Below are positions 1 through 24,000 of a stretch of DNA of 24,000 nt, one piece after another. Within the stretch, counting starts at the first letter, position 1. Each line of letters begins with the position of its first letter. The stretch is taken from NCBI GenBank assembly GCA_049273835.1, contig JBASRM010000354.1:26022-50021 (forward strand), read 5' to 3'. The stretch is from Blastocatellia bacterium (GTDB lineage: Bacteria; Acidobacteriota; Blastocatellia; UBA7656). The notes beneath the pieces were generated by a model. That model saw only the letters and a list, made by a program, of their open reading frames with translations. It was not told the DNA's origin and did no database searches. Both the position numbers and the translations under genes were made by a program.

Positions 1-2277
1 GTTCAGCTTCGCGTCTATCTGAATGCCCGCTGCTTTATAGAGGCGAGCGTTGCCTACTGCTTTTCCATCGTCATTAACGCATGGATCCGCGTAAGGCGCG
101 CCCGGTTGGGCTCCGAGCGGGTTGTCGAGAGTCTTTCTTGGCAGCCCGTTGGTGATGAATTTGATATCCGAGCCTAGTTGGGCCGGATCGATTGCCTGAT
201 CGCAAATGCCGTTAGGAAGGCATGTGGGGTGGAAGCGGATGCCGTGGTATTTCATGGCTCCCTTCTCCACCGGCGTCCCAGCTTCCGGGCGCGCTTCAGC
301 AATGGCGAGCGTGATCACCTTGTTGAAGTCGAGCCGGTTGTGAACTTCCTCGAATTTTCCGTCGAGGATCACGTGCCGGGGCAGCCCGCCATCATCTACA
401 GTGTCCAGCGGCGGATGTGGAGGACGATGTCCCGCTACGGCTGGAACAAAGAATGGGTACCCGGGGTTGCCTGGAAGCGGGCCGAAGGGCCCCTGCTCCA
501 GTTGCACCTGTCCGTTAACTATCGACACCTTGACTTCGGGGAGCGGAGCCATGGGCATCGTCGGGACCGGAACCAACGCCGGGATCGGCGTTCCCGCCAA
601 AATCTCGGCGTCGGGCAAAGCGCGCGAACCTTCCGCGGGGATCCCCTTCTCATTGAGCACAGTTCCCGACTCGAATACGTCGTGACTGCGCCACAGCTCC
701 CACATGCCCATCGCAAAGTGCGGATAGAAGTGGCAGTGGAAGATCGAATCGCCTACAACCTTGTTCCGATTGCCGGTGCCGTTGTAGGTGATCTCTAAGG
801 TGAATGCGGCGCCCGGCCCGATCGCTTGACTGTCCAGATACGCGGAGTCGTCGCTATCGGGCGTGTGCACCCACTGATGCGCGTGCAGGTGATGGATGTG
901 ATGCTCCTTGGACCCGCCGTGCAGTATGCGCATCTTCACGTGATCGTTTATGTAGCTGTGATGCACGTTGGATGGATCATCCGGATAGAACGCCTTGGTG
1001 GCCTTGAGAGCTGGGTTCGGCCCGCAACCCATGTTCGCCTTGCGGATGTCCTCGACCGTGCAAGGAGCGTTAGCCGGGCTATCTACCACCATGGCCGGGT
1101 CGCCGAGCGCCCATGACGTGAGGAAGAACTCCTCATACTTGCACTCGGTGCAGTTTGCCACAGGGCCTACGCCGAGTCGATTAGCCAGAATCTCGGCGCC
1201 GATTCCGCCGGTGCCGTAGTTGATCGCAAAAGCATCTCTCACGCTGTGAAGCGTGAACTTGAGAGGGTTCTCATTGGGAGCAGGCTTGCTTTCAAACTGC
1301 GGGAAAGCTTGAACCGCCCCAATCTCGTCGTGGTAGATGATCGTGAATTCGCGGAACGGACGATTGCGATTCGGATTCACTGGAGTGTCTTTGTAAGCTC
1401 CGACGAAGTCCTTGGCGCCCGATCCGGTTATGATTGCGTTGAGGTCGGTATGAACGATCACGGGCCCGTTCAACCCTTCCTGGGTCATCTTCAAAATTGG
1501 AAGCCCGGCTCGCGGGTGTTCCTTGGGATAGACGGCATCGTAGTCCACTACTGGGTGGCCGTCAGGCGTCTTGGCTTTGGTGGCCAGATCCAAATCGTTC
1601 GCCGTCACCTGGCTGCGATACCATTCGGCCCCCTTCGGCTGGACGTTCACGGCGCCGAAAAGTCCGGCATTGAGTTGTCCGCCATCGCCTTCACCGCCCG
1701 TTGTCGAACCCTGGCTGTACAGCATGTAGCCGCCTTCACGCTCTGCATAGAACGTGTAGGTGGCGCTGCCGCCCGGACTGACCAGGCTGCTCGCGTTTTT
1801 GCCCACGTTCGAACCGTCATCAGCGATGCTGTTTACCAGCTGCAGTCCATTCGCCCGGATTGAAGCCACGCGAGTGACTGTCTGCTCCTGATCGACCGGA
1901 ACCGGGTTCAAAAGGTTTTTGAAAGTGATTCGCAGACAATCGCCCAGGTTCATGCGAAGCACGATCGGCCGCGGGCGTTTGTCCTCTCTGAGTTTGACGT
2001 TGCCCGCGCCGATTGGGTTAAGCGGGTTGGCTGCAACTACATCTCGCTCGAGAGCGAAGATCATCCCTTGCGGCTGAACCGCACCGAGACGATTCCAGAA
2101 GAACACTTGATCCAGAGCAACGACGTTGGCAGTAACCGTACGCTGGCAACCAGGAGCGGCTACACCCGCGCCTGGGCCGTCGGCCGATTGCGCCCTAGCT
2201 AGATCAGGAATGGCGAGAAATGCCAGAGCGGCCAGGCCGCCCAGCACAAACCGCAACAAGCGATTTTTCTTACTCAT
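1..2277 (-). CDS. Secreted multicopper-oxidase family protein, N-terminal 759 codons (C-terminus lies beyond the window start)
   Basis: It is absent from the ORF track because it has no in-window stop. Hand translation of the minus strand from ATG 2277 is uninterrupted down to base 1, and a GGAGGAAGG RBS lies just upstream. The N-terminus MSKKNRLLRFVLGGLAALAFLAIPDLARAQSA looks like a Sec signal peptide. Copper-site motifs HHIHHLHAHQW (HxxHxH) and FHCHFYPHFAMGMW (HCHxxxHxxxxM) are present. The plus-strand ORFs 178-798 and 1246-1863 are antisense artefacts of this gene. Confidence 0.8.
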   Translation of the reverse strand, partial: MSKKNRLLRFVLGGLAALAFLAIPDLARAQSADGPGAGVAAPGCQRTVTANVVALDQVFFWNRLGAVQPQGMIFALERDVVAANPLNPIGAGNVKLREDKRPRPIVLRMNLGDCLRITFKNLLNPVPVDQEQTVTRVASIRANGLQLVNSIADDGSNVGKNASSLVSPGGSATYTFYAEREGGYMLYSQGSTTGGEGDGGQLNAGLFGAVNVQPKGAEWYRSQVTANDLDLATKAKTPDGHPVVDYDAVYPKEHPRAGLPILKMTQEGLNGPVIVHTDLNAIITGSGAKDFVGAYKDTPVNPNRNRPFREFTIIYHDEIGAVQAFPQFESKPAPNENPLKFTLHSVRDAFAINYGTGGIGAEILANRLGVGPVANCTECKYEEFFLTSWALGDPAMVVDSPANAPCTVEDIRKANMGCGPNPALKATKAFYPDDPSNVHHSYINDHVKMRILHGGSKEHHIHHLHAHQWVHTPDSDDSAYLDSQAIGPGAAFTLEITYNGTGNRNKVVGDSIFHCHFYPHFAMGMWELWRSHDVFESGTVLNEKGIPAEGSRALPDAEILAGTPIPALVPVPTMPMAPLPEVKVSIVNGQVQLEQGPFGPLPGNPGYPFFVPAVAGHRPPHPPLDTVDDGGLPRHVILDGKFEEVHNRLDFNKVITLAIAEARPEAGTPVEKGAMKYHGIRFHPTCLPNGICDQAIDPAQLGSDIKFITNGLPRKTLDNPLGAQPGAPYADPCVNDDGKAVGNARLYKAAGIQIDAKLN

Positions 2278-2532
2278 AATCCTTCCTCCTTTGGAAAAGG
2301 ACAAACCTTTCCTGTGCACCCAGGGCCATGAGCGCTCGAAATTCAACTTACTATTTTGTTTGACTGCGCTGGAGCCGTCGGTGAGCCTTTATTCGGTTCC
2401 ATCTATGCAATTCGACCGGCTGGATCTTGCCAAACTCAGGTTAGTCTCACACCGTCGTCCACTGCAGGACGCTCCAGATTGTTTGCCGTCTCAGGACGTG
2501 GGCGATATTACACTGGCGTCTACCGCTTTGTC

Positions 2533-2548
2533 TGTGATGGGCGTCACG
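2533..2548. promoter_or_regulatory. Candidate CRP/FNR-superfamily operator, TGTGATGGGCGTCACG
   Basis: It matches 9 of 10 positions of TGTGA-N6-TCACA. The GC-rich spacer resembles the two sites at 16441 and 17170. It lies in the 350-bp intergenic region about 263 bp upstream of the oxidase start codon. Confidence 0.3.
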
Positions 2549-2628
2549 TTTTCTGGAAAGCTCTACAGCATAAGGGTGCCTCAAACGAATGTCTGTTCAA
2601 TATTGTACAATTCTGAAATATTAGCCGT

Positions 2629-3708
2629 TTAAGATGGCCGGAGGGGACCGGCGCCAGACTTGGACGAGTGATTGAACAGAAAACTGCGGACTAGCCCGAT
2701 GAACGCTAACAGCCACGCCGCGAGAGCGACATAAATGAAGAGGCGCGGAATGAGGAGCAAGTACTCGACGTTGATCGCTTTCGACAACTGGATAGTGCAG
2801 ACGGTGTACATTCCCAAAGGGAAGACCATTCCCCAGTATTGCGGGTCATAAACGAGGGGAAAGCGCTTGTAAATGTGCCGCCAGATTCCGAGTATGAAGA
2901 GCAACGGTATCCACCAGGTGCCGGCCGCCCAGAAGAACAACGTGAAGCCTTTGAGAAACGGCAAAATCTCTATGAGGAACCCCCAATCGGGCGCGGCCAG
3001 GATTAGCCTTGCGCCGGCAAGCGTTGTGATTGCGACCGCGCCCATGTTTATCCAATAAGCCGGCGTGAGATTCTCAGTCGTAAGGTTGATGAACGTAAAG
3101 CGGTAGAAAATGAGTGCGATAAGTAACAGATAAAGCAGACAACCGAGGAGAAACATGCAGAGGGTGAAGAACAGCAACGGCTCCCCGTATGTTCCGGCGT
3201 GGCTCGCCAGCAGTGTGCCCAAAACAGATATTGATTGTGTAGCCACCGCTGCAAGCAGCCAGGAGCCGTTGAGACCGGTCTCCAAAGAAGGTTTGTTTTC
3301 CCTCACGGTGACGCTCGCGAAGAATGTGTACATCACCAGCGCCCAGACCAAAAGCCCGAGCAGCCAGAGAACGCGGGCCGCTGCGTACTGCCCGGCGACG
3401 ATTACCAACTGGCTGCCGAGCACGCAGGTGCCTGCGACAACCGTGAAAAATCCGGGCCCGCGGATGTGATCGGTGACATCAGCCTTAACCCGCGAAAAGA
3501 AACCTACGAGGCGGATCAACAGCAACAACGAGAGAACGAGGTACGCAACAGCGTTGAGGGCCAGCAGAATCCACGCCATCGTCCGCATCTCCAACATGTG
3601 GGCGGCGATGGAGATGATCCCGGTTGCCATTACGAGGGCGAAGTACCCCGGGAAAAGGTTAGCCGCGGCGCTCGCAAGTCTACCGCCTTCCGTTTTGGTT
3701 TCTTTCAC
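2629..3708 (-). CDS. Tellurite-resistance/dicarboxylate transporter (TDT; TehA/Mae1/SLAC1-like) family anion channel or transporter
   Basis: The 359-aa polytopic membrane protein has about 10 hydrophobic segments. The N-terminal NLFPGYFALVMATGIIS motif and overall layout are typical of the TehA family. The start is GTG at 3708. Confidence 0.75.
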   Translation of the reverse strand: MKETKTEGGRLASAAANLFPGYFALVMATGIISIAAHMLEMRTMAWILLALNAVAYLVLSLLLLIRLVGFFSRVKADVTDHIRGPGFFTVVAGTCVLGSQLVIVAGQYAAARVLWLLGLLVWALVMYTFFASVTVRENKPSLETGLNGSWLLAAVATQSISVLGTLLASHAGTYGEPLLFFTLCMFLLGCLLYLLLIALIFYRFTFINLTTENLTPAYWINMGAVAITTLAGARLILAAPDWGFLIEILPFLKGFTLFFWAAGTWWIPLLFILGIWRHIYKRFPLVYDPQYWGMVFPLGMYTVCTIQLSKAINVEYLLLIPRLFIYVALAAWLLAFIGLVRSFLFNHSSKSGAGPLRPS

Positions 3709-3759
3709 AGTTCAGCCGAGTTGTCGCAAATTTGTCGGGCGTACCTTTCCTCTGAGGGG

Positions 3760-3987
3760 CTAGCGCGAAAGTCTGCTGGGTGATTGCACTTCGTCACTCT
3801 TTTCCTGGTCACAGTGCTTGCAGTTGAGCTCGATGCCGAGACGCGAGGCGCGCCCCTTTTCTGTAAGTACCCATGTGCGAGTGACGAGGGGCGGGTTGTG
3901 TCGCACGTGTTGATAGTGGCCGCACTCGAGCGCCGCTCGCCAGTCTCCGTGCTCATCTCTTTCGTAGCCGGCTATCTTTCGTTTCAT
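3760..3987 (-). CDS. DUF3565-like small zinc-binding protein
   Basis: I chose the internal ATG at 3987 (MKRKIAGYERDEHGDWRAALECGHYQHVRHNPP...LNCKHCDQ). It has a GAGGG RBS and overlaps the upstream stop as ATGA. The DEHGDW..LxCGHxQHVRHxPP...CxxC pattern matches my recollection of DUF3565. Confidence 0.6.
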   Translation of the reverse strand: MKRKIAGYERDEHGDWRAALECGHYQHVRHNPPLVTRTWVLTEKGRASRLGIELNCKHCDQEKSDEVQSPSRLSR

Positions 3988-4280
3988 CGGCTGCCCTCGC
4001 GAATGTAGCCTGTACTCGTGAACCGGCGCGACGCAGGCCGCCACCAAAGGATGATTGAGAGTGCCACTATCCAACAGACCCCCGATGCGATGACCAGAGG
4101 CAGCAGTTTCTGGTAGCTGCTTGCCAACGCCGCCTCAACTGTTGCGGCGAGAATCCAAAGCTGCGCGACGTTGAGCATCACAAGCAGGATCAGGCGCGCC
4201 TGGTCGACAGCCGCACGCCCGCGGCTGGTGCGGCGCCGCCCGGCCTGTGACTCTTGCCTGGAAGAGACCGTTTGAGCCAT
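3984..4280 (-). CDS. Small two-TM membrane protein of unknown function (98 aa)
   Basis: This is the distal part of track ORF 3984-4586. The proximal part overlaps the Rieske gene out of frame and is discarded. From ATG 4280 it reads MAQTVSSRQESQAGRRRTSRGR, a basic N-terminus, followed by two hydrophobic helices (LILLVMLNVAQLWILAATV and LLPLVIASGVCWIVALSIILWW). Its stop overlaps the next start (ATGA). An alternative start exists at 4334. Confidence 0.5.
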   Translation of the reverse strand: MAQTVSSRQESQAGRRRTSRGRAAVDQARLILLVMLNVAQLWILAATVEAALASSYQKLLPLVIASGVCWIVALSIILWWRPASRRFTSTGYIREGSR

Positions 4281-4317
4281 GCGCGCCCCCCGCCGCGCAT
4301 GCGCGCCCTCGCCGGCA

Positions 4318-4908
4318 TTAAACGGACTGTTCATTACCGCCTGCCTTTCTTCCGACCGCCCACACTTCGCCCCCCTCGCGCACCTCCAGGATGATCTGAT
4401 CAAGGGGGCGAGGCGGGGGCCCGTAGAGGACATTCCCCGTCCGCAACTCGAAGCCGCCTTCATGACAGGGACATTCAAGGCGCTGACGCATCGACTCGAA
4501 ATAAACCGGACACGCCAGGTGGGTGCATTTCTGGCCGTAAGCGTAGTACTCACCATCCAGGGACCGCACGAGTATGGCCGTGTCATCTTTGTAGGGGTAG
4601 CGGAAGTTCAAAGATGAGCCAGGCTCGACACTCTGTGCGCCTTCAATTCTCATTGGCTCGTGACTCGTATCCGCACGCGCGTCGAGCGCAGCTTTGCCTG
4701 CTATTCCTGCAGCACTCACAAACAGCGTGGTCGAGGTAAGCGCCAGGAAGTTGCAGAACTCGCGTCGCGTGACCTGCGCCTCTTCGCTGCGCTGGTAAGG
4801 GAAATCTTGTTGATGCGGCGCAATGGCACGGCGCACGTCTCTCTCGTCGGAGAGGCCGCTCTGCGGCGTGACGTTGACATGCGTCCCGTCAGGCTCCTTA
4901 GAATTCAT
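4318..4908 (-). CDS. Rieske [2Fe-2S] protein with an internal twin-arginine/TM anchor-like segment
   Basis: Rieske motifs CTHLACPV and CPCHEGGF are present. A TRREFCNFLALTSTTLFVSAAGIAG segment about 45 aa from the N-terminus resembles a Tat motif plus anchor. The start overlaps the upstream stop by 11 nt. Confidence 0.9.
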   Translation of the reverse strand: MNSKEPDGTHVNVTPQSGLSDERDVRRAIAPHQQDFPYQRSEEAQVTRREFCNFLALTSTTLFVSAAGIAGKAALDARADTSHEPMRIEGAQSVEPGSSLNFRYPYKDDTAILVRSLDGEYYAYGQKCTHLACPVYFESMRQRLECPCHEGGFELRTGNVLYGPPPRPLDQIILEVREGGEVWAVGRKAGGNEQSV

Positions 4909-5551
4909 TGCTCTTGTCTGATTCCTCCACTTGCATATCGATCCACGATTCGCTGGTCTGTTGCTGTTGTGGGCTCAGCCCGAGCTTCCCTTCAAAGACA
5001 CCGCAGCCATCAACAACGACTTCGTCCGAATCGGTGGGTAGCATCAAATAAACCTTCGTCTCGACTTGCTGGTTTCCGAATACATGCACGTTGACGGGCT
5101 GGGTGCGCCGCATCGGGACTATTTGTTCGTAGCGCCCGAACGAGATGGCGCCTGTCGGGCACACCGAAGCGCACATCGGCTTTAGGCCCTCGCTCGTGCG
5201 GTCGTAGCACATGTCGCACTTCATCTGAAGGTGCATCGCGGAGTTGTACTTCGGCACTCCGAAGGGACAAGCATTGATACAGTTGCGACAGTCCAGGCAG
5301 CGCGGCTTAAGGGCCGACAGCACGATGCCCTCCTCTGAGACCTTTATCGCGTCGGCTGGGCACACAAGCGCACAAGTCGGCTCGACACAGTGCATGCAGA
5401 GCGTAGGCATTGTGGACGTGGTTTCGCTGCGGTCGAGATAGTCGACGAAGATCATCGAGTAGCCTTTGTGAGTCCCGCACTCCCGGCAAGCCGCTACGCA
5501 GGCTCGACACCCTATGCAGCGCTGCGGGTCAATGAACATCGTCTCTTCCAT
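4898..5551 (-). CDS. 4Fe-4S multi-cluster ferredoxin subunit (DmsB/NrfC/HybA-like electron-transfer subunit)
   Basis: Four Cys groups are visible: CIGCRACVAAC, CMHCVEPTCALVCP, CLDCRNCINACP and CDMC...CASVCP. A GAGGGTGAG RBS precedes the ATG. Confidence 0.9.
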   Translation of the reverse strand: MEETMFIDPQRCIGCRACVAACRECGTHKGYSMIFVDYLDRSETTSTMPTLCMHCVEPTCALVCPADAIKVSEEGIVLSALKPRCLDCRNCINACPFGVPKYNSAMHLQMKCDMCYDRTSEGLKPMCASVCPTGAISFGRYEQIVPMRRTQPVNVHVFGNQQVETKVYLMLPTDSDEVVVDGCGVFEGKLGLSPQQQQTSESWIDMQVEESDKSNEF

Positions 5552-5565
5552 CTCACCCTCTCACG

Positions 5566-7806
5566 TTACTCGCTGTCGCTCAGGCGGGTCACCGCGCTGC
5601 GCTCCGCTCCGAGCCGGCTCTTTCCGTACAGAGGCAACTCGCGAGTATGAATCTTCTCGATGCGGGCGGCGCAAGCCTTGAACTCCGGTATTTTGGAAGT
5701 AGGATCAAGCGCGGGATTCGTCAATTGATTCGCTGCCTGTTCTTCTCCCCAATGATAAGGGATGAAGATGGTGTCTGGCCGGATCGTCCTGACGATAAGG
5801 GCCGGGAACACTCCCTCGCCTCGGCGCGAAATGACTTTGACGTCCTCGCCGTCGGCTATGCGAAGTCGCGCCGCTGTCTCGGGGTGAATCTCAACGTAAG
5901 GCTCCGGACATTGCTGGACGAGAAAGCCTATGCGCCGCGTCTGATTGCCGGAAAGATACTGGTAGACCACTCGTCCACTCGTGAGTATCAAAGGGAATTC
6001 TGCGTCTGGAACTTCGGCAGGTGGAGCGAACTCGATGGCGTGAAACTTCGCCTTGCCATCAGGGTGGTAAAACCGCTTCTCGAAAAGTCTCGGAGTGCCC
6101 GGATGATCCTCCGATGGGCAAGGCCAGAAGACGCCGTTCTGCCGCTCGATTTTCTCATAGGTAATACCATAGTAATCGGCGTTCCCGCCTTTTGAGGCGA
6201 CACGCAGTTCGTTGAAGATTTCCAGCGGACTGTTGAACTGAAAATACTTCCCGCGTCCAAACCGCCGCGCGATCTCCTGCACGATCCACCAGTCCTGGCG
6301 AGCCTCGCCCGGCGGATCACATGCCTTATTGATCTTAACGACTCGGCCTTCGCTGCTCGCGGTCACACCCTCGTCTTCAGCCCAGGTTGAGCCGGGCAAG
6401 ACCACATCCGCATAGCGCGAGCCTTCGGACATGAAAAAATCAATGCAAACGTAAAACTCCAGTCCCTCAAGCGAGCGCCGAACCTGGTTCGTGTCCGGGA
6501 GGCTCACCATCACGTTGTTGCAGATCGAAAGCAGGCCGCGAATCTCGCCCTCGCGCATCTTCTGGAACATCTCGACCACCGATACGCCCGCCTGCGGTAG
6601 TTCCTCTTCGGGCAAGTCCCAAACGCCGCACACATATTTGCGGTGTTCGGGATTCAGGATAGATCGTTGGCCCGGAAGCTGATCCGCCTTCTGACCGTGC
6701 TCACGCCCGCCCTGCCCATTTCCCTGACCGGTGATCGTCCCGTAACCGCAGCCAGGCGCGCCAATCTTTCCACTCGCAAGCACCAGATTGATGTAGGAGA
6801 GCACGTTGTTGACACCGTTCGTGTGATGCTCGATGCCGCGCGCATGCATGACCATACTGGTCCTGGCACGACCGTATAGAAGGGCGGCCTGCACGATCTT
6901 TTCAGGAGGCACACCGGTAATCTCGGAGGCAACCTGCGGTGTGTAGCGCAACGCGACCTCTCGCGTCTCTTCCCAACCATTCGTGCGCCCGGCAATGAAG
7001 GTCTTGTCCGTCAGACCTTCGTGAATCATGACGTGCAGCATCGCATTTGCGAGCGCGACATCTGTGCCGGGCCTTAGTTGCAGGTGCAGGTCGCCCTGTC
7101 TGGCTGTCGCCGTCTCGCGCGGGTCAACAATGATCCAGCGCCCGCCGTTGTCGCGTTGCTCCCAGAGGAACTTGTTCAACACCGGGAACGTCTCCGCGCA
7201 GTTGGCGCCGGCAATCAGCAACACTTCTGCAAGCGGTATGTCGGTCCATGGGTTTGCGGAGCGGTCAATGCCGAAGGCTTTGTTGTTGCCGGCTGCCGCA
7301 CTCACCATGCAGAGCCGCCCGTTGTAGTCAACATAGCGAGTGCCCAGACCCGCGCGCGCGAACTTACCCATCAGGTATGTCTTCTCGGTGGTGAGCGACG
7401 AACCGGAGTAGACCCCAACAGAGTCCTTGCCGTATTTCGTCTGAAGCTCCTTGAATTTCGCCACAACCAGATCAAGCGCTTCATCCCAAGTCGCGCGCTC
7501 GAACATGCCGTTGCGCTTGATTAATGGATACAAGAGTCGGTCCGGGTGGTGCACCTGAAGGTAAGCTGTGACGCCCTTGGGACACAGCCGGCCCTCGTTC
7601 ACAGGAAAGTCGTAGCGAGGCTCGAACCCGACAACATGGTTCTGCTCGACCAGAAGATTTATGCCACACTGCACCCCACAATAAGGGCAGTGCGTGGGCA
7701 CCAACCTGTCAATGACCCGGTCGGCACGCCAGCCATCATAAGGGGCATCGTGCAAATGCGGGCCAAACTTTTCTGTGATTTTCCTTAAGTTCCCGATTTT
7801 CCCCAT
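5566..7806 (-). CDS. Molybdopterin (bis-MGD) oxidoreductase catalytic subunit, assimilatory/periplasmic nitrate-reductase-like (Nas/NarB/Nap clade), no signal peptide
   Basis: The N-terminal 4Fe-4S motif is CPYCGVQCG...CPKG. NGRLCMVSAAAGNNKAFG resembles the Cys-Mo ligand segment of Nas/Nap enzymes rather than the Fdh CH(U/C) segment. There is no RR Tat motif. The track start is TTG at 7812, but ATG at 7806 seems more likely. Confidence 0.9.
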   Translation of the reverse strand: MGKIGNLRKITEKFGPHLHDAPYDGWRADRVIDRLVPTHCPYCGVQCGINLLVEQNHVVGFEPRYDFPVNEGRLCPKGVTAYLQVHHPDRLLYPLIKRNGMFERATWDEALDLVVAKFKELQTKYGKDSVGVYSGSSLTTEKTYLMGKFARAGLGTRYVDYNGRLCMVSAAAGNNKAFGIDRSANPWTDIPLAEVLLIAGANCAETFPVLNKFLWEQRDNGGRWIIVDPRETATARQGDLHLQLRPGTDVALANAMLHVMIHEGLTDKTFIAGRTNGWEETREVALRYTPQVASEITGVPPEKIVQAALLYGRARTSMVMHARGIEHHTNGVNNVLSYINLVLASGKIGAPGCGYGTITGQGNGQGGREHGQKADQLPGQRSILNPEHRKYVCGVWDLPEEELPQAGVSVVEMFQKMREGEIRGLLSICNNVMVSLPDTNQVRRSLEGLEFYVCIDFFMSEGSRYADVVLPGSTWAEDEGVTASSEGRVVKINKACDPPGEARQDWWIVQEIARRFGRGKYFQFNSPLEIFNELRVASKGGNADYYGITYEKIERQNGVFWPCPSEDHPGTPRLFEKRFYHPDGKAKFHAIEFAPPAEVPDAEFPLILTSGRVVYQYLSGNQTRRIGFLVQQCPEPYVEIHPETAARLRIADGEDVKVISRRGEGVFPALIVRTIRPDTIFIPYHWGEEQAANQLTNPALDPTSKIPEFKACAARIEKIHTRELPLYGKSRLGAERSAVTRLSDSE

Positions 7807-7826
7807 GAACAATTCTCTGAGTGAGT

Positions 7827-8942
7827 CTACTCATCGCGCGCTTTAGCGTTCGCGCCAGTATTGATTCGAGGCTGATGGCCATCTTCGGCGCGCGACCCAT
7901 AAAAGACATCGCCTTTGCTGCGCGGGAGTGTGGCATAAACCAGTCCACGCATCACTCGCTTGCAGCGCGGGCAGTAGTCCTGAAGAGTGTGCCCGTCTCC
8001 CATCCGGTAGTCGAAGCCTAACTGCCCGACTACATCCTTCAGATCATCAAGCCACATCTGACCAACGAACTCCGCCCCGCATCGCAGGCAGACCGCCTGC
8101 TGCGCGTCTCTCTCGCTGCGTTGATAAAGCTCAACGCCTATCGATGCCGGGCGTTGCACGACGTGAAAGAGTTTACCGAACGGCAAATAAAAGAGCGTCA
8201 TGATAACCAGCGCCTGGTGGCTGAGCGCGATGAACGAGTACATGTAGCCTTTAAGCCAAAGGCTCGACACCGTCAACATTATGCCCGTCACCGCGACTGC
8301 TATCAGTAGCAAGTGCGGAACAAAGTCGAGCAGAAACTGTTGGAGCGCGATTGCCCCACGGTCGCGCAGGCGGCGCCGGATTGCGATGGCGCACCCGGCG
8401 ATAACCATGATGGCCGTGAAGTCCAGGGCGTGAAACGTAGCCCAGGCCAGGATGCTGCGCCCTTGTAGAATCGAGGTCGGGAAGCCAAAAACATACGCCC
8501 GATAACCTTGTGCCCCCTCGAGCCTGAAATGAATCCAGCCGAAAACGAGCGGAAACGTGACAAGCGCGGAGATCACGCAACCCCACATGATGAGTGCGTG
8601 CATCAGCCAGCGACTAAAGCCGCGCCTTGCGATGAAACGCTGCTCGATCAGGTTTTGGGCTAAGGTCTGCGCCGCGCTCTTCGTGTTAGCGGCGAGCCTC
8701 TCGCGGTTGCGAAAAAGCTGCCAGCCGCGCCTCCAGTAAACGCGGGTTGCCGGGCGCTGAAGCCAGACCGCGTAGCGAAATACGACCGCTCCCAAGGCGG
8801 CGACGCTCGCTACCGTATAACCGAAGAGCGCCGGATCATAATGCTCAAGGTTACGCGACCCGACTACGATTAGGACGGTCAATCCTGCGGAGGCCCCGAG
8901 GGCGAGAAAGAATGGCCGCCGGTGTGTTGTTGACTCGGGCAT
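7827..8942 (-). CDS. Polytopic membrane protein with a NarI/DsrM-type (di-heme cytochrome b-like) core and a C-terminal CxxC...CxxC zinc-ribbon
   Basis: About 7 hydrophobic helices are present. LFYLPFGKLFHVVQRP resembles the P-(F/Y)-(S/G)-K-L-x-H helix-end motif of the NarI family. The C-terminus carries CLRCGAEF...CPRCKR. It is the first gene of the Mo-enzyme cluster. Confidence 0.55.
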   Translation of the reverse strand: MPESTTHRRPFFLALGASAGLTVLIVVGSRNLEHYDPALFGYTVASVAALGAVVFRYAVWLQRPATRVYWRRGWQLFRNRERLAANTKSAAQTLAQNLIEQRFIARRGFSRWLMHALIMWGCVISALVTFPLVFGWIHFRLEGAQGYRAYVFGFPTSILQGRSILAWATFHALDFTAIMVIAGCAIAIRRRLRDRGAIALQQFLLDFVPHLLLIAVAVTGIMLTVSSLWLKGYMYSFIALSHQALVIMTLFYLPFGKLFHVVQRPASIGVELYQRSERDAQQAVCLRCGAEFVGQMWLDDLKDVVGQLGFDYRMGDGHTLQDYCPRCKRVMRGLVYATLPRSKGDVFYGSRAEDGHQPRINTGANAKARDE

Positions 8943-9164
8943 ATCCGTAGATGCTTTCAGGGCAAAACAGCAAATAAGAAGCTTTCAGCTTTCATTATCA
9001 CAGGCGAAATTGTGAATCAATCCTCCGACTCGCAACGGATATGGCGGTTGATGCCGCAAAGAGATAAATCAAATTCCTACTTGAGTAACTCCGGATTTCC
9101 TTGCTGCAGTGCCTGCCGGTTGATGTCCCTGATCTGCCGTCCGACTCGGTCGCTACTTCGGGCC

Positions 9165-11150
<1,986 letters not shown>

Positions 11151-11444
11151 CTTCGAGGATCAGAGTGAACAATATGGTACAAACCTCGACTCGCTCACAC
11201 AAGTGGTGGCTTGTAAAAAGCCTTCGCTCGAGAGTAAATCCAGCCTGTTGCGGGTTGCGTGGCGCTCCTCCTGTCCTGAATGTTTCCGGCTCGCAAGTGA
11301 GGGGCGGGCACGGGGGACCGCCACAGGACTAGCATTCGCCGTTACACTCAACCAAGTGCGAATTGTCGGCTTGTAGATGGTTTGATTCGGAGTGAATAAC
11401 AGCACCGCGTTAGTAGAGAAGCTGTGCCAGAAGATGCCTTTACC

Positions 11445-11864
11445 CTACCCTTCTTCCACGCCGGTGATCTCGTCGATACGGATGCGAAAGACAATGATTG
11501 AAGACTGTCCATCGTGGACAGGAAGAGACTCCACAGGCGTGAGTTGAGGGAATCTGGACAGAAGCCGGCGAAGGGCCCAGGCTCTCTCGTCGTCACGGGT
11601 GATTTCTTCGTACCTGCCGAAGGCGATCGCACTGCGCCAGTGGTATTGGTCTCGGATTTCATCAACCTGAAGGCAGGCGCGCTGGTTGGCGCGCAACGCC
11701 TCGATCTTGCGTCCGGACAGCGAGTGGACATAGAAGCTGTCTTCATGAAAGACGTAGTTGACCGGAACAACGTATGGCCCGTCGTTGACTACGCATCCAA
11801 GGCGTCCGGTGCGTGTTTCGGTCAACAGCGCCCGCGCCTTTTCTTTGCTGAGAGGTCGTATCAT
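11445..11864 (-). CDS. Pyridoxamine 5'-phosphate oxidase-family (split-barrel flavin/F420-binding) protein
   Basis: The 139-aa sequence RLGCVVNDGPYVVPVNYVFHEDSFYVHS...RACLQVDEI...WRS is typical of the PNPOx-like family. A GGAG RBS lies 7 nt upstream of the ATG. Confidence 0.8.
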   Translation of the reverse strand: MIRPLSKEKARALLTETRTGRLGCVVNDGPYVVPVNYVFHEDSFYVHSLSGRKIEALRANQRACLQVDEIRDQYHWRSAIAFGRYEEITRDDERAWALRRLLSRFPQLTPVESLPVHDGQSSIIVFRIRIDEITGVEEG

Positions 11865-11894
11865 AATCTAACTCCGTATCACTGCAGGGCCCGC

Positions 11895-12353
11895 TTAGTT
11901 GTGACCCTCGCGTGTGCGCACTATTTCGACCGAGCACTTCGCATGCGCAGCCACCGCCTGTGAGACGGACCCGAGCCACAGTTTCGTCAGTCCGCGGTAA
12001 CCATGGGAGCCGACAACGATCAGGTCGGCGTCCCATGCGTTCGACTCGTCTATGATGGCGTGCTTCGGATGTCCCCTGACGATCTCGGTGGTAACGCGAA
12101 CCCTGTCGCGTTGCATATTGGTTATTTGGTCGGCAGCCTTGTTAACGACGGAACGGGCCTGTTCTTCGCCGGCCATCTCCAGGGCCTCGATGTAATTGTC
12201 GGGAGGGACCCAGCTTTCGACAGTAGGCAACAATGGCGGTTCTACCACCGAGATGATTTTAGCTTTTGATCCCTCGGGCCATGGCCTGGTTGCGACTTGT
12301 TTGACGGCTGCATCGCTGAAGGATGAACCATCGATCGCCAGTAATATTTTCAT
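11895..12353 (-). CDS. Universal stress protein (single Usp domain)
   Basis: MKILLAIDGSSFSDAA...DLIVVGSHGYRGLTKLWLGSVSQAVAAHAKCSVEIV is a canonical UspA domain with an ATP-binding G-x2-G-x9-G(S/T) motif. A GAGGAG RBS is present. Confidence 0.9.
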   Translation of the reverse strand: MKILLAIDGSSFSDAAVKQVATRPWPEGSKAKIISVVEPPLLPTVESWVPPDNYIEALEMAGEEQARSVVNKAADQITNMQRDRVRVTTEIVRGHPKHAIIDESNAWDADLIVVGSHGYRGLTKLWLGSVSQAVAAHAKCSVEIVRTREGHN

Positions 12354-12383
12354 TGTAAGTCTCCTCGATTGCTCCCCATCGTT

Positions 12384-13307
12384 TCAGGCTGTCAACGTCG
12401 CAAGGGCCGGCTTCAGCGGCCTTGCTATGAGCACCGGGCAAGGTGCCTGACGCAGCACACGATCTGCGTTTGACCCGAATAGCGCTCGCATGCCAAACCC
12501 CGTACCGCTGGCTCCCATGCATATGAGGTCGATGTTCTGCTCATCGGCATACGCCAGCACTTCCCGGTAAGGAAGGCCCTCGCGCACCGCCTGTTTTACA
12601 TTGCACCACAGGCGAGCTTCCGGGGGCACAGAGCTTTGAAGGCGGCTAGCGGCTTCGCAGAATCCCTGGTCGGCCCCGGGCGGCAAAAACGCGATCTCCG
12701 GCGCCGAGTGCTTAACCGAGCGCGTAGGCAATACGTGCAACAGATAGACCTCGGCTTGATACTCCTGGGCAAGCGACAAACCATAGCAGAGCGCCAACTC
12801 AGAGTCGCTGGAAGAGTCGTACGCGACAAGCACTCTCCGCAGTCCAATCTCATTAGTCGTAACCCCCGCCCAGTCGTGTTCGCGGGGATGAGTGATCAGC
12901 ACTGGGCATGGCGCGGTGCGACAGACAGATTCCGCCGTGGAGCCCAGCAAGGCCGCCGCATAAGGCCGCCTGCGCGAGCGCATGATAATCAGGTCGATCC
13001 GTCGCTCCGCCGCCGCCTCTGCAATGGCGGTCTTAGGATCACCATTCACCAGCACTGTGTCCCAGGTGAAGCTTGCGGACATGGGAACCAGCAGGTGCTT
13101 TCGAACTGCCCTGTCGACGATTTGCTTGATGTGTTCGCGCTCACTTGACTCCACTACATCATAGCTGTCGATGCAGTTCATCACGAAAAGCCGGGCGTCA
13201 TAGGCCTTCGCCAGAGCTATGCCGTAACGAAGCGAGTCTTCGGATTCCGGCGTAAGATCGATCGGACACAGAATTCGCTCAAAGATTATTCGCCCGTTGA
13301 TGGCCAT
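12384..13307 (-). CDS. Tandem-domain universal stress protein
   Basis: Two Usp domains are present (ILCPIDLT...DLIIMRSRRR...LGSTAESVCRTAPCPVLI and VLVAYDSS...DLICMGASGTG...FGSNADRVLRQAPCPVLI). A GAGGAGG RBS is present. Confidence 0.9.
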   Translation of the reverse strand: MAINGRIIFERILCPIDLTPESEDSLRYGIALAKAYDARLFVMNCIDSYDVVESSEREHIKQIVDRAVRKHLLVPMSASFTWDTVLVNGDPKTAIAEAAAERRIDLIIMRSRRRPYAAALLGSTAESVCRTAPCPVLITHPREHDWAGVTTNEIGLRRVLVAYDSSSDSELALCYGLSLAQEYQAEVYLLHVLPTRSVKHSAPEIAFLPPGADQGFCEAASRLQSSVPPEARLWCNVKQAVREGLPYREVLAYADEQNIDLICMGASGTGFGMRALFGSNADRVLRQAPCPVLIARPLKPALATLTA

Positions 13308-13354
13308 GAGCTTTCGTCCTCCTCACCGGAGCGTTTCAGTTCTCACGGTTGGAG

Positions 13355-13370
13355 AGCAACGAACGTGCCG
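13355..13370 (-). promoter_or_regulatory. Sigma-54 (RpoN) promoter, minus-strand CGGCACGTTCGTTGCT
   Basis: It matches TGGCACG-N4-TTGCW at every specified position except the first base. The GG to GC spacing is correct. The -12 element lies about 50 nt upstream of the tandem-USP start codon and just downstream of the NtrC-type activator gene. Confidence 0.6.
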
Positions 13371-13495
13371 CCGAAAAGGCCGCTATTTCCGGCTCGCCCA
13401 AAGTACGAATGCGAAAAATGGCTTATCCACAGCGGAGAATTCCACAATGTGCTGGTCGTTGCCGGCCCGAAGACAAGCAGCGAGGTGTAGGCCGC

Positions 13496-14953
13496 TCACC
13501 GTTCACTTGTTTGGTCTTCGAGTTTCTTGAGCCGGTAGCGAAGCTGATCGCGGGAGATGCCTAAGAGCTCGGCGGCTCGAGTCTGATTGCCGTTGCTCCG
13601 CTCCAGGGCCTGCTTTACAAAAGACATCTCCACGTCATCCAACACAAGACCCTCAGGCGGGAGGCGAAACGCAGGACGGCTAGACTGCAGAGTGGCCGGT
13701 TCAGCTTGTTCGCCGTGCCCGTCCTCAACCCTGCCAGTTCGTCCGGCTGTGGACTTTCGGCCGATGTCCGCTACATCTCTTCCTACTCCACGCGGCAGGT
13801 AAGTCGCAGTTATCAAGTCTCCATCCTCAAGTATCATCACGCGCTCGATGACATTGCGGAGCTCACGCACGTTGCCGGGCCACTGATATTGGCGAAACGT
13901 CTCTGCAACCTCCGGCGTGAGCCCGCGAACACGCTTGCGAAGGCGCTCGTTGAAGTGGTTGACGTAATGCTGCGCGAGAAGGATCGTGTCATCACCGCGC
14001 TCGCGCAACGGAGGAATATCGATTTGTATGACCGAAAGTCTGTAGTACAGATCCAATCGGAACCGTCCGGATTCGCTCTCAGCCTTGAGATCACGATTGG
14101 ACGAAGCAATGACACGCACATCAAGAGGGATGTCTCGGAGGCCGCCGACGCGTCTGAAGGAACCTTCTTCGAGCACTCGAAGCAGCTTGGCCTGCACACT
14201 CAGTTCAAGCTCACCGATCTCATCAAGAAAAAGCGTGCCGCCTTCGGCCTGCTCGAACAAACCCTCTTTTCTCGCCTTCGCATCGGTGAACGCACCCTTC
14301 TCATACCCGAACAATTCGCTCTCGATCAGGTTCGCGGGAATTGCAGCGCAATTGATCGCGATAAATGGTAATTCAGCGCGGCGTGACCCATAGTGAATCG
14401 CTTTGGCGACCATGTCCTTGCCTGTGCCCGATTCGCCTTGAAGAAGAACGGATGAGACCTCGCTCTCCGCCACTTTTTTGGCAAGCGCAAACACATCACG
14501 CAATCCCGGCGATTCGCCCACTATTTGATCGAAGCTGAACTGACGCGCGCGCTCCCGTCGAATGAGACGAACTTCCTTTCGCAGGGACTGTGCTTCGATG
14601 CCGTTGCGAATTGTAATCTGGAGTTCCTCCAGATTAATGGGTTTGCCGACGAAGTCATAAGCGCCGCCCCGCAGTGCGGCAATCGTATCCGCTACGAGCA
14701 CGCTTCCGGTCATCATGATGACGACGGCGTCCGGTTGTCGGCGCTTGATCTCGCGTAAACCGTCGAGCCCCGAACCATCGGGCAGGTTCACATCCAAAAG
14801 CACCGCCGCGGGCTGATCAATATCGAATGTGGAAAGCGCAGCATGCACAGTTCCCGCCTCCACACAGGCATAGCCCCAGTTGCGCAACGCTTCGGTAAGC
14901 GTCCAGCGAATCATCTGATCATCGTCTACGATGAGAACCTTTTCCGTAGCCAT
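13496..14953 (-). CDS. Sigma-54-dependent Fis-family response regulator (NtrC-type enhancer-binding protein)
   Basis: It has a receiver domain (VLIVDDD...DVNLPD) and an AAA+ domain with GESGTGK Walker A, the GAFTDA sigma-54 contact loop and an [13 protein letters not shown] segment. The C-terminal Fis HTH reads [22 protein letters not shown]. Confidence 0.95.
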
Positions 14954-15204
14954 CGCACTTACTTTGACATCACTGTCGGTCCAAAACCAGTTCCAGACGA
15001 TCTGTTAGCATCCGTCTCATTCTCTTTTGCCATTTCGACTGGGCATCGAAGGGATCGCCCATCATTGTCGATGCAGAAGTGATCAGCGTGGTCGAATCAT
15101 AGCACCTGAGCAAAAGCGCAAACAACAAAGCGTCTATGAAGCAAGTGGCTTGATTCTCGATGATTGGAGTCGTCCTGTTTGAATCTTGGAGGGCTTTGGC
15201 GAGA

Positions 15205-15381
15205 CTAGCGTGACGGATCCACGTTTTGGCTTTTCAGATTATCTGCTACGAGGAACACAATGCCGATTGCTAACCAAAAACCAGCTTTCATCCAGCTGTT
15301 TGCTTCAAATGCCTCAAGGGTGGCAACTCCAAAGAAGAGTGCGAACACAGCAAAGTTGGTTCCGATCTTTAAGCTTTTCAT
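15205..15381 (-). CDS. Unlisted 58-aa two-TM membrane protein
   Basis: It falls below the ORF-track size cut-off. ATG 15381 is preceded by GGAGGAGG. The sequence is MKSLKIGTNFAVFALFFGVATLEAFEANSWMKAGFWLAIGIVFLVADNLKSQNVDPSR. Confidence 0.45.
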   Translation of the reverse strand: MKSLKIGTNFAVFALFFGVATLEAFEANSWMKAGFWLAIGIVFLVADNLKSQNVDPSR

Positions 15382-15481
15382 GATCTACTCCGTCAGGCCT
15401 CCTCCATCAAGTGAATGCTGCTTATGTTGCGTTAGGGTCCTTGACCCGGGTTGGCAGAGATAGGAGCGCCGGAATCCACAA

Positions 15482-15850
15482 TCAAACAGTCTTCCGGCGC
15501 TCCTCCAGTTTTGCGATTGTCCCCTGGAGCCAGTTCTTCAAATCCTCCTCCTTCTTTTGTTGATCCTCGTTCAACTCCAACTCGTCGATGGTTTCGCCGG
15601 AGGCATTCAACGGAATGTGATGGCAGGGCACGTCTTCTCTCCGTTGATCCGGCGGGACGAAGTCAAGTAGAAGACATTCGCTGCACGGATGAGTTCTCTG
15701 CGGATCGGCGAAGTTCAGACAGCTCGGGGAGTCTTGAAAGCTCGACGTCGGCTGCCGGGGAGTCTTCACTGAACGCCCGTACCCGCCCTTCTCGATGAAA
15801 TTAAGCTCCGCTTTCAGCACCTCCAGAGTGTCGCGCTCATCGTTGGTCAT
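15482..15850 (-). CDS. Hypothetical cytoplasmic protein with a CxxxxxxxxxxCxxC...CHH cysteine/histidine cluster
   Basis: This is track ORF 15482-15862. I prefer the second ATG (15850) because GGAGG lies 5 nt upstream. I recognised no family. The C-terminal half is acidic and coiled-coil-like. Confidence 0.6.
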   Translation of the reverse strand: MTNDERDTLEVLKAELNFIEKGGYGRSVKTPRQPTSSFQDSPSCLNFADPQRTHPCSECLLLDFVPPDQRREDVPCHHIPLNASGETIDELELNEDQQKKEEDLKNWLQGTIAKLEERRKTV

Positions 15851-15927
15851 AATTACCTCCATCGCTCCGCTTCTGCGTACGCTCTTCCGATCAGTGCCCC
15901 TGGTCTAGTTCCAGACGTCCGCGCCAG

Positions 15928-16311
15928 TTACGGAACCTGATGCGCTTCAGTACTGCCGGGGAATTGGATCTCCTTTACCTCACCCGGTCCATACGGAGCA
16001 TTGATTTTCGAAACCACGATTCTGAATCCCTTTGTCTTCGGCCGCTCGACCGGTATGCAGTGAAACGAAACGACCAGGTTTCCCTTACTATCGTAGATGT
16101 AGGTGCAGTCTTCGCCCTTCGCCATTCGTTCTTCGTCGTGGATCATAAGGTACTCACCCTTGAGAAACACCCCCAAGAGTTTCACGGTCTCGGTAAACTC
16201 GACTGTCGCGCTCTCGTTTTTCTTTGCTTCCGTGTTTGCCTCTACTGCGAACACGCCGATTGTTAAGATCAGTGCGGCCAGCATCGATCCGGCAAAAACA
16301 AGTCTTTTCAT
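15928..16311 (-). CDS. Hypothetical secreted protein (127 aa)
   Basis: It has an N-terminal signal peptide (MKRLVFAGSMLAALILTIGVFAVEA), two Cys residues and an AGGAGGAG RBS upstream. I recognised no family. Confidence 0.65.
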   Translation of the reverse strand: MKRLVFAGSMLAALILTIGVFAVEANTEAKKNESATVEFTETVKLLGVFLKGEYLMIHDEERMAKGEDCTYIYDSKGNLVVSFHCIPVERPKTKGFRIVVSKINAPYGPGEVKEIQFPGSTEAHQVP

Positions 16312-16440
16312 GATTACTCCTCCTGATTGCGCCTGTTGGGCTGCGCCTGTTTTCCAACGTCAGGCGATTACGGTTTGATACCGCGAGCCCACTATAGAGT
16401 TTTCATGAAAGAAGACGATATGACCGGTGTCACCCCTCGT

Positions 16441-16456
16441 TGTGACGGCCGTCACA
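16441..16456. promoter_or_regulatory. CRP-type operator TGTGACGGCCGTCACA (perfect 16-bp palindrome) within a conserved 39-bp element (16418-16456)
   Basis: It is an exact match to TGTGA-N6-TCACA. The centre lies 137 bp upstream of the 16311 start codon. An extra TGTCACCC half-site sits at 16428-16435. Confidence 0.45.
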
Positions 16457-16577
16457 CCGTTGCCTTGTTCGTCTGGGTAACTTGTAGGGAGAGAAGAATT
16501 CGAAAAGAAAGGAGATGCAGGCGCCAAGAACCCACATCGGGTCCAGGGTTAGTTCATCAGAAATCCGCAGCGCTACC

Positions 16578-17036
16578 TCAGTCAGCCCCGGCTTGCCTGA
16601 GTAATCGGGTCACTTCAGTGTTGCATCTCGCCGTGGTCTTAAGAGCTGTCCACCCATTCTTGTTCTTGATACGCGCATCCGCGCCGTGGGTAAGCAGGGT
16701 CCTCACGACATCGACCCGGCCTTTCGCCGAGCCTTCCATCAAGGCTGTCCAACCGTCTTGGTCTTGCGCATTGACATCCGCGCCTCGCCTTAACAATTCT
16801 TCGACGGTATCTATCTGACCTCCGAAGACTGCCTCCATCAGCGGTGTGCGCCCGCATCTATCTCTAGCATTCACTGCGACTCCGTGATCCAGGAGGGCGT
16901 TTACTGCGCTTGTGTCTCCGATCAAGGAAGCCCTCATCATACCGGCGAGACCTTCGTCCGGCGTGCGGCTGAGCTTCGCTTGGGCGAGCGCGGCTCTGAC
17001 AGCTTCGGTGTGCACTTTCCCTATGACATAAGCCAC
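16578..17036 (-). CDS. Ankyrin-repeat protein
   Basis: At least three ANK repeats are visible (GRTPLMEAVFGGQIDTVEELLRRGADVNAQD, DGWTALMEGSAKGRVDVVRTLLTHGADARIKN, NGWTALKTTARCNTEVTRLLRQAGA). The start is GTG, with AGGAGG 8 nt upstream. Confidence 0.9.
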   Translation of the reverse strand: MAYVIGKVHTEAVRAALAQAKLSRTPDEGLAGMMRASLIGDTSAVNALLDHGVAVNARDRCGRTPLMEAVFGGQIDTVEELLRRGADVNAQDQDGWTALMEGSAKGRVDVVRTLLTHGADARIKNKNGWTALKTTARCNTEVTRLLRQAGAD

Positions 17037-17169
17037 TTAGTAGAGCCTCCTTTTGTGTCAGGGACATCAGCTATGCAGTCGCAAATGCTCAACGCTCGAG
17101 GACTCCGCAGAGCTTGGCTTACTGTGACTCAATTGAACCTGGGAAGCTATGATTGATGTCACCCATCGA

Positions 17170-17185
17170 AGTGACGGGTGTCACA
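17170..17185. promoter_or_regulatory. CRP-type operator AGTGACGGGTGTCACA within the second copy of the conserved 39-bp element (17147-17185)
   Basis: It matches 9 of 10 positions of TGTGA-N6-TCACA. The centre lies 141 bp upstream of the ankyrin start codon, almost the same spacing as the site at 16441. The flanking TGTCACCC half-site is also conserved (17157-17164). Confidence 0.4.
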
Positions 17186-17744
17186 GTTGGAGACTCGGGT
17201 CGATCGAGAGAGCCGAGACGTGCGCGCCAGGATGGGGTCCCAGAGCACCCGATTTCCGCCTTCGGTATCCCACTAGGAAGTGATCAGTCTAACCCGGGTC
17301 AAAAGTGTATTGCTCTAAGCAGCACACGCGCCGCCGCCAGGAAACGAAGACAGAAAGTCGCACGAAGAAAGCGCGACCCGCGACCCCCTTTTAACTCGCC
17401 GGCTCGATCCGTATTGGAGGTCTTTCTTCTTTGATATGAGCCCCAGGTGTGTTATTGTCGCAACCTTCACGGGGTTTCACCCACCCGTGACTCAAGCTCG
17501 GACGGGTAACTTGGGTCAAAGTGACAACAATTCTGGCTCGTTTTCCGAACCTGAGTCATTAGGCCGCATCGGATCGGATAGCCCTTTTAGGTGATGAGTC
17601 AAAACTTGATTTAGCTGATCTTGGAGGGGATAAGGGCCGATGCCCTTCGGTTAGTATCTGCTTAGTAATGTTAAGGTTAGAGTTGGAGACGAGTTGAGTT
17701 TTTAGCGGGTATGTCAATTGCTCTGACCTTCATCACGCCTTCGT

Positions 17745-18839
17745 ATGGAATTTCTTAGTCGGCCGACCCATACAAGGCTGCTTTACCTTTTTTCACTCAC
17801 AGTATTTATGAAACTCTCAAGTCGCATCAAAATGTATCTTCGCGCTTACAGGTTTATGGCGAAGGGTCTTTTGTCGACCAACCATCCTGTGCTCGCGCAC
17901 GTCATCCCAATGCGACGATGCAATCTTGCCTGCACATATTGCAATGAATACAACGATTACTCTAAGCCCGTGCCCACCGAGGTAATGTTCGAACGGCTGG
18001 ACAAGCTTGCAGACCTGGGCACTACCGCCATTATCATCAGCGGCGGTGAACCGTTGATGCATCCGGAGATCGAGCGGATAGTCGCAAAGATCAGGCGACG
18101 AGGGATGCTGGCCTGCATGATTACAAATGGATACCTTCTGACCAAGGATAAGATTCAAAGACTCAACGCGGCGGGTCTCGAATACATGCAGATAAGTATC
18201 GACAACGTTCGGCCCGATGATGTGTCAAAAAAGAGTCTCAAGGTTTTGGATAAGAAACTTGTTTGGCTGTCGCAGCTCGCGGAGTTCAGGGTAAACATAA
18301 ACTCGGTGATCGGCGGCGGGATAAAGACTCCAGAGGATGCGCTGACTGTCGGCGTGCGCGCAGTCGGATTGGGATTCTCTAGTTCGTTGGGAATCATTCA
18401 CGACGGTCTTGGAACGCTAAAGCCGCTGAAGGGAATTGAACGTGACATTTATTTCAAGATGAAGGATCTTGGGAAGAAGGGTCACGTTCGATGGAATGCG
18501 TTTCAAAAAAACCTGGTTGACGGCAAACCTAATCGATGGCGTTGCCGGGCCGGAGGGCGATACTTGTACATTTGCGAGGATGGGCTTGTGCACTATTGCT
18601 CGCAGCAGCGCGGCTATCCAGGCGTGCCTTTGAGCGGCTACACCCGGAAGGATGTCCGCAGAGAGTACCTGACCAAGAAGGCATGCGCGCCCTATTGCAC
18701 CATCGCCTGCGTGCATCAGGTTGCAACGTTCGACAACTGGCGCGATCCGCAAAAGCTTGGCGTTAAGGGTTCCGTACAGCGTGAGTCGGTGCAGGCCATA
18801 AAGACGCTGTATCAAATTGAGCAAACCGAAAAAGCGTAG
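17745..18839 (+). CDS. Radical SAM enzyme with a Cys-rich (SPASM/twitch-like) C-terminal region
   Basis: It carries the [11 protein letters not shown] (CxxxCxxC) motif and [14 protein letters not shown]-terminal cysteines are RCRAGG...[13 protein letters not shown]...CAPYCTIAC. There is no N-terminal B12-binding domain. The start is uncertain (17745, 17808 or 17832) and none has a good RBS. Confidence 0.88.
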
Positions 18840-18982
18840 TTCCGGATTCTTTGGTGTGCGCCCGAATGTTTCGGGCCCGTTCGCAGCAATGATAACTGAG
18901 CGCCGGTCAAGTCCCGGCGCATACGAATAACAAGTGGCGGAGTTGATGTGTGGTTGACGCTTCGCTCACGAGGAGAAAGAAA

Positions 18983-21076
18983 ATGCAAAAACCTGTAAAG
19001 TACGCGGAGAAGGGATTGACCTACGTCGCGCGAGGCGGATGGTCGGTGTTTGAGCGGCTCAATCGCATCAAGCCCAACCCTTCTTTCACGCCCAAGTGGT
19101 CTGATAAACCGCTGCTGAAGTCTTATCAGAAGACCAAGCCGCCGTTGGGCTGGCCGCGCACGACCGATTCATTGTGCCCTAAATGTATCCCTGAAATTCG
19201 ACAACAGATTGTAGACGGCAAGCTGCCGCATGAAATCTTGCTTAACGAGAGAGTCGGAGAGATCAAGGCCCAGATAGTCGAGCGCGACGGCAAAATCCTG
19301 ATGATCAAGGACTGCGAGAAGCACGGCCATTTCGAAGACGTGATGTCAATCGACCCCGCGTTCTTTAAGCATCTCGAGGAGGTCTTCCCGGGCCGGGACA
19401 TACGCGCTCACAACGACGAGAAGCTTCATAAGCACGGCTCGAGTACGATCAAGCACGGACGCGGCTCGGTGCTTACCGTGGACCTTACCAACCGATGCAA
19501 CATGATGTGCGATCCGTGTTTCATGGACGCCAATCAGGTCGGGTTCGTGCACGAGCTCACCTGGGAAGACATCAAGACACTTCTTGATAACGCAATCTCG
19601 CTCAAGCCGCGTCGTCAGATGTCAGTACAGTTTTCGGGCGGCGAACCTACGATGTCGCCTTACTTCCTGGACGCCGTGCGGTATGCTCGCAAAGTCGGCT
19701 ACAACAGCGTTCAAGCCGCCACCAACGGGATTGAGTTCGCCAAGAGCCCTGAGTTCTGCAAACAAGCAGCGGAAGCCGGCCTTCGATACGCCTATCTGCA
19801 GTTCGACGGAATCGGCAATGCCGCCAATGAGCACCGCAAGGTCGGCAACCTGTTCGACGTAAAGCTGCGCGCCATTGAGAACCTCTATGCAGCGGGGGTG
19901 GATCTGGTGCCGGTGACTACAATCGTAAACGGCATAAACAATGAACAGGTTGGCCGGATCATTCAGTTTGCTCTGGACAATCCCAAGAAAATCAACTTCC
20001 TTTCTTTTCAGCCGGTCTCATTCACCGGGCGCGACGAAGAGATAACCGACGAGCGACGTTTTGCGCAGCGGTACACCCTGTCGCATATGGCTCACGACGT
20101 GAAGAATCAGACGGGGCTTGGCGAGCCATTGCGGGATTGGTTCCCTATCTCTTTCATGAGTACGTTCACCGACTGGGCCGACCTTGTTCACGGACCGCAA
20201 AACGATTGGGGACAGCTCACTTGCGGGTGCCATCCGAACTGCGGAATAGGCATGGCCGTGATGATCGACAAGGAAACAAAGGAGTCGGCCCCGGTCACGG
20301 CATTTCTCGACGCGGAGCAACTGGCGAAGGACGTGATGAAAGTCAACGATGCCGCGCGGGGCAAGTTTCTATCAGTGGTCGGGATGGCGCTTGCCGTGAT
20401 GCGCAACTATGATCCGTTCAAGGCGCCAACGCATTTCAGACTGACAGACCTGTTGAAGAAATTCGACAAGACCTTTGGAGCAACCGGAACGGACTACGGC
20501 AAGGTGTCGGGTGAGCGAACCGCGCAAGATATCGAGAAGCGACGCGCCGACCGCTGGAATTTCCTGTTCATAGCCGGAATGTGGTTCCAGGACCTTTTCA
20601 ACTATGACTTCCGTCGCACCGAGCAGTGCATTATCCCCTACGCGACCCAGGAGGGCGAGATATCATTCTGCGCTTACAACACCGGCGTGGGCTGGCGTCA
20701 GATCATTGAGAAGATGCATATGACCGCGACCCTTACCAAGTGGTATGAAGAGAATGGCCGGCACGAAATCTTCGCCGGCGGCAAGTCAGTCGCTTTAGAC
20801 AGCAATCAACACTCGCTGGTGCTGGACGAGTCGCTCGTCACCAAAGACATTCAGCACGATCTGGATGAGTTGGGCATCGCAAAGAATTCTCGAGAAGAGA
20901 AACTGCGAAAGCAGCGAGATCGCATCCGCGAACAACAAGAGAATGAGCGAATGGCGAAGCTCTACAGACAGCATGTGCTAAAAGAGCCGGCGGCGCCGGA
21001 GGCTCAGATCGTTCAACTCCAGTTGAAGAAGTCAAAGCCGCAACCCGAAGTTACTCCTGCAGGCTTTGGTGATTAG
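18983..21076 (+). CDS. Large radical SAM enzyme, Tes/GDGT-MAS (tetraether lipid synthase)-like
   Basis: The track start is GTG at 18950, but I prefer ATG at 18983 (AGGAGA + 6 nt). An N-terminal Zn-ribbon/rubredoxin-like segment reads CPKC...CEKHGH. The cluster motif is CNMMCDPC and FSGGEPT is present. The long C-terminal extension carries CGCHPNCG and FQDLFNYDFRRTEQCIIPY...ISFCAYN, which I recall from the Tes/GDGT-MAS family. The tail is charged and low-complexity. The rSAM call is secure. The Tes assignment is about 0.6. Confidence 0.85.
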   Translation: MQKPVKYAEKGLTYVARGGWSVFERLNRIKPNPSFTPKWSDKPLLKSYQKTKPPLGWPRTTDSLCPKCIPEIRQQIVDGKLPHEILLNERVGEIKAQIVERDGKILMIKDCEKHGHFEDVMSIDPAFFKHLEEVFPGRDIRAHNDEKLHKHGSSTIKHGRGSVLTVDLTNRCNMMCDPCFMDANQVGFVHELTWEDIKTLLDNAISLKPRRQMSVQFSGGEPTMSPYFLDAVRYARKVGYNSVQAATNGIEFAKSPEFCKQAAEAGLRYAYLQFDGIGNAANEHRKVGNLFDVKLRAIENLYAAGVDLVPVTTIVNGINNEQVGRIIQFALDNPKKINFLSFQPVSFTGRDEEITDERRFAQRYTLSHMAHDVKNQTGLGEPLRDWFPISFMSTFTDWADLVHGPQNDWGQLTCGCHPNCGIGMAVMIDKETKESAPVTAFLDAEQLAKDVMKVNDAARGKFLSVVGMALAVMRNYDPFKAPTHFRLTDLLKKFDKTFGATGTDYGKVSGERTAQDIEKRRADRWNFLFIAGMWFQDLFNYDFRRTEQCIIPYATQEGEISFCAYNTGVGWRQIIEKMHMTATLTKWYEENGRHEIFAGGKSVALDSNQHSLVLDESLVTKDIQHDLDELGIAKNSREEKLRKQRDRIREQQENERMAKLYRQHVLKEPAAPEAQIVQLQLKKSKPQPEVTPAGFGD

Positions 21077-21104
21077 TCTCGCTCTCTAGATCTTGAGGAT
21101 AAAG

Positions 21105-21139
21105 AGGCCGCCGAGTTGATTCGGCGGCCTTTTGATTTG
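21105..21139 (+). terminator. Rho-independent terminator of the radical-SAM operon
   Basis: A 10-bp GC-rich stem AGGCCGCCGA / TCGGCGGCCT with loop GTTGAT is followed by TTTGATTT. It begins 29 nt after the stop codon. Confidence 0.75.
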
Positions 21140-21158
21140 GGTGTGGGAACTACTAGCG

Positions 21159-21222
21159 GCGTTCTGAGTTCAAGCTTTAGCTTGCGCTTGCTACCTGCGT
21201 TCTGAGTTCAAGCTTTAGCTTG
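21159..21222. repeat. Two identical 26-bp direct repeats (GCGTTCTGAGTTCAAGCTTTAGCTTG), 38-bp period, each containing the palindrome CAAGCT-TT-AGCTTG
   Basis: The copies lie at 21159-21184 and 21197-21222 and are identical by direct reading. They sit between convergent terminators. Confidence 0.85.
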
Positions 21223-21268
21223 TCTTGTCGTCGCGGAAGGCGGCCCTCTCAAGCACTTCGCTTTCAAA

Positions 21269-21294
21269 GCCGGGCGTGCACCCTCACGCCCGGC
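21269..21294 (-). terminator. Stem-loop, probable terminator of the MFS transcription unit
   Basis: A 10-bp stem GCCGGGCGTG / CACGCCCGGC with a 6-nt loop is followed on the minus strand by TTTGAAAG, a weak U-tract. It begins 6 nt after the stop of the 53-codon ORF. Confidence 0.5.
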
Positions 21295-21299
21295 TGACC

Positions 21300-21461
21300 C
21301 TATGCCAGCTCACGACTTTGGCCACTTGCGTGATCCTGATCCAGCAAGAGGTCTGCGTCGGGCCACATCCGCGCCGAGGAGTCTGATACGCGGAGGCGTA
21401 GCGACACCGCGACTATCACGCCGCTTAATGCCGCTATGAGAATCAAACCCAGCAGATTCAT
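21300..21461 (-). CDS. Candidate 53-aa single-TM mini-protein downstream of the MFS gene
   Basis: This is the last 53 codons of track ORF 21300-21680. The rest overlaps the MFS gene out of frame. GGAG lies 6 nt before ATG 21461. The sequence is MNLLGLILIAALSGVIVAVSLRLRVSDSSARMWPDADLLLDQDHASGQSRELA. A terminator-like hairpin follows directly. Confidence 0.4.
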   Translation of the reverse strand: MNLLGLILIAALSGVIVAVSLRLRVSDSSARMWPDADLLLDQDHASGQSRELA

Positions 21462-21496
21462 CGCCATCTCCGCGTTCCAGCATTTTGTCATCGCCG

Positions 21497-22864
21497 CTAG
21501 TCTCCGTAGCTCTCTTGGACAGCGCGCGTCGGCACCCTGAACCGAGCGAACCACAAAGCCAGCAGCCAGATTAAGCCCGGACTCGCCGATAACAGTCCGG
21601 ACGCTACCATCAACGAGCGCGGCCCGAACCGTGCCAGCAGCCAGCCCGTTGCGATCGTCGAAATCGCCATCGTCGCCCACTCCAACGACCGATCCGTAGT
21701 AAACACTCTGCCGCGATAGTCATCGGGCAGCATTCTCATCATCAACGTTTCCTGAAAGCCGAATTCGGCTCCAAGGACTAACCGGCTGAGCCCTACCCAC
21801 ACGGCCATGGCCGCGAGCGTAGGCATCAGACCGGCCACTGAAAACAGCAGCCCGTGAATCAGCAGCGACCAGCCTATGAAATGACCCGCCCGTCGCTCGT
21901 CGCTGATCCACATTCCGACACGCCGCGTGAGCATCATTCCTATGAACACACCGGCGCCGCCGGCGGTGAACAGCGCCGCAACGAACCAGTCTCCGCGATC
22001 GCTCGATCCACTCGCGAAAACGTGTCCGCCGATTCGGTCGAACAGGATAGTTGTCATTCCACCACCGATGCCCCAGCCGATGTTCACCATTATCACCGCG
22101 CGCACGAACGGAGTAGCCCAGATGTAGCGCAGCCCTTCGCGAACGTCGGAAATGAACCCGGCCTTTGCCCCTTCAAGCGGCTGCTCACTGCCACCAATCG
22201 GCGTAAATGCCGCCGATTCGACTGACATCGGATCGGCAAGGTCTCCAGCGTCCGACCTTACGTCTCGCGCTTGCCGCGTTGCGCTCGATGGTATCGGCAA
22301 GATGAACAAAGCCGAGCCGACGAACGACAATGCGTTCACAACGAACGCCGTGTTGTAGCCAAACTGCGCTGCCGTCAATCCTCCCAACGCCGATCCCAGC
22401 GTGTACTGAAGAAACCGCGTCGAGAACATCAACACGTTTGCCGTCAATAGCTCGCGCGGCGCGACCAGGTTTGGTATCGACGCGTTCTTGGCCGCCTCAA
22501 AGAACATCGTTAGAGAGGCCATGAGCGCGCTGCATGCGACCACCAGCCAGGCCGATCCGATGAGCCCGGCGGTGATGTACCCCACGGCAACCACCGCCCG
22601 CATGAAATCGGCGGCGATCATTATTTGCTTTCGCGACCGGCGATCGGCGAAGACGCCGGCGATCGGCGCCACCAGCATGAACGGCACCAATCGAGCCACA
22701 AGCAATGCCGTCGTCATAAGCGGCGAACCCGAAAGCATTCGCACAAGACCGAGTTCGGCGATGAACGAAAACCAGGTGCCCAGTTCGCTAATGACTTGGC
22801 CTGCCCACAGTCTTCGAAAGTTCTTGTTGCCGTTGAGCAGCTCACTGTAACTTACCGACTTCAT
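21497..22864 (-). CDS. MFS transporter (EntS/MFS_3-like efflux family)
   Basis: It has 12 or more hydrophobic segments. The N-terminal NFRRLWAGQVISELGTWFSFIA motif is typical of this MFS subfamily. The track start is TTG at 22876, and ATG at 22864 has GGAG 6 nt upstream. Confidence 0.9.
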   Translation of the reverse strand: MKSVSYSELLNGNKNFRRLWAGQVISELGTWFSFIAELGLVRMLSGSPLMTTALLVARLVPFMLVAPIAGVFADRRSRKQIMIAADFMRAVVAVGYITAGLIGSAWLVVACSALMASLTMFFEAAKNASIPNLVAPRELLTANVLMFSTRFLQYTLGSALGGLTAAQFGYNTAFVVNALSFVGSALFILPIPSSATRQARDVRSDAGDLADPMSVESAAFTPIGGSEQPLEGAKAGFISDVREGLRYIWATPFVRAVIMVNIGWGIGGGMTTILFDRIGGHVFASGSSDRGDWFVAALFTAGGAGVFIGMMLTRRVGMWISDERRAGHFIGWSLLIHGLLFSVAGLMPTLAAMAVWVGLSRLVLGAEFGFQETLMMRMLPDDYRGRVFTTDRSLEWATMAISTIATGWLLARFGPRSLMVASGLLSASPGLIWLLALWFARFRVPTRAVQESYGD

Positions 22865-22971
22865 GGTCATCTCCAAGCTTCAGCAGCGAAGCCGTGGTCG
22901 GCGGTCGCGGGCACTGGTTGCGGCCGTCGTTTTTGCCTATTCGAGTGTAACGAACCTGGTTGAACCGCCCC

Positions 22972-23013
22972 AAAAAATCAAAAGCCGCCAGCATCAAGTT
23001 GACGCTGGCGGCT
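22972..23013 (-). terminator. Rho-independent terminator following the 46-codon ORF
   Basis: On the minus strand, AGCCGCCAGC, an 11-nt loop and GCTGGCGGCT are followed by TTTGATTTTTTG. It begins 25 nt after the stop at 23038. Confidence 0.75.
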
Positions 23014-23037
23014 GTCGGGCTTGATGCTGATAAATCG

Positions 23038-23178
23038 CTAAGGTCCGGTGCGAGCAGTCTGCTCCATGACGAAGAACGGCGTGATGTCATCCTGGCAAAC
23101 CGGCGCGAGGTGGACGGGCCAATTCCTGGCGGTGCTGCCAGTGACATCAATCTTTAGTTTGTTTTGCGCGCTCTTCAT
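23038..23178 (-). CDS. Unlisted 46-aa ORF of unknown function
   Basis: GGAGAG lies 6 nt before ATG 23178. The sequence is MKSAQNKLKIDVTGSTARNWPVHLAPVCQDDITPFFVMEQTARTGP. It has its own promoter and terminator. Confidence 0.45.
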   Translation of the reverse strand: MKSAQNKLKIDVTGSTARNWPVHLAPVCQDDITPFFVMEQTARTGP

Positions 23179-23269
23179 AGAATTCTCTCCGCCTGACGTA
23201 GTTTTCTACGTGTGCGAAACGGTATTGGTTTCAATTCACTGACCTGCGAGGTCAACGAGCGGATGACAC

Positions 23270-23298
23270 AAGATAAACGAGTCGCGTTTTTGTGTCAA
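23270..23298 (-). promoter_or_regulatory. Sigma-70-type promoter, TTGACA - 17 nt - TATCTT
   Basis: On the minus strand the -35 TTGACA lies at 23298-23293 and the -10 TATCTT at 23275-23270, with an exact 17-nt spacer. This predicts a leader of roughly 85 nt before the 46-codon ORF. Confidence 0.55.
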
Positions 23299-23323
23299 CA
23301 AGTTTCTTCGACAAGTTTCCTCG
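23298..23323. repeat. Tandem 13-bp direct repeat (ACAAGTTTCTTCG / ACAAGTTTCCTCG) abutting the -35 box
   Basis: Direct reading shows 12 of 13 positions identical. On the minus strand it reads GAAACTTGT twice, at 13-bp spacing, immediately upstream of and overlapping TTGACA. Confidence 0.7.
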
Positions 23324-23391
23324 TAAATCTTGCGGGCGTCAGCCCCCAGTGACTTGGCATTCACTGAAATATCAAACGCGGCGCGCCGGAC

Positions 23392-24000
23392 TTATTCATA
23401 TCGCAGCGCTTCTACCGGGTCGAGACCCGAAGCCCTGACGGCCGGATATATGCCGAATATCAGTCCTACAGCCGCCGACACACCGAATGACAGCGCGATT
23501 GAAGCACCAGTCACCACAGTGCTCCACTCAGCGTACAAAGCGACGATTCGCGACACTCCAAAACCAAAGATTATCCCGGTGACCCCGCCCAATAAGCTCA
23601 ACGCCAGCGCTTCAACAAGGAACTGCTTCCATATATCGCGCCGTCGAGCTCCTACCGCGCGGCGCACGCCTATCTCGCGAGTGCGCTCCAATATGCTTGC
23701 AAGCATGATGTTCATAATGCCGATACCGCCCACCAGCAGCGAGATCCCGGCTATGCAGCTCATGACGATGTCGAAGATTCGCCGGGTCTGCTGGTTCTGT
23801 TCGAACAATTCGCGCGGAACGATGATCGAAAAGTCCTCGGCCTTGCCGTGCAAATTCGTCAGAACCTCGTTGACCAGCACTGCGCTCGGCTTCAGCGCCT
23901 CGGGGCTCTTCATGCTGATGATGATCTCGTCGAGCTCGGACTCCATTCTCTTCAGCTCGAACTTCTTTAACGCCGTTGCCAGCGGAATGTAAATATCATT
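23392..24000 (-). CDS. MacB/FtsX-family ABC transporter permease, C-terminal part (N-terminus beyond the window end)
   Basis: The frame stays open from 23946 up to base 24000 (NDIYIPLATALKKFELKR precedes the track's Met). The C-terminal FtsX domain reads GGIGIMNIMLASILERTREIGVRRAVGARRRDI...GIYPAVRASGLDPVEALRYE. Confidence 0.85.
   Translation of the reverse strand, partial: NDIYIPLATALKKFELKRMESELDEIIISMKSPEALKPSAVLVNEVLTNLHGKAEDFSIIVPRELFEQNQQTRRIFDIVMSCIAGISLLVGGIGIMNIMLASILERTREIGVRRAVGARRRDIWKQFLVEALALSLLGGVTGIIFGFGVSRIVALYAEWSTVVTGASIALSFGVSAAVGLIFGIYPAVRASGLDPVEALRYE

What the first reader, a model, noticed from the sequence alone, without database searches (positions are those of the whole stretch)
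17745..21076. Two-gene radical-SAM operon whose large member resembles a bacterial homologue of the archaeal tetraether-lipid synthase (Tes/GDGT-MAS)
Seen in the sequence:
- The 697-aa protein has an N-terminal CPKC...CEKHGH metal-binding knuckle, a CNMMCDPC radical-SAM cluster motif, and a roughly 350-aa C-terminal extension with CGCHPNCG and FQDLFNYDFRRTEQCIIPY...FCAYN motifs.
- Directly upstream, separated by a 143-nt structured spacer, lies a 343-364-aa radical-SAM enzyme with CNLACTYC and a Cys-rich auxiliary-cluster region but no B12 domain.
- One terminator follows the pair.

From memory, the large protein's architecture and C-terminal motifs match the Tes/GDGT-MAS family, which couples two lipid tails to make membrane-spanning tetraethers.

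Inference:
- In bacteria, the enzymology of membrane-spanning branched tetraethers (brGDGT) and diabolic-acid lipids is only partly assigned. I know of no dedicated small radical-SAM partner for such an enzyme.
- The partner's size and layout resemble lipid-acting rSAMs such as HpnH more than peptide maturases.
- The neighbourhood looks like a low-oxygen/redox stress regulon (USPs, a PNPOx-family protein, a nitrate-reductase-like complex, CRP/FNR-type operators). That would fit reports that oxygen limitation stimulates brGDGT production in Acidobacteria.
Basis: partly seen in the sequence, partly recalled or inferred. Interest (0 to 1): 0.75.

Follow-up and report, generated by a model that had tools for sequence, protein, structure and literature searches.

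The report
Acidobacterial Tes-like radical-SAM gene pair
A soil acidobacterium carries a close structural relative of the archaeal enzyme that fuses two lipid tails into membrane-spanning lipids, co-transcribed with a second, uncharacterised radical-SAM enzyme; the first is an already published candidate for making the "brGDGT" climate-proxy lipids, and the pairing is new but confined to one lineage.

Summary
In detail: two same-strand radical-SAM genes (small 17808-18839, 343 aa; large 18983-21076, 697 aa), a 143-nt spacer and a terminator, with every quoted motif.

The large protein is a genuine Tes/GDGT-MAS homologue (PDB 7tol E=7.5e-64; model TM 0.86-0.87). It belongs to a bacterial sister subfamily: below NCBI's Tes cut-off (318 vs 450 bits), lacking the N-terminal [4Fe-4S] Cys triad, keeping all catalytic C-terminal cluster ligands. 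Acidobacterial Tes homologues as brGDGT/iso-diabolic-acid candidates have been published since 2022.

The small protein is an Acidobacteriota-wide SPASM/twitch-like radical-SAM family. It is not HpnH and not Gms, the radical-SAM enzyme already reported clustered with bacterial tes. It is not a general partner. The genes are adjacent in about 14 Blastocatellia-type loci, always with different flanks. The small gene is absent near 78 orthologous Tes loci elsewhere, and 61 more distant small-gene loci lack Tes.

The low-oxygen/FNR reading is unsupported. The pair instead has a conserved sigma-54-type promoter (15/15 loci) with three fixed-spacing upstream repeats.

Verdict: known enzyme kind, undescribed lineage-restricted operon variant; partner function unknown. 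Interest moderate.

The parts
17513..17608 (+). Three GTCAwww repeats that are candidate enhancer-binding-protein sites: GGGTCAAAGTGAC 17513-17525, CTGAGTCATTAGGCCGCA 17551-17568, GATGAGTCAAAACTTGA 17592-17608. They lie 100-195 bp upstream of the sigma-54-type site.
   Evidence: The blocks are conserved in the pair-bearing loci. The spacing between GTCA cores is fixed at 40 and 43 nt in nearly all loci. TGWGTCAWWW occurs 3 times in the window against 0.52 expected, and two of those are here. That a protein binds here is inferred, not shown.
17707..17722 (+). Sigma-54-type promoter, GGGTATGTCAATTGCT (-24 GG at 17708-17709, -12 GC at 17720-17721). The predicted transcription start is near 17733.
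   Evidence: A GG-N8-TTGC site is present in 15 of 15 pair-bearing loci, 87-106 nt upstream of the ATG in 12 of them. Background is 0.15 sites per 450 nt. The two most diverged loci match the consensus better (TGGTACATGGTTTGCA, CGGCATATTGATTGCT). A sigma-54 activator gene lies in the window at 13496-14953. The transcription start has not been tested experimentally.
17737..17778 (+). 5'-UTR stem-loop (GCCTTCGTATGG ... CCATACAAGGC) starting about 4 nt after the predicted transcription start.
   Evidence: A hairpin forms at the same place in most pair loci, with different stem sequences that still pair. One pair is UA in 4 sequences and CG in 3. The T-rich tract after it is not consistent, so it is not a reliable attenuator. 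Its role (mRNA stabilisation?) is inferred.
17808..18839 (+). Small radical-SAM gene, 343 aa. It has CX3CX2C at C38/C42/C45, a C-terminal C246-X12-G-X4-C264 (SPASM-like) plus C256, C293-X3-C297-X3-C301, and a basic N-terminal amphipathic helix.
   Evidence: Pfam Radical_SAM E=8.1e-22. No NCBIfam model reaches its cut-off. Nine Cys are invariant in 22 + 14 homologues. The AF2 model has pLDDT 65.5, and the top PDB folds are MoaA, SkfB, PqqE and BlsE at TM about 0.5.
18937..18965 (+). Conserved intercistronic hairpin, GCGGAGT...GTG..ACGCTTCGC (family consensus GGCGAAGy-GTGGGA-rGCTTCGC), 5 nt upstream of the Shine-Dalgarno GAGGAG (18970-18975) of the large gene.
   Evidence: Present in 11 of 14 pair loci. 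92% of cells are paired; 3 pairs each have one double change; 11/500 shuffles do as well. It is absent upstream of 78 unlinked Tes orthologues. No T-run follows it, so it is not a terminator.
18983..21076 (+). Large radical-SAM gene, 697 aa: an acidobacterial-type Tes/GDGT-MAS homologue. It has a rubredoxin-like site (C65, C68, C111, H114), a radical-SAM cluster (C172, C176, C179) and a C-terminal cluster site (H417, C420, M533, C549, C563). It adds N-terminal (1-60) and C-terminal (600-697) extensions and has no [4Fe-4S]N Cys triad.
   Evidence: NCBIfam Tes 317.7 bits, cut-off 450. PDB 7tol E=7.5e-64. AF2 pLDDT 85.7 with TM 0.86-0.87 to 7tol/7tom.
21105..21138 (+). Intrinsic-terminator-like hairpin (AGGCCGCCGAGTTGATTCGGCGGCCT) followed by TTTGATTT. 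It lies between the pair and the convergent MFS gene, so it could act in both directions.

Best explanation
The locus is a bicistronic operon in a Blastocatellia-type acidobacterium. It is probably transcribed from a sigma-54-dependent promoter near 17707-17722 that is driven by an enhancer-binding protein at three upstream repeats.

The downstream gene encodes a bacterial-type member of the Tes/GDGT-MAS radical-SAM family. By homology it most likely abstracts a hydrogen from the terminal methyl of one iso-branched (iso-C15) lipid tail, parks the carbon on a sulfur of its C-terminal [4Fe-4S] cluster, and couples it to the tail of a second lipid. The product would be iso-diabolic-acid-based membrane-spanning lipids (tetraesters, and brGDGT precursors). 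The fold, the radical-SAM site, the rubredoxin-like site and all C-terminal cluster ligands are shown here. The substrate and product are inferred.

The upstream gene encodes a SPASM/twitch-like radical-SAM enzyme from a family conserved across Acidobacteriota, with unknown substrate. In this lineage only, it has been joined to the Tes homologue in one transcription unit, so the two are co-expressed and plausibly act in a related process. It is not an obligate subunit or a universal partner.
For: - Large protein: best NCBIfam model is Tes over its full length; PDB GDGT-MAS E=7.5e-64; model pLDDT 85.7 and TM 0.86-0.87 to 7tol/7tom, with the next fold at TM 0.5.
- Ligands: C420, C549, C563, M533 and H417 align with GDGT-MAS C338, C455, C470, M439 and H335. 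The rubredoxin-like and radical-SAM Cys are also kept.
- Distribution: orthologues at 76-85% identity occur in Acidobacteriaceae, Bryobacterales, Vicinamibacterales and Blastocatellia. These are the subdivisions reported to make iso-diabolic acid, and they lack Mss (PMC13159169).
- Literature: Tes homologues are proposed for brGDGT. Ca. K. versatilis, with a Tes homologue only, makes iso-DA tetraesters (as reported in PMC13023045).
- Operon: the pair is conserved in about 14 distinct loci with gaps of 0-233 nt and entirely different flanks. No terminator or sigma-54-like site lies in the spacer, and one terminator follows the pair.
- Promoter: GG-N8-TTGC in 15/15 loci against 0.15 expected, with fixed-spacing repeats upstream. 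A sigma-54 activator is encoded in the window.
Against: - No bacterial Tes homologue has been tested biochemically in the literature I could search (PMC11868695).
- The protein scores below NCBI's Tes equivalog cut-off and lacks the [4Fe-4S]N cluster triad found in archaeal Tes.
- Sahonero-Canavesi et al. detected Tes homologues in only 3 of 14 iso-DA-producing acidobacteria under stringent criteria, and suggested an alternative pathway.
- Blastocatellia are mostly aerobes (my own knowledge, not tested here), whereas radical-SAM lipid couplers such as Mss worked only anaerobically.
- A functional link between the two genes rests on adjacency in one clade only. Elsewhere they are unlinked, and the small gene's neighbours there (ACT-domain protein, racemase, adenosine deaminase, DinB) say nothing about lipids.
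- The promoter assignment is from sequence pattern alone.
Confidence: 0.55

Rival explanations
1. The small radical-SAM enzyme modifies the same membrane-spanning lipid that the Tes homologue makes. By analogy with Gms, which is also a SPASM/twitch radical-SAM enzyme, it could form an extra C-C bridge (brGMGT-type) or a ring, or act as a desaturase. The operon would then be a two-step lipid pathway.
For: - The operon is stable, with changing flanks, in about 14 loci.
- Both families are highly conserved across Acidobacteriota.
- There is precedent: gms clusters with tes or mss in bacteria (PMC11214058).
- The protein has a SPASM-like CX12GX4C motif and six auxiliary Cys, and a conserved basic amphipathic N-terminal helix that could sit on a membrane.
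Against: - The genes are not adjacent outside one clade (0 of 78 and 0 of 61).
- There is no lipid-binding COG4001-type domain, and the protein is only weakly AhbD-like.
- The model of the C-terminal domain is poor, with pLDDT below 50 after residue 293, so no pocket can be judged.
- Neighbours elsewhere are not lipid genes.
Confidence: 0.25
2. The two enzymes are functionally unrelated. A housekeeping radical-SAM gene (cofactor, peptide or protein maturation) happened to be placed upstream of the Tes homologue in one lineage, and the two share only a regulatory signal, for example conditions that favour oxygen-sensitive Fe-S/SAM enzymes.
For: - Elsewhere in the phylum both genes are stand-alone and far apart.
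- The small protein's nearest characterised relatives are cofactor or peptide maturases: NirJ, PqqE, AhbC, MoaA, and the tungsten-enzyme maturase; MoaA, SkfB, PqqE, BlsE by fold.
- Only the radical-SAM cores of the two proteins are related.
Against: - The pair has survived wholesale rearrangement of every flanking gene across proteins that have diverged to 70-73% identity.
- It keeps a dedicated conserved promoter region and a conserved intercistronic hairpin.
- That degree of preservation is unusual for an accidental juxtaposition.
Confidence: 0.3
3. The small protein is a dedicated partner (activase, electron-transfer or scaffold subunit) that the bacterial Tes homologue requires, for instance to compensate for the missing [4Fe-4S]N domain.
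For: - The genes are directly adjacent and co-oriented under one promoter and one terminator.
- The bacterial-type Tes lacks the surface [4Fe-4S]N cluster of the archaeal enzyme, while the small protein carries auxiliary Cys clusters.
Against: - Orthologous Tes proteins in Terriglobia, Bryobacterales and Vicinamibacterales also lack the triad's lineage partner next door: no small gene lies within 8 kb in 78 loci.
- Archaeal GDGT-MAS works as a single protein (PMC9433317).
- Gaps of 47-233 nt, with a separate Shine-Dalgarno sequence, argue against tight translational coupling.
Confidence: 0.1
4. The large protein is not a lipid synthase. It could be a pterin C-methylase, as in the legacy MJ0619 annotation that some databases still give its homologues, or a TrsS-like enzyme.
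For: - Some JGI homologues are named 7,8-dihydro-6-hydroxymethylpterin dimethyltransferase.
- The TrsS model scores 210 bits.
- The protein falls below the Tes equivalog cut-off and differs in one cluster.
Against: - The MJ0619 protein itself was shown to be GDGT-MAS, and its pterin activity could not be corroborated (PMC9433317).
- The Tes model scores 108 bits higher than TrsS, which is also far below its own cut-off of 490.
- All ligands of the cluster that carries the lipid-sulfur intermediate are retained.
Confidence: 0.1

Closest known systems
Archaeal tetraether synthase Tes / GDGT-MAS (M. jannaschii MJ0619, PDB 7tol/7tom; M. acetivorans MA_1486)
   Same: - The overall fold matches (TM 0.86-0.87).
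- Both have a rubredoxin-like CX2C...CX2H site and a CX3CX2C radical-SAM cluster.
- The C-terminal [4Fe-4S] site is kept, with three Cys and the labile Met.
- The alignment runs along the full length.
   Different: - Identity is only 28-33%.
- The protein scores below NCBI's equivalog cut-off (318 vs 450 bits).
- The N-terminal auxiliary-cluster triad (C73, C77, C80) is replaced by a Cys-free, His-rich stretch (AHNDEKLHKHGSSTIKHG).
- There is a ~22-residue insertion in the rubredoxin domain, and extra N-terminal (~60 aa) and C-terminal (~100 aa) extensions.
- The presumed substrate is iso-branched fatty acyl/alkyl lipids on glycerol-3-phosphate rather than phytanyl ethers (inferred).
Published bacterial Tes homologues (Edaphobacter aggregans, Ca. 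Koribacter versatilis, Ca. Solibacter usitatus; Zeng 2022, Halamka 2022)
   Same: - It comes from the same phylum and the same protein family.
- Orthologues at 76-85% identity occur in Edaphobacter, Granulicella, Tunturiibacter, Acidipila and Bryobacterales.
- Its similarity to archaeal Tes (E about 1e-64, about 30% identity) matches the E. aggregans homologue reported by Zeng et al. (32%, 4e-61).
   Different: - The K. versatilis and S. usitatus top hits are reported as 40-42% identical to archaeal Tes. They may therefore be a different, more archaeal-like paralogue; I could not test this directly.
- None of the papers I could search describes this small radical-SAM neighbour, the missing N-terminal cluster or the sigma-54-type promoter.
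gms-tes / gms-mss gene clusters in bacteria (GMGT synthase Gms; Garcia 2024 PNAS)
   Same: A SPASM/twitch-class radical-SAM gene sits next to a bacterial tes homologue in Acidobacteria, and is proposed to modify the membrane-spanning lipid.
   Different: - Gms is an AhbD homologue (E about 1e-79) of at least 400 aa with a ~100-aa N-terminal COG4001 lipid-binding domain.
- This protein is 343 aa, with only 37 residues before its CX3CX2C.
- It hits the AhbD model at 55.7 bits, over the core only.
Bacterial membrane-spanning lipid synthase Mss (Thermotoga, Clostridia; Sahonero-Canavesi 2022)
   Same: It is a radical-SAM enzyme that couples two fatty-acid tails, and is the demonstrated route to diabolic and iso-diabolic acids in anaerobes.
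   Different: - It belongs to a different family from Tes.
- No Mss homologue is reported in Acidobacteria.
- No Mss sequence was available here, so neither protein was compared with it directly.
   Same: It is a radical-SAM enzyme of similar size that acts on a lipid.
   Different: The HpnH model scores 56.1 bits against a cut-off of 225, and covers only the N-terminal core. Several cofactor or peptide maturase models score higher.

Membership tests
Tes / GDGT-MAS (NCBIfam NF045702 equivalog) | Whole-protein score at or above the curated cut-off (450 bits) | tested here: not met
   The score is 317.7 bits, although positions 2-483 of the 486-position model are covered. Representatives that keep the archaeal-type features score 420-516 bits; the bacterial-type clade scores 171-414.
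Tes / GDGT-MAS (NCBIfam NF045702 equivalog) | Four-domain GDGT-MAS fold | tested here: met
   The AF2 model has pLDDT 85.7 and pTM 0.85. Foldseek finds 7tol/7tom at E 1e-35 to 1e-37 with target-normalised TM 0.86-0.87; the next hit is MoaA at TM 0.5.
Tes / GDGT-MAS (NCBIfam NF045702 equivalog) | Radical-SAM CX3CX2C cluster | tested here: met
   C172, C176 and C179 align with GDGT-MAS C98, C102 and C105.
Tes / GDGT-MAS (NCBIfam NF045702 equivalog) | Rubredoxin-like mononuclear Fe site, CX2C...CX2H | tested here: met
   C65-X2-C68 ... C111-X2-H114. C111 and H114 align with C33 and H36. Pfam Zn_ribbon_HMPTM E=5.4e-12. The spacer between the two halves is longer (42 vs 20 residues).
Tes / GDGT-MAS (NCBIfam NF045702 equivalog) | N-terminal auxiliary [4Fe-4S]N cluster (C73, C77, C80 + His) | tested here: not met
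   No Cys aligns with any of the three positions in the window protein or in its closer relatives P0241-P0302. Representatives at 30-36% identity keep the triad.
Tes / GDGT-MAS (NCBIfam NF045702 equivalog) | C-terminal [4Fe-4S]C cluster with three Cys and the labile Met439 | tested here: met
   C420, C549, C563, M533 and H417 align with C338, C455, C470, M439 and H335.
Tes / GDGT-MAS (NCBIfam NF045702 equivalog) | Catalyses tail-to-tail C-C coupling of two membrane lipids | not testable with these tools
   This needs expression or knock-out with lipid LC-MS. Bacterial homologues are 'not experimentally confirmed' (PMC11868695).
Gms (GMGT synthase), considered for the small protein | AhbD-like over the whole length (E about 1e-79 to AhbD) | tested here: not met
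   The AhbD model TIGR04545 scores 55.7 bits (cut-off 500), over residues 57-155 only. The criterion comes from PMC11214058. No Gms sequence was available for direct comparison.
Gms (GMGT synthase), considered for the small protein | ~100-aa N-terminal COG4001 domain and length of at least 400 aa | tested here: not met
   The protein is 343 aa, and CX3CX2C begins at residue 38, after a single helix.
Gms (GMGT synthase), considered for the small protein | Clusters with tes or mss in bacterial genomes | tested here: met
   It is adjacent to the Tes homologue in about 14 loci of one lineage, but not elsewhere.
SPASM/twitch radical-SAM subgroup, considered for the small protein | C-terminal auxiliary-cluster domain with CX9-15GX4C and further Cys | tested here: inconclusive
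   C246-X12-G259-X4-C264 fits the first SPASM motif. The second part is CX3CX3C rather than CX2CX5CX3C. There is no Pfam SPASM hit. The nearest folds are twitch/SPASM enzymes at TM about 0.5, and the C-terminal part of the model has low confidence.
HpnH (TIGR03470), considered for the small protein | Score at or above the equivalog cut-off of 225 | tested here: not met
   56.1 bits, over residues 26-190 only.
Mss (bacterial membrane-spanning lipid synthase) | Sequence homology to T. maritima or T. ethanolicus Mss | not tested
   No Mss sequence or model was available in the tools. The literature reports no Mss homologue in Acidobacteria.
Sigma-54-dependent promoter | -24 GG and -12 GC elements exactly 10 nt apart, with TTGC at -12 | tested here: met
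   GGGTATGTCAATTGCT at 17707-17722. The same spacing is found in 15/15 pair loci against 0.15 expected per 450 nt.
Sigma-54-dependent promoter | Upstream activator sites and an enhancer-binding protein in the genome | tested here: inconclusive
   Three conserved repeats with fixed spacing lie 100-195 bp upstream. An NtrC-type activator is encoded at 13496-14953. No cognate activator is conserved next to the pair in other loci, and binding is untested.
Sigma-54-dependent promoter | Transcription start about 12 nt downstream that depends on RpoN | not testable with these tools
   This needs 5'-RACE or RNA-seq and an rpoN mutant.

The most novel reading that the evidence does not exclude
The small protein founds an unrecognised, Acidobacteriota-wide family of lipid-tail-modifying radical-SAM enzymes that lack both a B12 domain and the COG4001 domain. 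It would act on iso-diabolic-acid or brGDGT lipids (bridging, ring closure or another C-H functionalisation). Its fusion into a sigma-54-controlled operon with the bacterial-type tetraether/tetraester synthase in Blastocatellia would then reveal a second missing step of brGDGT biosynthesis and a regulatory switch for it.
Probability: 0.2. Interest if true: 0.8.

Novelty: new variant of a known kind. Interest (0 to 1): 0.45.

Why it matters
Branched GDGTs are among the most widely used terrestrial palaeothermometer and pH proxies, yet the enzymes that make them in Acidobacteria have not been demonstrated. This locus does not change the leading hypothesis that Tes homologues do the tail coupling, but it sharpens it in three ways:

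1. It defines a very strongly conserved acidobacterial subfamily (76-94% identity across classes). This subfamily keeps the catalytic cluster but has lost the N-terminal cluster, and stringent BLAST screens may under-detect it. That could explain the reported '3 of 14' discrepancy.
2. It nominates a concrete second radical-SAM gene to test alongside it.
3. It provides a conserved sigma-54-type control region, which makes the question 'what signal turns membrane-spanning lipid synthesis on?' experimentally approachable.

If the small enzyme has nothing to do with lipids, the finding reduces to one more catalogued Tes homologue.

Tried and rejected
1. Riboswitch or cis-regulatory RNA in the ~350-nt conserved leader. 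Rfam found nothing at gathering or at E<=10. RNAalifold gave only -9 kcal/mol with 2 covarying pairs. The conserved blocks are better explained as DNA signals: a GG-N10-GC promoter and repeated GTCAwww sites at fixed spacing.
2. A leader shared with the unlinked genes, which would have argued for co-regulation. An nhmmer profile of the leader hits only pair-bearing loci. GG-N8-TTGC sites are at chance level upstream of unlinked small genes (9/60) and unlinked Tes orthologues (6/78).
3. FNR/CRP box or canonical TGGCAC-N5-TTGC upstream of the pair. None was found at up to 2 mismatches. The real site has 3 mismatches to that strict pattern.
4. A conserved functional neighbour of the Tes orthologue outside Blastocatellia. 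Only housekeeping-type genes and one secreted protein of unknown function turned up.
5. Context clues from the neighbours of the unlinked small gene. These were an ACT-domain protein, a racemase, adenosine deaminase, a permease and DinB, which are uninformative.
6. Same-genome co-occurrence of the unlinked genes. Contig lengths and assembly accessions did not overlap between my samples.
7. AFDB fold search for the small protein. The library was unavailable.
8. Relatedness of the two proteins beyond the radical-SAM core. There is none.
9. Supplementary Table S21 of Sahonero-Canavesi 2022, to see which acidobacteria scored as Tes-positive. It is not held.

Full report
OBSERVATION. Two co-oriented ORFs lie where the finding says.

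The large ORF is listed from a GTG at 18950 (708 aa). It carries every quoted motif: CPKC...CEKHGH, CNMMCDPC, CGCHPNCG and FQDLFNYDFRRTEQCIIPY...FCAYN.

The small ORF runs from ATG 17745 (364 aa). Homologues are mostly 339-345 aa and conservation starts at ATG 17808, so the product is 343 aa. It has CNLACTYC, six further invariant Cys and no B12 domain.

The spacer is 143 nt. Taken as a whole it folds no better than shuffled sequence (z = -0.74). A GC-rich hairpin followed by a T-run comes after the pair.

THE LARGE PROTEIN. Its best NCBIfam model is the Tes equivalog, covered end to end at 317.7 bits, below the curated cut-off of 450. Its best solved-structure relative is GDGT-MAS (7tol, E=7.5e-64). 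An AlphaFold model (pLDDT 85.7) superposes on 7tol/7tom at target-normalised TM 0.86-0.87, and the next fold (MoaA) reaches only 0.5.

I took the metal ligands from Lloyd et al. 2022 (PMC9433317) and mapped them by alignment:
- The rubredoxin-like site is kept (C65, C68, C111, H114).
- The radical-SAM cluster is kept (C172, C176, C179).
- All ligands of the C-terminal cluster that carries the lipid-sulfur intermediate are kept (C420, C549, C563, M533 = Met439, H417).
- The N-terminal auxiliary-cluster triad (C73, C77, C80) is absent. A Cys-free, His-rich segment takes its place.

The same loss marks the closer database representatives at 39-64% identity. Representatives at 30-36% identity keep the triad and score 420-516 bits on the Tes model. 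The protein is therefore a member of a bacterial sister subfamily of canonical Tes, not an equivalog by NCBI's definition.

Orthologues are remarkably conserved. They are 83-94% identical in Blastocatellia and unclassified Acidobacteriota MAGs. They are still 76-85% identical in Acidobacteriaceae (including Acidipila rosea, Granulicella aggregans, Tunturiibacter psychrotolerans and Edaphobacter), Bryobacterales and Vicinamibacterales.

WHAT IS ALREADY KNOWN.
- Zeng et al. 2022 reported 456 bacterial Tes homologues, named Acidobacteria explicitly, and proposed them for brGDGT synthesis. The E. aggregans homologue they cite (32% identity, E=4e-61) matches the similarity level seen here.
- Halamka et al. 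2022 built a brGDGT pathway on S. usitatus Tes homologues.
- Sahonero-Canavesi et al. 2022 demonstrated a different radical-SAM enzyme, Mss, in anaerobes. They found no Mss in Acidobacteria, and found Tes homologues in only 3 of 14 iso-diabolic-acid producers under stringent criteria.
- A 2025 study states that bacterial Tes function has 'not been experimentally confirmed'.
- A 2026 paper summarises Chen et al. 2025 (not held in the library). Ca. K. versatilis, with a Tes homologue only, makes iso-diabolic tetraesters, and S. usitatus, with Tes plus Ger, makes brGDGTs.

THE SMALL PROTEIN. Only its N-terminal radical-SAM core matches known families. The best scores are NirJ, PqqE, AhbC and MoaA at 60-70 bits, all far below their cut-offs. 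HpnH scores 56 bits against a cut-off of 225.

Its model (pLDDT 65.5) resembles MoaA, SkfB, PqqE, BlsE and viperin at TM about 0.5. The C-terminal region has a SPASM-like C246-X12-G-X4-C264 motif, plus C256 and C293-X3-C297-X3-C301.

Garcia et al. 2024 had already described a radical-SAM gene, gms, clustered with tes or mss in Acidobacteria and Planctomycetes. Gms is defined as an AhbD homologue of at least 400 aa with a 100-aa N-terminal COG4001 domain. This protein fails each of those criteria, so it belongs to a different family. Beyond the radical-SAM core it is unrelated to the Tes family.

IS IT A PARTNER? In relatives whose small protein is at least 70% identical, the two genes are always adjacent and co-oriented, with gaps of 0-233 nt. 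This holds for the window, L003, L004, L005, L084, L086, L087, L090, L164, L165-167, L168, L169, L170/171 and L172. Every flanking gene differs from locus to locus. That is the signature of a selected two-gene unit.

The linkage stops there:
- Among 78 loci carrying the orthologous large gene in other acidobacterial orders, none has the small gene within 8 kb.
- Among 61 metagenomic loci carrying a 59-68%-identical small gene with room downstream, none has a Tes homologue within 5 kb.
- That second tier includes Ca. Sulfotelmatobacter (Terriglobia), a genus that also has the Tes orthologue (L067).

So both families are phylum-wide, but they are joined in only one clade. Neighbours of the unlinked genes give no functional clue. 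I could not test whether the two genes always co-occur in the same genomes.

REGULATION. It is not conserved with the pair, and no FNR/CRP-type box lies upstream.

Instead, the ~350 nt upstream of the small gene is conserved in blocks in all pair-bearing loci:
- One block, GGGTATGTCAATTGCT (17707-17722), has the sigma-54 -24 GG / -12 TTGC arrangement. The same spacing is present in 15 of 15 loci against 0.15 expected per 450 nt, and the two most diverged loci match the consensus better.
- Three GTCAwww repeats lie 100-195 bp upstream, at fixed 40- and 43-nt spacing. This is where an enhancer-binding protein would be expected to bind.
- A 5'-UTR hairpin follows the predicted start, and its stem covaries between loci.
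- A conserved hairpin sits just upstream of the large gene's Shine-Dalgarno sequence.

None of these elements occurs upstream of the unlinked genes. An RNA-switch reading of the leader was considered and rejected.

MECHANISM AND VERDICT. Most likely (about 0.55), the large enzyme is the acidobacterial tail-to-tail lipid coupler. It would use the GDGT-MAS chemistry on iso-C15 tails to make iso-diabolic-acid-based membrane-spanning lipids. The small enzyme would be a co-expressed radical-SAM enzyme of unknown substrate that was recruited into a sigma-54-dependent operon in one lineage.

Whether the small enzyme modifies the same lipid (about 0.25), is unrelated (about 0.3) or is a required partner (about 0.1) cannot be decided from sequence alone.

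The enzyme kind is known. The operon variant, the loss of the N-terminal cluster and the promoter architecture appear to be undescribed in the literature I could search. Interest is moderate: the locus gives brGDGT research a concrete second candidate gene and a regulatory handle, but it does not overturn anything.

Noticed in passing
window 17431-17458: A sigma-70-like site (TTGATA-16-TATTGT) lies about 55 nt upstream of the first GTCA repeat. Its TATTGT/TATTAT element is conserved in the five closest loci. It could be a second promoter, or simply part of the conserved control region.
   Followed up: partly
window 13355-13369 (- strand): A good sigma-54-type site (GGCACGTTCGTTGCT) lies about 50 nt upstream of the tandem-USP gene (12384-13307, -), directly downstream of the NtrC-type activator gene (13496-14953, -). 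It does not share the GTCAwww repeats of the radical-SAM operon, so a different activator is likely.
   Followed up: partly
window 4318-7812 (- strand): The 'nitrate-reductase-like complex' is a molybdopterin oxidoreductase (5566-7812) with a 4Fe-4S dicluster subunit (4898-5551) and a Rieske protein (4318-4908). That subunit set is not canonical NarGHI. Its substrate is unknown.
   Followed up: no
window, whole: FNR-like TTGAT-N4-ATCAA matches at up to 2 mismatches are about twice the expected number (16 vs 8.1; 1 of 100 shuffles reaches 16). One-mismatch sites lie at 2107, 8121, 14352 and 23021. None lies upstream of the radical-SAM pair.
   Followed up: partly
L048:6741-7670 and 20 other Terriglobia loci: A ~309-aa protein with a signal-peptide-like N-terminus and no Pfam match lies directly upstream of the Tes orthologue, on the same strand, in 21 of the loci that lack the small radical-SAM gene. 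It may be a lineage-specific neighbour of Tes in Acidobacteriaceae.
   Followed up: partly
L001-L003: 4912-7422: In Blastocatellia bacterium AA13, a fused AMP-binding + acyltransferase gene (Aas-like acyl-lipid enzyme) lies about 1.5 kb upstream of the pair. It is lipid-related, but it is not seen at the other pair loci.
   Followed up: no
proteins P0249, P0257, P0264, P0268, P0302 (representatives at 35-55% identity): Several bacterial-type relatives of the large protein have lost one or more ligands of the catalytic C-terminal cluster (C420 to A/G/H, C549 to S, M533 to T/V/I). The Tes-like clade therefore contains members that probably do different chemistry or are inactive.
   Followed up: partly
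L091-L163 (loci with small-gene homologues at 59-68% identity): Where the small gene is unlinked from Tes, about a third of loci share an upstream same-strand series: amino-acid permease, adenosine deaminase, Asp/Glu racemase, ACT-domain protein. A DinB-family gene converges downstream. An adenosine deaminase near a radical-SAM gene could relate to 5'-deoxyadenosine salvage; that is speculative.
   Followed up: partly
window 18983-21076, residues 141-158 of the large protein: The segment that replaces the archaeal [4Fe-4S]N Cys triad is His-rich (AHNDEKLHKHGSSTIKHG) and is modelled at low confidence (pLDDT about 60). Whether it binds a metal is unknown.
   Followed up: no
window 18221-18230: A third exact copy of the TGWGTCAWWW repeat (TGTGTCAAAA) lies inside the small gene's coding sequence. 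It is probably coincidental.
   Followed up: no
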